Shown here piece by piece: positions 1 to 64,000 of a stretch of DNA of 64,000 bases. A program made the position numbers and the translations under genes. The stretch spans positions 2,176,001 to 2,240,000 of the forward strand of contig OY820905.2 of assembly GCA_963555755.3 (NCBI GenBank). Reading direction: 5' to 3'. Under the pieces are notes generated by a model, which worked only from the letters and a program-made list of their open reading frames with translations, was not told where the DNA came from and searched no databases. Every line of letters begins with the position of its first letter. The first letter of the stretch is position 1. The stretch is from Nitrospirales bacterium. Its GTDB lineage: Bacteria; Nitrospirota; Nitrospiria; Nitrospirales; UBA8639.

Positions 1-3000
1 GTCACTTCACCGAACTCTTCTTCAAGAATGCCTTCCAAGAGGTAGGGCCGGTTGCCGGTGAGCAAATGGCCATACTTTTGAAAAACCTTCGGGAAGAACG
101 TGGCATCGTAGAGGCCGGTGAGATCTTCGAAGGTGGTGAATTCCATGGGCTGGCCGTTGTTCGTTTCAGCAAACTTTTCCGTTATCAACCAGCCGACCAT
201 TCTGACTTGCTTGCCGGCGTGCAAGTGCATCTCTGATGCTGAGACGAATTCATGGTCTTTAAGAACATCCTGGTATAACTCCAGGGGGTGTTTGCTGAGC
301 GGGAAGCCGAAGAGTTCGATTTCGTCTTTGATCTTTTGGTTGCTGCTATATTCTGGTGGGATGGGTAGAGCGCGTGAGACGTGATGCGTAATGCGTGATG
401 CGTTAGAAGATAAAAGTGAAGAGTGAGAAAAAAGAAAGAGATTGCCTTCCTTTGAATGATAGGATTTTTCTCTGGCATACAGCCGCCACAACAATCCGGG
501 TCGTGTAACTTCTCCGGCGATGGTGTCGAAGCAGCCGGCTTTGATGAGTAGGCGTGTTTGGGCAAGTTCGGCTTTGACTCTGTCGAGAAATTCCTGCAAC
601 GACACATAGGGGCTGTTGGTGTTTCGCTCTTCGATAATCGCTTCGATGAATTCTTTTTTCAGTCCTTTGATTTGCATGAACCCGACTCTGATCGCATGAC
701 CATTGCCGGCATAGGCCCACTCGCTGGCGTTGATGTCCGGTAGCAGCACCGTGAGGCCCATGCGTTTTGATTCGGACAGATAGGCACTGGTCGAGTAAAA
801 CCCGCCTTGGTTGCTGATGACCGACGCCATAAACTCAGCGGGATAATGCGCACGCAAGTAGGCCGACTTGAACGACACTTGGGCATAGGACGCCGAATGG
901 GGTTTGCAAAAGCTGTAGCCGACAAAGCTCATGATCATGCCCCATATGGCATCGATTATCGACCTCGATACGTTCTTGGCGGTGGTGCCCCGATAGAATT
1001 GGGCTTTGTAATCCTGGAGCTGTTTCTGCTTGTGTTTTTTGCTCAGGACTTTTCGCAACTGATCCGCGTCTTCGATGGAAAAGTCGGCCAGGGCCATGGC
1101 CACTTTGGTGACGTCCTCCTGGTACACCATGATGCCATGCGTTTCATCTAACACCTCCTCGAGCAACGGATGCGGGCTGGTGTAGGGTTTGCCATGGGCG
1201 CGCTGCACAAATTCTCGCACGTACCGGTTGGCTGCCGGCCTGATGAGCGATGACACAATCACGAGGTATTCGAAAACGTCGGCGCAGGCTTTGCGTTCCG
1301 GCGGCATGCCTTTCCAGAGTCGTCTGAGTAAAAGTCGCGTGGCGGGGGATTCGACGTAGAAGCAGCCCATGGTGTCGCCGCGACAGATGAGCTCTTTGGT
1401 TGGGTCGTCGTTGATCGCATCCCAGGTGGCATAGTCGATGACATGGCCGGTGTTCTGGGCGATGGCGCGCAACGCATCTCGGATGACAGCCAGGGAGCGG
1501 TTGCCCAGGATGTCGAGCTTGACGAACCCCGCATCTTCGGTTTGGTCTTTTTCCCACTGGATGACGGGTATGCCTTTAGCCGAGATTTGGACGGGCACGT
1601 ACTTTCTGATTTCGTCGGGCACAATGACGATGCCTCCGCAATGCAACCCCAGGTTTCTGACACGCCCTTCGAGCTGCACGGCCACAGTGAAAATTTCTGG
1701 CCACGGCTTGGCCAGATGCAACGCATGGCACCAGGCGTTGATGGACCCGCTGTCGCTCAGGTGATTGAACACAGGTTGTCTCTCAAGATTGGGCATGAGC
1801 GCATTCATTTCTCCCGTGGGGATACCATACACTTTGGCCACTTCGCGTATCGCGGCCCTGAGGCCCAGCGTGTTTTGATTGGCAACCATCGCGACGCGTG
1901 TGGCACCGTACTTGGCGAACACATAATCCAGAATGCCATCGCGCTCATCCCACGCAAAGTCCACGTCGATGTCTGGCGGATCGTGCCGGCCTACATTTAA
2001 AAACCGTTCAAAAAACAAATTGTGGCGAATGGGATCCACATGCGTGATGCCGAGGCAGTACGACACGATCGACGCGGCAGCTGATCCCCTGCCGCATGTA
2101 CGCGGGGCTTGTTGTACAATTTCATCTACCACTAAGAAGCAATGCGCAAAGCTTTTGGCTTGAATGACCTGTAATTCGGCTTCGATGCGGTCTTTGACTG
2201 GTTTGGTGATTGTGCCGTAGCGCCAGGTTGCGCCATCGTACGTTTTGTCCCTGAGTAGCGTAAATGCCTGCGTATCTGAAAGTTGGCGAAAGGCTGGGAA
2301 GATGGTGTCCTTGAAATCCCAGTCGGTCTGGCACATCTCGGCAATGCGTTGCGTATTGTCGAGCGCTTCCGGGACATGGGGAAACTGCTCTGCCATGAAT
2401 GACGCCGGCGCGAACCAATTCGTTTCCGCACAGCAGTGTTCCACGGTCAACTTGGACAGCGTGGTATTCAACGCGATGGCTCTGAGCACCTTGTGCAGCG
2501 CATGTTGTGTGGGGCTGACAAACCGCACACGATTGGTCGCGACCACAGGCAACTTGAAGTCTCGACTGAATTGCAGAGACTGGTGCATCATGGCGCTGGG
2601 CGTCAGTTCTACATAGAGGTCGTGCAGCTTGCGTTTCTTCCACGACTTGAGCGCGAGTGCATCATCGGAAATGACAATCAGCCCGAAGCTATACTCAGCG
2701 ACGGCGTTGATGACATCACACGACTCTCCACTGTGCAGCAGTGACAGGAGTCGGCACAGGTTGGCATAGCCATCGGGATTTTTGATCAACAGGACGGCCC
2801 GTCTCACCCCCTGTCTGAGTTCTGCGCCTAGAATCGGCTTGATGTCATACTGTTTGGCTACTTCGATAAAGCGTATTGCGCCGTAGAGGCCATTGGTATC
2901 GGTCAGCGCCAATGTGTCCATCCCCTGCTGCTTGGCCGCGTGGCACAGTTGTTCAAGGGACGAGACGCCTTCCATCATGGAATACTCTGAATGTACGTGC

Positions 3001-3017
3001 AGATGAGTGAATGACAT
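1..3017 (-). CDS. dnaE2: Error-prone DNA polymerase III alpha subunit (DnaE2/ImuC type); 3' end runs off the window
   Basis: Hand translation from ATG 3017: PHP motif HLHVHSEYS, GRGSAAASIVSYCLGIT, catalytic PDIDVDF, OB-fold near position 1. Frame spot-checked at 2099, 599 and 59. Missing from the ORF track because there is no stop in the window. Lies downstream of imuB. Confidence 0.9.
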   Translation of the reverse strand, partial: MSFTHLHVHSEYSMMEGVSSLEQLCHAAKQQGMDTLALTDTNGLYGAIRFIEVAKQYDIKPILGAELRQGVRRAVLLIKNPDGYANLCRLLSLLHSGESCDVINAVAEYSFGLIVISDDALALKSWKKRKLHDLYVELTPSAMMHQSLQFSRDFKLPVVATNRVRFVSPTQHALHKVLRAIALNTTLSKLTVEHCCAETNWFAPASFMAEQFPHVPEALDNTQRIAEMCQTDWDFKDTIFPAFRQLSDTQAFTLLRDKTYDGATWRYGTITKPVKDRIEAELQVIQAKSFAHCFLVVDEIVQQAPRTCGRGSAAASIVSYCLGITHVDPIRHNLFFERFLNVGRHDPPDIDVDFAWDERDGILDYVFAKYGATRVAMVANQNTLGLRAAIREVAKVYGIPTGEMNALMPNLERQPVFNHLSDSGSINAWCHALHLAKPWPEIFTVAVQLEGRVRNLGLHCGGIVIVPDEIRKYVPVQISAKGIPVIQWEKDQTEDAGFVKLDILGNRSLAVIRDALRAIAQNTGHVIDYATWDAINDDPTKELICRGDTMGCFYVESPATRLLLRRLWKGMPPERKACADVFEYLVIVSSLIRPAANRYVREFVQRAHGKPYTSPHPLLEEVLDETHGIMVYQEDVTKVAMALADFSIEDADQLRKVLSKKHKQKQLQDYKAQFYRGTTAKNVSRSIIDAIWGMIMSFVGYSFCKPHSASYAQVSFKSAYLRAHYPAEFMASVISNQGGFYSTSAYLSESKRMGLTVLLPDINASEWAYAGNGHAIRVGFMQIKGLKKEFIEAIIEERNTNSPYVSLQEFLDRVKAELAQTRLLIKAGCFDTIAGEVTRPGLLWRLYAREKSYHSKEGNLFLFSHSSLLSSNASRITHHVSRALPIPPEYSSNQKIKDEIELFGFPLSKHPLELYQDVLKDHEFVSASEMHLHAGKQVRMVGWLITEKFAETNNGQPMEFTTFEDLTGLYDATFFPKVFQKYGHLLTGNRPYLLEGILEEEFGEV

Positions 3018-3048
3018 GCTCGCTTAACCTAGGTTTAACAGTTGAACT

Positions 3049-3378
3049 CGTTGATGGCACAGTATCGCTCCCCCTCACCCTAGCCCTCTCCCCCTCCGAG
3101 GGGGCGAGGGAATAAGATGTGGCTTCCCTATTGTCCTTTCACAACTCCACCGCCATGTTGATTAAGATAAAGATTTCTAACTTGGAGTATTCAGAATGTC
3201 AGTGAAGGTGTGTGTGCCCACCCAACCTAGATTTAGCAATTGCCCGCGTCGATGGCACAGTATCGCTCCCCCTCACCCTAACCCTCTCCCCCTCCGAGGG
3301 GGCGAGGGGATAAGATGTACCTTCCCTCTTGTCCTTCAACAACGCCAGCGTCGCGTTGATATGACGAAGATTTCTAAC
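3049..3378. repeat. Two ~130-bp direct copies of a CCCCTCACCC...GAGGG REP-like hairpin unit
   Basis: gatggcacagtatcgctccccctcacccta(g/a)ccctctccccctccgagggggcgaggg...agatttctaac at ~3049-3181 and ~3247-3378. Confidence 0.85.
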
Positions 3379-4573
3379 TGCTAAATCTGAACTGAATAGA
3401 TTGATGACCGAATTTGGCGCGAATGGTGTCGATGGCGACTGATAGTCTTTTGGAACGAGCAAGGCGGTTTGCTGATGAATGCTTCGACGGCATGAATGCG
3501 GCACAGGCCTCAACGAGGCTGAGTTGTTGGATTGCCGGCTGCAATTCGGCCAGCGTGACCGTAAACGCGCGGACTCTGACTCGGCGCTTGAAACAGCGTT
3601 TCAAGAGTCTGTGCAGCGTGACTGCTAACTCCCCTTCCCAGTAACTGCCTGGCAGCACTCGCTCGTTGCCTGTCACCTCTCGTTCATCACGATACTGTAA
3701 TCGAAGGGTAAGAAGCTGACAGACTTTCTGTTGTTTTCGTAATTCACAACACAGCGACTCTAATGTTTCACCCAGTAATCCGCTTAACCGCTCCACATCG
3801 ATTTCGTCTTCTTCCAGCTTCCGCGTGGCTTCCACACAGGGCTGCTTCGTCGGCGGCAGCACCGGTGTGTCATCAATACCTCTAGCCCAGGCACACACTT
3901 GCACGGCTAACGAGCCTAACACCGCTTCCAAATCAGCCAATTCAAACATCGAGAGTTGTCCAAGGGTATTGATGTTTAAATCTGCAAAGAGCGAATAGAT
4001 GAATGTGCTCTGCGTGGTTCTCAGCGGCAGTGTGCTGATGGGCAGTGGCGATAAAAACATTTGTTCGGCACCGGGCCGCACATCATAGAGTTGTAATGGC
4101 GCCACCACGGTCGAGGCCACTTCCGACACCAATTTATTGCTGGCTACTCCTGCCACGCCGATAAGATTGAATCGCTCTGCGATTTCTTCTTCGATCTTCG
4201 TGGCAGTGTCACAGGCTCTGCCGAACAAGCGCGTGGTCCCGGTGAGGTCTAAAAACACATGGCCCGGGTTGGCTAATTCCCACACGGGCGCAAAGCGACT
4301 GACGACCTGGTCAATCGTATCCGTGGCTTTTCGAATTGTTGGAGGATCTGGTGGCAGAAGTTTGAGCGCGGGACACACCCGTTTGGCGTGCCCAACCTGC
4401 ATGCCCGCATACGCACCTTCTTGCTGCGCTTCGTGCGAGGTTTCGAGCAAAACCGTCTGTGGATTTACCGACGGTGTGATTGCAATGGGTGTGTCGCGCA
4501 GAGAGGAATCTTCCAATCGTGCCAACGCCACTTGAAAAGCGGGAATGCGATAGCAAACAACGTGGCGTTGCAT
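3374..4573 (-). CDS. imuB: ImuB-like catalytically inactive Y-family polymerase
   Basis: DinB-like fold, but catalytic motifs are degenerate (HVVCYRIPAF instead of HVDMDAF; NPGHVFLD instead of SxDEAFLD). Clamp motif QQLSL. Sits between lexA-like and dnaE2. Confidence 0.85.
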   Translation of the reverse strand: MQRHVVCYRIPAFQVALARLEDSSLRDTPIAITPSVNPQTVLLETSHEAQQEGAYAGMQVGHAKRVCPALKLLPPDPPTIRKATDTIDQVVSRFAPVWELANPGHVFLDLTGTTRLFGRACDTATKIEEEIAERFNLIGVAGVASNKLVSEVASTVVAPLQLYDVRPGAEQMFLSPLPISTLPLRTTQSTFIYSLFADLNINTLGQLSMFELADLEAVLGSLAVQVCAWARGIDDTPVLPPTKQPCVEATRKLEEDEIDVERLSGLLGETLESLCCELRKQQKVCQLLTLRLQYRDEREVTGNERVLPGSYWEGELAVTLHRLLKRCFKRRVRVRAFTVTLAELQPAIQQLSLVEACAAFMPSKHSSANRLARSKRLSVAIDTIRAKFGHQSIQFRFSS

Positions 4574-4695
4574 AAACAGATCCTCTTCAACGTTAGAACA
4601 AGTTGTGTCAACATGTCTACCTCAGAAAAGTTTGATTTTTTTGTAATCACTACCGCCAAACATTCTACACATTCTTCAGTCCCCCTCCTTTGTAA

Positions 4696-4874
4696 GGACC
4701 TGAGAGAAAATAACTTGGGCAATATCGCGCCAAGATTTGGGTCGGATTTGGACGGAACGATTGAGAAAAATCCGAGGCATAGCACAGCTATGGTGAGGGT
4801 TTTTCGATTGAGGCCCGTTCAAAGATGGCCCGAAGATTGGATGCGAGATGTCCAAGTTATTTTCTCTCAGGTCC
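4696..4874. mobile_element. MITE-like repeat family A (179 bp), copy 1
   Basis: TIR ggacctgagagaaaataacttgg/ccaagttattttctctcaggtcc, flanked by TAA; inserted in a REP-like hairpin; other copies at 10227 and 39384. Confidence 0.85.
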
Positions 4875-5038
4875 TAAGGAGAGGCGGAGGGAAGGTAGAG
4901 CTTCAGGAACATCAAGACCGTTGACGCGAGGTGGTGAATACCGTTCGTATCGTCGATTATTGAAGGCCTCTACCCCACCTCACCTCCCCTCCCCTCCCCT
5001 TACAAAGGGGAGGAATTAAGACACCAAACCACCACACC

Positions 5039-5587
5039 TTACACTTTCTTACAGTACCGAATGACGCCGACGACGATGCCTTGAATGGTCAACTCATCAT
5101 CTGGGGTTACCACAATGGGCTGCATGGTCGCATTTTCCGGTCGCAATTCAATGCGCCCATCTTTTTGATAAAACGTTTTGATAGTTGCCTCACCATTGAG
5201 GAGGGCAACCACGGTTTGGCCATTTCGCGCGGTTTCTTGTCGGTGCACGATAATGACGTCGCCGGACAGAATGCCTTCATCGCGCATGGAGTCCCCCTTC
5301 ACGCGCAACGCAAAGTTGTCTCCTTGGCCAATCATATCCGCCGGCACGTCCACCACTTCCGATTGCAACACCGGTTCGATGGGAGTACCAGCCGCAACCA
5401 CTCCCGCCATCAAAACATGGGCCGGTTCCGCCAACTTGGCTAACGCCACCTCTAACATTGAAGGAATACGGCGTTGCCTGCACTCGTATCGAGCAATACT
5501 TGTCCGTGTGGTGCCCAGCGCCGTCGCAAGCTCTTCCTGCGTCATCCCCAGCGCTTTTCTCGTGGTGACCAAATTTTCAGGCTTCAT
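5039..5587 (-). CDS. lexA: LexA-like S24 autopeptidase repressor with N-terminal XRE (HTH_3) DNA-binding domain
   Basis: RKALGMTQEELATALGTTRTSIARYE HTH; cleavage site VAAG; catalytic GDSM and ATIK. Probable start ATG 5587 after GGGGAA RBS (ORF track extends to 5632). Confidence 0.85.
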   Translation of the reverse strand: MKPENLVTTRKALGMTQEELATALGTTRTSIARYECRQRRIPSMLEVALAKLAEPAHVLMAGVVAAGTPIEPVLQSEVVDVPADMIGQGDNFALRVKGDSMRDEGILSGDVIIVHRQETARNGQTVVALLNGEATIKTFYQKDGRIELRPENATMQPIVVTPDDELTIQGIVVGVIRYCKKV

Positions 5588-5604
5588 CAGGCCATTCCCC
5601 TTAA

Positions 5605-5621
5605 TGTAACCAATGGTTACA
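5605..5621. promoter_or_regulatory. Candidate autoregulatory operator TGTAACCA-A-TGGTTACA
   Basis: Perfect 8-1-8 palindrome 18-34 bp upstream of the probable lexA-like start. Confidence 0.65.
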
Positions 5622-5654
5622 AAATATGACAAGCAAAGTCAACCGAAACTTTAA

Positions 5655-5818
5655 ACCTAGAAACGGCAGTTGGGCGCAAAAAAGACGTGTAAGATATTGG
5701 TGTGCATGGTGAAATACAAAAAGTCGTGTCACCTCTCTGGTGATGAGACCTTTTTGTATTTTGCCAGGTGCGCCAAGGGCTTGCGCGGACTTTTGTGATC
5801 CAACTGCCGTTTCTAGGT
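5655..5818. mobile_element. MITE-like repeat family C, copy 1
   Basis: TIR acctagaaacggcagttgg/ccaactgccgtttctaggt, TAA flanks; second copy 23430-23594. Confidence 0.85.
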
Positions 5819-5917
5819 TAAATCATAGAAAATTCAATGAGTTAGAACAATCCGCTTGCTATCCACAAAGGCCGACTTTGAATCTCCGGCTACCCATCGG
5901 TATGGTGAGGGCCACCT

Positions 5918-7870
5918 ATGGCTTGCTTGCCGGCAACAATCTTTCGGCTCATCTGTACGGGAACGATCGGGGTTCTCTCCCTGTCCACTGTTCTTGCGGC
6001 AGAACACGATCCCGTCGAACAGCTTGACCCAATCGTCATCACCGCCACGGCAAGCCCGACCACGCTCTCTCAAGCACCGGCAGCGGTCACGATCATCAGC
6101 CGTGAACAGATCGCCCAGCAACACGCCAACCGACTCAGCACCGTCTTGCAACAAATCCCCGGAGTCTTTGTGGATGAAATGGGAGGGCGGGGGGGACTGA
6201 GTTCGGTCTATCTGAGAGGGGGCGATCCGAATTTCACCATGATCATGATTGATGGTATCCCTATCAACGATCCGAGCAATCAACGCGGCGGATCGGTGAA
6301 TCTCGCCACACTCACTCCAGAGCGCATTGAACGCATTGAAATCGTTCGAGGCCCGGTATCGGTCGTCTACGGGTCCGATGCCATGGCTGGAGCCATCAAT
6401 ATCATCACCCGGAAAGGCCAGACGAATCCTCACTATCAGGCAACCGTGGAGGGAGGCCAATTTGGATACGGACGAGGTGTGATCCAAGCCCGAGGGGCTA
6501 TCGATGATGTTTTGTATAGCGGCTCGTTTGCGTTCACCCGAAACGACGCGCAAGTGGAGGGCGATCAATTTCAAGGTATCACAACGGGAGGGAGCCTCGG
6601 TTGGTCTCAGGACCCGTCATTGAACGTCCAGGTCACCGGCCAATATTCCCAATCCGAGATTCGAGCGTTTCCCGAAGGCAGTGGCGGGTCCCGGCTATCC
6701 GTTTTGAGAACGACCGAACGACGCTCGGCGGATGAATTCCTTGTGGGTATCCTGCTCAACCACCAACTCGACCAAACCTGGAAGCAACAACTCTCGGCCA
6801 ATGTTTTTTATCGCCGAGAGGATGTCAATAATCCCGGTGTCATGAATTCGAGCATGACGTTTATCAATCCACCGACGATATTCACCACCGATTTTTCTCG
6901 ATACCGATTCCTTTGGACCTTGCACAAAACCCTCGCCACAGAATGGAAACTTTCAGGCGGCATCCAACTCATTCATGAAGACGGCAGCCGAGCCGGCACC
7001 CAACAACTCACGGCACTTGGCTTTCCTGCCGATCAACGCAACGATTTTGAGAAAACACGAACGACCCTGGCGGGATTCTTCGAGACCGTCTGGAGTCCCT
7101 TCTCGCACACCACTGTGACGTCGAGCCTTCGCCTTGATGACCCTCAAGGCTTTTCCCCTGAAGTCACTCCTCGGGTGGCCATCACCATTCAAGTGCTGCC
7201 GGAGACCTCGATTCGGGGAAGTTACAGCGAAGGGTTTAAACTCCCCAGCTTCAATGCACTCAGTGATCCGCTGATAGGGAACCCGTCATTGGTACCAGAG
7301 ACCAGCCGAGGAGGGGACCTGAATGTGCACCAGGAGTTGTTCCATAAAAAGATCGAACTCGATCTGACATATTTTTACAATCGCTTTTCGAATGTCATCG
7401 ATCTTGACCCCGCCCTCGCCAGGCAATTTATCTTTACCCTCGTGAACCTGAGTACGGTGGTCACCAATGGCGTCGAACTTGGCATCACCACAACTCCGTA
7501 CCCCTGGCTCCAGGCGAAAGGATTTTTCACCTATCTGAACACCGAAATTCTTGGATCGGATGATTCCCTTCGGAATAGACCAAACACATCTGGCGGATTG
7601 ATTGTCAGCATTCAGCCCATGCCCCGGTTACACATTCGAAGTCAGGTGCGAGCCGTTGGGAAACGGTTCGACCTTCAAATTCCCACATCCCAGACCGTTG
7701 TCCCAAGCTTCTATCGTGTAGACCTTGCAGCGACTCTGCGCGTGGATGACTCGTGGAAAGTTTTTGCGGCAGGCGAAAACCTCACGAATGTGAGCTACGA
7801 AGAATTTCTTGGATTCGAAGCGCCCGGCGTGTGGTTTCGATTTGGGTTGGAGTGTCAGCTTGGCGAATAA
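5918..7870 (+). CDS. TonB-dependent outer-membrane receptor (BtuB-like)
   Basis: Signal peptide, TonB box DPIVITAT, plug motifs YLRGG and IERIEIVRGPVSVVYGSDAMAGAINIIT, barrel C-terminus ENLTNVSY. Confidence 0.92.
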   Translation: MACLPATIFRLICTGTIGVLSLSTVLAAEHDPVEQLDPIVITATASPTTLSQAPAAVTIISREQIAQQHANRLSTVLQQIPGVFVDEMGGRGGLSSVYLRGGDPNFTMIMIDGIPINDPSNQRGGSVNLATLTPERIERIEIVRGPVSVVYGSDAMAGAINIITRKGQTNPHYQATVEGGQFGYGRGVIQARGAIDDVLYSGSFAFTRNDAQVEGDQFQGITTGGSLGWSQDPSLNVQVTGQYSQSEIRAFPEGSGGSRLSVLRTTERRSADEFLVGILLNHQLDQTWKQQLSANVFYRREDVNNPGVMNSSMTFINPPTIFTTDFSRYRFLWTLHKTLATEWKLSGGIQLIHEDGSRAGTQQLTALGFPADQRNDFEKTRTTLAGFFETVWSPFSHTTVTSSLRLDDPQGFSPEVTPRVAITIQVLPETSIRGSYSEGFKLPSFNALSDPLIGNPSLVPETSRGGDLNVHQELFHKKIELDLTYFYNRFSNVIDLDPALARQFIFTLVNLSTVVTNGVELGITTTPYPWLQAKGFFTYLNTEILGSDDSLRNRPNTSGGLIVSIQPMPRLHIRSQVRAVGKRFDLQIPTSQTVVPSFYRVDLAATLRVDDSWKVFAAGENLTNVSYEEFLGFEAPGVWFRFGLECQLGE

Positions 7871-7894
7871 CTCTAGGGCACCTCTATTAGATTC

Positions 7895-7990
7895 GTGATG
7901 AGTGAAGCGTCATGCGTGCAAGAAATGTCCCTGGACCTTCCTCTTACTCTTCACCCATTACACTTCACGCATCACGGGTTACGCATCACG
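7895..7990. repeat. Inverted arrays of degenerate heptamer repeats (cgcatca-type)
   Basis: gtgatgagtgaagcgtcatgcgtg ... cccattacacttcacgcatcacgggttacgcatcacg; similar runs at ~370-420, ~11128-11205, ~32390-32440. Confidence 0.6.
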
Positions 7991-9143
7991 CCTCTACCAA
8001 TTCCGGCAGCGGATCCCCGGCGGCACAAAGCTGATTGCGTCCACTTTGTTTCGCACGATATAACGCTTGATCCGCGCGTTCGATCCAATTGGCCGACGTA
8101 TCCCCCTTGAAATACTCAGCCAGCCCGATTGAGATGGTCACCGACAATTGTAAATCTTCATGCTCGATGAACGTCTGCCGAATTGCGGCCAAGAGTCGAT
8201 CACCGAGCACACGCGCACCCTCAAGGTTTACACCCTGCACGACGACGACAAACTCCTCTCCTCCATACCGAGCCACAAAATCCATTTTTCTGGGAAACGT
8301 GAGCACCGTCCGTTTCGCAATTTCGCAAATCACCGTATCCCCTGCGCGATGGCCATAGGTGTCATTGACCTTTTTGAAATGATCGATATCCAGCATCATC
8401 AGGCAGGCCGGAGAATTCGACAGAATATTCAACGCACTCATTTGTTCCAAATGCTGATCCAACGCCGCACGATTGTACAACTGCGTAAGACCATCTAACG
8501 TCATCTGCTGGCGCGTCTGACCCAGTTCTTCTTCCACTTCCTTGAGCTTCTCACCCAGCCTCTCAACCCGACGACGTTCCTCCTGGTTCCGATCCTCCAC
8601 CAGCTTGCTGAGATCCTCCGCCGCGGCTAAGACTTCCCGTTTCATATCCTCAGGGCTTTTGCTCACAACCGCGGTTTTGAGACGACCGATATGCGCCTGC
8701 ATATGTCCATCCGTCTCTTGATCCTGAAGAAAGGCCTGACTCACCGTACTGGTGAACGTCCACACGACATCGCGCAAGGCATGAAACCCTTTCACGACAT
8801 AATTTTTTTCATTCTGCCTATGGCGATTCACGAACTGATTCAGGCCACCCCAATTTCGGCGGCCATCAGGATAGTCTTCGCGAACATCCGGATCTTCTGA
8901 GGTCGTGGTTCCAAGAAGAACATGTCGGGCCCATCGTTCAAACTCTTTGGTAAAGGACTCGGCGTCGCCTTTATCAAGATCGAACGCATGCCGCCCCCAT
9001 GTCCGAAGGATTTTTGCCACCGCTTCGGCTGCGGCGTCTTGCCCTTTTGATGAAGAAGGCCCTTGAGATGCTCCCTTCTTTTTCGAAGACGAGCTCTCCT
9101 TGGACGGTTGGTCATTGCGACTCGACCACATGGTAAACATCAT
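7986..9143 (-). CDS. Diguanylate cyclase with coiled-coil N-terminus
   Basis: DGLTQLYNR, LDIDHFKKVNDTYGH, RKMD I-site, GGEEF. Confidence 0.95.
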   Translation of the reverse strand: MMFTMWSSRNDQPSKESSSSKKKGASQGPSSSKGQDAAAEAVAKILRTWGRHAFDLDKGDAESFTKEFERWARHVLLGTTTSEDPDVREDYPDGRRNWGGLNQFVNRHRQNEKNYVVKGFHALRDVVWTFTSTVSQAFLQDQETDGHMQAHIGRLKTAVVSKSPEDMKREVLAAAEDLSKLVEDRNQEERRRVERLGEKLKEVEEELGQTRQQMTLDGLTQLYNRAALDQHLEQMSALNILSNSPACLMMLDIDHFKKVNDTYGHRAGDTVICEIAKRTVLTFPRKMDFVARYGGEEFVVVVQGVNLEGARVLGDRLLAAIRQTFIEHEDLQLSVTISIGLAEYFKGDTSANWIERADQALYRAKQSGRNQLCAAGDPLPELVEA

Positions 9144-9305
9144 TCAACTCTCTCGGGATGGGAGAAATTGTGTGTGTGTTTTGTTCATTTTCATACGTTT
9201 TTCACTCATTACCTGATTATGTTATCGGCGACATGGCTGATTTCTTTATTGAGAGGCGAGCTGTTGAAAAAACACCAAGACGGACGGGACGGGACGGGAC
9301 AAAAC

Positions 9306-10097
9306 TCAATAGTCCCAATGTACTTCGCGAAGATTGAGCTGGCCTTCGGGTAAGGCATGGGTTCGATGATTCACTACTTTGATGTCAACGGCGTCTGACA
9401 TGAGCTGAATACTTTCGCCAACCTTCGGACTTTTTCCTTGACCCACGCACAGGTCAGCCAGAGCCAATAAGCGATCGATGGTGGGATTCCCCGGTAAACC
9501 ACGCGGGAGAAAGACCTCGAATTCCTCTAACCCAAACTTGGCCAACCCACGCGTATACAACCATTGACGACCATCGGACACATGTTCGTCCTGCTGCACA
9601 TGGACATGATCTTCAATACGGAAAGAATCCAGGCGTCGGTCACTCCAATCGGATGGATTGAAATAGCGGCTAGCCGCCACATCATACGCCGTGCCCTCAG
9701 TCAACAACGTCAAGCCCCTCGCCAGCCGTGACACAAAGAGCACGACATCCTGCTTGGAATTCCCAACCGGTGACGTGGACACGATCTGCATGATCTGGGA
9801 ATGCTCCCATCCCACCTGGCTTTTCCATCGCATGGCTTCCTCTGCTGAGCGAACATGACTCACTATCGCCTGCCAGTCCACATGCCGAGCTTCAAATGTT
9901 GCATCGGAGTCGTGTTTCGGAAAACGAATGGTGAGCGGCCCCCCATAGTGCTGGTTAAACCAGGCCGCTAAAAATCCTGCTGGCGGCGGATCGCCCCCTG
10001 AAAAGCCCACGACAACACTCGGGCGTTTTTTGGGAGTAGATTTTGTTTTGCGTTTAATTTTTTTCACAGAGACCGTCTTCATTCTCTCACACCGCAT
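9306..10097 (-). CDS. Hypothetical protein (start may be 10082)
   Basis: 263-aa ORF with protein-like composition; YTRGLAKFGLEEFEV resembles a motif seen in DUF4261-like proteins (unverified). Confidence 0.7.
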   Translation of the reverse strand: MRCERMKTVSVKKIKRKTKSTPKKRPSVVVGFSGGDPPPAGFLAAWFNQHYGGPLTIRFPKHDSDATFEARHVDWQAIVSHVRSAEEAMRWKSQVGWEHSQIMQIVSTSPVGNSKQDVVLFVSRLARGLTLLTEGTAYDVAASRYFNPSDWSDRRLDSFRIEDHVHVQQDEHVSDGRQWLYTRGLAKFGLEEFEVFLPRGLPGNPTIDRLLALADLCVGQGKSPKVGESIQLMSDAVDIKVVNHRTHALPEGQLNLREVHWDY

Positions 10098-10226
10098 CCA
10101 TTCATAGCTGCGATGAGATAGGAGATCTTACGTAATTGAAACCATTGCTGAGGTCAAGTCGTGAGATTCAAAGGAGAAAAGGAAAAAGAATGTGCCGGCT
10201 TGATCTACCCGCCGCATTCACCACTA

Positions 10227-10405
10227 GGACCTGGGAGAAACTACCTTGGACAATATCGCGCCAAGATTTGGGTCAGATTTGGACGGAACAATTGAGAAAA
10301 ACCCGAGGCATAGCACAGCTATGTTGAGGGTTTTTCGATTGAGGCCCGTTCAAAGATGAGCCGAAGATTGGATGCGAGATGTCCAAGGTAGTCTCTCTCA
10401 GGTCC
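10227..10405. mobile_element. MITE-like repeat family A, copy 2
   Basis: 179 bp, highly similar to 4696-4874, with compensatory TIR changes. Confidence 0.85.
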
Positions 10406-10785
10406 TAAGTATGTTGAGGAGGCCAATCGACCTCGGCCTGACAACCGCAGTAATAACAGGCGATGCGATACCGCCCTCTTCGTCGAGGATTGGGTAACGA
10501 GGTGAACACAATGGGAACCGAATCATGAGGACACACGGGTTGGAGATGAAGGAGGTGCTCATCGATAATAGCTTCGAGTTCTGCCGTCTCCCATGGCTGC
10601 CCGAGTTCTTCAAGTCCTCGCACATGGTCTTCCCATCCACACAGGAGGCATTGCACATGATAGATCTTGACCCGGTCTTGATGGTGAGAGATCTCGACGC
10701 ATTCAACCTGACCCGGGCAAGAAGACGTCTCACAGGTAATCGGTTCATGCTGAAGGGCTTGAATGAAAGACTCAGGAACAACCAT
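10405..10785 (-). CDS. Cys-rich putative zinc-binding protein
   Basis: CxxxxC, CLLC, CPHD and CYYC motifs; AAGGAG RBS upstream. Confidence 0.75.
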   Translation of the reverse strand: MVVPESFIQALQHEPITCETSSCPGQVECVEISHHQDRVKIYHVQCLLCGWEDHVRGLEELGQPWETAELEAIIDEHLLHLQPVCPHDSVPIVFTSLPNPRRRGRYRIACYYCGCQAEVDWPPQHT

Positions 10786-11243
10786 CTCTGAACTCCTTTA
10801 CACCAGCCTCCTATCAATGGTTTGCGTCAGAGTAGGAGGGACAAGCACAACAATAGCTAGACACTCAAAACTTCGAATCGTACATGGAGCCTATCAGATT
10901 TTGGCAACACGGTGAAGCTACCCCGCCCAATGTTGTGGCCTCACTCCCGGAAGACTCCGAAATTCGTGGAGGATAGAGCGAGATACCGTTCTAGGATGGT
11001 GTTGAAAAACTCAAATTACTTAAAAATACCTCGGAATACCACGAGGCAATACTGCCAACGACAATCCGCAGGGTATTCAAAAAGTCCCATCTAGTCCTGA
11101 GCAGAGTCGAAAAAAAAAGGCCGGATTCGTAATGGGTAATGCGTAAGGGGGAAAGAAAGTAGAAGTCAAAACGACTCTTTCGCTTCATGTATCACGCTTC
11201 ACGTTCCCAAAGAACGCCGCTGGCGGACTTTTTCAACGCCCTT

Positions 11244-11435
11244 TTAATTCCGTGACACATCAAAGGCTGCAACACCCTGCTGCTTTCGCTGAACCATGGC
11301 CAAACGCAACCCTTCATACACTTTCAGGGCGCCTTCAGACCAACTCGGGTCAAACTGGGAACCCCGAAATGCAGCTTCGGCGGCTTTCTTTTCATCATAG
11401 GTCAGTGATCGGGATTGTCCAGTTGTCACCTTCAT
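11244..11435 (-). CDS. Small conserved hypothetical protein (63 aa)
   Basis: GAGGAGG RBS; RSLTYDEKKAAEAAFRG motif, which I recall from small Nitrospira proteins; sigma54 site upstream. Confidence 0.75.
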   Translation of the reverse strand: MKVTTGQSRSLTYDEKKAAEAAFRGSQFDPSWSEGALKVYEGLRLAMVQRKQQGVAAFDVSRN

Positions 11436-11520
11436 AGCGTTACCCTCCTCGTAAGATGTGTATGGCCGAGATCATCGTTCCAGTGATGGAAACTTGTGGC
11501 ACCGTTTAGAAAGATGATTA

Positions 11521-11537
11521 AGCAAAGGGCATGCCGG
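11521..11537 (-). promoter_or_regulatory. Putative sigma54 -24/-12 promoter
   Basis: Minus strand CCGGCATGCCCTTTGCT (GG-N10-GC), ~85 bp upstream of ATG 11435. Confidence 0.65.
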
Positions 11538-11653
11538 AAATGACCTGGCTAAGGAACGCAACACAACTCGACAAGATGTCAATCAGAATGCGAAAACGAA
11601 CACCGCACAAGACAAAAAATGAACCGCGTGGCCAATCCACTCCGCACAACAAT

Positions 11654-11760
11654 TGTCAGAAAATTTGACAGGTTGAACTGAGAAATGAGGGGAGGGTAAG
11701 AATTAAAGAGGAGTTTTCAATAGGTTAGACTAATTCCGCTCAGTGTAAAAATTTTCGACA
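11654..11760. promoter_or_regulatory. Two TGT-N11-ACA enhancer-like sites
   Basis: TGTCAGAAAATTTGACA (11654-11670) and TGTAAAAATTTTCGACA (11744-11760). Confidence 0.55.
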
Positions 11761-12223
11761 GTGAATCAGGCCATTGCCAAATTAAGCGTGGGCAGCACTG
11801 CAATTCGACCGACAGAGAGGGCGAGAGGCAACAATTTCGTCTCCAGCTTCCCACTGTTAAATCCCTCGACAGCTTTCGAATGGGGGGATCAAGCAGCCTT
11901 TCCCTTCACATCGTGAAGGTCTTAGCGGCAACCAGGATTATCAACACTCCACATCAAAAAAAAGGGTGTTGGAATTTTCCGCCCCCTTTCTCTAGCGCAG
12001 ACAAACCCAATTTTTTTCATGTGATTTTTTTCACATATGAACTATCAACCAACCACCCAAAAAAGGTTCTCTGAAACCGTTCCCCTAGAGGAGTGTTTCA
12101 CTGAATCACCTACCGCGGCGGCGTGGGCGTTGTTTTTTGGCACAGACCTCCACATTCGCATATTGGTGAGGGTAATTGAAGTTCCTTTGTTTCACGCCAA
12201 ATCCACACACGATGCACACGTGA

Positions 12224-12391
12224 AGCTGCTTCACGTACGAGTTGTTGCGCACCCGAATACCCCACGACGCTACCGAATTCCTTCTACCGACGCCAATTCC
12301 AGAGCCAGCCACCATGGTCCTAATGGGCTCTGGGCTGATGGGTTTGGTCGCCTGGCGTTTGCGGAAAGGACAGCCGAAAACCGACGCATAA
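12224..12391 (+). pseudogene. Orphan PEP-CTERM sorting-signal reading frame (gene remnant or very short protein)
   Basis: Translates ...PTPIPEPATMVLMGSGLMGLVAWRLRKGQPKTDA*; in-frame TGA at 12221 upstream; not in ORF track. Confidence 0.7.
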
Positions 12392-12418
12392 TGTTCCTCC
12401 TCGATGTCTCACCTTAAC

Positions 12419-12458
12419 GGCCTCGTTCACCCAGCAGTGAACGGGGCCGCCTTCTTTT
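12419..12458 (+). terminator. Putative intrinsic terminator
   Basis: ggcctcgttcac-ccagca-gtgaacggggcc hairpin followed by ttctttt. Confidence 0.5.
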
Positions 12459-12703
12459 CGTCAACTGCCTCATGACCCATAACACTCCGACAGCAAGCCC
12501 CAACACCTTTCTGCTTTCGTTTCTAAGTTCAAAACCATCCTGCTTTTCTACGCAGTTCCCTTTAAGCTTTGCTGTCTCAACACCGACAAAATAACAAGAA
12601 GAGAACGGCCTGTTACCTATCCAAACCCAATCAGGAGTTTCGGAAGGTCAGGATTACTGTTCACACAAGATGCCCCGATTCAATGTCCAGGTGAAGATCT
12701 GTA

Positions 12704-13556
12704 ATGAGTACTGAGACAGACGACCAAAATACTCCATCCTCCACAAATCTTGACTCCAAAAATTTAACTAAAGAAGAAATTGCGGCTTCTGGTGAAACGT
12801 CATTGGAAGATGATTGGGCTGCAGCCTTAGCCGAGCAAAGACAGGCAGAAGCCGAGCCGCCCGTGGCGGAAGACACCACATCGGTGAGCAAAACTGAGGC
12901 GCAGCCCGAGGCTGTCTCCAAAAATTCATCCGATGAGGAGGAGCCTCCATCAACTGACGCATCGTTGGAAGATGATTGGACCGCAGTTCTTGAAGATCAG
13001 AAACAACCCCAACCCGAAGCTCAACAGGCAGAGACGGCCCCCACAGAAAATGATCCCGCTTCCGATGACTCAAGCCAAGTCGTGATGGGTTGGCCAAACA
13101 GTGGCTCGGTTCAATCTCAACAAGACCCCACACCGGCTGAGTGGAAACCGACAAGAATCACACCAGCATCAGAACACGATCAGCCGGCAGACTCCTCATC
13201 TCCTGAGGAACAACTCGCCGCGTCTGCGGCATCATCGGCTAAACCTGAACATTCCACAGTACCCGAATCCAGCAACATGCCAGAAACATCGCCACCACCA
13301 GAACTTTCCCTGGCGGCAGCCGCAGCAGAAATTTCTATTCAGGTAGTGATGGAGAGAGCCACTGACGTCTCCGAAGTCATCCAAGACGAACAGGCAAGGG
13401 AACGACTTGAGGCATCTGGCCCCGCATCCGACACAAGCCCCACACAGCCGACGACTGCATCCGCGACCTCGGACAATCTTACAGAAGCAGCGACCGCTCC
13501 AAAAACTCCAGAATGGGATCAAGGCACACACCATCCCGAGCCGCCTCCCCCTGACA
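12704..13556 (+). pseudogene. N-terminal acidic low-complexity part of a YjgN/DUF898 gene interrupted by IS4
   Basis: Removing the IS and one TSD joins ...PPPD to IPAQ... in frame (647 aa in total). Confidence 0.8.
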
Positions 13557-16134
13557 CAATGGCATTCGTTTAAGGAATGGGCGGCATTCGTTTAAGGATT
13601 TGGCTCATTCGTTTAAGAAACGGATTCCATGTGCTTAAGGGACTTTCAGATAGAGGCCATCGACCCTGTGGGGTTCTTGGACTGGCTGTTCTTTTTGGGT
13701 GGATGCCACGTGGACTCCGGTTTCATGGATGTTCGAGGATAGGATCGGCCCGGCCTCACCCGTTGGTAGTGACTCACAATGGACTCGAAGGCCCGTTGGA
13801 CGGCGGTCTGCATCCGAGCATGGAGCACGAGCAGATCTTCGAAGCTTCGCGCAAACACGTGAAGGCAATGTTTGAAGTTGGTCTTGAATGTCCGCCTCGC
13901 CCCGGTGCCGGTTCCAACTATGGACGATCCGGGAGGGGCCATGGGCTCAGCTGCGGGGGCTTCGGGATTGAGTGCGTGGTCCGCCCGATTGGCGAACAGC
14001 CGGTTCATGGTGATCAGGACGAAATGCGCGAAGAGCTCTTGTTTGACGCCGCGCTCGGTTTTGGCATGAAACTCCTCGATGAGGAACAGGCGCTTGCTCA
14101 CCTTGTAGAGTTCCTCGATGCCCCAACGGGCATGGTAGAGATCCATGAACTCCTGGAGCGGATACCGCTGCTGGGGGCCGACCAGGGTGGTGCCCAAGCA
14201 AAATCGGCTGCCGGCCATCTCATATTTCAGAAGCCGCAGGCTCAACGGGATGATGGCGAGATCAGGATAGACCGCCCGGATGTCTCGTTGCGTGCGTGCG
14301 GCGGGGAAGAGGGTGACCGTGGTGTCGGTGTCCGGGCCGGCAAAAAACTCTTGAATCTCCTTGAACCCGCTGTCTTGGAGACGAAACACGGCGTGGATCC
14401 CGGCGGTCCAGTGCTGATGCAGCAGGACGTAGGAGAAATAGCCTCGATCGTACACCACGACATCGTTGGGCTTCAGCACAGCCAGGTGCCGCAGGGCGCA
14501 CCGTCGCTCGTTGCCATGCGCGACGAGGTCGAAATCCCAGGGCACTTGCGACGTGAGGTGGTAGAGGCAACTCAGCAACCCTTGAGGATAGTGTGCATTG
14601 TCAGAGGGCAAGGGGTAGCCACACGCCCGCAACGCGCGGGGCAGTGTAAGCTTGGAGCCATCGACGGCAAACACCCGATGGCCCAACCAGGTGTCGTTGG
14701 AGTCGTGTGGGGCATAGGCGTCCAGAATGTTCCGGTTGACGGACTGGAAAATGGCTTCGTCCAGTTTGCGACGTGCGACACAAAAGGACGCCGGCGCGAT
14801 GCTGTGGGGTTGCGGGAGCGCGAGCGCCAGGTTGTCGCAACTGTCCCACAAGTCATCAATGGTGGTGCCGTAACTTTGGGAGTTGGTTGACGACACCAAC
14901 CGAAAGATCAACAGCATCAGGATCAGGGAATCGATCACCCGTTTCCGGACGCGCCACTGGTCATCGTACTGGGCCGCCACGTCGTGGAGGATGTGGACCA
15001 CCTGTTTCCACCAGGCGACAAACCCTTCCCCGACGGACCGTGTGCGACTGGCTCGCACGTCGTTGCGATAGCGTGTCTTCACCGTGACGGCTCGATGCCC
15101 GGCAGTCAGGCACGCGCGCCAGTCGGGTTGGAGCGGATAGAGAAAAATCTCTTTTGTCGTGGGTGGACGGTCCGACGTTGAGCCAAACCGCCCGCGCCCC
15201 TCGGTGTAGCCCACGAAGTGCCAATTGGCCGCTCGATAACAGGTCCCGGCAAACCGGGAGGGATCGATGAACGTTTCAATCAGCACCGGGCGATAACCGT
15301 AGACTTCAACCCAGTCGTCCCCGATCTGCTTGGTGGCCCGCGCCAGCACATGGCTGGCGAGATTCGGCACGTCAATCCACGGAAAGATCAAAAACCGATC
15401 ATTGCGCAACACCAATGGCAGGAGCTTCCTCCGGTGCGTCACGTCCCAGCCAATCCAGTGATCTCTGGGGGCCAGCGCCCAGGCGGCCGAGGCCGAAAAC
15501 AGCAGACAGCCCAGCGGGTACGGCTGGGCGGCCGATCTCACCAGATAGCCCAGCTGGGCCCCGATCGGGTGTTTATAGCCCAAATAATGATAGGTCTGCA
15601 GGTAGGCTTTCCAGCTCTCGCGTTCCTCTTTCGAGACCACCCGGTGCAGGGTAATTGGGGCCACGGCGGCGAGGGTGTCGGTGAGTGGCTCGGTGGGGGG
15701 CGGCTCGTGAAACGCAGGGATGGGGTGTCCCGGCGCGCGCTTGTGGCGCGTGGCCGGCAGAGTCACGATCCCGTGCGCTTCCAGCTCGGTCAGCAAGGTC
15801 AAACAGGAATGAATCTTGTTGTGGCCCGTCGGCGTGGTCCAGCTGAGATGCTCACAGACGGTGAGGGCCAATTCCTTCCGACTCAGGTGGGGGAACAGCT
15901 GGACGGTTTCTTGGACCTGCGCCAACTGCTTGCGGGTGAACCGCCGCCCGCTAAAGGTCGTCTTGGGTAAGGTGTCCACAGTCTTCATCGAGGATAGTCT
16001 CTCAGAAGACGGAAAAGAAGTCAAGCGAAAAAGGACACCAGGGCGACTTCGGTTCAGAAGCCCTGATCAATCAACCAGTTCCGCTGATAACAGAGAAGGC
16101 AGATTGTTCGTTCGAACCAAACCGAATGCCATTG
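13557..16134 (-). mobile_element. IS4-family insertion sequence (2578 bp)
   Basis: TIR caatggcattcg/cgaatgccattg; 10-bp TSD ccccctgaca at 13547-13556 and 16135-16144; three cattcgtttaag repeats at the left end. Confidence 0.93.
13646..16024 (-). CDS. IS4-family DDE transposase fused to N-terminal DUF4338 (DruA-like) domain
   Basis: YHYLGY, RFLIFPWIDVPNLASHVL, ETFIDPSRFAGTCYRAANW (DUF4338); AVDGS, YDRGY, YHARWGIEELYK (IS4 YREK). Start may be 15988. Confidence 0.88.
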   Translation of the reverse strand: MTSFPSSERLSSMKTVDTLPKTTFSGRRFTRKQLAQVQETVQLFPHLSRKELALTVCEHLSWTTPTGHNKIHSCLTLLTELEAHGIVTLPATRHKRAPGHPIPAFHEPPPTEPLTDTLAAVAPITLHRVVSKEERESWKAYLQTYHYLGYKHPIGAQLGYLVRSAAQPYPLGCLLFSASAAWALAPRDHWIGWDVTHRRKLLPLVLRNDRFLIFPWIDVPNLASHVLARATKQIGDDWVEVYGYRPVLIETFIDPSRFAGTCYRAANWHFVGYTEGRGRFGSTSDRPPTTKEIFLYPLQPDWRACLTAGHRAVTVKTRYRNDVRASRTRSVGEGFVAWWKQVVHILHDVAAQYDDQWRVRKRVIDSLILMLLIFRLVSSTNSQSYGTTIDDLWDSCDNLALALPQPHSIAPASFCVARRKLDEAIFQSVNRNILDAYAPHDSNDTWLGHRVFAVDGSKLTLPRALRACGYPLPSDNAHYPQGLLSCLYHLTSQVPWDFDLVAHGNERRCALRHLAVLKPNDVVVYDRGYFSYVLLHQHWTAGIHAVFRLQDSGFKEIQEFFAGPDTDTTVTLFPAARTQRDIRAVYPDLAIIPLSLRLLKYEMAGSRFCLGTTLVGPQQRYPLQEFMDLYHARWGIEELYKVSKRLFLIEEFHAKTERGVKQELFAHFVLITMNRLFANRADHALNPEAPAAEPMAPPGSSIVGTGTGARRTFKTNFKHCLHVFARSFEDLLVLHARMQTAVQRAFESIVSHYQRVRPGRSYPRTSMKPESTWHPPKKNSQSKNPTGSMASI

Positions 16135-17235
16135 CCCCCTGACATCCCGGCGCAGAACATTGAACACGCCCCAGATCGATTCAGGCGCCCGTTCTTTACA
16201 GGAACCGGGGGTTCGCTGTTTGGCATGTTCACGATGAATACGTTACTCACGCTCCTGACCTTCGGCGTGTATTCGTTTTGGGCTCGAATCAAAATTCGGC
16301 GATACCTCCACAGTCAAACGAAATTTGCTGGCGCTCGGCTGGCCTTTCATGGGACGGGAGGGGAACTGCTGAAGGGATGGATGAAGGCCGTGGCAGTCTT
16401 TGGTATTCCCTACTCAGCCTTAAGCTATGCGGGCATGGTACAATCCGAGGCCATGCTCCAATGGGGTGTGAACATCTTGGCGGGTCTGTTCATCTTGTGC
16501 TTCATTCCCATCGCCATCGTGGGATCACATCGCTATCGCATGAGCCGGACCTCTTGGCGTGGCATTTACTTTTCATTCCGTAACTCTGCCAAAGATTTTT
16601 TCACGCTGTATCTAAAAGGCATGCTCTTTTCGATTTTGACACTGGGGATCTATTACCCGGTTTTCGACAATGCCAAACGAGCCTTTCTCGTGTCAGGAAC
16701 ACATTTTGGCAATCGAGCGTTGGGTTTTGATGGAGAAGCCAAAGAATTAGGATCGATCTATTTCAAGGCCTTCCGGTTATTGATCCTGGGCCTCATCACG
16801 GCAGAGGCAGTCCTGTTGGCCACATCGTTCCTGGCAGGCCAGGCTAACCCGAACCAAGTCATCGATATCGTCTTTTGGACAACGATGGCCATGGTATCGA
16901 CGGTAATCCCTTTTGTCATCGGTAATTGGTTTTGGTTCCAGGCCACCAAACAACGCTATATGTGGAATCATACCACGTTTGGCCCTGCCCGCTTTCACGC
17001 GACCATGACAGGGAAAAGGTTATTCGAATTGAAACTCACCAATCTGTTCCTGTTGATCGGTACCCTCGGACTTGCCTGGCCCTGGGTCCAGACTCGGAAT
17101 CTACAGTTCCTGTATTATCACGTCGGACTCCAAGGCCCATTGAATCTTAAGCAGGTCGTTCAAGAAGCTGGCACCGCCTCGCCCATGGGTGAAGAATTGG
17201 CCGGGTTCTTTGACACAGGGTTTGATCTCGGATAA
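16126..17235 (+). CDS. YjgN/DUF898 inner-membrane domain (C-terminal part of the split gene; the IS end supplies an in-frame ATG)
   Basis: FTGTGG, LLTLLTFGVYSFWARIKIRRYL, FHGTGGEL, TLGLAWPW, GEELAGFFD motifs. Confidence 0.85.
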   Translation: MPLPPDIPAQNIEHAPDRFRRPFFTGTGGSLFGMFTMNTLLTLLTFGVYSFWARIKIRRYLHSQTKFAGARLAFHGTGGELLKGWMKAVAVFGIPYSALSYAGMVQSEAMLQWGVNILAGLFILCFIPIAIVGSHRYRMSRTSWRGIYFSFRNSAKDFFTLYLKGMLFSILTLGIYYPVFDNAKRAFLVSGTHFGNRALGFDGEAKELGSIYFKAFRLLILGLITAEAVLLATSFLAGQANPNQVIDIVFWTTMAMVSTVIPFVIGNWFWFQATKQRYMWNHTTFGPARFHATMTGKRLFELKLTNLFLLIGTLGLAWPWVQTRNLQFLYYHVGLQGPLNLKQVVQEAGTASPMGEELAGFFDTGFDLG

Positions 17236-17468
17236 ACCTTCTTCTCTGTCAGGCAAACCCTTGGTAACTCAGGTATTTAGGCTGAAGGCTATCACTCATT
17301 ATGCATGATTTTTAGATGATCTTGCATAATTGCCCCCTAAAACCTTCAGCCTTCGGCCTTTAGCCTATCCACCTGAGTTCAAAGCATTCATCCTATAGCT
17401 ATTTCAATTCACTTCCGCTCTCTCTGCCTATGGCCAAAGATCTATAGAGTAAATCCAAAGCTCGAATA

Positions 17469-17544
17469 TCGAAATCCGAAACAAATTAGAATGACCAAAT
17501 TGAACCATTCGAATTTTGAATTTTGAATTTGTTTCGGATTTCGA
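17469..17544. repeat. 19-bp inverted repeat within heptamer-rich intergenic DNA
   Basis: tcgaaatccgaaacaaatt (17469-17487) / aatttgtttcggatttcga (17526-17544); a second degenerate IR spans ~17267-17379. Confidence 0.7.
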
Positions 17545-17588
17545 GTTTATTGAACTTATTTGGAATAATACGAGACATTAGGTCACTC

Positions 17589-18728
17589 ATGTCGGCATCC
17601 TCAACATGGCACGGTCAATACTTCGATGGCCAGAGTCCAATCGCTCATCGCGTATCCATAGACATCACTCCGACGGGACTCAGAATTCATGGGACGCCCG
17701 ATAGACCCTGCCTCTGGCCATATACAGAAATCCATCAAACCCAAGGACACTATGAAGGAGAGGAAGTTCGGCTAGAGCGAAGGGATGATCACCACGATCT
17801 GCTAGTCGTGGCTGATGCCAAATTTTTAGTAGCCATTCATCGTCTTGCGCCCGATGAAGTCGGACATCTTCATAACCCGCACACCCGTACTCGCCGCGTC
17901 TGGCTCACCGTCGCCGCGGGACTCTTGGCCATCCCGCTCCTCTGGGTTGTGTACGCAAAAGGGGTCCCGGCCCTTGCCGGACCACTCACCAATCTCATTC
18001 CCTACTCCTGGGAAAATCATTTAGGCGAAGCCCTGATCGAAGAAATAGCTCCATCAGACGAACGGTGCACGGACTCGCGTCTTCTAGAGAAAACCAATAT
18101 TTTGGTCCAAGTCTTAGTATCCACCGTGGAACCGGTCCCATACACGTTTCGCATTGCCATTATCGACAAACCGATTCTTAATGCCCTCGCACTTCCAGGC
18201 GGATACATCGTGGTCTTTCGAGGCCTGCTCGAAAGCACAGAGACCCCGGAGGAGTTCGCTGGCGTGCTGGCTCACGAAATTCAACATGTGCTCCAACGCC
18301 ACAGCATGCGATTGCTCGTGCAAAACATGACGCTTGGCTTGATCATCGGCGCACTCACCGGAGATGTCAGCGGCATCATGGCCTTTGTGTTCGAAGGCGC
18401 GCACGTGCTGCAATCATTGTCCTACAGCCGCTCGGCAGAAGAAGAAGCCGACCGCGAAGGCATGGCCTTACTACTCGCGGCGGGGATCAATCCCAAAGGC
18501 ATGCTCAGTTTTTTTAACTATTTAAAGGAGCAACATGGCGAGAATGACCACGACCCACTATGGCGTTATCTTTCAACCCATCCGACAGCAGGCGACCGGG
18601 TTGAAACACTCCGGGCACAAGCCAAAGCCGCAAGTGAATCTGTGCATAGCCTGTTCCCACTAGACGATTGGCAACACATCACCACACTCTGCCGTGGAGA
18701 CTCTGAGAAGGAAGAAAATCCAAACTAA
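17589..18728 (+). CDS. M48 family metallopeptidase (YjgN partner)
   Basis: NALALPGG, HEIQH zinc motif, YSRSAEEEAD, LSTHP. Confidence 0.92.
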   Translation: MSASSTWHGQYFDGQSPIAHRVSIDITPTGLRIHGTPDRPCLWPYTEIHQTQGHYEGEEVRLERRDDHHDLLVVADAKFLVAIHRLAPDEVGHLHNPHTRTRRVWLTVAAGLLAIPLLWVVYAKGVPALAGPLTNLIPYSWENHLGEALIEEIAPSDERCTDSRLLEKTNILVQVLVSTVEPVPYTFRIAIIDKPILNALALPGGYIVVFRGLLESTETPEEFAGVLAHEIQHVLQRHSMRLLVQNMTLGLIIGALTGDVSGIMAFVFEGAHVLQSLSYSRSAEEEADREGMALLLAAGINPKGMLSFFNYLKEQHGENDHDPLWRYLSTHPTAGDRVETLRAQAKAASESVHSLFPLDDWQHITTLCRGDSEKEENPN

Positions 18729-18745
18729 GGGCCTGTAAAAAAATT

Positions 18746-19286
18746 TACGCTACCCTTTACTTGAAAGAGTTTCCATAAAACTCAATACTCATGCCTGACC
18801 CCAATTCCTGACCCCAATTCCAATTCCTTTTGTCATTTCGACCCCAGGAGAAATCTCTTGTTCGACCACGGGCGCATGTGAAAAGGGGACAGATGTATTT
18901 TCCACGACCAAGACAGAAAATAAAAATGCCACGCAATCTCACAACTGTCGTGTCATGTCGACCCTTGGGAGCATTCTGTGGTACGGCAACGTGGGAGATT
19001 TCTCCCAGAGGTCGAAATGACATACGCTACCCTTTACTTGAAAGAGTTTGCATAAAACTCAATACTCATGCCTGACCCCAATTCCAATTCCTTTTGTCAT
19101 TTCGACCCCAGGAGAAATCTCTTGTTCGACCACGGGCGCATGTGAAAAGGGGACAGATGTATTTTCCACGACCGAGACAGAGAATAAAAGCACCACGCGA
19201 CCTCACGACTGGGGTGTCATGTCGACCCTTGGGAGCAATCTGTGATGTGGCAACGTGGGAGATTTCTCCCAGGGGTCGAAATGACA
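18746..19286. repeat. Tandem ~270-bp duplication, each unit carrying a GTCA-tagged REP doublet
   Basis: acgctaccctttacttgaaagag...tgtcatttcgaccccaggagaaatct...agatttctccca(g)ggtcgaaatgaca present twice. Confidence 0.85.
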
Positions 19287-19421
19287 AAAGAAACAAAATG
19301 ATAAAAGGAACGCATTCCCGACATCCTTCATCGGAAATCCAGTCTTTTCCTTTTGTCATTCTGAGCCATTCGACAAGCTCAGGGCGAACGGTTTATGGCA
19401 ATGGCTTTCTGACTCGGGATA

Positions 19422-20810
19422 CTACGTGCGCAAGGAAATCACGGGATACAACACCATCAAATACACCGCACGTTTGAGACCAAAGTTATATCCGTTGATT
19501 GCGGACAGGAGATACCATCGAATGGCTTGCGAGTACTTCTGCTGCTCCTCATGAATCAATCCAATTTCATAATACGCTCGCTCTCTTCCATTGCGAGATG
19601 CTTTTTTAAACCATTCTAAGGCCTGTTCGACGTCTTTCTCCCCAGCCCATCCTCTCATATAGAACTTACCAAGGCGTTCCTGTGAATAACCATTTCCCAA
19701 CCTTGCGCCTTTGATATACCACTCTTTGGCTTTTGTATAATCTTTTGGAACGCCATTCCCCTTTTCGTATAAATAACCAACTTTCGCTATGGCTTGCTTA
19801 TAGGCTCTGTCCGCAGCGACACGATACCATTTCATCGCTGCTTGGTAATCTTGCTCAACACCTGTGCCGTATTGGAACAGACGACCCAACCGATACTGAG
19901 CCCATCGATGATCCTGCCCGGCAGCCTTTCGGTACAACGAGACTGCTTTCTCCAAATTTATCGGCCTACCCTTACCATTCTCATACATCCAGCCCAACTG
20001 AGCTTGAGCCGGTCCGTAATTGCGATTGGCAGCCAAGCGATACAATCTAAACTGACTTTTCAGGTCTCCCTCTTTTCCAAGCGCAAGGGCCAAATTGTAT
20101 TGTCCAATGGGATAGCCCTGTTCGGCTGCGCGACGATACCAGACAATCTCGGCTTTTGAATTCTTTCTCACACCATTGCCACCCCCAAACATCAACCCCA
20201 AATTATTTTGCGCCACGACATATCCCTGAACCGCGGCCTTTTCATACCAATAACGGGCTTTCCGATAATCCTTTGTGGCAGCGCTCAAATTATAATAAAT
20301 CCAAGCGAGACTACTTTGTGCGTGAGCATCCCCTGATTCCGCTTCTCTTTCAAGCGCAATCAATGTCTGAGACAAAATCTTTGTTCCCTTATCTGAATCC
20401 TTCTCGACTCCAAGCCCCTTATAGAAAGCCTTACCCAACAAAAATTGACCATAGACATCGCCCTGGCGCGCTGAAGCCCGAGTGAAATCCCAACCCTCCC
20501 GATAATCAATTTGAATCCCTAAGCCATTGTTGTACATATCTGCAACGATCGATTGCGCGCGAGGATGGCCATATTCTGCTGCCTTCGATAGCCACACCAA
20601 CGCTTCATCATAATGCTGGGGCATGTCTTGCGCCCAATAATAGCCCAGGCCTTTGGCAAAAAACTGCTCGGCGAGTGCTGGCTTTCCGGTTTCTGCCAGT
20701 ACGGGTGAAAGTCCGACAACGCATAGTTCGAGCATGAGCAGAACGACACAGATAAGGCTCGCTACTCGGAAATGCGTTATTACTGATGAGGAATACCTCT
20801 GTCGTATCAT
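19422..20810 (-). CDS. Sel1/TPR repeat protein, exported
   Basis: Hydrophobic N-terminal segment; multiple AQxxLGxxYxxGxGVxxDxxxAxxWYxxAAxQG repeats. Confidence 0.93.
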   Translation of the reverse strand: MIRQRYSSSVITHFRVASLICVVLLMLELCVVGLSPVLAETGKPALAEQFFAKGLGYYWAQDMPQHYDEALVWLSKAAEYGHPRAQSIVADMYNNGLGIQIDYREGWDFTRASARQGDVYGQFLLGKAFYKGLGVEKDSDKGTKILSQTLIALEREAESGDAHAQSSLAWIYYNLSAATKDYRKARYWYEKAAVQGYVVAQNNLGLMFGGGNGVRKNSKAEIVWYRRAAEQGYPIGQYNLALALGKEGDLKSQFRLYRLAANRNYGPAQAQLGWMYENGKGRPINLEKAVSLYRKAAGQDHRWAQYRLGRLFQYGTGVEQDYQAAMKWYRVAADRAYKQAIAKVGYLYEKGNGVPKDYTKAKEWYIKGARLGNGYSQERLGKFYMRGWAGEKDVEQALEWFKKASRNGRERAYYEIGLIHEEQQKYSQAIRWYLLSAINGYNFGLKRAVYLMVLYPVISLRT

Positions 20811-20833
20811 CGACGCACCATAGCTAAATTATA

Positions 20834-20974
20834 GGGCACCTCTAAAAACCGTCCTTTTCCGTGATGGCGGCGTCAGCCGCGTGCTCACATCCTCATGTAT
20901 TCGCCCATACACTCCGGTTTTCCGCGCACGGCTTCCTTGCCCTCACAAAAAATGCCGGGTTTTTAGACGCGCCC
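20834..20974. mobile_element. MITE-like repeat family B (141 bp)
   Basis: TIR gggcacctctaaaaacc; 4-bp TATA duplication; copies at 40037, 40311, 41104. Confidence 0.88.
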
Positions 20975-21013
20975 TATATTCTGGGATCGGAAGGAAAATT
21001 TACCGAAGCACCT

Positions 21014-21613
21014 TTACGGTACTCCGAAGACCACTTCTTCTCGGTAGGATTCCTCTATAACAGAATGGGGATGAAACGATTGAACGGGTTGACCCGTCCC
21101 GAAGATTTTCGTCTTTGCCGAAATTTCGGGTTGCCAAATCTTTTTGGTGTAGACCACAACCGTCCCGGCCAGCTTGTCATGCCAGCCTTGCTTTCTCGGA
21201 TCAAACGCCGCGCGGATAAATCCCCAACACAGGGGGATCGAAGAGAGGAAATAGCCAATGTACCGTTTAACGAATTGCCACTGAGTCGGCTGCCGCCCGG
21301 TAGCGACATCCACAATTCTAGCACCTATCGCCATTTTTCCTGGCGTCGCCGCACAATAAATCCAAAACACGACGATCGCCGCTGCAGGCAACATCAAGGA
21401 GAGTAATAAGTCAATCGGGCCTTCGACGAACGCCCGCGATTCAAGATAACCCCATCCGTAGACTGCAATAAGAAACGGATAGGTCACAATGACGGTCAGA
21501 ATCGTATCAAGAAATGTAGCCCAAAGCCGCGCCCAAAATCCAACATAGGCCCCCCTGAGTTCAGGGGGCTCAACCGCTGGCCATGCCTGTGTGTACATTC
21601 GTCGTTTTCGCAC
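21014..21613 (-). CDS. RDD family membrane protein
   Basis: GFWARLWATFLD, ATPGKMAIGARIV, KQGWHDKLAGTVVV. Confidence 0.92.
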   Translation of the reverse strand: MRKRRMYTQAWPAVEPPELRGAYVGFWARLWATFLDTILTVIVTYPFLIAVYGWGYLESRAFVEGPIDLLLSLMLPAAAIVVFWIYCAATPGKMAIGARIVDVATGRQPTQWQFVKRYIGYFLSSIPLCWGFIRAAFDPRKQGWHDKLAGTVVVYTKKIWQPEISAKTKIFGTGQPVQSFHPHSVIEESYREEVVFGVP

Positions 21614-21788
21614 AACCGATCATCTCACTCCCAAGACACTTTAATAAATGATCCTCCTCATCATGTCGGCGTAAATAAAACAACCCTTGAATAACCAACA
21701 CAGACCATTCGAGAGAAACACCAAACCAAAAAGCCCCTCCCGGATAGCAGAGGCTTCAACCTTAGAGGCCATAAGAAAATCTCAGCGT

Positions 21789-22058
21789 TTACTTTTTATG
21801 AAAACTAATATGGTCCTTATACTGGTCGACCGCGGCCTTTAATGCGGCTTTGCCACGCGGAATGTTGGCATCCAAGGTCTCCTCGATCTCTTCATCATCA
21901 ATGACCACCTCATACTTATCTTGCACATTGGTCATGACCACCCCTTTTTCAACCTGCCGAGGCAGATATATCTCCAGCCACACTTCCTTCTCAACGAGAC
22001 ACACCTCACAAAACCGATCGTACAACATTTCCAGCCGTTCAGAATCTGTTTCTTTCAT
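21789..22058 (-). CDS. Hypothetical protein (89 aa)
   Basis: AAGGAG RBS; globular acidic composition. Confidence 0.75.
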   Translation of the reverse strand: MKETDSERLEMLYDRFCEVCLVEKEVWLEIYLPRQVEKGVVMTNVQDKYEVVIDDEEIEETLDANIPRGKAALKAAVDQYKDHISFHKK

Positions 22059-22364
22059 GCTTCACAACTCCTTCTAATGATATCGGACTCATTCTCTCGA
22101 ATCGTCTGCAAGACTAGAAAACATAGACATCAGTCGTCAACGGGTATGTTTCTTATTTGGATTTTGGGCCGCGAGAACATCAAGAGTACGAGATTCAAAG
22201 GAGCCAAGGGTTAAAATGGACTCAAGGAGAAGGAAGGCAAGGAGCTGAACTCGTAAATTCAACTCGCTAGCGCAACAGTGGGTTTCTTGAGAATTTATTA
22301 GATGCAGGGTTTCGCCCCTGCATCTAATAATTCTTGTCAATAATCTTGAACGTTGCCAAACGAT

Positions 22365-22433
22365 AGATTTCTCCCAAGGGTCGAAATGACAGAAAGAAAA
22401 CCTGGATCCCCGATTAAGGATGTCGAGGATGAC
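22365..22433. repeat. GTCA-tagged REP arms
   Basis: agatttctcccaagggtcgaaatgaca followed by ctggatccccgattaaggatgtcgaggatgac. Confidence 0.65.
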
Positions 22434-22535
22434 GGCCGGAGGAATTGATGAACTGCCTTAAACCAATAAGCCTCAACAACTCGAAACGTAAGCTGTTCAC
22501 TTCGGTGCCTGCGTTGGACGAGTAGGTTACATCAT

Positions 22536-22841
22536 TTAGGCAGGAACATAGGGAACAATCTTGAATTTTCCTGATTGCTTCCGCATCTCTGTCGCGTCAA
22601 ACCATGCTTGCATCCTCAGCAACATATCCATGTTCAATTGAAACGCCTTTTCCAATCGTAGAGCCATTTCCGGCGACAGCGCCACTTTTTCATTCACCAA
22701 TTCTGACAGCGTGGCACGGCGTACGCCCAAAACCTCGGCGGCTTTGGTGACACTTAGGCCAAGCTCATCTATCACTTCGGTCTTAATGAATGCCCCCGGA
22801 TGGGAAGGCTTCATGCCGATTTTCAAACCTTTCTTCTTCAT
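22536..22841 (-). CDS. higA: HigA-family antitoxin
   Basis: PSHPGAFI, LSVTKAAEVLGVRRATLSELVN, LSPEMALRLEKAF. Confidence 0.93.
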   Translation of the reverse strand: MKKKGLKIGMKPSHPGAFIKTEVIDELGLSVTKAAEVLGVRRATLSELVNEKVALSPEMALRLEKAFQLNMDMLLRMQAWFDATEMRKQSGKFKIVPYVPA

Positions 22842-23131
22842 CAGTGATAATCCCCCACATCTAACAAATCTAAATACCCGTCCTCCTCTTCAAAGGTAAT
22901 CCGCCAGTTGCCCGACGTGGACACACTCCATGTGTCCTTTCGATCCCCTGAGAGTTGATGCACCCGCCAACCCGGAGGCGCGGACGCTCGAAACGCGCCC
23001 ATATCATCAGCCAGAATAAGCGCGGTCAGAATATTTCGTATCCTGGTCACCAGATCGGGCCGAATACCTCTGGTCTGATTGTCTTCAATCAGGCGTTTCA
23101 AACCCCGGTGACGCACGGATCGAATAATCAT
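22841..23131 (-). CDS. higB: HigB (RelE/ParE-family) toxin
   Basis: IRSVRHRGLKRL, GWRVHQLSGDRKDTWSVSTSGNWRITF, GDYH; toxin-first order with 1-bp overlap. Confidence 0.93.
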   Translation of the reverse strand: MIIRSVRHRGLKRLIEDNQTRGIRPDLVTRIRNILTALILADDMGAFRASAPPGWRVHQLSGDRKDTWSVSTSGNWRITFEEEDGYLDLLDVGDYH

Positions 23132-23142
23132 CTATTTATACT

Positions 23143-23159
23143 GTACGGTAATGCCGTAC
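23143..23159. promoter_or_regulatory. Probable HigA operator
   Basis: GTACGG-TAATG-CCGTAC palindrome 12 bp upstream of higB. Confidence 0.6.
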
Positions 23160-23269
23160 GCATTGCAAGCTTTTTTCTTTTTGTGGAAAATTAAAAAATA
23201 ACGCTACCACCTTTGGCTGTTCCTTCTTCATACTTTCCCTCTGTTGAGGAATTATGAGATGCAGGGTTT

Positions 23270-24057
23270 TGCCCCTGCAGACGAGGCCCTTTTGTTTCGG
23301 CCAAAAAGGGACTGTTCAAAAAGTTTCCGAGCAAGACCGCAGGCAGCAAAAAGCCCAAGGCGTACAGAAAGTAGGTTGAGGGCTTTGAACAACGAGAACG
23401 CAGCTAGGGAACTTTCAACAGTCCCTTAAACCTAGAAACGGCAGTTGGGCACAAAAAAGACGTGCAAGATATTGGTGTGCATGGTGAAATACAAAAAGTC
23501 GTGGTCACCTCGGTGGTGATGAGACATTTTTGTATTTTGCCAGGTGCGCCAAGAGCTTGCGCGGACTTTTGTGATCCAACTGCCGTTTCTAGGTTAAAGG
23601 ACCCAAAACCATTCTCGCTTATGCGCGGCCCTACAGAGAATGATCAAACCGTTCGTCAGCAAGGCCGCAGGCGCTTTGGCGCGCGCAGCGTACGCGTTAG
23701 TAGGTGAGCACGGCAAAGGGCCGAGAACGCCGCTGACGGACGGTTTGATCATTCTCTTCCGGGTCCCTCCGCCTCCGTACCGAATAAGATGGCTCGGGAA
23801 CTCGCTACGCTCAAACAGCTCTCGCCGAGAGGCCGATTCGGTACGGAGGCTCCGCCGGGCCCAACGCAAAGACCCAAGTTCGATGCAGAAAATGAAAAAA
23901 CAACCTTACATAACAATTGATTGTCATTTCGAGCAGAGCGAGAAATCTCCCCCCAGTGTCGAACGAGAGATTTCTCCCAAAGGTCGAAATGACAAAGGAG
24001 GGGCTGAAGTGACAGAGGGGAAGACCTGGATTCCTGATTATCAATGTCGGGAATGAC
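23270..24057. repeat. Nested cluster of palindromic repeats (E-type 23308-23425, family C 23430-23594, E-type 23635-23757, host repeat, REP doublet ~23922-23994)
   Basis: Visible TIR pairs; host repeat partly repeated in reverse at ~39710-39818. Confidence 0.75.
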
Positions 24058-24132
24058 TGGTGGAAGCTCGTATGGGCATGTGGCTTGAATCCTGACTTCA
24101 GGACTCCAAGTCACGAGGTAAGGAAGGCGACA

Positions 24133-25725
24133 TCAGGGTTCGGGGGATTCTTTTTTCTCGCACCCATACCCACCACCCCCAGGCGTTTCTATTCGTAGAC
24201 GGTCACGAGGACGAACATTCAGTTGGGTCTTGCCAGGTAACACTTCTTCCTCCCCCTCACGAATCAAAACATTTCGTCCAGTTTTGCCAGAGACGCCTCC
24301 AGCCAGACCATACGGCTTCATCCGTCGCCGATCAGACAAAATGGTGACTTGCGCGTCATGGAGAAATTCAATTTCTCGCGTCACTCCCTCACCACCTTGA
24401 AAGGCACCTGACCCACCTGTGCCTTGGCGAAGGCCATAGTGGGTTACTCGAAAGGGATAGGCATATTCCAGGGCCTCGACTGGCGTATTGAGCGTATTCG
24501 TCATGTGAGAATGCACACCGCTGGCTCCATAATGTCCAGACCCCGCTCCCATGCCCCCGCCGAGAGTTTCATAATAGGCGAATGCACGTTGCCGTTCAGG
24601 ATCCCATCCGCCAATGGTCACATTGTTCATCGTCCCCTGGCTGGCGGCTGGAACTCGATCGGGACAGGCTTGCGCTAACGCGCCAATCAACACATCGACA
24701 ATGCGTTGTGCGGTTTCCACATTGCCCGCGGCCACTGCCGCCGGACGTGTGGCATTCACCACCGTTCCTTCAGGCGCCCGTACGGTCACAGATGCCATGC
24801 ACCCACTGTTTCCCGGAATATCCAAGCCTAATAAACAGCGCAGAACATAGGCCGTCGCCGACAAGGTAATCGCATACACCGCATTGACATTGCCTTGACA
24901 CTGTGGGGCTGACCCCTCGAAATCAACGAGAATTTCATCGCCCTGAATCGTTATCGCCACCACGATCTTGATCGGGTCGGGATCAATTCCGTCATCATCA
25001 AGATAATCTGCATAGCGATACGTCCCATCCGGCAAAGCGGCAATCAGCCGGCGAGTCATGCGCTCGCTGTAGATCAACAGGCCGTCCATCTGTGTCGTGA
25101 CAACCTCTCGGCCATATCGATCCACTAACGCTTGGAGTCGTTCGATACCCGTGCGGTTCGCCGCCAGTTGGGCATACAGATCTCCGGTTCGTTCTATGGG
25201 AGTGCGAACATTCGCGAGAAACAAGTCCCACAATGCTTGATTGCGTTGTCCCTCAGAAATGAGTTTTAGGGGAGGGATGATGATTCCTTCCTGAAAGAGT
25301 TCCTGAGACAATGGCATGGACCCCGGCGACATGCCTCCCACATCGGAATGGTGGGCGCGATTCGCGACAAAACCGAGAAGCGTCTCCCCGCCATTGACCA
25401 TAGTGAACACCGGCGACACCAGCGTGATATCAGGCAGATGCGTGCCGCCCTCAAACGGATCATTGACCATAGCCACATCACCCGGGGCGAAGGTCATCTT
25501 TTTCAGGCAGGCTTGGACGGATAACGGCATCGCGCCCAGGTGCACCGGGATATGGTCGGCCTGAGCAATGAGTTGGCCGTGCTGGTTAAACACGGCACAG
25601 GAATAATCGCATCGTTCTTTGATGTTGGGAGAAAAGGCTGATCGTCGAAGCCGAACTCCCATCTCTTCGGCCACCGACGAGAACAAGTGTTTAAAGACTT
25701 CGAGCTGAATGGCATCGTCCTTCAT
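24133..25725 (-). CDS. Hydantoinase B/oxoprolinase family protein
   Basis: AEEMG, SAFSPNIKERCDYSCA, HIPVHLGAM, NDPFEGGTHLPD, RAHHSDVGG, TPGGGGYG. Confidence 0.95.
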   Translation of the reverse strand: MKDDAIQLEVFKHLFSSVAEEMGVRLRRSAFSPNIKERCDYSCAVFNQHGQLIAQADHIPVHLGAMPLSVQACLKKMTFAPGDVAMVNDPFEGGTHLPDITLVSPVFTMVNGGETLLGFVANRAHHSDVGGMSPGSMPLSQELFQEGIIIPPLKLISEGQRNQALWDLFLANVRTPIERTGDLYAQLAANRTGIERLQALVDRYGREVVTTQMDGLLIYSERMTRRLIAALPDGTYRYADYLDDDGIDPDPIKIVVAITIQGDEILVDFEGSAPQCQGNVNAVYAITLSATAYVLRCLLGLDIPGNSGCMASVTVRAPEGTVVNATRPAAVAAGNVETAQRIVDVLIGALAQACPDRVPAASQGTMNNVTIGGWDPERQRAFAYYETLGGGMGAGSGHYGASGVHSHMTNTLNTPVEALEYAYPFRVTHYGLRQGTGGSGAFQGGEGVTREIEFLHDAQVTILSDRRRMKPYGLAGGVSGKTGRNVLIREGEEEVLPGKTQLNVRPRDRLRIETPGGGGYGCEKKESPEP

Positions 25726-27746
25726 GAATATATCTCAATATGCAGATTGGCATACTCATCAACACGCGCGTGATCATTGATACCTAGCACGATTGTCGTG
25801 TCGTCTTGGATGATCACGGCTGGCCCGTCTATCTCATTGCCTGGGCGCAAGCGCTCTCGTGAAAAATGCGGGGCCAGGACAGGACCATCAGGTAAGACCA
25901 GCCGGTGTGTTCCAGTCACAGCATGAGATGCGTTTGCAGAAGCTTCAATTGGTAAGCGCGAGAGCGAAGGCGGTTTGGTTCGACCACTACCCTGCACCCG
26001 TAGGTTGACAATCTCAATCGGTGCATCTTCCTGCCGATACCCATATCGTTGCTGATGCTGTGCATCAAAGCTGGCCCGATACGTTTTCGAAAAGGGAACG
26101 GTTAATTCATACGATTGCCCAACATACCGAACATCGAGTTCGCTGAGTATTTCGACATCATCAGGCTTCACGCCTTGGGCCTTCAGGCCAGACCTGCTCT
26201 TCTCGATCATGGGTGCAAAGTTTCCTTGCAACTCTTCATACGAGGGCTCATCGGATCGCATGATCGTCTGTACGGCATCCACTCGAACATGGGCCGTCAA
26301 CATTCCATAGGCTGATAATGTTGACGCGGAGGAAGGAATGAGTACTCGACGAATTCCCATGCCCCTGGCCAAATCACAGGCATGGCCGCCGCCGGCCCCA
26401 CCGAACGACACCAACGCATAATCCCGGGGGTCATGTCCTCGCTCCACGGAAATCACGCGGATCGCGCGCTCCATCTGGGCATTGACAACCTGAACGATTC
26501 CCAAAACCGCGGCTTCCACCTCTGAACATTCGGCTTGTGGTTGAAGGTCAAGCTGTTCAGCCAACACCGCCATGGCCTTGGACGATGCTTCAATATCAAA
26601 TGGTAGCTGCCCTCCCAAGAGACCCGATGCCGGCAAGCGACCTAACAGCACATTCGCATCGGTGACCGTGGGAATCAGTCCCCCTCGGCCATAGCAGACT
26701 GGCCCGGGATCGGCTCCGGCACTCTCCGGGCCCACCCGAAGGGCACCCCCTTTATCCACTCGCACCAACGAACCACCACCCGCGCCGACGGTATGAATAT
26801 CAATCACGGGAACGCGAATGGGGAATCCGCCCACTTCTGCTTCCGACGTGGTTTCAATTTCACCATCGACAAGAGAGACGTCCGTGGAGGTTCCACCCAT
26901 GTCAAATGTGATGAAGCGGTCACACCCAGCCAGCTTGGCCACATGCACGGCCCCGACCACGCCTCCTGCAGGGCCAGAGAGAATCGAGTGCACCCCTTTT
27001 TGGCGTGCCTGTGTCGCCTGAATCCGTCCGCCATTGGATTGCATGATATAAAACGTGTCGGCACCCAACGTATCTTCAAGCTCGCCGAGGTATTGATCAA
27101 GCACCGGCGACACATAGGCATTCACGACCGTAGTAGACGCACGTTCGTATTCACGGAATTCGGGAAGCAATTCCTGGGAGGCCGTCACAAAAAATCCCTC
27201 CTGCCGAAAACATTGGGCCACTTCCTGCTCATGCGCAGGATTCGTGAAGGAAAAAAGAAAACTGATGGCCACCGACTGAACGTGTTGCGTATGGAGGAAA
27301 TCCACGAGGGCAGGAATCTCGTTGACATCAAGCGAGATAAGCACGTGGCCTTGATAATCAATCCGCTCCGGGATTTCGAAACACAGATCTGAGGAGACCA
27401 GGGGTTCGACTCCCCCACTGAACCAATCATAGAGGGCTCGTCGATTTTGACGGCCAAGGCGCAAGATATCTCGAAAGCCTTTCGTCGTGACGAAGGCAGT
27501 CCTGGCACCCTTTCGTTCTAACAGGGCATTGGTGGCGACGGTGGAACCATGAATGATGGTTCGTGGAAGTTCACTAGAAAGACGCTCTAGGCCTTGCAGC
27601 ACTGCTTTAGCCGGACTTGAAGGCGTTGAGAGAATTTTAAACGTGGATATCTGATTCGCTGTCTCGTCAAACAGGACAAAGTCGGTAAACGTTCCGCCAA
27701 TGTCAATCCCGATAAACAGTCGAGGTTGGAGGTTGCCTATAAACAT
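25722..27746 (-). CDS. Hydantoinase A/oxoprolinase family protein
   Basis: GIDIGGTFTD, HGSTVATNALLERKG, SGPAGG, DMGGTSTD, GAGGGS, FGGAGG. Confidence 0.95.
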   Translation of the reverse strand: MFIGNLQPRLFIGIDIGGTFTDFVLFDETANQISTFKILSTPSSPAKAVLQGLERLSSELPRTIIHGSTVATNALLERKGARTAFVTTKGFRDILRLGRQNRRALYDWFSGGVEPLVSSDLCFEIPERIDYQGHVLISLDVNEIPALVDFLHTQHVQSVAISFLFSFTNPAHEQEVAQCFRQEGFFVTASQELLPEFREYERASTTVVNAYVSPVLDQYLGELEDTLGADTFYIMQSNGGRIQATQARQKGVHSILSGPAGGVVGAVHVAKLAGCDRFITFDMGGTSTDVSLVDGEIETTSEAEVGGFPIRVPVIDIHTVGAGGGSLVRVDKGGALRVGPESAGADPGPVCYGRGGLIPTVTDANVLLGRLPASGLLGGQLPFDIEASSKAMAVLAEQLDLQPQAECSEVEAAVLGIVQVVNAQMERAIRVISVERGHDPRDYALVSFGGAGGGHACDLARGMGIRRVLIPSSASTLSAYGMLTAHVRVDAVQTIMRSDEPSYEELQGNFAPMIEKSRSGLKAQGVKPDDVEILSELDVRYVGQSYELTVPFSKTYRASFDAQHQQRYGYRQEDAPIEIVNLRVQGSGRTKPPSLSRLPIEASANASHAVTGTHRLVLPDGPVLAPHFSRERLRPGNEIDGPAVIIQDDTTIVLGINDHARVDEYANLHIEIYS

Positions 27747-27788
27747 GATTCGTTCTTCCTAACGAAATTTGCAGACAAGAGCAAGAAT

Positions 27789-28152
27789 TGTCATTTCGAC
27801 CCTTGGGAGAAATCTCGCCGTTCCTGCCACGCTTGGTAATGGATCCCAACCCCAACGAAGAGATTTCTCCTTCCACTCGAAATGACAGAAGGGGTCTGAC
27901 GCTCGCTCATCTCGAACAAACTAGCAAACTTGGGGTCCCTACCTTTTGTCATTTCGACCCCCCCTTTTGTCATTTCGACCCCCCCGTTGTCATTTCGACC
28001 CTTGGGAGAAATCTCGCTTTTCCTGCCACCCTTGGCAAGGCGGTCCGAGCCCAACGGAAAGATTTCTCCTTCCACTCGAAATGACAACAAAGAAAACACC
28101 ACTTTGTCCTTCCTTCCATGTCATTTCGACCCTTGGGAGAAATCTCGCCGCT
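27789..28152. repeat. GTCA-tagged REP array downstream of the GIY-YIG gene
   Basis: Doublets tgtcatttcgacccttgggagaaatctc...agatttctccttccactcgaaatgaca at 27789-27887 and 27988-28086; stuttered arms at 27947 and 27968; lone arm at 28119-28146. Confidence 0.9.
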
Positions 28153-28164
28153 TCCCTTCACAGA

Positions 28165-28458
28165 TTAGGCTTCCCAATTTTGCCTAAGATCATTCCACTT
28201 TGGGTTGATCGTTATCACTAAGGAATTCTTTTTCGATCGACGCCACTTTTTGATTTCTTTTTCCCGCGCAAGTGCAGCGTGAACATCGGTTGTCTCTTCA
28301 AAGTAGACCAATTTCTTGACGTTGTATTTTTTCGTGAATCCTTCTATGACGCCATTCTGGTGCTCCCATACACGTCGTTCCAAATTATTCGTTACCCCCA
28401 CATACATCACTCGATTATTCTGAGTGGTCATCAGATATACGAAATAGGGATGGGACAT
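28165..28458 (-). CDS. Stand-alone GIY-YIG nuclease (YhbQ-like, 97 aa)
   Basis: YFVYLM..MYVGVTNNLERRVWEH..FTKKY..LVYFE..AREKEIKKWRR..NPKWNDL. Confidence 0.93.
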   Translation of the reverse strand: MSHPYFVYLMTTQNNRVMYVGVTNNLERRVWEHQNGVIEGFTKKYNVKKLVYFEETTDVHAALAREKEIKKWRRSKKNSLVITINPKWNDLRQNWEA

Positions 28459-28481
28459 TTGTTATTTCAATCTTTCTTCGT

Positions 28482-28711
28482 TGTCATTTCGACCCTTGGG
28501 AGAAATCTCGCTTTTCCTACCACGCTTGGCAAGGCGGTCCAAGGCCAACAGAGAGATTTCTCCTTCCACTCGAAATGACAACAAAGAAAACACCCCTTTG
28601 TCCTTCCTTCCATGTCATTTCGACCCTTGGGAGAAATCTCGCCGCTCCTACCACGCTTGGTAATGGATCCCACCCCCAACGAAGAGATTTCTCCTTCCAC
28701 TCGAAATGACA
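28482..28711. repeat. GTCA-tagged REP array upstream of the GIY-YIG gene
   Basis: Doublets at 28482-28580 and 28613-28711; 28482-28646 repeats 27988-28152. Confidence 0.9.
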
Positions 28712-28751
28712 GAAGAAGAAGAAAAAAACGGTGAGCCAAAGGAAAGAGGCT

Positions 28752-30272
28752 CTACCCCTTTACGTTTCCACTTAGGGTCACCACTCGAGGCCCGCCGGGG
28801 GCATTGTCCCAGATGGTGAGTTGCGCATGGTAGGGCCTGGGTTCATCCCCAGCAAAACGAATGTGAACGGAGCAGAGTTTTCCTGTCGTGAGCGTAGTTC
28901 CCAAACAAGCCCCGTCGTTGATCGAAAACGATTGAGAATCAGGCCCTTCCAACACCACCTTCCTGATCGTAAGAGGACCTAACCCCACATTGGCAACCGT
29001 CAGGAGTTTCGCCGACGGTTCATCTCGAACGTCCTCATCAGCAAACTGGACGGCATCGGTACTGAGATTAATCGAAGGGATAGTGGCTTTGCCGCTCAGT
29101 AATATCGACACGTCATGAGAATCACTATTGGTGGTCACGACATCAGGTAAGCCATCCCCATTGAAATCCTCAACTCCGACGGAGGTCGGCGTGGCTCCCA
29201 CGGCAAAATGGCCAGCCGGCTGAAACGAGCCGTCCCCTCTCCCTAGCAAAATGGACGTGCTATTGGATGCCCGATTCGAGGCGATCAAATCCCAATGTCC
29301 ATCGCCATCGAGATCATGAATGGTTACCGCCATGGGACTAAATCCTACATCAAGTTGAGCGGGTTTAGTGTACTGCCCGGGAGCTTCTTGCAAAAGAACG
29401 TTCAAACTATCCGTAAACACACTGGCGGCAATAAGGTCAAGATTTCCGTCTCCGTCCAAATCAACCTGCATCAGGGCACTAAGCGTAAACCCGGCATCGA
29501 TGTCTTGGCTGCGTACAAACTGACCGTCTCCCTCATTGTGTAGGACGGACACGAGTCCATTCGGAGTCTGCCAACTAGGCTGGCTCCAGGTCACGGTTAA
29601 TTCAGGAAGACCATCGCCACTCAAATCGACGATTGACACACCGGTCGGAAACAACCCATGTTGATCCTGTTCTTCAAACACTTGTGCTGAGCTCAATAGT
29701 CCTTGGCCATTGTTCAACAACACTGACAGACTATACGGAGGATAATTCCCAAAGCGGCCGCTATTGGCGACCACGACATCGACATCTCCATCGCGATCCA
29801 GATCTCCCAATTTCAGAAACGTGGGTCCCTTTCCGGACGGGTAAAACATGGGATCCTGAAACAATCCATCCCCTTTTCCCAACAAGACGACAATTCCATC
29901 AGAACCCGTCTCCGCCACGATCAAATCGAGTGTGGCATCCTGGTTCAAGTCGCCTGAGGTGAGAAACATCGGACTCCGTCCCACACCAAAGGAAATGCCA
30001 GATCGAAACGTGCCATTGCCATTGCCGAATAACATCGTCACATCGTCGGAACCGTTATTTACCGTGGCCACGTCGAGCCACCCGTCGCCATTAAAATCTC
30101 CAACCGTCAAGGCCTCCGGATGTCGTCCAACATCCGCTGGAATCACGGGAGTGAGCACAAGATTTTGTGCCACGACGGGATCGGCCACAAGAATGGCTAC
30201 GCCCAACAAAAGCACTCCGCCCAGGCCTGTGCAGGGATGCCGCTTACTATTCACGTTGATTTTAGAGCCCAT
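28752..30272 (-). CDS. Secreted FG-GAP/VCBS repeat protein with C-terminal Ig-like (ASH/choice-of-anchor D-like) domain
   Basis: Signal peptide; about seven GDFNGDGxxD repeats; LTVANVGLGPLTI...CSVHIRF. Confidence 0.9.
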   Translation of the reverse strand: MGSKINVNSKRHPCTGLGGVLLLGVAILVADPVVAQNLVLTPVIPADVGRHPEALTVGDFNGDGWLDVATVNNGSDDVTMLFGNGNGTFRSGISFGVGRSPMFLTSGDLNQDATLDLIVAETGSDGIVVLLGKGDGLFQDPMFYPSGKGPTFLKLGDLDRDGDVDVVVANSGRFGNYPPYSLSVLLNNGQGLLSSAQVFEEQDQHGLFPTGVSIVDLSGDGLPELTVTWSQPSWQTPNGLVSVLHNEGDGQFVRSQDIDAGFTLSALMQVDLDGDGNLDLIAASVFTDSLNVLLQEAPGQYTKPAQLDVGFSPMAVTIHDLDGDGHWDLIASNRASNSTSILLGRGDGSFQPAGHFAVGATPTSVGVEDFNGDGLPDVVTTNSDSHDVSILLSGKATIPSINLSTDAVQFADEDVRDEPSAKLLTVANVGLGPLTIRKVVLEGPDSQSFSINDGACLGTTLTTGKLCSVHIRFAGDEPRPYHAQLTIWDNAPGGPRVVTLSGNVKG

Positions 30273-30531
30273 GACGTTCCGTATTATCAGGAAAAACTTT
30301 GGTCATTGCGATTTCAACTTCATCCGTGGCTGACATCCCTCTGTTGCGGATATGCGCAGACCATGAGGGAGCATGTCGCAATGCATTGAACACGGCTTTG
30401 ATGATTTCAGGTTTAATGCGAGTTTCCCAATCATGCTCCCAGGCCTGCGCATCCTCATCACCCTCATATTCCTCAGGAAATTGGGCTTCCAAATGAAACC
30501 GAAGATTGAACGTTTTTTCTTCTTGATACAT
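30262..30531 (-). CDS. Hypothetical protein
   Basis: Probable start MYQEEKTF; overlaps the start of the next gene (operon-like). Confidence 0.7.
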   Translation of the reverse strand: MYQEEKTFNLRFHLEAQFPEEYEGDEDAQAWEHDWETRIKPEIIKAVFNALRHAPSWSAHIRNRGMSATDEVEIAMTKVFPDNTERHGL

Positions 30532-30672
30532 GCCAGAATGTCCTTTGTTATGCGACCTTTTAAGATGATCCCGCACCTTCTGACCCGACCTTCATTGTCA
30601 GATGAAGCCTCGCTCACATATACTACGGGTTTACTTGTTAGATTCAACTGCCGTGAAAAGGAGACTGAACCA

Positions 30673-30900
30673 ATGCCGTTGTATGAATACATCTGTAATG
30701 AATGTTCGCACCCATTTGAACTCATTGTCCATAGCTCCACCATCCCTGCCTGCCCTGAGTGTCAGACGCACAACATCGAAAAGCAACTCTCGGCTTTTGC
30801 CGTCAGTGGTGGGAATAGCGATTTCGGGTTTGAGGGGGGACCGGGAAGCTGTGGAACATGTGGCGACCCCAGAGGACCAGGAGCCTGTTCAATGGATTAG
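30673..30900 (+). CDS. FmdB-family zinc-ribbon protein
   Basis: MPLYEYICNECSHPFE...CPEC; AAGGAG RBS. Confidence 0.88.
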   Translation: MPLYEYICNECSHPFELIVHSSTIPACPECQTHNIEKQLSAFAVSGGNSDFGFEGGPGSCGTCGDPRGPGACSMD

Positions 30901-30937
30901 TAGGGCGATGCGTTATTTGACGGGTGCTAACCGCCCC

Positions 30938-31861
30938 CTACTCACGAATATCTTTCGCCCGGCGCTGGAAATATCCGGACCGAACAGCACCATACAAATC
31001 AACGGTTGATTCTTCAATCCCTTCAAATGTTTCGAGATTGAGAGACCGCTCATTCATCTTATCCTCGGCATTTATCCCAAGGTTGGGGAAAAACGGAATA
31101 ACATAATTTAAAGGATTCATCGCGATATCTCCGGCATACCCAACAGCATCACGAACCGTAAATGGCCGCATAAACGGCAGCACAAGAAAAGGACCGGATT
31201 CGAAGCCATAGACCGCCAGCGTCTGCCCTGCATCTTCAGCAGGGGGAGCTTCCGTATCAAACACATACTTCGCGACGTCAAACAGGCCGGCGACTCCGAT
31301 AGTGGAGTTGAGCAGAAACCGTTTCGTCTCAATTCCGGCACGTCCATACTTGCCCTGAAAAAGGCTGTTCAAAAATCGCGATATAAATCCCATGTTGTGA
31401 AAGACATTGGCAATGGACCCTTGAACATCAGGAGGAATAATCGCATTATAACCCTTGGCCGCGGGCTTAAGCAGATGCCGATCCATATTGTAGTTGAATT
31501 GGAACATTTCAGAATTAAACGACTCCCATGGATCTTGCACAACCGTTTGCGGTCCTTCATCAAACGGATCGTTGAACGAATCAATGGTGGAACCCTCCAC
31601 CACAGTTTCTGCCATCATCGGAATTCCATCGTCCCCCGTATAGGGAGTGCCCGAGGAATCAAAATATTGAAGATTGGAATCTAATCGAGGGCTAGGAGGT
31701 GCCGTGGGCTGGATATTCTGAGCATTGCCAACAGTATCTGTCTGAGCAAAAACCACTGGAGCCAATATCACCATTTGAATTGGGAAGGATACCCCCACCA
31801 TCAGAAGCACGACTCTCGATATAGAAAGGTGCTCCCAAAATGTCTGACGGAACGTGGCCAT
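30938..31861 (-). CDS. mlaA: MlaA/VacJ family lipid-asymmetry protein
   Basis: DPWESFN, RFLLNSTIGVAGLFDVA, EDAGQTL, GPFLVLP, DLYGAVRSGYFQRR; GAGGA RBS before 31861. Confidence 0.88.
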   Translation of the reverse strand: MATFRQTFWEHLSISRVVLLMVGVSFPIQMVILAPVVFAQTDTVGNAQNIQPTAPPSPRLDSNLQYFDSSGTPYTGDDGIPMMAETVVEGSTIDSFNDPFDEGPQTVVQDPWESFNSEMFQFNYNMDRHLLKPAAKGYNAIIPPDVQGSIANVFHNMGFISRFLNSLFQGKYGRAGIETKRFLLNSTIGVAGLFDVAKYVFDTEAPPAEDAGQTLAVYGFESGPFLVLPFMRPFTVRDAVGYAGDIAMNPLNYVIPFFPNLGINAEDKMNERSLNLETFEGIEESTVDLYGAVRSGYFQRRAKDIRE

Positions 31862-31981
31862 GAATTCCTCCCTGTACAACGAAAAAGTTGATCCATCCCG
31901 GATCGTGGCAGACTGACACCGCCGATTGACTGGTGCACTGTACCAAAAACAGAATTGTCTGGCTACTGTGTAGAATAGTAA

Positions 31982-32138
31982 GGGTTCGCGCAAGAATAAC
32001 TTCACATTTGGGGGTGTTGAGACGCCTGTCTGGCAAGGCGCGAGGACTGCGCATACTCCTCGTATGGAAGGGACGAGCAACGCCGCCAGACGGGATGGAT
32101 CGACGCCCAAAGATGTGAAGTTATTCTTGCGCGAACCC
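31982..32138. mobile_element. MITE-like repeat family D
   Basis: TIR gggttcgcgcaagaataacttcacat; TAA flanks; partial second copy from 63939. Confidence 0.85.
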
Positions 32139-32162
32139 TAAGGAGGGAGGAGTGGAAATCCG

Positions 32163-32372
32163 CTATTCGGAGCTTCCGAGCATATCATCCACCAAGGGCC
32201 GGTTGAGATCCTCGCAACCTGGGCAAATGGTATCAAAGAGAGCTTCGTGGTCTTCCACGTAATTCTTGTCATCCACTAATTTTTCTTCGAGAACCTCTTG
32301 GTAACATGACTCACACAACATCATGGGGCCTCGCATCAACGAAACAGTTTTCCGACCTTGACTTCCTGCCAT
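32163..32372 (-). CDS. Small CxxC...CxxC protein
   Basis: CESC and CPGC; GAGG RBS. Confidence 0.7.
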   Translation of the reverse strand: MAGSQGRKTVSLMRGPMMLCESCYQEVLEEKLVDDKNYVEDHEALFDTICPGCEDLNRPLVDDMLGSSE

Positions 32373-32445
32373 ACAACACCTCTAAAAATGGGTAACGAGT
32401 GATGGATAAAGGGTAATAGCTCCTAGGCTTCACGCATTTACCAGC

Positions 32446-32640
32446 TTATGACCACCCCCGCTGTTGGGCAAGCATAAAATCTTCGGTTTCCAGATCAATC
32501 CCACAGTCTGGACATTCATATGGTTGATCAGGGGGAGGAACTGACAATGCGGAACTCTGGATACGACCCTGGCAAACGTGGTAATAATGGCCTCCGGATT
32601 CCTCGGAATCCAAGGGTTCGTTTTCGTATTTTAAGATCAT
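32446..32640 (-). CDS. Small zinc-ribbon-like protein
   Basis: HVC...CPDCG; GAGGG RBS. Confidence 0.65.
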   Translation of the reverse strand: MILKYENEPLDSEESGGHYYHVCQGRIQSSALSVPPPDQPYECPDCGIDLETEDFMLAQQRGWS

Positions 32641-32692
32641 AGGACATTCCCTCTGTAAAGATTAGACCCCGTTATAACAGGGCAAGGAAATC

Positions 32693-34021
32693 GTGCGCAA
32701 TTCCGTGATGCCAGCCCCCTTCACACAAACCGGTACGACGACAAGAGTTTCCCATACCAACACATGTCGCAACTTATTGATTTCACAATGTTTTTTATTC
32801 ACCAATCGACGATTTATTGACACAGCGTTGGCCCTGTTACTCATTTGGTCCCCATCCATTTCGGCTTTCGCCCTAGCGAAACCACCACCCAAAGCCAACA
32901 TTTCACTTTTTCCTCTCGTGACCAAAGGTCTTGAACAACCTGTGTTTGTAACTCACTCAGGAGATCAGGGGCAACGACTGTTTATTGTGGAACAGGCCGG
33001 TCGAATTCGTATCCTGGAAAAGGGGAGACTTCTTCCCACCCCATTTTTAGACATCACCGACCGCGTCAACTTTGGTGGAGAGCAAGGGCTTCTCGGATTG
33101 GCGTTTCACCCACAATTTTCGAACAATGGCCGTTTTTTTGTGAACTACTCGCGGGCAACCGATGGAGCAACGGTGATCTCGGAGTTTCAGGTATCTGACA
33201 CGATCAATCTTGCACAACCCGCGGAAAAAATTCTCCTGGTCATTTCCCAGCCGTACGGTAACCACAATGGCGGGATGATCGCGTTTGGACCTGATGGATT
33301 CCTCTATATGGCCACCGGCGATGGCGGAGCCCGTGGAGATCCGGGTAATCGCGGGCAAAATCAAACAGAACTTCTGGGAAAAATTCTTCGGATCGATATC
33401 GACCATGGAGCCTCCTATTCCATACCAAAGGACAACCCCTTTGCGACGCAACAACACGGCCAAGAAATTTTTGCGTTTGGCTTTCGCAACCCATGGCGAT
33501 TTTCTTTTGACAACACCACCGGGGAGCTTTGGGCGGCGGACGTCGGACAGAATCGGTGGGAAGAAATTGACCGTGTGGAAAAGGGAAAAAACTACGGATG
33601 GCGGATCATGGAGGGGATGCATTGCTTCAAGCCTTCGACAGATTGCCCCCAAGTCGGCTTGACCCTGCCTATCGCGGAATATGCTAATGAATCCGGACGA
33701 TGCTCCATTACTGGCGGCTATGTATATCGAGGCCAGCAAATTCCTCACCTACAGGGTACCTATATTTTCGGCGATTACTGTAGCGGGGAAGTCATGGGAC
33801 TGGTGAATAATCGAGTCACCGTCTTTCTTTCGACGGGATTACGAATTGCGTCGTTTGGGGAAGATGCAACCGGAGAACTGTACGTCGTTGACCACGGAGG
33901 AGGGGTGTATCGGATTACGGGACCACTGGCAGCGAAGTTGGGGCAGGCCCAGTCAAGCCACAGGAGATCTGAATTACCCAAGACCACGCACGGAAGTGAG
34001 GAGCGCGACCTTTTTAAATAA
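32693..34021 (+). CDS. PQQ-dependent glucose/sorbosone dehydrogenase family protein (true start probably downstream)
   Basis: [51 protein letters not shown]. Confidence 0.92.
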
Positions 34022-35023
34022 CTCAATCTCATCCAAGACTTTCCCCACCCCCAAGACCACCGAGGTGAGAGGATCATCAACCGTGATAATCGGCAAATTG
34101 GTTTCTTCTTGAAACCTCGTAGCCAATCCCGGAAGCATGGACCCGCCCCCGGTCAGGACAACTCCACGATCAATAATATCTCCTGCTAATTCCGGTGGGG
34201 TCTTTTCCAAAGACGTTCGAAGCGCATTGATAATCGCATGAATCGGTTCTTCTAACGCCTCGCGAATTTCCGCATCGTTGACGACCACGGTTCGCGGGAT
34301 ACCAGAAATCATGTCGCGGCCTTTGACCATCATCGTTTTTTGTTCTTCGAGCGGATAGGCCGATCCCACCTCCATTTTGACTTTTTCAGACATGTGTTCG
34401 CCGATGAGTAAATTATATCGGCGTTTGACATAGCTCATGATGGCCTCATCCATCTGGTCGCCAGCGACTTTCACGGATTCGCTACAAACAATGCCACCCA
34501 AGGAAATAACCGCGATATCGGTCGTTCCTCCTCCGATATCGACCACCATATTGCCAGATGGTTCGGTAATCGGCAGTCCAGCACCAATCGCCGCGGCCAC
34601 AGGCTCTTCAATCAAATAGACTTCACGAGCACCTGCATGCGTCGCGGATTCTCGCACGGCTCGCTGTTCAACTTCGGTGATACGTGAGGGAACACCAATG
34701 ATGCATCGTGGCCGCACAAACGAATTGCGATTGTGCGCTTTGGTAATAAAATACTTGAGCATCTTCTCCGTCATCCCAAAGTCGGCAATCACCCCCTCCT
34801 TAATTGGGCGAATGGCGACAATGTTGCCCGGTGTTCGGCCAACCATGCGCTTGGCTTCCACCCCAACGGCTAAGACCGTATTTGACTGCGTTTCAATGGC
34901 AACGACCGACGGCTCATTCAAAACGATACCATGCCCACGGACATACACGAGTGTCGTCGCCGTTCCAAGATCAATGGCCAAATCACTCGAAAACCAGCCT
35001 AACAGGTCACCGGCAAAACCCAC
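33974..35023 (-). CDS. mreB: Rod shape-determining protein MreB
   Basis: [39 protein letters not shown]. Confidence 0.97.
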
Positions 35024-35320
35024 GTGTGCTCCTTATAAAAATTGAGTGAGTCCTTCGCGTCAACATGAGAGTCGGGGAAACACAGCCACGAAAATGGCCC
35101 CACCCTTTCTCTCATACCTCCAGCTATCATGAATCCCATTCTCCCCGAAATGACGATTAAGTCAAGGATGAAATTACAATACCAATTGATTTGGCGCTTC
35201 CCCTTCCTAGCCGGGATATACGAATAGAAGCATTCTCAATCCGACCTTTCCTATAAATCAACCATAAAGAATTCGGGTTCCGGTTGACGGAATCGTCATA
35301 TCCTGATATTCCCCATACGC

Positions 35321-36760
35321 GTGAATAAAAAAACCGTGTTTTACCTGGTAGCGCTCGCTATCGTCACTGCCTACATTGTCCTTGTCGCCTCCATTCGTTG
35401 GGGTGACGATGCCCCTCCACGCATTTCCCTTGCACAGCCCTTCACGCAGGTTGGACCCACCACCCCTCTGTCCATTCGTATTGAAGATGAGGGTACCGGG
35501 CTTCAAGAGATTTCAGTCCGCCTGGTCCAAAACCTCGAGACGTACACTTTGGCCGAAGAACGCTTCCCCTCACACGGTGCAATCTCTTTAGAAGGCGGGA
35601 CACAACACCTCTATGAGCTTGACCTCATCCCTTTTGGGGACGACACCATCCCCAAACGCCGAGGGCCTGCCACGTTGATCATCTCGGCCCGAGACTTTTC
35701 CTGGCGTGGGTTTTTCGAAGGAAACTGGACACGTTTCAGTCAAGAATTCACTGTCAAATTCACTCCACCTCGATTGGAAACGTTATCCACGCCGTTGCCC
35801 ATTACCCAAGGAGGAACCAGTGTAATTTTCTACCGGACCTCCGACGATGCCAAACATTTTGGTGTTCAAATCGGCGAAGCTTTTTTCCCTGGCTACCCCA
35901 CACCTAACGAAAACCATAGTTATTTTTCCTTGATCGCCTTTCCTCACGACCTCTCAGCGAAAACACCCGTTCAGCTTGTCGCGGATGACGGGCTCGGCAA
36001 TAAGGCCGTCGAAACAGTGGACATCAAAGTCCTTCGAAAAAAATGGCGCGCACGAAATATTACAATCACGGACCGATTTATCACACGAATTGTGCGTCCC
36101 ATTATCGGACACACTGCAGGACTCGAAGACCAAGGCGATCCTCTCCGAAACTTTCTTGCCGTCAACCATGATTTGCGAGAAACCAATTCCAAGCAACTCA
36201 AGGACCTGGGGTCGACCAGCCAGTCCAAGTTCATGTGGGAAGGGGCCTTCGTCCAACTATCCAATTCCCAAGTGGAAGCGTTCTTTGCCGATCACCGCGA
36301 ATATGTCTATTCCGGAAAGGTCGTTGATACCCAGTATCATCTCGGGTTCGATCTCGCGGTCACCAAACACTACCCCGTCGAAGCGGCCAATAGTGGCGTG
36401 GTCGTCCTCGCAGAATACTTTGGAATTTATGGCAATACCATCGTGATCGACCACGGGTATGGGCTGCAATCGTTGTATGCTCATTTGTCGTCGTTTGCAG
36501 CCAAAAAGGGAGACTATGTGCGCAAAGGGCAAATGATTGCGAAATCAGGGATGACGGGTTTGGCTGGCGGAGATCATTTACACTTTAGTGTGCTGGTACA
36601 TGGGGTTCAGGTCAATCCGGTTGAATGGTGGGATCCGGATTGGGTGGAATCGCGCATCAGCGACCGACTTCGAAAAAATGAACCAGTCGATCCTGCGAGC
36701 CTACTCCCAGGGCAATTTCCTCCGCCGCCGTTTCCCTATGCTCCCCCACCCAAGTTCTAA
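35321..36760 (+). CDS. M23 family metallopeptidase, membrane anchored
   Basis: HLGFD, YGNTIVIDHG, SLYAHL, GDHLHF. Confidence 0.93.
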   Translation: MNKKTVFYLVALAIVTAYIVLVASIRWGDDAPPRISLAQPFTQVGPTTPLSIRIEDEGTGLQEISVRLVQNLETYTLAEERFPSHGAISLEGGTQHLYELDLIPFGDDTIPKRRGPATLIISARDFSWRGFFEGNWTRFSQEFTVKFTPPRLETLSTPLPITQGGTSVIFYRTSDDAKHFGVQIGEAFFPGYPTPNENHSYFSLIAFPHDLSAKTPVQLVADDGLGNKAVETVDIKVLRKKWRARNITITDRFITRIVRPIIGHTAGLEDQGDPLRNFLAVNHDLRETNSKQLKDLGSTSQSKFMWEGAFVQLSNSQVEAFFADHREYVYSGKVVDTQYHLGFDLAVTKHYPVEAANSGVVVLAEYFGIYGNTIVIDHGYGLQSLYAHLSSFAAKKGDYVRKGQMIAKSGMTGLAGGDHLHFSVLVHGVQVNPVEWWDPDWVESRISDRLRKNEPVDPASLLPGQFPPPPFPYAPPPKF

Positions 36761-36884
36761 GCAGGATGTTGCAAAAGTCCGCCAGCGGCGTTCTCGGCCC
36801 TTTGTCGTGCTCACGTACTGACGTACGCTCCGCGCGGCAAAGCGCCTGCGGCCTTGCTGGACGGGCCTTTTTCAACATCCTGCT
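36760..36884. mobile_element. MITE-like repeat family E
   Basis: TIR agcaggatgttg/caacatcctgct; related units at 23308, 23635 and 62029, fragment at ~11210. Confidence 0.8.
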
Positions 36885-36942
36885 CGGCATTTAATCGTCT
36901 AGGATTTTTCAAATAGGATGAACAACTTCTAAGATTTTTTTA

Positions 36943-39378
36943 ATGGCACGATCCAAATCACGCACTCCTACTAATGGGAATACCGTTCGAGAGCACGTCA
37001 CCACGGTGCCGCTCGAGGAAACGACCCGGCAGCGGTATCTGAACTACGCGTTGTCCGTGATTACCTCTCGTGCCTTGCCTGATGTGCGGGACGGTCTTAA
37101 GCCCGTGCAACGGCGCATTTTGTTTTCAATGTTTCACAACCACCGGTTGACACCCGACCGCCCGCCCATCAAAAGCGCGAAAGTTGTGGGATCGGTGATT
37201 GGTGAATGGCATCCCCACGGCGATTCCGCGGTCTACGATGCCATGGCCCGAATGGCGCAATGGTGGTCCCTCCGAGCCCCTCTTGTTGATGGCCATGGCA
37301 ACTTCGGGAGCCTCGATGGCGACCGGCCCGCAGCCTATCGGTATACCGAAGTCAAACTCACGCCCATTGCAGTAGAGCTCCTCACCGAATTGAATAAAGA
37401 CACCGTCGATTTTCAGCCCAATTACGATGGCAAAGACAAAGAGCCAACGATACTGCCCGCGCGATTCCCAAACTTATTAGTCAATGGATCCACTGGCATT
37501 GCCGTGGGCATGGCCACGAACATTCCGCCGCATAATCTGAGCGAAGTGATCGAAGCCGCCATTGCCCTGATCAACGACCGCACGGCCACAGTGTCCGATC
37601 TCATGAAATCGATCAAAGGACCAGATTTCTCCACTGGCGGGGAAATACTGAACAACCGAGCCGAGCTGCGAGAAATTTATGAAACCGGCCAAGGATCGGT
37701 TCGCTTGCGCGGGGAATTTACGGTACTCCAACAATCATCTGGCCCATCAGAAATTTTGATCACCTCAATACCCTTTGCCGTGGACAAAGCCACGATTGTG
37801 GAACGCATTGGCGAACTCATCGGGGCCAGAAAGGTACCACAGTTAGTCGATGTCCGGGATGACTCTACCACCGATGTCCAAATTGTATTGGAGCTTCAGA
37901 AGGATGCCGATCCCAACCTGGCCATGGCCTATCTGTTTAAAAACACACCACTCCAAAATAATTTTTCCGTCAATCTCACGTGTCTCATTCCCACAACCGG
38001 CGCCGCCACGTCACGACCGCAATGCCTGAACCTCAAAGACATACTCGAACAGTTTATCGACTTTCGCTTTGAAACCGTCAAACGCCGCTTTTCCTATGAC
38101 CTGAGAATCTTAGAACAACGCATTCACATTCTGGCGGGTTTCAAAACCATTTTCGATGCACTCGACCAGGTGCTCAAAATAGTCAGGCAAAGTGATGGCA
38201 AGACCGACTCTGCTGAAAAACTGAAACACCGTTTTCAACTCGACGACCTCCAAACCAACGCGATTTTAGAAACACCGATCTATAAGCTCTCTCGCACCGA
38301 AATCAAAAAGATGCTCGATGAGCTGGCCGACAAAAAGAAGCAAGCCAAGGACCTACAAGTCCTCCTCGCTTCAAAAACAAAATTATGGAATACCGTGAAG
38401 AAAGAGCTCCAAGACATCGCCAAGACGTTCGGAGACAAACGCCGAACCAAAGTCGGTCGTCGCCAAACCGAAGAAATTGAATTCGATCCTGATGCCTATA
38501 TCGTCAAAGAAGACGCGGTCATCACCGTGTCCACCGATGGATGGATTCGCCGCGTCGGCATGGTCAAGGACTTGTCGAAAACCCGGCTACGAGAAGGCGA
38601 CAACCTGCTCACCGCCATGATCGCCAGCACTATCGACACCGTCGTGTTCTTCTCCAACTTCGGCAGCGCCTACACCATTCGCATAGGCGACATTCCAGCA
38701 GCTCGAAGTGGATACGGAGACCCCGCGCAAAAATTGTTCAAATTTAAAGATGGCGAACGCATTATCGCGGGGCTGAGCCTAGACCCAAGATTCTACGCTG
38801 TGCCACCAGAACCCAAGAAAAAAATAGCCCACGTGCTCCCGCTATTCGATGGACTCACAGCAGGAGGACACGAACCCGTCTCTTTGGGACAAGTCATGGC
38901 CGTGTCATCGGCTGGAATGGGAGTGCGCTTCGACCTAGTCTCCTTCAAAGAACCCTCAACTCGACTGGGCCGGAAATTCATGAAGGTTCGAGAAGGTGAA
39001 GAAGTCGTCACTATTGAAGCGTTGAGCTTCTCTTCAAAAACGCCCATCCTCGCAGTCGCCACTCAACGCGGCCGCGTGTTGCTCTGCAAGGCTGAAGAAG
39101 TTGGGGTTCTCTCCGGACCTGGGCGAGGCGTCACCGTGATAAAACTGGATTCAGCGGATCGTCTGTTAGCGGCTCGCCTGCTCTATCAAAAAGATGATCA
39201 ATTGGTGGCATTCAAACAAGAAGGCAGCAAATTGCCCATCACCATCCGAAGATACCAAACCGTTGGTCGCGGTGGTAAAGGCCATGCAATGTTTAAACGC
39301 GGTAGCCTCAAAGGCGTGCTAACCCCACCCGTCGAACTTCCCGTCCTCGATTCAGAAAATTCCAAAAACGGCAATTGA
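36943..39378 (+). CDS. parC: Type IIA topoisomerase subunit A (probably topoisomerase IV ParC)
   Basis: YLNYALSVI, RALPDVRDGLKPVQRR, HPHGD, catalytic AAYRYTE; no clear GyrA box at the start of the CTD. Confidence 0.8.
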   Translation: MARSKSRTPTNGNTVREHVTTVPLEETTRQRYLNYALSVITSRALPDVRDGLKPVQRRILFSMFHNHRLTPDRPPIKSAKVVGSVIGEWHPHGDSAVYDAMARMAQWWSLRAPLVDGHGNFGSLDGDRPAAYRYTEVKLTPIAVELLTELNKDTVDFQPNYDGKDKEPTILPARFPNLLVNGSTGIAVGMATNIPPHNLSEVIEAAIALINDRTATVSDLMKSIKGPDFSTGGEILNNRAELREIYETGQGSVRLRGEFTVLQQSSGPSEILITSIPFAVDKATIVERIGELIGARKVPQLVDVRDDSTTDVQIVLELQKDADPNLAMAYLFKNTPLQNNFSVNLTCLIPTTGAATSRPQCLNLKDILEQFIDFRFETVKRRFSYDLRILEQRIHILAGFKTIFDALDQVLKIVRQSDGKTDSAEKLKHRFQLDDLQTNAILETPIYKLSRTEIKKMLDELADKKKQAKDLQVLLASKTKLWNTVKKELQDIAKTFGDKRRTKVGRRQTEEIEFDPDAYIVKEDAVITVSTDGWIRRVGMVKDLSKTRLREGDNLLTAMIASTIDTVVFFSNFGSAYTIRIGDIPAARSGYGDPAQKLFKFKDGERIIAGLSLDPRFYAVPPEPKKKIAHVLPLFDGLTAGGHEPVSLGQVMAVSSAGMGVRFDLVSFKEPSTRLGRKFMKVREGEEVVTIEALSFSSKTPILAVATQRGRVLLCKAEEVGVLSGPGRGVTVIKLDSADRLLAARLLYQKDDQLVAFKQEGSKLPITIRRYQTVGRGGKGHAMFKRGSLKGVLTPPVELPVLDSENSKNGN

Positions 39379-39383
39379 GCTTA

Positions 39384-39563
39384 GGACCTGCGAGAAAATA
39401 ACTTGAACAATCTCGCATCCAATCTTCGGGCCATCTTTGAACGAGCCTCAATCGAAAAACCCTCAACATCGCTGTGCTATGCCTCAAGTTTTTCTCGATC
39501 GTTCCGTCCAAATCCGACCCAAATCTTGGCGCGATATTGATCAAGTTATTTTCTCGCAGGTCC
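39384..39563. mobile_element. MITE-like repeat family A, copy 3 (inverted)
   Basis: TTA-flanked; TIR ggacctgcgagaaaataacttga. Confidence 0.85.
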
Positions 39564-39587
39564 TTAGGCCTGCTACAACTCAACCCC

Positions 39588-39818
39588 GTCATTCCCGATA
39601 TTTTTAATCGGGAATCCAGGTTTGTCCTTCTGTCATGTCGACCCCTGGGAGAAATCTGTAGTTCGGCCACCTATGAGATTTCTTGCTCTGCTCGAAATGA
39701 CAAAAGAAAAGCGTTGGGCGTGGCGGAGCCGGAGTCCAGAATCGACTTTTCGGCGAGGGCTGTTTGAGCCCTTCGACAAGACTCAGAATAGACTCCGCGA
39801 GTTCCCGAGCCATCTTGA
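39588..39818. repeat. GTCA-tagged REP arms plus host-repeat fragment
   Basis: gtcattcccgat...atcgggaatcc; tgtcatgtcgacccctgggagaaatct...gagatttct...cgaaatgaca. Confidence 0.7.
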
Positions 39819-40036
39819 CCTGTCCTTGTATGATTCAAAGAAGGGTTGTGGCCCAAACCCCATGAGCCGCCTTTTGACTGAAGAGCGGGTAGCGAACGAG
39901 GGCAAAGACAACGAGGTTCCACCAATTCTTTTGATATTTGGGATTGACGGCTGCACACATGACGGCCATGCCGTCAATGTTGTTGAAAAACTTCCACACG
40001 GTGAGATAGTTCACGACCCCGCCTATGCAGGTACCT

Positions 40037-40177
40037 GGGTACCTCTAAAAACCAGGCATTTTATGTGAGGGCAAGGAAGCCGCGCGCGGAAAACCGGAAT
40101 GTATGGGCGAATACATGAGGATTTGAGCACGCGGCTGACGTCGCCATCACGGAAAAGGACGGTTTTTAGAGGTGCCC
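40037..40177. mobile_element. MITE-like repeat family B
   Basis: 141 bp, near-identical to the other B copies. Confidence 0.85.
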
Positions 40178-40310
40178 TTATAGTAGTGTCCGATGCCGTA
40201 TGCCACCTGGGTCCAGCCTTTCTCGGTAGGACTTCCCTTCGTCACCCGAAAAAAGGAAGGTCCACTAGCCGTGGCCAAGTGAGCCTTCCACAGGAGAGGA
40301 TGCAACATAA

Positions 40311-40451
40311 GGGCACCTCTAAAAACCAGGCATTTTTTGTGAGGGCAAGGAAGCCGCGCGCGGAAAACCGGAGTGTATGGGCGAATACATGAGGATTTGA
40401 GCACGCGGCTAACGCCGCCATCACGGAAAAGGACGGTTTTTAGAGGTGCCC
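40311..40451. mobile_element. MITE-like repeat family B
   Basis: 141 bp; ATAA duplication. Confidence 0.88.
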
Positions 40452-40566
40452 ATAAGGTTACTGTCCCATAGAACCGCTGACAGATCGATACGCCATTTAT
40501 CGCATAGCGCGACGGCCCGTTCCATGAGATTCTGCCAATTACTACGAAGAAAGGAGGTCAAGGTAA

Positions 40567-40749
40567 ATGAAAGCAGAAACGACGGTCAAAATTAAAGCCT
40601 TGCCAGAATGTATCCGATGCCAAGGCTCGTTAGTCTTGGATCGTGAGCAGGATTTGATCACCGGTTTAACTCTCACCGTGCTGTTGTGTATCAACTGCGG
40701 TTGTCGAACCCCAATAATGAAAAATCCCCTACCGCTCTATCAAAATTAA
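40567..40749 (+). CDS. Small zinc-ribbon protein
   Basis: CIRC...CINCG; AAGGAGG upstream. Confidence 0.65.
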   Translation: MKAETTVKIKALPECIRCQGSLVLDREQDLITGLTLTVLLCINCGCRTPIMKNPLPLYQN

Positions 40750-41103
40750 ATGCCCAGGGGAAGACTCTATTGTGCAAAAGGAGTCTTCGGTCTATCGATC
40801 CAGGTTCGTCTTTCTCATTGAAAAAAATTGGGGGAGATCTCAACGAGGCTTTCCTCGATCCCAAATACACAACTGCTACTATGAGGGGATGAGCTTGGGG
40901 TGAGTGGGTGAACGATTATCGAACTTTTCTTCAAGCTCAACCTGATCTCTCAGGGATCGAGTTACTAGCCGCATAATAACCGAAGGTATTGTCAACTTAA
41001 GCCAGATGGGCTGACTGAACGTGTGAAGCGCACAGCGTAATCCCTGATAAATCAATGAATTATCTCAAGACGAATTGTGTGCTTAGGGCGGAATTTTCGT
41101 TAA

Positions 41104-41244
41104 GGGCACCTCTAAAAACCAGGCATTTTTTGTGAGGGCAAGGAAGCCACGCGCGGAAAACCGGAGTGTATGGGCGAATACATGAGGATTTGAGCACGCG
41201 GCTGACGCCGCCATCACGGAAAAGGACGGTTTTTAGAGGTGCCC
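41104..41244. mobile_element. MITE-like repeat family B
   Basis: 141 bp; TTAA duplication. Confidence 0.88.
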
Positions 41245-41264
41245 TTAAGTTGATAATACCCCTG

Positions 41265-41811
41265 CTAGGGTCTACTGATGCTCTTGAAAATGGCCGGCCG
41301 CTCGGAACCCTTTATCGATAGAACGCCCACCGCGCCTTTCGCCACATTAAAAATGGCGTTGTCAATGAGGAGTACCTGTCCAGGGGCATCGACTTTGAAT
41401 TCCGCAATGGCCGTTCCACCAACCGGAACGAGGATAGTCGCCACATTGCGATGGATGGTTCCATTGACATAGACCCTGTCGAATATCTCACCCAGGATGT
41501 GGAACGAGGATGGCCGGCTTGGCCCCATATTTCCAAAATAGAGCCTCACGGTTTCCCCCACATTGGCGGTGAGAGCTCGCTCACCCGTAAGCGCCCATTT
41601 CTCCCCGTTAAACACAACGTAGTCCGGCTGCCCGACCATTCCTTTTTGGATATACAACTCGAATTCACCTTCAATTTGAGTTGGTTTGATAAAGAATTCA
41701 CTCTGGACCACGAAATACTCTCTATCCACTTTGGACAAGCCTTTGGAAGGTTCAACCAAAATCAAGCCATACATGCCATTGGCCACGTGGGCCGGAATTC
41801 CAGGAATGGGT
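41265..41811 (-). pseudogene. nirK: C-terminal half of copper nitrite reductase, 5'-truncated
   Basis: AHVANGMYGLILVEP, VDREY, YVVFNG, GETVRLYFGN, SSFHILGEIFD; frame ends at the stuttered end of element G. Confidence 0.85.
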
Positions 41812-41839
41812 GAAAAGAAAAGGGGTCAAAAAGGAAAAG

Positions 41840-41985
41840 AAAAGGGGTCAAATCTTTGGTTGAGAGTTTCGCTTCAAACTCCTCGCCGCTCTTGCATCCA
41901 CTGCTTTTTTCTGGGAGCGCCATCTTCTCTTCCGAGCAGGGGGCGTAATCTAAAGTTTTAGTCAACCAAAGATTTGACCCCTTTT
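41840..41985. mobile_element. Miniature element family G (146 bp, 24-bp TIR aaaaggggtcaaatctttggttga)
   Basis: Perfect TIRs; stuttered partial ends at 41812-41839 and 41986-41996; more copies at 50058-50485. Confidence 0.85.
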
Positions 41986-42008
41986 TGACCCCTTTTAAAA
42001 GAAAAGAA

Positions 42009-43110
42009 CGCGGATTCATATAATAAGTGCAATTTCTCTCACCACCCGAATTGGGTAGGATGAGGGGCTAAACCAATTCATGTTACCGGAGGAATTGCAC
42101 CTATGAAACACTACAAACACCTATGCAATGAAGAACGGTTTTACATCTGGCAAGCGCTGCGAGAAGGGAACACGCAACAGCAGATTGCTGAGACCCTTGG
42201 CCGGTCCCCCTCAACACTTAGTCGAGAACTCAAACGGAATACCTATCCGCAGTGTCATGTGTATACCTATCACTGGGCCAGGCAGATCGTGAAACATCGA
42301 AAACACGACGCGAATCGACAGAAGTCTCGCACGCTCACGGATGAACACGCGCAATTGATCACACAGCTCGTTCGGCAATACTTAAGCCCGGAGCAAGTCA
42401 GTGGGTATCTCAAACAGCATCATGCTCTGAGCCTCAGTCACGAAACGATTTATCGGTTCATCTACAGTGATGGCACCCGAAAAGCGGAATTGCAACCGTT
42501 TCTTCGTCAAGGGGGGCGCCATCGCCGCAAGCGATATGGCTCAGGCGCTCGCGCCTCCTGTATCCCCAATCGCAACTCGATCACGGAGCGTCCCCACGAA
42601 GTGGACAAGAAAGAACGCCTCGGGGATTGGGAGTGTGATACGGTAATTGGGAAAGATCGAAAAAGCGTGCTGGTGACGGTGGTAGACCGAGCCTCCTTGT
42701 ATACGGTCTGCTCTCGAGTCTTGAGTCGGTCCGCCCACGTATTGAGCCAAGCCATCATCCCACTCCTTCGCCCCTTCAAAGAGCGTGTGAAGACCCTCAC
42801 CTTTGATAATGGCTCAGAGTTTGTGAAACATGAACGAATTGCCTGCGCCCTTGAGGCCACCACCTTTTTTGCCCATCCCTATTCCTCCTGGGAACGAGGC
42901 ATCAATGAAAACACCCATGGACTTCTGCGACAGTTTTTCCCGAAGCGAACAGACTTTAGCAAGATATCATGGCACCAGGTACAGGAGGCGGTCGCCCATC
43001 TCAATAACCGTCCCAGAAAAACACGGGGGTATCGAACCCCCAACCAACTTTTCAACAATCACTTCGTCCCACTGATTAAGAAATGATTGCACTTACTACT
43101 TGAATTCAAG
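42009..43110 (+). mobile_element. IS30-family insertion sequence
   Basis: Imperfect 25-bp TIRs ending taagtgcaat around the transposase. Confidence 0.85.
42103..43086 (+). CDS. IS30-family transposase
   Basis: HTH LGRSPSTLSRELKRN, SHETIY, GDWECDTV, TFDNGSEF, PYSSWERGINEN, NNRPRK. Confidence 0.95.
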   Translation: MKHYKHLCNEERFYIWQALREGNTQQQIAETLGRSPSTLSRELKRNTYPQCHVYTYHWARQIVKHRKHDANRQKSRTLTDEHAQLITQLVRQYLSPEQVSGYLKQHHALSLSHETIYRFIYSDGTRKAELQPFLRQGGRHRRKRYGSGARASCIPNRNSITERPHEVDKKERLGDWECDTVIGKDRKSVLVTVVDRASLYTVCSRVLSRSAHVLSQAIIPLLRPFKERVKTLTFDNGSEFVKHERIACALEATTFFAHPYSSWERGINENTHGLLRQFFPKRTDFSKISWHQVQEAVAHLNNRPRKTRGYRTPNQLFNNHFVPLIKK

Positions 43111-43197
43111 TTCCTATTCGCCCAATTCACGAACGGGGATAATGCGGCCAAAAAGTTGATAGGCCCAATCATCGTTGAACGCACTCCTGGGATCCCG

Positions 43198-43476
43198 CTA
43201 GAAGGTCACCTCCCCACCCGCAAAGAACCCGTCGAAGCCCAGGTCCGACGCATTGTCGACCAATCGGCCCTGGCTGCCACGATCAACAAACTCGATGACC
43301 TCGACCACGTTGAACCAGTTCTGGAACTCGTAGCCGCCGCGGAGGCGAAACACCCACCCGTTCTCGGAGTCCCACTCCCACCCCGCACCGATCGCCGCTT
43401 CGAGGACTGGAACGATCACATTCCTCAAGTCGCGACTCATGTCGACATAGAGCCCATTCCCGCCCACATCGTTTTG
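43198..43476 (-). pseudogene. C-terminal part of a porin-like beta-barrel gene split by IS1634
   Basis: RGGYEFQNWFN...LGFDGFFAGGEVTF* (terminal Phe); joins 45327-46268 in frame. Confidence 0.8.
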
Positions 43477-43481
43477 TCTGA

Positions 43482-45326
43482 CGGATCTTCCCCCCATGTT
43501 TTCACCCTAAGCTGTTGGAATCCTTTAGGAAAAAGGTAGATTGCTCGCTATAATGTAGGCATGTAATTATTGAATTTGCATTGCTATAATGCGAAATATA
43601 TGCTACATATAAAGCATGTATATCGCCAGCGTCCCCAACCGCACGTCCCCGCCCGCCATTTTGTTGCGTGAAAGCTACCGGGAGGATGGCAAGGTCAAGA
43701 CCCGGACCCTGGCCAATCTCACCTCATGGCCCCCGGTCCGTGTGGACGCGCTCAAGCGCTGCCTCTGCGGGGATTTCGATGGAACGGGAGACGATGAGGC
43801 CCCAGTCAGCGATCGGATCTTTGGCGTGCTCTTCGCCCTCAAAGCGCTGGCCCAGCGAGTCGGGATTGTCTCGGCCTTGGGGCAGAAGGCTGTCGCAACG
43901 CTCGCGCTATTTCTCGTGCTGGCACGGGTCGCCCACCAGGGCTCGCGGCTGTCGGCGGTGCGGTGGGCGGCCGACCATGCGGTGGCTGAAGTCCTGGGCC
44001 TGCCCGCCTTTGACGAGGATGACCTGTACGAGGCCTTAGACTGGTTGGGCACCCAACAAGCAGCCATCGAGAAGAAACTGTATCGGGCCTCTGTCCAGCG
44101 GACCGGCCAGCCCCCAGTCTTGGTGCTCTATGACGTGACCTCCTCCTATTTTGAGGGGGACAAGAATGAACTGGCCGCCTATGGGGATAACCGGGACGGC
44201 AAGAAACACAAGAAGCAGATTGTCATTGGCTTGCTGACAGGGCCGGATGGTGAGCCGCTGGCCGTCACGGTGTTCAAGGGGAATACGGCGGATCCCCGCA
44301 CGGTCGCCGAGCAGATTGAACGGATCAAGACCCAGTTCAAGATCACCGACGTCGTGTGTGGGGGGGATCGGGGGATGGTGAAAGCCGCAGGCAAGGCGGC
44401 CCTCACCGAGCAGGGACTCAAGTACCTCACCGCCCTCACTGACCCGCAGATTCGCACCTTGCTGAAGAAAGATGTGCTCCAACTCAATTTGTTTGATGAG
44501 ACGATACAGGAAGTGGAGGAAGGCGCTCGTCGGCTGATTCTGCGGCGGAACGAGGCGTTGCGCCACACGGTGGCCACGCGACGGCAGGACAAGGTGGCCA
44601 CGCTGCAGCAGAAAGTCGCGGCGCGCAATGCGTTTGTCCAGACGGCCACGCGGGCCACCCCGGCGGCGGGACAGCGGCAGCTGACCCAGTGGGCCAAGAA
44701 GCACAAGCTCTCCACCTTCATCACGCTCGCCCTTCAGGATACTCAGCTCATAATCGAGATCGATGAGGCCAAGCAGGCCGATGCGGCCCTGTTGGATGGC
44801 TGCTCGGTGCTGGAGACGGATGTCGCCCGGGAGACGATGGAGCCCTCGACGGTGGATGCCCGGTACCGGGATCTGCAACGGGTGGAACGCGACTTCCGGA
44901 CAATGAAGACGGGCTTGCTCGAACTGCGCCCCATCTTTGTGCGGAAGGAGTGCCGCACCCGTGGTCATGTCTTCGCCTCGATGCTCGCCCTGAAAGTGGC
45001 ACGGGAAGGCGAGCGAGGCCTGAAGGAGGCGTTTGGGACGACGGAGCAGAGTGCCCAGGCACTCACGCTCGATGATGCTCTGGCGGCCCTGTCACGGTTG
45101 TGTTTCCAACGCCAGGAGATCGGCGGGCAAGAGGTGCTGCAACTGGCTCGACCCGATGCCCGACAGGCGGCCATCTTTACCGCATTGGGGATCACCCCTC
45201 CCACCACCACACGGCCAGCCAAGGGGCACATGTAGGCAGAAGCGCGGCCACGCCAAGACCGTGACTTCTTCAATGACATCAAGAGGTTAGAGCCAAAAAC
45301 TCGCCTAAAACTCGGGGGAAGATCCG
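43482..45326 (+). mobile_element. IS1634-family insertion sequence (1845 bp)
   Basis: TIR cggatcttccccc/gggggaagatccg; 5-bp TSD tctga (43477-43481, 45327-45331). Confidence 0.92.
43616..45235 (+). CDS. IS1634-family transposase
   Basis: LLRESYREDGKVKTRTLANL, LYDVTSSYFEG, GDRGM, YRDLQRVERDFRTMK; a few unusual substitutions (YGDNRD, VCGGDRG) suggest decay. Confidence 0.92.
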   Translation: MYIASVPNRTSPPAILLRESYREDGKVKTRTLANLTSWPPVRVDALKRCLCGDFDGTGDDEAPVSDRIFGVLFALKALAQRVGIVSALGQKAVATLALFLVLARVAHQGSRLSAVRWAADHAVAEVLGLPAFDEDDLYEALDWLGTQQAAIEKKLYRASVQRTGQPPVLVLYDVTSSYFEGDKNELAAYGDNRDGKKHKKQIVIGLLTGPDGEPLAVTVFKGNTADPRTVAEQIERIKTQFKITDVVCGGDRGMVKAAGKAALTEQGLKYLTALTDPQIRTLLKKDVLQLNLFDETIQEVEEGARRLILRRNEALRHTVATRRQDKVATLQQKVAARNAFVQTATRATPAAGQRQLTQWAKKHKLSTFITLALQDTQLIIEIDEAKQADAALLDGCSVLETDVARETMEPSTVDARYRDLQRVERDFRTMKTGLLELRPIFVRKECRTRGHVFASMLALKVAREGERGLKEAFGTTEQSAQALTLDDALAALSRLCFQRQEIGGQEVLQLARPDARQAAIFTALGITPPTTTRPAKGHM

Positions 45327-46268
45327 TCTGAGATCTGCCTCAATTTCCCCGGCCAGCAGTGAGGCTGCGCCCATCCCAAAGATACTGAACCCGTGTCCGG
45401 CCTCCCAGATCCCTTCGACCCCCCCGCGGACCCCATAGACGCTCATGTCCACTGAACTGTTGGAAATACCTGTGGTGAATTCGTCCCCGGTGTAGATCAC
45501 ATCGAAGGTCTGATCCAGGCTCGCATAGCGCAAGCCACCAAAGGTCCGCATGTCCAGTGTGTCGCTCACGACAAAGTTATACCCCGCTTCTATGTCGAAC
45601 ACGTCCAACTTGATTTGGGAAGTGGCCGACGCCGCGTCGGCATTATCCCGGCCATCAGGATGCCACAGCGTAGGTCTCAGGGTGTGACTATCTGCGGGCA
45701 CCATGACGCTATCTGATTCGTTGGCATCCAACCCGGTGTAACGCAGGATCACGTTCCCCCCGGTATTCGGGAAGCGATAGCCGAGTGCGGCCCGCAGGCC
45801 GACTTCGTAGTCATACTCCACCTCCTGGATGCCCCCAATCCCAACTGTTAGGGTGTCCGGGTTAGACCCGGTGGCGTAGTGCAACTGGTTGGTGCTGGGA
45901 CGCAAGAAGATGGCTTCTAAGGACGCATAGATGTTGCCCGTCTGATCGGCCGCGGTCCATGGCACTGGCGCGCTACCGGGCCCCATGCGGCCGCTCACGC
46001 CAGCGGTTTCCACGGCCCCGCCGCCGACTTCGAGCTGTTCGCGCGCAACGGCCAACTCGTCCTGGGTCTGGCGCAAGGCTTTCTCGGCCCTGCGCGCCCG
46101 CGCCACGGCCGCATTCGCTTGCACCGTTGCCACCTTCACCTTCAACTCTAGAATCATCTGGAAGAGCTCCGCATTGGACGGGCCCTCCGCTCCTGCCGGT
46201 AGGACAAACAGCATTCCCAACATCACGAACAGGGCACAGGCTGTTCCTTGACGCAATCCAGAATTCAT
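45327..46268 (-). pseudogene. N-terminal part of a porin-like (Lpg1974-like) outer-membrane protein split by IS1634
   Basis: Signal peptide, coiled coil, beta-strands (GLRAALGY, FDIEAGY, GGLRYASLDQ); reconstructed gene 406 aa. Confidence 0.8.
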
Positions 46269-46682
46269 GAGGTACCTCCTTCGTCTCCCACGGGCAATTT
46301 CGTCCCAGGCATACAGGGGCCCCTATCCGGCCGCGTTACAATGGTTACTATGAGTGAACCCCATGGATAGGATTTTAATAGGGGCTTTTGACCTGCAATG
46401 AAAGTACTAAATAACTTATTTAGGGGTCAATCATCGGACTCCGTCGTTTGACATGTGGGAGTGCCTCTAGGGCGGAGGGTCTGACCGGCCCATTTTTCCA
46501 GGATCGGGCCAGACTGTCGCTCCATTGTGGGTGTGAGTGGGGGAATTGGGCAAAGGGGGAGTGTCGGTTCGGGCACGGAACCGGAAATTAGAGTGAGATT
46601 AGGCTGTTTGCATGAACGCGTCGAGACGGGCTGGGGCGCGTGGTGGCGCCCGAGTGGGCAAGCCCAGATGCGCGAGTATAGG

Positions 46683-47276
46683 GTAGAGTAGAACACTGGT
46701 GCTCACCTGGAGCTACTCTCGACCGCTTCGACGCACGCGTCTACCACGGACCACAGCAGTCAGCCATTCCCAGCGTCCCCTCATCAGTAGGGTCGAGGAC
46801 TGGCGCGCCAACGGTAGGGTTCGGTGGCTCCTCCACCCCTTTCGGAGTGGGCCTCAGTCCGACTCCCCTGGTCACGTTTCCAGTCCCCGCCACCTCAAAC
46901 CCGGCGTGCTGATTTCCAGCACCAGGCTTTCCTGGATGCTTCACCTCAAGGGTTATGTGACCTATCGGTCTGGAAAGGCTTTCACGCCGACCCGCTGTAC
47001 CGCACTCGGTAATCTCCAAACAAACCAAGCACCGTGTAGAGCCAGACCTTACTCCACCTCTTCCAGCCAAAGCCGCGACGGTGGCGCACTCGCATCATGT
47101 GACGCCGGACCTTCCGCTCCACCCAATCCTTCACGTAGGATAAACACCGACTCGCATGCCCAATCCGGAAGTAGTTCACCCAGCCCCGTACGATCGGATT
47201 GATCATGGCGATCATCCGTCCCACCGGCTGGGACTGCCCACGTCGGAACACCTCCTTGAGCTTCCGCAGCAACGCT
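46683..47276 (-). mobile_element. Older 5'-truncated twintron copy (RT 3' end, inner DV-DVI, outer DVI)
   Basis: Diverged duplicate of 47301-47893; inner end ccctac at 46787; outer end ctctac at 46683. Confidence 0.88.
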
Positions 47277-47404
47277 GAAAAGGAAAAGAAAAGGAAAAGG
47301 GTAGAGTAGAGCACTGGTGCATACATGGAGCTGCTCTCGAACGCTTCGACGCACGCGTCTACCACGGACCATAGCAGTCAACAATTCCCAGCGCCCCCTC
47401 ATCA

Positions 47405-49398
47405 GTAGGGTCGAGGACTGGCGCGCCAACGGTAGGGGTCGGTGGCTCCTCCACCCCTTTCAGAGTGGGCCTCAATCCGACTCCCCTGGTCACGGTTCCA
47501 GTCCCCGCCACCTCAAACCCGGCGTGCTGATTTCCAGCACCGGGCTTTCCTGGATGCTTCACCTCAAGGGTTATGTGACCTATCAGCCTGGAAGGACTTT
47601 CATGCCGACCCGTTGTACCGCACTCGGTAATCTCCATATAAGCCAAGTACCGTGTAGAGCCAAACCTTACTCCACCTCTTCCAGCCAAAACCTCGACGGT
47701 GGCGCACTCGCATCATGTGCCGCCGGACCTTCCGCTCCACCCAATCCTTCACGTAGGATAAACACCGACTCGCATGCCCAATCCGGAAGTAGTTCACCCA
47801 GCCCCGTACGATCGGATTGATCATGGCGATCATCCGTCCCACCGGCTGGGATTGCCCGCGTCGGAACACTTCCTTGAGCTTCCGCAGCAACGCGGTGCGC
47901 CGCTTCACCTTCGGTATGTACTGCGGGCGCCACACTCCACGCCGCGACCGCACACGCCGAAAGTCAAAGCCCAGAAAGCCGAAGCTGCCTCCCTGACTCA
48001 GGTCCACGATCCGGCTCTTCTCCTCATTCACCTGAAGGTCTAATTGGGCCAACGCCTCTCGCAGCTTCCGCTCCGCAACCTGCGCCAGTCGTGCGTGGCG
48101 GCGATAGCCATCCACTAACACGACGAGGTCATCCGCAAACCGGACATACTCGAGATACGTATACTGGCCCTGCCGGGTTGTCTCCTTCAGCTGCTCCAGC
48201 CTCTCATCCACTTCCGTGAGATAGAGGTTGGCCAGCAGCGGGGAAATCACACCCCCTTGAGGCACCCCACGCGGGCCGGACGCCTTGACGATGAGTTTCA
48301 CCAGCCGCAGGATCGCGGGATCCTGGATGCGTCGGGCCACCTTCGCCAGCAGCCGGTCATGCCGCACCGTGTCGAAGAAGGCCGCCAGATCCACATCAAT
48401 CACTCGCGTCTTGTTCTGCACCATCGCCTGAGCCACCCGGCCAATCGCCTGATGGGCTGTCCGTTTCGGTCGATACCCATACGACCCGTCCCGAAAATCC
48501 GCCTCAAAGATCGGTTCCAGCAGGAGCTTGAGCGCTCCCTGTACCACGCGGTCCCGAATCGCGGGTATCCCTAAGACGCGGACTCGTCCACCGCCTTTCG
48601 AAATCTCCACGTGCCGGTTCCGCATCGGTCGGTAGGTCTGCGTGACCAGTTCGTCCCGTAGTCGTGCAAGAAAGGGCTCCACCCCCGTGGCCTCGATGAC
48701 CGCAAACGTCACCCCATCAATGCCGGGGGCTCCGTTGTTCTTCTTCGCCATCGAATAGGCCGCGCGTAGCGTCGCCTCTTTGCACACGTGGACGTACAGG
48801 CCCCACACCCGCCATCGCTTCTCAGCCTTCGCCTTGACGTAGAGCCGCTGTCGCAGGTCTTGCAGTGTAATGGACGCCGTTGTCATCTCGTCCCTGCCTC
48901 CCATGTTGATCACAGCCTACAGCCAGTAGGGCTCCTTTGCTCCACAGGCATTACCCTGCTTCCTCGCTCCTACGAGCCCCTCCGCCACCCTCTCGTCTTC
49001 GACTCACTTCCCAGAGAGCTGGTTATAGAGCCGATCTTCCTCCAGGGATTTCTCCCTGGGACGAGGAGGGCTTCTCCAGTTGCGTCGTCTGTCCTTGCTC
49101 CCGTGCTGTCGCTCTCACCCCGCCGGAGTGGCCAGGCGTCTCAGCCTTGGTTCGCCTGTCCATGCCGTCTTCGTCCTACGGACAGGGACTCGACCTCCGA
49201 GGTTTCATACTTTCGAGGCTACCTCTGCGTTCACTTGCGTTACGGCCCGGGAACTCGCTCACCATCCTCTACGATGGCTTTGTCGATGGGCTTCAGCGTC
49301 TCGGTTTCTCTCCACGCTGCCATCCAAGCTACAGGGCTCCGGCTCTTACCCTGGTGGGCTTGCTTCCCACTGAACAGTCTCGCCTTACCTGGACACAC
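47405..49398 (-). mobile_element. Inner RT-encoding group II intron
   Basis: 5' GTGTG; DV aagcccggtgctggaaatcagcacgccgggttt; DVI ending ctcgaccctac; intact IEP. Confidence 0.92.
47600..48913 (-). CDS. ltrA: Group II intron reverse transcriptase/maturase, no endonuclease domain (start probably 48886)
   Basis: GAPGIDG, LGIPAIRDRVVQ, SYGYRP, PQGGVISPLLANLYL, RFADD, maturase RGWVNYF. Confidence 0.95.
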   Translation of the reverse strand: MINMGGRDEMTTASITLQDLRQRLYVKAKAEKRWRVWGLYVHVCKEATLRAAYSMAKKNNGAPGIDGVTFAVIEATGVEPFLARLRDELVTQTYRPMRNRHVEISKGGGRVRVLGIPAIRDRVVQGALKLLLEPIFEADFRDGSYGYRPKRTAHQAIGRVAQAMVQNKTRVIDVDLAAFFDTVRHDRLLAKVARRIQDPAILRLVKLIVKASGPRGVPQGGVISPLLANLYLTEVDERLEQLKETTRQGQYTYLEYVRFADDLVVLVDGYRRHARLAQVAERKLREALAQLDLQVNEEKSRIVDLSQGGSFGFLGFDFRRVRSRRGVWRPQYIPKVKRRTALLRKLKEVFRRGQSQPVGRMIAMINPIVRGWVNYFRIGHASRCLSYVKDWVERKVRRHMMRVRHRRGFGWKRWSKVWLYTVLGLYGDYRVRYNGSA

Positions 49399-50040
49399 AA
49401 CCGTGCGTATAGTTTTCCCATACACGGCTTTCCGATGTTCTTCTTCCAGAGGCATGCGTCTGTCATTAGCCAATAGCCAAATTCAGACTTGGCCTTCCGA
49501 GATAGTTTCCTCTGTAGTGTCCTGATCGTACTTGGGGTTGATAGCGCGATGGCAATCCCCGGATCCTCCACTCGTCGAAAACGCGAACAAAGTAGGGTCC
49601 CTTCCCTCGGGCCGGGTTGTGTTGTCCCAGGCCCTCCAACGGTACTATGAACCCCTCCGACTCCCACGACGGCCCCTGACGATTTCGGTATCCCTTATAC
49701 GTCGGGGTTGCTGGCTCTATCCCAGCACCGTCGCGGGTCTCCCGTCCTGCACGGTGTCTCTTCCACCACATGCCATCCCTGCTACCCCGGAAGATCCTGA
49801 GGGTGGGTGTTCGTTCTACTCCCTCAGACAGCGGCCTTCCCCTTCTGACCACAGGGTCGGCATCTCCAAATAAGTCACGAGGCTACGTCTAGGTTCGCTT
49901 GCGCTACGGCCTGCAGCTTTGCCCATGGGAAACTTCAACCCCTGATTACTCAGACGCTGCTTCCCGGTGCTAGAAAGGTGTACGAACAACTCCTTTCGCG
50001 GGACTTTAACCCGCTAGACACACCGCCGATGACGGCATGC

Positions 50041-50496
50041 GGTCAAATCTTTGGTTGAAAAGGGGTCAAATCTTTGGTTGAGAGTTTCGCTTCAAACTCC
50101 TCGCCGCTCTTGCACCCACTGCTTTTTTCTGGGAGCGCCATCTTCTCTTCCGAGCAGGGGGCGTAATCTAAAGTTTTAGTCAACCAAAGATTTGACCCCT
50201 TTTTCGCGTCGGAACACCTCCTTGAGCTTCCGCAGCAACGCTGAAAAGGGGTCAAAATCTTTGGTTGAGAGTTTCGCTTCAAACTCCTCGCCGCTCTTGC
50301 ATCCACTGCTTTTTTCTGGGAGCGCCATCTTCTCTTCCGAAAAGGGGTCAAATCTTTGGTTGAGAGTTTCGCTTCAAACTCCTCGCCGCTCTTGCATCCA
50401 CTGCTTTTTTCTGGGAGCGCCATCTTCTCTTCCGAGCAGGGGGCGTAATCTAAAGTTTTAGTCAACCAAAGATTTGACCCCTTTTTGACCCCTTTT
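50041..50496. repeat. Tandem array of family G elements (full 50058-50203, truncated 50244-50339, full 50340-50485) with a 36-bp RT-gene segment at 50207-50242
   Basis: Direct inspection; near-identical to 41840-41985. Confidence 0.9.
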
Positions 50497-50538
50497 CACA
50501 AGCTTTGGCAATAGCCACATATTCTCACGACCCTGAAA

Positions 50539-51586
50539 TGTGTTTCGTTTCAGCACATGTTGGACACATGAGGGGGGATTGTGAAGGTGATGTTTTTGGC
50601 TCATCGTAGTTCATGAAAGGAGCGATGATGAAGCCCAAACAGGACACCAAAGTTGAAGCGGACAAGCTGGTCCGAGACATCAAGCGAGCGACGCGGCGGA
50701 AGTTCACTGCCGAAGAGAAGATCCGGATCGTACTGGCCGGCTTACGTGGCGAAGAAAGTATCGCTGAGCTGTGCCGCCGTGAGGGCCTCCACCAGAATTT
50801 GTAGTACCGCTGGAGCAAGGAGTTTCTGGAAGCAGGGAAAACGCGCTTGGCCGGGAATGCTGAGCGTGACGCCAGCAGTGGCGATGTCAGCCGGCTGCGT
50901 AAGGAATCTGCTCAGCTCAAGGACGCCCTCGCCGAGATGCTGCTGGCGAACCGGCGGCTCCAAAAAAGCGTACTCGGGACTGGGGCGGACGCTTGATGAG
51001 ATATACGGCAGCGGAAAAGCTGGAGATCATCCGCACCGTCGAGGACAGGTCGCTCGGGAGCAAGCAGACGCTGGCGCCGCTGGGCATTCCCAAGGCCACG
51101 TGTTACCACTGGTACGACCGGTACCTGCCCGGCGGCGTGGCGGCTCTGGACGACCGGAAGCCTGTGCCCCACGCTATATGGAAGAAGGTGCCAGCGAATG
51201 TTCGGCAAGCCCTTGTCGAGATGGCATTTGATCTGTCTGAGCTCTCCCCGCGGGAGTTGGCTATCAGCTTTACTGACGAACGTCGCTCTTTCATCTCTGA
51301 AGCCACCGCCTACCGCATCCTCAAAGAGCATGATCTGGGCACCTCTCCAGCCTGGATCGGCATGAAGGCGGCAGGTTTAGCCAAAAAACAACGCCCCAAA
51401 CTGCTTAGTGATAATGGACCATGCTACATCTCAGCAGAATTGCAGGATTGGCTGAAGGAAAATGGGCTGAGTCACACTCGCCGCAAGCCCTACCATCCGA
51501 TGACGCAAGGCAAAATCGAGCGCTGGCACCGCTCGCTGAAAAAAGGCCAGGTTCGGGAAAGGCTGCATCCCACTACACGCCAATGA
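50539..51586 (+). pseudogene. Degenerate IS3-family element
   Basis: OrfA RRKFTAEEKIRIVL interrupted by TAG 50802; OrfB with internal deletion retaining SDNG, HPMTQGKIERWH. Confidence 0.85.
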
Positions 51587-51597
51587 CCTCACGGATT

Positions 51598-51972
51598 TTA
51601 AGGTTCAAGGCACACGCGACTCATTTGATCAAACACAGTTTGAAAATCATGAATCGCATCTTGTAATTCGGTTTCCACCTGGGCGAGGTCGCGTACCTTC
51701 CTGGGCACCTCAGACTGATAGGTCAGGCAGTCCTGTAGGGTTGTTTGATTCACAATCATATTATGTTTACAGACTTCCAAGGTGGCGAAGGCCACATTGG
51801 TGGTGGATTCTGCCTGTCCGACCTCTCGCTCTTTAGCCTGAACAGCGTCTTGTGCTCTCGTCAGTTTGGTCAGGGCTCCTCTACAAGCAAGGTCTCCTGG
51901 GGCAGCCCACAACAACCCACCCCCCATGAAGAGAAGACTGAAAAATGAAACAAATAAGATTGATAATTTCAT
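51598..51972 (-). CDS. Secreted hypothetical helical protein
   Basis: Signal peptide MKLSILFVSFFSLL, four Cys. Confidence 0.65.
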   Translation of the reverse strand: MKLSILFVSFFSLLFMGGGLLWAAPGDLACRGALTKLTRAQDAVQAKEREVGQAESTTNVAFATLEVCKHNMIVNQTTLQDCLTYQSEVPRKVRDLAQVETELQDAIHDFQTVFDQMSRVCLEP

Positions 51973-52620
51973 GGCAGTCCGTCGGAACATCCTAAATGAA
52001 TTGAACACGATTGGCCTCAATACTACTATCAGGGTTGGAGAAGGAAGGAAACAAGCCCCTCGAAAGAGGGGGGGGGCGCGACAGGAAGGGTGGCTGTTTG
52101 AAGCATCCTCGCCCTAGCCTCTCATCTGGCGGGCTGTCGTTCTCATAAGTCCTGTGAAGCCACCGCATGTCTCGACGGGTGGATACATGCTTTTTCCCCG
52201 TATGGTCAAAAAAACTTATCCAACCTTGCGGTATCTATAGTATTCAAATATTTCATTGGGAACGAATTTATAGAAGGGACAGGGGGTCGCGATTTTCCTC
52301 GTCTGATTTCCTCAATAAGGCCACTTACCTATGTTTTTATCCTTTACAATTTTAACGTAATGAAATACCTTATGTCTTCTCCGGTGAAGCCCAAATCTTT
52401 TGAACTCAACAACCATGTAATCTCAACTTGCGCGGGGCAGGTCTTATGATCTGCAGCGAAGAGGGCTCCTGCCAAGGAGGGCGGGGCCCTCTTTTTTTTT
52501 CTTCTTGTACAAGGGGCAAACACGCGACAAAGTAGACAAGGCGGCGGGGGTGGCGAGTAGGGCACCCGACGACTACGGCATCATCAAGGGCGCGGTGCAT
52601 TTTGCCGCGTTCAAATCAGA

Positions 52621-53181
52621 CTACTTGATTCGTTTTTGTCTACTGATCACGAAGTAGTCCAATGCTGATTTTACCGACTGGATGAATGTGTCACCAATCA
52701 TAAGAATTTCTACGGCATCCAGACCTGGTTGCCCAATGGCTCGAATGATCGGTTCCCCAATAAGCAGTGATCCTTGGGATGGATCAGACAAGAGTTGCCG
52801 CTGAATGTGATAAACAATGTCATCAGGTATGACTTGCTTTTTGTTGAGGTCGTACACCCTCGTCCGAGTGACGGTGTCTCCTTCAAGATAGTAAGTGATC
52901 TCGAATTGACCCTTTGAACGCTTCATCTCTCCATCCGCATAGACATAACTTTCCACTTCTTGGGTATTGGTCGTTTCCCCCCCAAAGATACCCTCACATA
53001 CAAAAAACATCAGGAATACGATCAGGAAAGGTGGTTGGGTCGGGGGTTCCCTTACTTCCAGGAAGGGCCAAGGACAAAAGTGCTGATTGCCACTGAAGAC
53101 ATACGAACATTCCTGACACGGCGGCAGGGGCCGAAGTCTAGCTTGGATGTGATGGTGGAGGCGGTGGTTAAGGAACTCCAA
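52621..53181 (-). CDS. Hypothetical protein; true start uncertain (C-terminal ~125 aa look coding)
   Basis: Beta-rich globular C-terminal region; N-terminus overlaps an opposite-strand remnant. Confidence 0.45.
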   Translation of the reverse strand: MEFLNHRLHHHIQARLRPLPPCQECSYVFSGNQHFCPWPFLEVREPPTQPPFLIVFLMFFVCEGIFGGETTNTQEVESYVYADGEMKRSKGQFEITYYLEGDTVTRTRVYDLNKKQVIPDDIVYHIQRQLLSDPSQGSLLIGEPIIRAIGQPGLDAVEILMIGDTFIQSVKSALDYFVISRQKRIK

Positions 53182-53234
53182 CCTTCAAAAAGAGAGCAAT
53201 CAGAATAGTGAAGGCGAGCAGTGCGACCCCATGA

Positions 53235-54041
53235 TTATTTTCCCTTCGCCTTCCACTCCCTGGCCAACCGTTGAGCCACGGCGATTTGTTGGGGAGTCAT
53301 AGACGTCGCAACCGCATTACGTATTTTCACTGCATCCCTACCGCCTTGAGAAGCCGCGAGATCGGCCCACTTATGGGCGAGCACGTCATCCTGGAGAACG
53401 CCTTGACCGAAATGGTACATCGAGGCCAGGTTGGACTGGGCCTTCTCCTCTCCCTGCTCCGCGGCCAAGCGATACCACCTCGCCGCCTCCCGATAATCCT
53501 GCGCCACCCCAAGGCCGTTGTCGTACATGACCCCTAGGTTGTACTGGGCTGACGCATACCCCTGCTCCGCAGCGAGGCGAGACCACTTCGCTGCCTTTTG
53601 ATAATCCCGCTGGACACCCTGGCCGTTGGCATACATCCTTCCCAGGAAAAACTGGGCCAACGCCTTCCCTTGCTCCGCGGCTTTCGTGTACCATTTCGCC
53701 GCCTTTTGATCATCCTCCGGCACGCCCCAGCCGTTGTCATACATGAGCCCCAGGTTGTACTGGGCCACCGCATCTCCCTGCTCCGCGGCCAAACGATACC
53801 ACTTCACCGCCTCCCGATCATCCTCCGACACCCCAAGGCCGAAGTCATACATGATACCCACGTTGTACTGGGCCACTGCATCTCCCTGCTCCGCCAATGG
53901 CCGAAATTCTGCCAGGGCAGTGTTGTAGTCGCCACGCTCGTAGGCATCTGCCCCTGTCTGAAAATCGGCCCAGGCAGGAAAGGCGAGCATGAGGCCCAAC
54001 CCCACCACAATATAAAAATATGTGAGTAACCTTTTGTTCAT
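53235..54041 (-). CDS. Sel1 repeat protein
   Basis: Signal peptide AWA-DFQ; five Sel1 repeats; MTPQQIAVAQRLAREW tail. Confidence 0.93.
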   Translation of the reverse strand: MNKRLLTYFYIVVGLGLMLAFPAWADFQTGADAYERGDYNTALAEFRPLAEQGDAVAQYNVGIMYDFGLGVSEDDREAVKWYRLAAEQGDAVAQYNLGLMYDNGWGVPEDDQKAAKWYTKAAEQGKALAQFFLGRMYANGQGVQRDYQKAAKWSRLAAEQGYASAQYNLGVMYDNGLGVAQDYREAARWYRLAAEQGEEKAQSNLASMYHFGQGVLQDDVLAHKWADLAASQGGRDAVKIRNAVATSMTPQQIAVAQRLAREWKAKGK

Positions 54042-54150
54042 GTTTTTACTCTAGGTCATTTTGGTCTTGCCCCGGTTTCGTGGACAGGTTCGTAAAGAGT
54101 GTTTACCGATCATTAGAGGCCATCAAAGTCGGAATCTTCCAGTTTACCTC

Positions 54151-54687
54151 TTATTTTTCCGGTGGATAGCTGTCAATTGGAAGCATCAAATGGGCGTAAG
54201 GGGTATCAGGCCACATGACCCATGGGCCTCCGCCTTTTGAATTAGTTGGAAAATGTTTCAATTGCGTCCGATCAGGGAGGAGCATCATTATGTGGGCCTT
54301 CAGCCCATCCACCCAATCATCGCCTGGCTTGGGTTGGGTGGCATAGGGATCAGTGTTGCTGACAGGAGTGTCTCCTTGGAGCATATAGGCTATTCCCACC
54401 TGCGTGTAGGTTGGGTTCTTTTTCTTTGTCAGGGCATCGAGAAAGTTTAACCAGGAATCATTCATGCACCACGGATCCGTTCCAGGGGTGCCTGGATTAT
54501 CCGGCAGGCAGGTCCAGCCATTCGTCCCTTTGCGGAGGATCTTCATATTCCAATCCTTAATCGTGGCATTCTTGGAAATGGAGGCGGGACCAGCGCTTTC
54601 GGCACTCGCAATACTTCCCTCTTCAGCGAAGGAGAGCGTGGGTATGAATAATAGTATCGACAATGTCAGATAACGCAGAAGTTTCAC
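54151..54687 (-). CDS. Secreted hypothetical protein
   Basis: GTG start after AAGGAGG; signal peptide; GTNGWTCLPD, GIAYMLQGD, GPWVMWPDTPYAHLM. Confidence 0.8.
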   Translation of the reverse strand: MKLLRYLTLSILLFIPTLSFAEEGSIASAESAGPASISKNATIKDWNMKILRKGTNGWTCLPDNPGTPGTDPWCMNDSWLNFLDALTKKKNPTYTQVGIAYMLQGDTPVSNTDPYATQPKPGDDWVDGLKAHIMMLLPDRTQLKHFPTNSKGGGPWVMWPDTPYAHLMLPIDSYPPEK

Positions 54688-54923
54688 GGTAGCCTCCTTT
54701 GGGTGTAAGAGACACAACGTTAACAAAAATCAGCACTTCACAACAATACTGCAAGCCGCTTGAAAATCTCTATGGCCGTTTTTGTGCCTTTGTTGGATGA
54801 GACTCCCCAATCGACAAAACAAGTGGTGGCCTTTCCTAGGGAAAGGAAATTTCTCTCCTGGTGTGTTCGGGAACCGATGAACGCGAATCCATACTGAGGA
54901 ATTCCTTATTTTTCATGTGGCTG

Positions 54924-55075
54924 GGTTCTGTCGCAAACAATGTTTTTGAAGGCAATAAGGGGTTTTATCTCCGTGTCCCACAGACGAGAATTGTCAACTT
55001 TACTGGAGTTTTTCAACTTGATCCAACATGAAAACCAGTGGCGTAACTCACAATTCTATTATTTGCGACAGAACC
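54924..55075. mobile_element. IS6-like miniature element (152 bp)
   Basis: TIR ggttctgtcgcaaa/tttgcgacagaacc, resembling IS6-family GGTTCTGTTGCAAA ends; no TSD seen. Confidence 0.65.
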
Positions 55076-55567
55076 AGTTATAGCGGGGGGAAGAGGTAGG
55101 ATGGGAACACGGACAAAACACGGACAAACTGGTGAATGGCCACCCCTGAAATTTATCCAACTTGTTGAAAAATTGGGGTGAGTGACGGGAATTGAATTGC
55201 TTGAGGCATAAGCGAAACGCCTCTATTCATACATGTTTACTCAGTTTTACGCGGACAGCAATAGACCAAAGTGGGTCACCTGTCCGCAAATCCGCAACCC
55301 AGCCGCAACCCGGTTGGGCATACCCCATCCCGCCCTCCTACGATGATAGGTCCCAGCACCTCTCCCCACACGGAAAAACGAGACTACGTATAAATATGTA
55401 GTACGCCCAGACTGCGCCATCTTTTCTATATAAATCTTCGAGCCAAGAAGCTTACAATTCCTTTCAAGAGAGGATAGGTATGACCAAGTTCCTGCTGCAC
55501 TGAGGCAGCAATAATTTCTCTTTTAACTATTCTTTTCACAAAATTACCCAAAACTAAGAGGGTCAAC

Positions 55568-56098
55568 ATGACAACCGAATATTCAGAAACCGAGTTAGCA
55601 ATAATTAATCTTCTAGAAAAACATGTAAATGCTGAACTAGCGGGTGATTTAGATACAACGATGGCAACAATGTCTGAGAGCCCACATCTTTTTAATATTC
55701 CCAATATGATGGGTGGTAACGGATACGATGGAGTCAGAAGTTTTTACAAGAATCATCTTGTTGGAAAGTTTTTTCCACCCGATGTAACAATGAATCGGGT
55801 GTCACTAACAGTGGGAACCAATCAAATTGTAGAAGAGTTGGTAATTAGTTTTACACATACCACTGCCATTGATTGGTTACTTCCAGGCATTGCACCAACG
55901 GGTAAAAAAGTAGAAATTGGAGTTGTTGTGATTGCTGGTGTTAAAGACAAAAAGTTGACCCATGAACACATCTACTGGGACCAAGCGAGTGTTCTTGTAC
56001 AGATTGGTTTGCTTGACCGTACTGGTCTGCCAGTATGTGGTGCAGAGAGTGCCAAGAAATTACTTGACCCATCTATACCAAACAGAACTTTCAATTAA
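55568..56098 (+). CDS. SnoaL-like ester cyclase/NTF2-like protein
   Basis: DLDTTMATM, FTHTTAIDWLLPGIAPTGKKV, HEHIYWDQASVLVQIGLL. Confidence 0.9.
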   Translation: MTTEYSETELAIINLLEKHVNAELAGDLDTTMATMSESPHLFNIPNMMGGNGYDGVRSFYKNHLVGKFFPPDVTMNRVSLTVGTNQIVEELVISFTHTTAIDWLLPGIAPTGKKVEIGVVVIAGVKDKKLTHEHIYWDQASVLVQIGLLDRTGLPVCGAESAKKLLDPSIPNRTFN

Positions 56099-56248
56099 CT
56101 CACCCACATCAGATTTAAAAAAACAAAAATTGACGGTAAGCGTAAATTGGGTCAATTAAATCATTTCGTGAATTAAAATCGAAAATGCAACTCACCGGTT
56201 TGGTGAAGGAGGCGTAAACGAATAGTTGATACAAGCATGACACAAACA

Positions 56249-56286
56249 AAGAACCTCATCGTTTCGGCGGTGGGGCTTTTTTGTTT
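56249..56286 (+). terminator. Intrinsic terminator (paralog of 57962-57999)
   Basis: cctcatcgtttcggcggtgggg hairpin + T run. Confidence 0.65.
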
Positions 56287-56477
56287 TCCTTGTGACGACC
56301 TCAGGACTCATGAGGACGAGAGGCTAGGTGAAGAGAGGGTGCTAGGGAGAGGATGCCTCAAACGGCCTCCCCCCCACCGGCGACTCCACTCCCCCTCTGC
56401 TTTTTTATCTGTTGGCCATGTCGCCTGACGTAGGCACTCCGCTTTCATCAACCCACCATTACCATTTCCTGACCCAC

Positions 56478-56672
56478 TGTCAGCCAATTTAACAGTGTCC
56501 AGAAGTCCTCGTTCCACCATGGACAGCAGCGATTGTCTGTTTTGTGTGAAGGGTTGTGGAAAAAGTGTCGGTAATATTAACAGTGTACTAAAACGACGAA
56601 TTGCCCCATGAACAGAGGCGTTTGCGACTTCTGCGGTGTGTGGGTCCCTGAAAAGTGTCAAAATTTCTTACA
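56478..56672. promoter_or_regulatory. Three TGT-N11-ACA enhancer sites (PEP-CTERM-box-like)
   Basis: TGTCAGCCAATTTAACA 56478, TGTCGGTAATATTAACA 56566, TGTCAAAATTTCTTACA 56656. Confidence 0.65.
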
Positions 56673-56789
56673 ATTTTGTTGTAGACGGTCTGAGGCGTCT
56701 TGCTCCGAGGTGATACGCAACGAACAGAAGCTGAACGCAACATTTTTCAACGCGCCCGGATATGTCACATGACGTAGACCGCCACCATC

Positions 56790-56805
56790 TGGCCTGAAAC
56801 TTGCG
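56790..56805 (+). promoter_or_regulatory. sigma54 -24/-12 promoter
   Basis: TGGCCTGAAACTTGCG (GG-N10-GC) upstream of the PEP-CTERM gene. Confidence 0.7.
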
Positions 56806-57022
56806 AATGCTAAATTAATCGAAAATCGCTGCGGAGGCATTGGGTCCGTTTAGGCTCTCTAGCATTCTTACACGAATGTTTAATAAGAGAAGAACAATTA
56901 GATTTCCCAAATGTCATTTCGAGCGGAGCAAGAAATCTGACATCCAAGTGGAGATGAGTGTATTCAACAATACCCTTAACTCCTTTTTCATCAACCAAAA
57001 ACCAAAACATGGAGGTATCGCG

Positions 57023-57931
57023 ATGAATTTTCTTAAAAGTAGAAGGAACAAAAACAATCCTATTCAACATTTTTCTCTTGGACTGACAGCGCTGGTACTG
57101 CTCCTCACATTCGGGTGGGTCAGCATGGCAAGTGCTGCTAAATTCGTGTTGTCGACTCGAGCCAATAACGTCACCCTCGGCGGGGTAACTTTTAATGATG
57201 AGGATTTGGTGATCTACGACACGGTCACGAATACGGCAAACCTGCTCTTTGATGGAAGCATAAATTTCGGCGCCTCAAACAGGGACATTAACGCTGTACA
57301 CTTCCTGCCCAACGGGAACCTTGTGCTGTCGACCATCAACGGGGGGACCCTCGGAGGACAAGCTTTTGCGGATGAAGATTTGGTGGAGTACAACCCCACC
57401 ACGAATATGGGCTCCCTGTTCTTTGATGGAAGTGCGAAATTCACTGCGGGAGGTGCTGACCTTAATGCCATTCACGTCCTGTCCAACGGGAACCTTGTGC
57501 TGTCGACCACCAACGGGGGGACCCTCGGAGGACAAGCTTTTGCGGATGAAGATTTGGTGGAGTACAACCCCACCACGAATATGGGCTCCCTGTTCTTTGA
57601 TGGAAATGCGGTTTTCACAGGTGCCACCACAGGTCTTGGCGTTGATGCGGTCCTCATCCGGTCCAATGGCAACATTGTGCTGTCGACCAATCAGACAGCT
57701 ACGCTCGGAGGGGTAACTTTTCAGTTTAATGATTTGGTGGAGTACAACCCAAATACGAATATGGCAACCCTGGTGCTTGATGGGAAAACCCTATTCGGTC
57801 CGAGCTTCGCTGACGATTTTGCAAATATTAGTGCCGTCTCTGCCCCTATCCCCGAACCCAGCACGATGTTGCTTCTCGGATCAGGCTTAGTCGGACTCAT
57901 TGGCTACCGGATGAGGAAGGTGCAGGCGTAA
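57023..57931 (+). CDS. PEP-CTERM sorting-domain protein with four ~58-aa internal repeats
   Basis: GGAGG RBS; signal peptide; LVLST..TLGG..DEDLVEYNP repeats; PIPEPSTMLLLGSGLVGLIGYRMRK tail. Confidence 0.93.
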   Translation: MNFLKSRRNKNNPIQHFSLGLTALVLLLTFGWVSMASAAKFVLSTRANNVTLGGVTFNDEDLVIYDTVTNTANLLFDGSINFGASNRDINAVHFLPNGNLVLSTINGGTLGGQAFADEDLVEYNPTTNMGSLFFDGSAKFTAGGADLNAIHVLSNGNLVLSTTNGGTLGGQAFADEDLVEYNPTTNMGSLFFDGNAVFTGATTGLGVDAVLIRSNGNIVLSTNQTATLGGVTFQFNDLVEYNPNTNMATLVLDGKTLFGPSFADDFANISAVSAPIPEPSTMLLLGSGLVGLIGYRMRKVQA

Positions 57932-57961
57932 ACGAGTAGTCGATAATAGAATCACACAAAC

Positions 57962-57999
57962 AAAGAGCCTCATCGTTGCGGCGGTGGGGCTTTTTTGTT
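57962..57999 (+). terminator. Intrinsic terminator
   Basis: gcctcatcgttgcggcggtggggc hairpin + T run. Confidence 0.75.
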
Positions 58000-58144
58000 C
58001 TCACTTATTTCTCATGTGAGACCACTAGAGAAACCTTGTGGTGCGCTCCGACGACTTCTGGACAATGCGGGCGAAGTGGCGTAGTATAAATAAGGAAGGT
58101 TTTGTACGTATGACGTTATCCCACTGTTACTATGGAGTCACACT

Positions 58145-58306
58145 ATGCAATCTTTGATGACCGCCCAGGAAGTCCGAGAATATCTGAAAGTTTCACGGTC
58201 AACCCTTACTCGTATGCTTGATGCCGGCCTGCCGCACATTGGATCAGGTCGTTTACGGCGTTTTCACAAGGAAACGTTGCTGCGATGGTTCGATGAAAAT
58301 ACCTAG
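58145..58306 (+). CDS. Excisionase-like HTH_17 protein (53 aa)
   Basis: MQSLMTAQEVREYLKVSRSTLTRMLDAGLPHIGSGRLRRFHKETLLRWF; GGAG RBS; below the ORF-track length cutoff. Confidence 0.8.
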   Translation: MQSLMTAQEVREYLKVSRSTLTRMLDAGLPHIGSGRLRRFHKETLLRWFDENT

Positions 58307-58493
58307 GTATAAATCGGGGTGGAAATACGCCAAAATTTTGAGTTTTTCTACTTTTATATCGCTTGTTCTGTAGCCCGCACTGACCCATTGGGGTGTATGC
58401 GGGTGCAGTCAGAAATACATACGGAAGGATGCGGGGAAAGAGGGGTACGGGTCTAGGGTTATTAGGTCGCGAAAAAAAATGATCAGGTAATTA

Positions 58494-60196
58494 GGGCTTG
58501 CTGAAAAAAGCATTTTCGAAAATTCCCTCACCAACCAGCGATCCATTTTGGACTCCAGCCCCATTGGGCTTCCACCCTACCAGCACGAGAAGCCGGACAA
58601 TTTGTCTGCTTCTTCAGCCAGCTGGCCCGTAGAAGGCGTGTCCCAGTCCTTCGCCAATTGAGGCACCACGCACACAACAACAAAGAAACCCGGAGGAGCA
58701 GGTGCTCCAAGTTCATTACCAGAAACGAGATCTGAATCATCGTTTCGGAGGTGATGGCAAGTTTGGCCATCATCCGGCCTAGCCCCAACCGTCGCTTCCC
58801 TTGCCCCAACTTGCCTTCAATGGCCATCCGAGCCGTGGCATCCTCACGGCCTTGGTGCTGGTCTTGCTTTATCTGCTCAGCGGTGGCCTCGGTGAGCACC
58901 CGTGGGCGACCCAAGGGCGGCCCCGAGAGGCGGATTCCTTTGCTGTGGCAGAACTGCCGATTGGCACGGGTGCGGTAGATTGGGTCCACGTGAACCGAGG
59001 CCGGATAATGGTCGAACCGCCGACGATACGCTTCGATCTGTCCGACTAAATCCAGGGATTCGTTGTAGGCATCCCAACTGATGCGATCGACAACGCTGAT
59101 TCCCTCCACCAGACTCACCGAGATTTTGGCACCAAATTCAACCGGGCATCCGGCTTTGCCGCGCACGATGGGACGGACGTGAGGTTGGCTGAGGCTGACC
59201 AACCGATCGGCGATCCGATGACAGCGGCGCGTAGACATCCAGAGCTGTTGCCGATACAGTTCCTGAATCACGAGGAGCTGGCGGTAGCGTGGCTTGGGTA
59301 AGGTGCCCAACCGCCCCTCTTGGGCCAGGCCGGCAATGGATCCGAGATTGCGTCGGAGATACCTCAGCTGGTTGCCAATCCCTCGTCGGAGTTTCTGGCT
59401 CCGTGGTTTTTTGCTCTTCGCAATGCGCAAATAATCCTGTCGGGCCTTCTGCCGATAGGTGCGAGGCTTCTTCTGGGCCGTGGTGCGTACGGCATGCATG
59501 AGGTCAATGAGCTCTTCGGTTTTCTCGCGGGCGTCATGCAGCAGGTAGCGGTCGGTGGGATATTTGATATCGGCCGGCACACAGGTGGCATCGACGAGCA
59601 GCTGCCCTTTCGGGGGAGCGGGCTCGCCTTCTCCTTTCGCCTTGCCAGGTTCCTCTCCCGTTGCCTGGGCGTCAGCAATGAGCCGGGCGATGGCTTCGTT
59701 GATCTGCTCAAGGCTCTCGTCGGGAAACCGTTTGCGGAACGTGGTCAGCAGGGAATGATGAAACGGCGCCTCCTCTTGATACGTCAGAAGACCCAAAAAA
59801 TATTGCAGATAGGGGTTTTCGGCAATCTGGGCCACGAGTTCACGATCCGTGACTCCCAGGCGTTCTTGTAAGATGAGGGCCCCCAACGCGAGCCGCGAGG
59901 ACTTGGCGGGCGCCCCGATGTCGTCTTGGGAAAACTGCTTCGCGTAGGCCGTTTCGACTTCCGCCCAGGGGATGTGTTTCGCGAGAATCACCCACCGGTT
60001 GTCACTGCGGAGTTTGCCGCCAAAGGGCAAGACGAACTCTTCAAAGGCCAGTTGATTCACATGAGGTGTCCGATACATGGGTTCTCCTGGTGCAAGCTTT
60101 TTGGGAAGAGGGGGGAACTTTCTGTGCACGTCTCCCCCTGTTCTTACATGCAGAAGGCTACTCAAATCAATGGGGTGTGCTTTTATCAGCAAGCCC
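58494..60196 (-). mobile_element. IS5-family insertion sequence
   Basis: TIR gggcttgctga/tcagcaagccc, TA flanks. Confidence 0.88.
58528..60078 (-). CDS. IS5-family transposase
   Basis: ENPYLQYFLG, LVDATCVPADIKYPTD, PIVRGKAG..VEFGAK, IEGKLGQGKR; probable start MYRTP. Confidence 0.9.
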   Translation of the reverse strand: MYRTPHVNQLAFEEFVLPFGGKLRSDNRWVILAKHIPWAEVETAYAKQFSQDDIGAPAKSSRLALGALILQERLGVTDRELVAQIAENPYLQYFLGLLTYQEEAPFHHSLLTTFRKRFPDESLEQINEAIARLIADAQATGEEPGKAKGEGEPAPPKGQLLVDATCVPADIKYPTDRYLLHDAREKTEELIDLMHAVRTTAQKKPRTYRQKARQDYLRIAKSKKPRSQKLRRGIGNQLRYLRRNLGSIAGLAQEGRLGTLPKPRYRQLLVIQELYRQQLWMSTRRCHRIADRLVSLSQPHVRPIVRGKAGCPVEFGAKISVSLVEGISVVDRISWDAYNESLDLVGQIEAYRRRFDHYPASVHVDPIYRTRANRQFCHSKGIRLSGPPLGRPRVLTEATAEQIKQDQHQGREDATARMAIEGKLGQGKRRLGLGRMMAKLAITSETMIQISFLVMNLEHLLLRVSLLLCAWCLNWRRTGTRLLRASWLKKQTNCPASRAGRVEAQWGWSPKWIAGW

Positions 60197-60658
60197 TATC
60201 TAGACCGGCAACTAGAAGCAGCCACGAAAGGATGGGAAGAGGTTCCCTCTTGGGTGTTCTGTAGTGAGACAGGAGGACTTCTGCACCCTCACAACCTTCG
60301 GGATCGGGTGTTCTATCGTCTTCTGAAGGCCGCAGGATTGCGCCAGGTACGTTTTCACGACTTGCGCCATACCTTCGCTTCCCTGTTGCTTCAGCAAGGC
60401 GAAAGCATGGTCTACGTCAAAGAACAGATGGGCCATTCCTCTATCCAGGTGACCGTGGATCTCTATGGGAAACTCATTCCAGGCGGGAATAAGCAGGCAG
60501 TCGATCGACTCGATACTCCTGTGGATAAATCCGAAAATAACACCGAATCCGCAACCCTACCGCAACCCCTCACCGTTGGCGCAGTGCTGCCCACCACATT
60601 TTCTTTGGAATATTCACGAGTTAGAAGTGAAGGGTTTGGGGTGAGTGACGGGAATTGA
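60197..60658 (+). pseudogene. C-terminal catalytic fragment of a tyrosine integrase, truncated by IS5
   Basis: RFHDLRHTFASLL, VKEQMGHSSIQVTVDLYG; N-terminal half not present on the other side of the IS. Confidence 0.9.
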
Positions 60659-60714
60659 ACCCGCGACCTCCGGGTCCACAACCCGGCGCTCTAACCAACT
60701 GAGCTACACCCACC
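60637..60714 (-). tRNA. tRNA-His (GTG) with G-1 and encoded CCA
   Basis: ggtgggtgtagctcagttggttagagcgccgggttGTGgacccggaggtcgcgggttcaattcccgtcactcacccca. Confidence 0.96.
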
Positions 60715-60859
60715 ATCCAGAACTGATACGGACTGAGAATTGAAGTGATCGATAGGGGAAAAGAATTTTATCAAATGACCCCGGTGCCCGCAAGATAAGG
60801 CCTTTGCGTTTTTCGGGCACCTCGAAAAATTTTTCGTTCCACCGTTGGGTCTCCGCTCC

Positions 60860-61579
60860 TCAGCTTGTTCGACGATCAAATGCCGCTTGCATTTCTGACA
60901 CAATTGCCTGCGCCGCAGCTTGGGGATCGTCCGCGTCACGGATAGGCCGACCCACGACTAAATAGTCCGAGCCCTGTTCAATCGCTTGAGTGGGCGTCGA
61001 AACCCGAGCCTGGTCATGAGTCTCTGCACCAGCGGGACGAACGCCTGGAGTCACAATCACCAGCGTCTGACCAACCGCCTGCCGAATGGCATGGGGTTCT
61101 TGGCCAGAGGCGACCACACCATCACAGCCCACATCTGCGGCCGCTTTTGCCCTTGCCACGACTAACTCTGAGACGCTCCAGGTGGAACCACTCTCTTGCA
61201 CATCCTGCAGGGTAAAACTCGTTAACACCGTCACGGCTAGAATCTTCAAGTCTGGTTGTGCCCGTTTACCTTCAACCGCCGCTTGCATGGTTTTTCGATG
61301 GGCATGAACGGTGAGAAATTGCACACCCAGGTCCGCCGCCCGAGCCGTCGCGCGCTTCACGGTTTGATCGATGTCAAAAAACTTCAGATCCAGAAAGATC
61401 TCCTTCCCTCGCTCCTGAACCAGTTTGAGGACGGCTGGGCCCGCACTCGTAAACAGCTCCAACCCGATTTTGACAATTCGCACGGAATCGTGAAGCTGAT
61501 CGAGCAAAATCTCTGCTGCCCGAGCATCAGGCACATCCAAGGCCACCATCAACCGATCCCGTGCGTCGATGTGTGCCAA
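60860..61579 (-). CDS. pyrF: Orotidine-5'-phosphate decarboxylase
   Basis: VALD, KIGLELF, FLDLKFFDI..TV, VTVLTS, VTPGVR, LVVGRPI. Confidence 0.96.
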   Translation of the reverse strand: MAHIDARDRLMVALDVPDARAAEILLDQLHDSVRIVKIGLELFTSAGPAVLKLVQERGKEIFLDLKFFDIDQTVKRATARAADLGVQFLTVHAHRKTMQAAVEGKRAQPDLKILAVTVLTSFTLQDVQESGSTWSVSELVVARAKAAADVGCDGVVASGQEPHAIRQAVGQTLVIVTPGVRPAGAETHDQARVSTPTQAIEQGSDYLVVGRPIRDADDPQAAAQAIVSEMQAAFDRRTS

Positions 61580-61677
61580 CCCTTACTTCCCTTCTCCCAC
61601 GTTTTCCATTGACCCTTCGGGGTGACGTATGTTAGAAATTAAAGGTTCGCGACTAGAATTTCTAATGGAGGACGTAC

Positions 61678-61953
61678 ATGCCAGTTGTTCATAAATCTGC
61701 GATCAAACGAGCCCGGCAATCGATTAAACGGAACCAACGCAATAAAGCCATCCTGCACGGCACTAAAACCGTCACGAAAAAGGTTAAAGCAGCGGTGGCA
61801 GAAAAAAATCCTGCATTGGCTCAAACCTTGCTTCGCGAGGCGACTTCGGCCTTGTCTAAAGCCGTGACCAAAGGGGCGCTTCACCGGAAAACTGCTTCCC
61901 GCAAAATTTCCAGACTTTCCACCAGCGTGAATTCTACAACACCCAAGTCATAA
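61678..61953 (+). CDS. rpsT: 30S ribosomal protein S20
   Basis: KSAIKRARQ..RNQRN, KGALHRKTASRKISRL. Confidence 0.96.
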   Translation: MPVVHKSAIKRARQSIKRNQRNKAILHGTKTVTKKVKAAVAEKNPALAQTLLREATSALSKAVTKGALHRKTASRKISRLSTSVNSTTPKS

Positions 61954-62028
61954 CCGCTCATTGCACTTCTCCTTCCCCTGACTAATTTAGTCTAGAGAAA
62001 GATGTATGTCCTAAATTGCAGGAGGAAA

Positions 62029-62147
62029 GGGGCTGTTCAAAAAGGCCTCCAGCAAGGCCGCAGGGGATTTGGCACCCGCAGCGTACATGAGTACGTGAGG
62101 ACGGCAAAGCCCCGAGAACGCCGCTGGCGGACTTTTTCAACAGCCCC
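62029..62147. mobile_element. MITE-like repeat family E
   Basis: ggggctgtt.../aacagcccc ends; internal core shared with 36760. Confidence 0.8.
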
Positions 62148-62149
62148 CT

Positions 62150-63199
62150 TCACACTCGCCTGGTCTGGCACAGTTCAAACACCAGCGCATGAAACACACG
62201 ATGTGGAGAACCCGCCGCGCCACCTTTCAGGGAAGAATCAGTTTCGGCAAGCACGGGCCACGCCTGCGCAAAATGCGACAATGAAAAGCGTGTGGCCAGC
62301 GCAAAAAACTCTCCCTGACGGTACGGGGACAGTCCGAGTGAGCGAGCGACTTTCGATTCATTGATCCCTTGCGCCAAACTGTCTTTCGCTTTCCACAACC
62401 GTCGATATTGCCACAGCAACGCCCCCAATATTCTGAGGGGCGCTTCTCCGGATTCCAAATTTTTCTCCACGATGGTCAGAGCCTGGCTCGGATTGTTGGC
62501 GGCAATTGCCCCAGCCAAATCAAACACCGAGGCCCCTGTGTCCGCTCCCTGTACCGCCGCCACATCTTCGCCTGTGATTGTTTGGCCAACCGGGACAAAC
62601 AAGGCGAGTTTATCCAACTCCCGCCGCACACGGTACAACCCTTCACCAGCGATATCCTTTAACAGCCATGCCGCCTCTTGATCTAACTTCACTCCCAATC
62701 GGGTCGCTTCCTGTTTCACCCAACCCAGCCGGTGATTATCATACAACGGCGCACAATCAATCACGGTGGCTTTCGCCTTGAGCGTCTGCACCCACTTGGT
62801 TCGGCCATCGAGCTTTAATGCCGCCACCACAAAGGTGCTCGATTCGCTGGGTGTCTGAAAATACGGAATCAAGGCTTCTCCATGTTTGGCGGAGAGCTTA
62901 TCCGCCCATTTCAGAATGACCACGCGATGATCGGAAAAAAACGGAATTTCCTGCACGCGAGACAGGATTTCTTGCGCATCAGCTTCGTCGCCGTACAACA
63001 GATCACAAGAAAAGGTATCGTCGTGATCTGAGTCATGGGCAGCACTTGCTTCTGCCCCAGCGCCAAGATCGCGGGGTTTCTTCCAAGCACGAATCGCAGC
63101 AATGGCTTCGTCACGGAGATAATCCTCCTCGCCGACAACAAGATACAGCGAGTCAAGACCATTTCGTTTCAGGGTCGATGGGAGTTCAGATGGTTTCAT
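62150..63199 (-). CDS. holA: DNA polymerase III delta subunit
   Basis: YLVVGEEDYL, PFFSDHRVVIL, ELDKLALF, VFDL; lptE-holA-rpsT synteny. Confidence 0.93.
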   Translation of the reverse strand: MKPSELPSTLKRNGLDSLYLVVGEEDYLRDEAIAAIRAWKKPRDLGAGAEASAAHDSDHDDTFSCDLLYGDEADAQEILSRVQEIPFFSDHRVVILKWADKLSAKHGEALIPYFQTPSESSTFVVAALKLDGRTKWVQTLKAKATVIDCAPLYDNHRLGWVKQEATRLGVKLDQEAAWLLKDIAGEGLYRVRRELDKLALFVPVGQTITGEDVAAVQGADTGASVFDLAGAIAANNPSQALTIVEKNLESGEAPLRILGALLWQYRRLWKAKDSLAQGINESKVARSLGLSPYRQGEFFALATRFSLSHFAQAWPVLAETDSSLKGGAAGSPHRVFHALVFELCQTRRV

Positions 63200-63246
63200 C
63201 GTTTGGGCTCAAGATATTGAGAACATGGCTACCAATGGATGAATGC

Positions 63247-63921
63247 CTAATTAGTCGTACCGCTCATAGACAATTGACCGTCAGACTCCGAAGACGGCCT
63301 CACCGCCTTTTTTCCGCCTGGCGAAAACGTCCCTTGATCGCGAGCATCCCAGAAATCCGCGGCTAAGATTCCCGCCACGTCTTGCCCCGCTTGTTCCAGG
63401 GCTCGATCTTGGAGTACGCGGTTAAATTGAAGTTGGTCTTGACCGGTCTCGGTATCAGAAGATTGATTCACATAAAAAGCCGCGGTGCCGGTCGCCGTTT
63501 CGTTCCACACGATCCGTCCGGTCTTCCGATTTTCGACCGTCACCCTCACCACCACATTCACTCGACCTTCCCGCGCTTCCGTTCCAGAAAACGCGAGGCC
63601 CAGCCCAGTGACCGACACGATTTCACCTTTCATCACGAATTCGGCTTGCCCTTCATCGTAGAGCACCTTGGCCCCACTGGCGGCCGCGAATTCTTGGCGC
63701 ATATATTTGGTGTATTTAAATTCGAGATTACTGTGAAACGTTCGGTTGATGAAATCTCGAATGGTCAATGGAACGAGAGGTCCACTGGCCTCGACTCCCC
63801 CTCCACCAATACGCGGGCCCAACCCTTCAACGGTAAAACGGTACCCGCATCCCGAGACCAGGAGGCTTAGACTTAAAAGGAATAAACCGAACGGTCGAGA
63901 GTACCGACGTGCGTGTATCAT
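63247..63921 (-). CDS. lptE: LPS assembly lipoprotein LptE
   Basis: Lipobox VSGC followed by GYRF; position upstream of holA. Confidence 0.8.
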   Translation of the reverse strand: MIHARRYSRPFGLFLLSLSLLVSGCGYRFTVEGLGPRIGGGGVEASGPLVPLTIRDFINRTFHSNLEFKYTKYMRQEFAAASGAKVLYDEGQAEFVMKGEIVSVTGLGLAFSGTEAREGRVNVVVRVTVENRKTGRIVWNETATGTAAFYVNQSSDTETGQDQLQFNRVLQDRALEQAGQDVAGILAADFWDARDQGTFSPGGKKAVRPSSESDGQLSMSGTTN

Positions 63922-63938
63922 CGCGCCACCAGGATTTC

Positions 63939-64000
63939 GGGTTCGCGCAAAAATAACTTTCCCTGTTTGGGCGTCGATCCATCCCATCTGGCGGCGTTGC
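63939..64000. mobile_element. MITE-like repeat family D, partial (runs off the window)
   Basis: gggttcgcgcaaaaataactt...gggcgtcgatccatccc matches 31982-32138 in reverse. Confidence 0.8.

Follow-up and report, generated by a model that had tools for sequence, protein, structure and literature searches.

Chenal et al. (2025, PMC11893778) describe the Ssn family (cd10448), in which each protein consists of a single GIY-YIG domain and GTC-tagged hairpins lie on either side of the gene. The SsnA protein of Neisseria meningitidis binds its repeat solely as single-stranded DNA and cuts it a few nucleotides upstream, and each of the substitutions Y6A, Y17A and E64A abolishes cutting. Three further Ssn homologues cut their own repeats, bringing the number to four in all, and SsnA lowers the integration of transforming DNA in Neisseria. 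The likeness to REP/IS200 (REP/RAYT) systems is raised in the same paper, where mobilisation stays a hypothesis (PMC11893778). A second related group comprises the CGTC/TGTC-tagged REPs, defined by Di Nocera et al. (2013, PMC3733652) and described there as apparently lacking a dedicated transposase. Our search of the literature outside subscription papers found no other Ssn paper, and figure logos in print could show the variant described below. The locus analysed here most probably encodes (at roughly 85%) an Ssn single-strand endonuclease with its cognate repeat, predicted by homology to cut single-stranded DNA immediately 5′ of the tag. The pairing of gene and repeat has thus been known since 2025, and the novelty lies in the variant, a large Ssn branch with a GA/GA hairpin that is outside the reach of the published motif search.

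The window is the whole stretch analysed, 64,000 nt from the genome of a Nitrospirales bacterium (contig OY820905.2). The ssn gene (28165-28458, minus strand) encodes a 97-aa single-domain GIY-YIG nuclease with residues Y8, Y19, R29, H33, E66 and N85 and the branch marker K76, and lies between a hydantoinase A gene on one side and an FG-GAP repeat gene on the other. PF01541 (GIY-YIG) is the sole Pfam match (E 2e-17, with 96 of the 97 residues as query), and the curated NCBIfam search gave no match above its cut-off. The structure model is confident and forms one domain (pLDDT 94.7). Its closest solved folds are GIY-YIG domains, the best being those of UPF0213, Slx1 and UvrC, with weak PDB sequence matches (E 0.007, 22-30% identity) and no Ssn structure found among the solved structures searched. 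The interval 27650-28850 gave no match to a sigma-70 promoter or a terminator. The genome holds a single intact ssn copy. Contigs of two public sequencing runs, which may be the source of the genome itself, span the gene with no difference and at a depth close to that of the flanks, and an assembly artefact is rejected as far as such contigs allow. The public-run contigs also reveal at least seven strain variants inside the gene, and five of the seven listed are synonymous.

Membership of the Ssn family is supported by two reference proteins. The N. gonorrhoeae orthologue of SsnA is a 94-aa protein from a plasmid-collection record (NZ_CP119140.1), flanked by 10 NTS copies and carrying Y6, Y17 and E64 at the published positions; it shares 41% identity with the present protein over 85 of 94 residues (E 4e-19). 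The record itself, at 2.17 Mb, is listed as a plasmid in PLSDB and has a chromosome-like size. The Azospirillum lipoferum 4B orthologue, from one of the 29 genomes that define the published motif, is 45% identical (E 3e-23), and in that genome (NC_016623.1) the suf operon holds the ssn gene with its four repeats between sufB and sufC. With the N. gonorrhoeae orthologue in place of the N. meningitidis protein, the match falls within the relaxed family threshold (tblastn E < 1e-10 over > 75% of the query), and its 41% identity lies below the 60% to SsnA used for the published flank statistics. The SsnA residues Y6, Y17 and E64 align with Y8, Y19 and E66. The locus shares with described Ssn systems a single-domain GIY-YIG protein of about 95 aa with the same tested residues. 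It also shares oriented GTC-tagged cognate hairpins of the 20-50-nt class on both sides of the gene, hundreds of dispersed and mostly intergenic copies, and repeat variants that go with protein variants. It differs in the hairpin, which has a GA/GA mismatch, a 2-bp inner stem and a triloop where the published one is fully paired, in residues K76 (W74 in SsnA) and T11-T/N12 (A9-S10), and in a well-supported branch that parts this protein from all paired-stem sequences, those of Neisseria among them.

Nine full 27-nt units surround the gene, as four doublets with tags outside plus one lone unit, and are accompanied by two half-unit stutters. Doublet A (27789-27887) consists of units 27789-27815 (+) and 27861-27887 (-) and folds as a single long hairpin. 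The stutters (27947-27987, plus strand, starting at 27947 and 27968) are each about 21 nt long, comprise a tag, a left arm and a pyrimidine run, and adjoin the tag side of doublet B (27988-28086; units 27988-28014 (+) and 28060-28086 (-)). The lone unit (28119-28145, plus strand) lies about 20 nt past the stop codon. On the other side, a degenerate half-unit (28459-28480, plus strand) forms the 5′ leader of ssn; it has no second match in the genome when up to 3 mismatches are allowed and is kept at the gene-less junction of the relative G032. Doublet C (28482-28580; units 28482-28508 (+) and 28554-28580 (-)) and doublet D (28613-28711; units 28613-28639 (+) and 28685-28711 (-)) follow. Doublets B and C each begin one copy of a 165-bp direct repeat (27988-28152 and 28482-28646, identical at 158 of 165 positions) that brackets the gene. 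None of 5000 random 300-nt segments was flanked at both ends by units less than about 100 nt away, which argues against a chance arrangement. The earlier note, made from the letters of the window, had described the four inverted doublets around the 97-aa gene, the direct repeat and the arm stutters, all of which hold, and had not listed the lone unit separately. Its GTCA-tagged arms stand in part: the repeat is tagged, but the tag is TGTC, with the A opening the stem, and each arm is a small hairpin of its own.

The 27-nt unit consists of the TGTC tag, a 5-bp stem, an invariant GA/GA, a 2-bp stem and a triloop that is often GNA. Among 59 distinct units from homologue loci, gathered with a pattern that leaves pairing open at the variable positions, the stem pairs are Watson-Crick in 54, 59 and 55 of 59 and the inner pairs in 54 and 53 of 59. 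Pairing at four of the five exceeds that in every one of 1000 shuffles; the exception is the near-invariant C-G pair (75/1000). The GA/GA is kept in 138 of 142 units near homologue genes and in 161 of 173 in this genome. Since a lone unit does not fold under standard DNA energy rules (z +1.0 and +0.4), the hairpin rests on this covariation; the whole doublet does fold (z -5.6 and -7.1). Tandem GA-AG mismatches are described as stacking in sheared form (PMC8163305), as could the two G·A pairs predicted here. The published SRM pattern has no exact match in the window or among the 207 chromosomal copies: 10 copies need one substitution, 125 two, 60 three and 12 more than three. It is matched at one of 79 homologue loci. 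The GA repeat misses the published pattern, and the system is therefore filed as an Ssn variant.

The repeat family extends well beyond the gene. In the window, gene-less copies form a cluster of five units (18832-19285), doublets at 23923-23993 and 39632-39701, and single units at 22365-22390 (minus strand) and 56912-56938 (plus strand), within 1-2 nt of where the earlier note had placed them. The whole genome holds 208 units in 99 clusters, 207 of them chromosomal, and a fixed pattern finds 171 matches on the chromosome vs none on the reversed chromosome, with T preceding GTC in 162 of the 171. Only 12 of the 207 units lie wholly inside ORFs of at least 200 aa, which make up 68% of the chromosome. 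A second, fully paired repeat family is present in the same genome in 25-63 copies by pattern, and the two kinds form mosaics: a canonical-type hairpin lies within 150 nt of 22 of the 207 units, as where the single unit at 22365 adjoins one at 22404 (mosaic 22365-22433) and the doublet at 39632 adjoins one at 39588 (mosaic 39588-39701). A broken ssn remnant of the canonical type (G000:C1:2279457-2279702, outside the window, where G000 is this genome) shares 78% identity with the Neisseria protein in its C-terminal 32 aa, and an NTS-like, fully paired unit is found about 330 nt away.

The units resemble the CGTC REPs in their CGTC/TGTC tag, in AT as the first two stem positions and in a short unpaired tail. 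As in those REPs, dimers with tags outside predominate (72 of 103 adjacent pairs, vs 23 with tags inside and 8 in tandem) and are mostly heterodimers (68 of 72). They differ in that the text of Di Nocera et al. ties no enzyme to the repeats, and in that this text gives 8-9-bp stems with 4-5-nt loops, GTAG-24 being the one family for which it notes unpaired GA (PMC3733652). The comparison covers that text, and the GA repeat may equal one of CGTC-1 to -4.

The homologue family is very large, with 4607 representatives at E 1e-10 or better, and a structure-based unit classifier was run on 191 loci, the two larger sets (79 and 80 loci) each being sampled with one query. Of the 79 nearest GTDB homologues, 72 carry units of the GA type alone, two carry both types and five carry none. 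The earlier note had proposed looking for enrichment of flanking repeats across genomes and for co-variation of repeat sequence with protein clade, and both are found. GA-type units lie within 500 nt of the gene at 74 of the 79 close homologues, at a density of 243 units in 77.6 kb near the genes vs 36 in 256.6 kb farther away, and a stricter fixed pattern still places a unit at 68 of the 79, on both sides at 44. By comparison, the 80 metagenomic homologues of the Azospirillum Ssn protein comprise 50 loci with paired units, 30 with none and none with GA units, and the best 30 host-family loci, the present gene counted, divide into 13 GA, 14 paired and 3 without units, with no mixed locus. The outgroup, made up of two GIY-YIG homologues that are more distant, is without repeats.

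Repeat type tracks the protein branch on both trees that were built, a quick one of all 191 rows and a careful one of 71 of the 191. Each has a single change between GA and paired types (SH-aLRT 98 with 191 rows; 98/91 with 71 rows). The roots differ, the quick tree placing GA within paired and the careful tree the reverse. Because the change is a single tree event, it does not amount to statistical proof of co-evolution. The GA rows cover 19 named phyla. The sharpest protein marker is K76, present in 100% of 85 GA rows, vs W in 98% of the 66 paired rows. Residues 11 and 12 likewise differ between the groups, and the catalytic Y8, Y19 and E66 are at least 98% conserved in both. Among the assayed Ssn proteins, as far as the accessible text of Chenal et al. 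names them, we found no member of the GA branch (PMC11893778).

Within the host family, at least 10 units are present in 13 of the 14 genomes with a GA-branch gene vs 9 of the 47 others, gene status in these 61 genomes being taken from the fetched loci, with second hits per genome outside the classification. Six of those nine (G030, G038, G041, G043, G057 and G060) are 98-100% complete and hold 14-59 units with no GA-branch gene by the query used, which argues that the repeats persist where that query finds no such gene. The GC content of ssn is 42%, vs 52% for the window, and its best homologues come from unrelated phyla (up to 71% identity, vs 65% for the best inside the host family), and these observations point to the gene having reached the genome horizontally.

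The orthologous site varies among relatives. It is a short spacer in G023 and an unrelated one in G010, both without a unit; G028 has one doublet with the same starting junction; and the congeneric G032 (flanks 98% and 91%) has a match to the 22-nt leader, five stutters and two doublets but no gene. An empty-site allele, for which the earlier note had suggested searching, thus exists. The same note had supposed that the gene could be lost through the 165-bp direct repeat, which the G032 allele does not bear out, as it is bounded by a short tag-half repeat. The leader match covers 19 of 22 positions, or 30 of 33 with the adjoining tag. In-silico deletions by the two routes score alike overall (101.0 and 102.5), and the short tag-half junction is preferred because it alone explains both that the leader is kept and that doublet A is missing. 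At the left junction, G028 and the present genome both have a complete first unit, so the alignments are most simply explained by a G032 deletion running from the tag half at 27788 to its degenerate copy at 28459; the G032 assembly is 64% complete in 390 contigs, so that collapse at the site is possible. The array also varies around the gene, since an environmental contig (run X8) passes from the left flank by way of a half-unit to the lone unit and the end of the gene, so that doublets A and B are missing, with 41 nt on its short side. Joints that skip the gene in public-run contigs have sides of less than 30 nt and were left out.

The earlier note knew of no demonstrated mechanism for such a nuclease, a statement overtaken by the site-specific single-strand cleavage shown beside repeats of this kind for four Ssn homologues (PMC11893778). 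The GA-branch nuclease would likely bind each TGTC-tagged unit as a single-stranded hairpin, with two stacked G·A pairs predicted, and cut a few bases 5′ of the tag; by analogy with the Neisseria and Wolbachia Ssn proteins, cutting would be confined to single-stranded DNA, Mg-dependent and strand-specific. The alleles suggest that the gene may have arrived together with its repeats, that the array would expand, homogenise and delete by recombination or slippage between units, and that the gene could thus be lost while repeats stay.

A further proposal, which would add to this reading rather than replace it, is that the nuclease is a dedicated mobilising enzyme, the counterpart of RAYT, with a cut by the tag starting copying or recombination that seeds units and with unit-gene-unit as the autonomous form. 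We regard this as possible but doubtful. Within the host family, presence of the gene is associated with more abundant repeats, and within the genus the dispersed subtype is that flanking the resident gene: this genome has the TTTCGA type, as do 45 of the 47 units in G032, and the TCCTGA/TTCTGA type, which flanks the ssn genes of G023 and G010, accounts for 24 of 25 units in the former and 12 of 13 in the latter. The orthologous site shows a graded series, from no unit (G023, G010) through one doublet (G028) and two (G032) to four with the gene here. Stutters occur solely on the tag side, the side on which SsnA cuts (18 of 207 units vs 0 of 207 on the other side), which fits a cut near the tag and also simple slippage in the pyrimidine run. 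None of the 17 Y1 transposase matches in the genome lies within 2 kb of a unit, and Di Nocera et al. report no dedicated transposase for the CGTC repeats (PMC3733652). Against the proposal, the genome has just one intact gene copy, the related genomes are not independent, and Chenal et al. offer mobilisation as hypothesis only (PMC11893778). No precise pair of empty and filled sites and no target duplication was found among the comparisons listed, which took in 20 unit-holding G032 contigs and the 40 longest of about 400 G028 contigs and revealed sites common to both genomes, breaks in synteny or mosaics that could not be aligned. GIY-YIG enzymes act on DNA by hydrolysis and are not known to rejoin it, nor is strand-transfer chemistry known for this fold, which also counts against mobilisation. 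The combined picture is equally tentative: an Ssn branch spread over at least 19 phyla may read a sheared tandem G·A hairpin in single-stranded DNA through a Trp-to-Lys specificity switch and itself mobilise TGTC/CGTC REPs, its cut seeding copies and leaving stutters, as a GIY-YIG counterpart of the REPtron.

It is much less probable that the repeats are RNA or long-hairpin elements, such as transcript stabilisers or recombination substrates, that are spread by the host with the nuclease as a passenger cassette. The energy model, in which doublets fold strongly and single units do not, would suit this explanation, as would the scarcity of units within long ORFs and the finding that HigBA, DUF433/DUF5615 and Uma2 genes are likewise bracketed by 208-300-nt direct repeats with units. 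A passenger, however, would neither hold one repeat type across the 19 named phyla of the homologues nor change it precisely at a single branch of the protein tree, and binding and cutting of the cognate repeat have been shown for four homologues (PMC11893778). That a RAYT or IS200/IS605 TnpA elsewhere is the true partner, with the GIY-YIG protein serving in general repair (as a UPF0213/Slx1-like nuclease or a fragment of UvrC), is very improbable and is rejected: the 17 Y1_Tnp matches and the solved-structure resemblances might suggest it, but the nearest such match is 2077 nt from a unit vs 21 nt for ssn, the tag is TGTC and not GTAG, the PDB identities of 22-30% compare with 41-45% to Ssn proteins, and the distant GIY-YIG outgroup has no repeats.

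The earlier note had seen here a candidate RAYT/REP-like system with a different enzyme; nuclease and repeats do form a cognate pair, but the pair is not new and matches Ssn/SRM. The likeness to REPtron/RAYT-REPIN systems lies in an enzyme gene within inverted doublets of a tagged palindrome that is also found genome-wide, and in mosaic, BIME-like arrays. The difference lies in the enzyme, GIY-YIG rather than an HUH Y1 transposase, and in the tag, TGTC rather than the GTAG of REPtron REPs. Three of the Y1_Tnp matches (G000:C1:490105, 2166780 and 2173444) share score and frame length (329 aa), which suggests recent copies of one element.

A large Ssn branch unseen by the published motif search and paired with a different hairpin offers a candidate orthogonal site-specific nuclease for single-stranded DNA. 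The contrast of GA/GA with paired stems, and of Lys76 with Trp, provides a handle on how a single domain of 97 aa reads sequence and structure together, and relatives with zero, one, two or four doublets at one site, with or without the gene, provide material on whether Ssn proteins spread CGTC-type REPs.

Several other loci in the genome show related layouts. A HigB-like toxin gene with an HTH antitoxin gene (G000:C1:885300-887200) lies between 300-nt direct repeats that are 97% identical and carry GA-type doublets, a layout like that of ssn. A DUF433/DUF5615 pair (G000:C1:831500-833200) lies between direct repeats of at least 208 nt at 97% that hold units, the duplication there extending over about 440 nt and taking in coding sequence, and a Uma2-family gene (G000:C1:1268900-1270800) lies between 259-nt direct repeats (89%) that hold units. 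For six G032 clusters (L221, L222, L227, L229, L231 and L235), the flanks map to different places in this genome, through rearrangement or misassembly. Two other palindromic elements of about 145-160 nt (G000:C1:4408504-4407917 and G000:C1:4458427-4458017) are present here and absent at the corresponding sites of G032, with sharp ends, and are candidate MITE families unrelated to the GA units.
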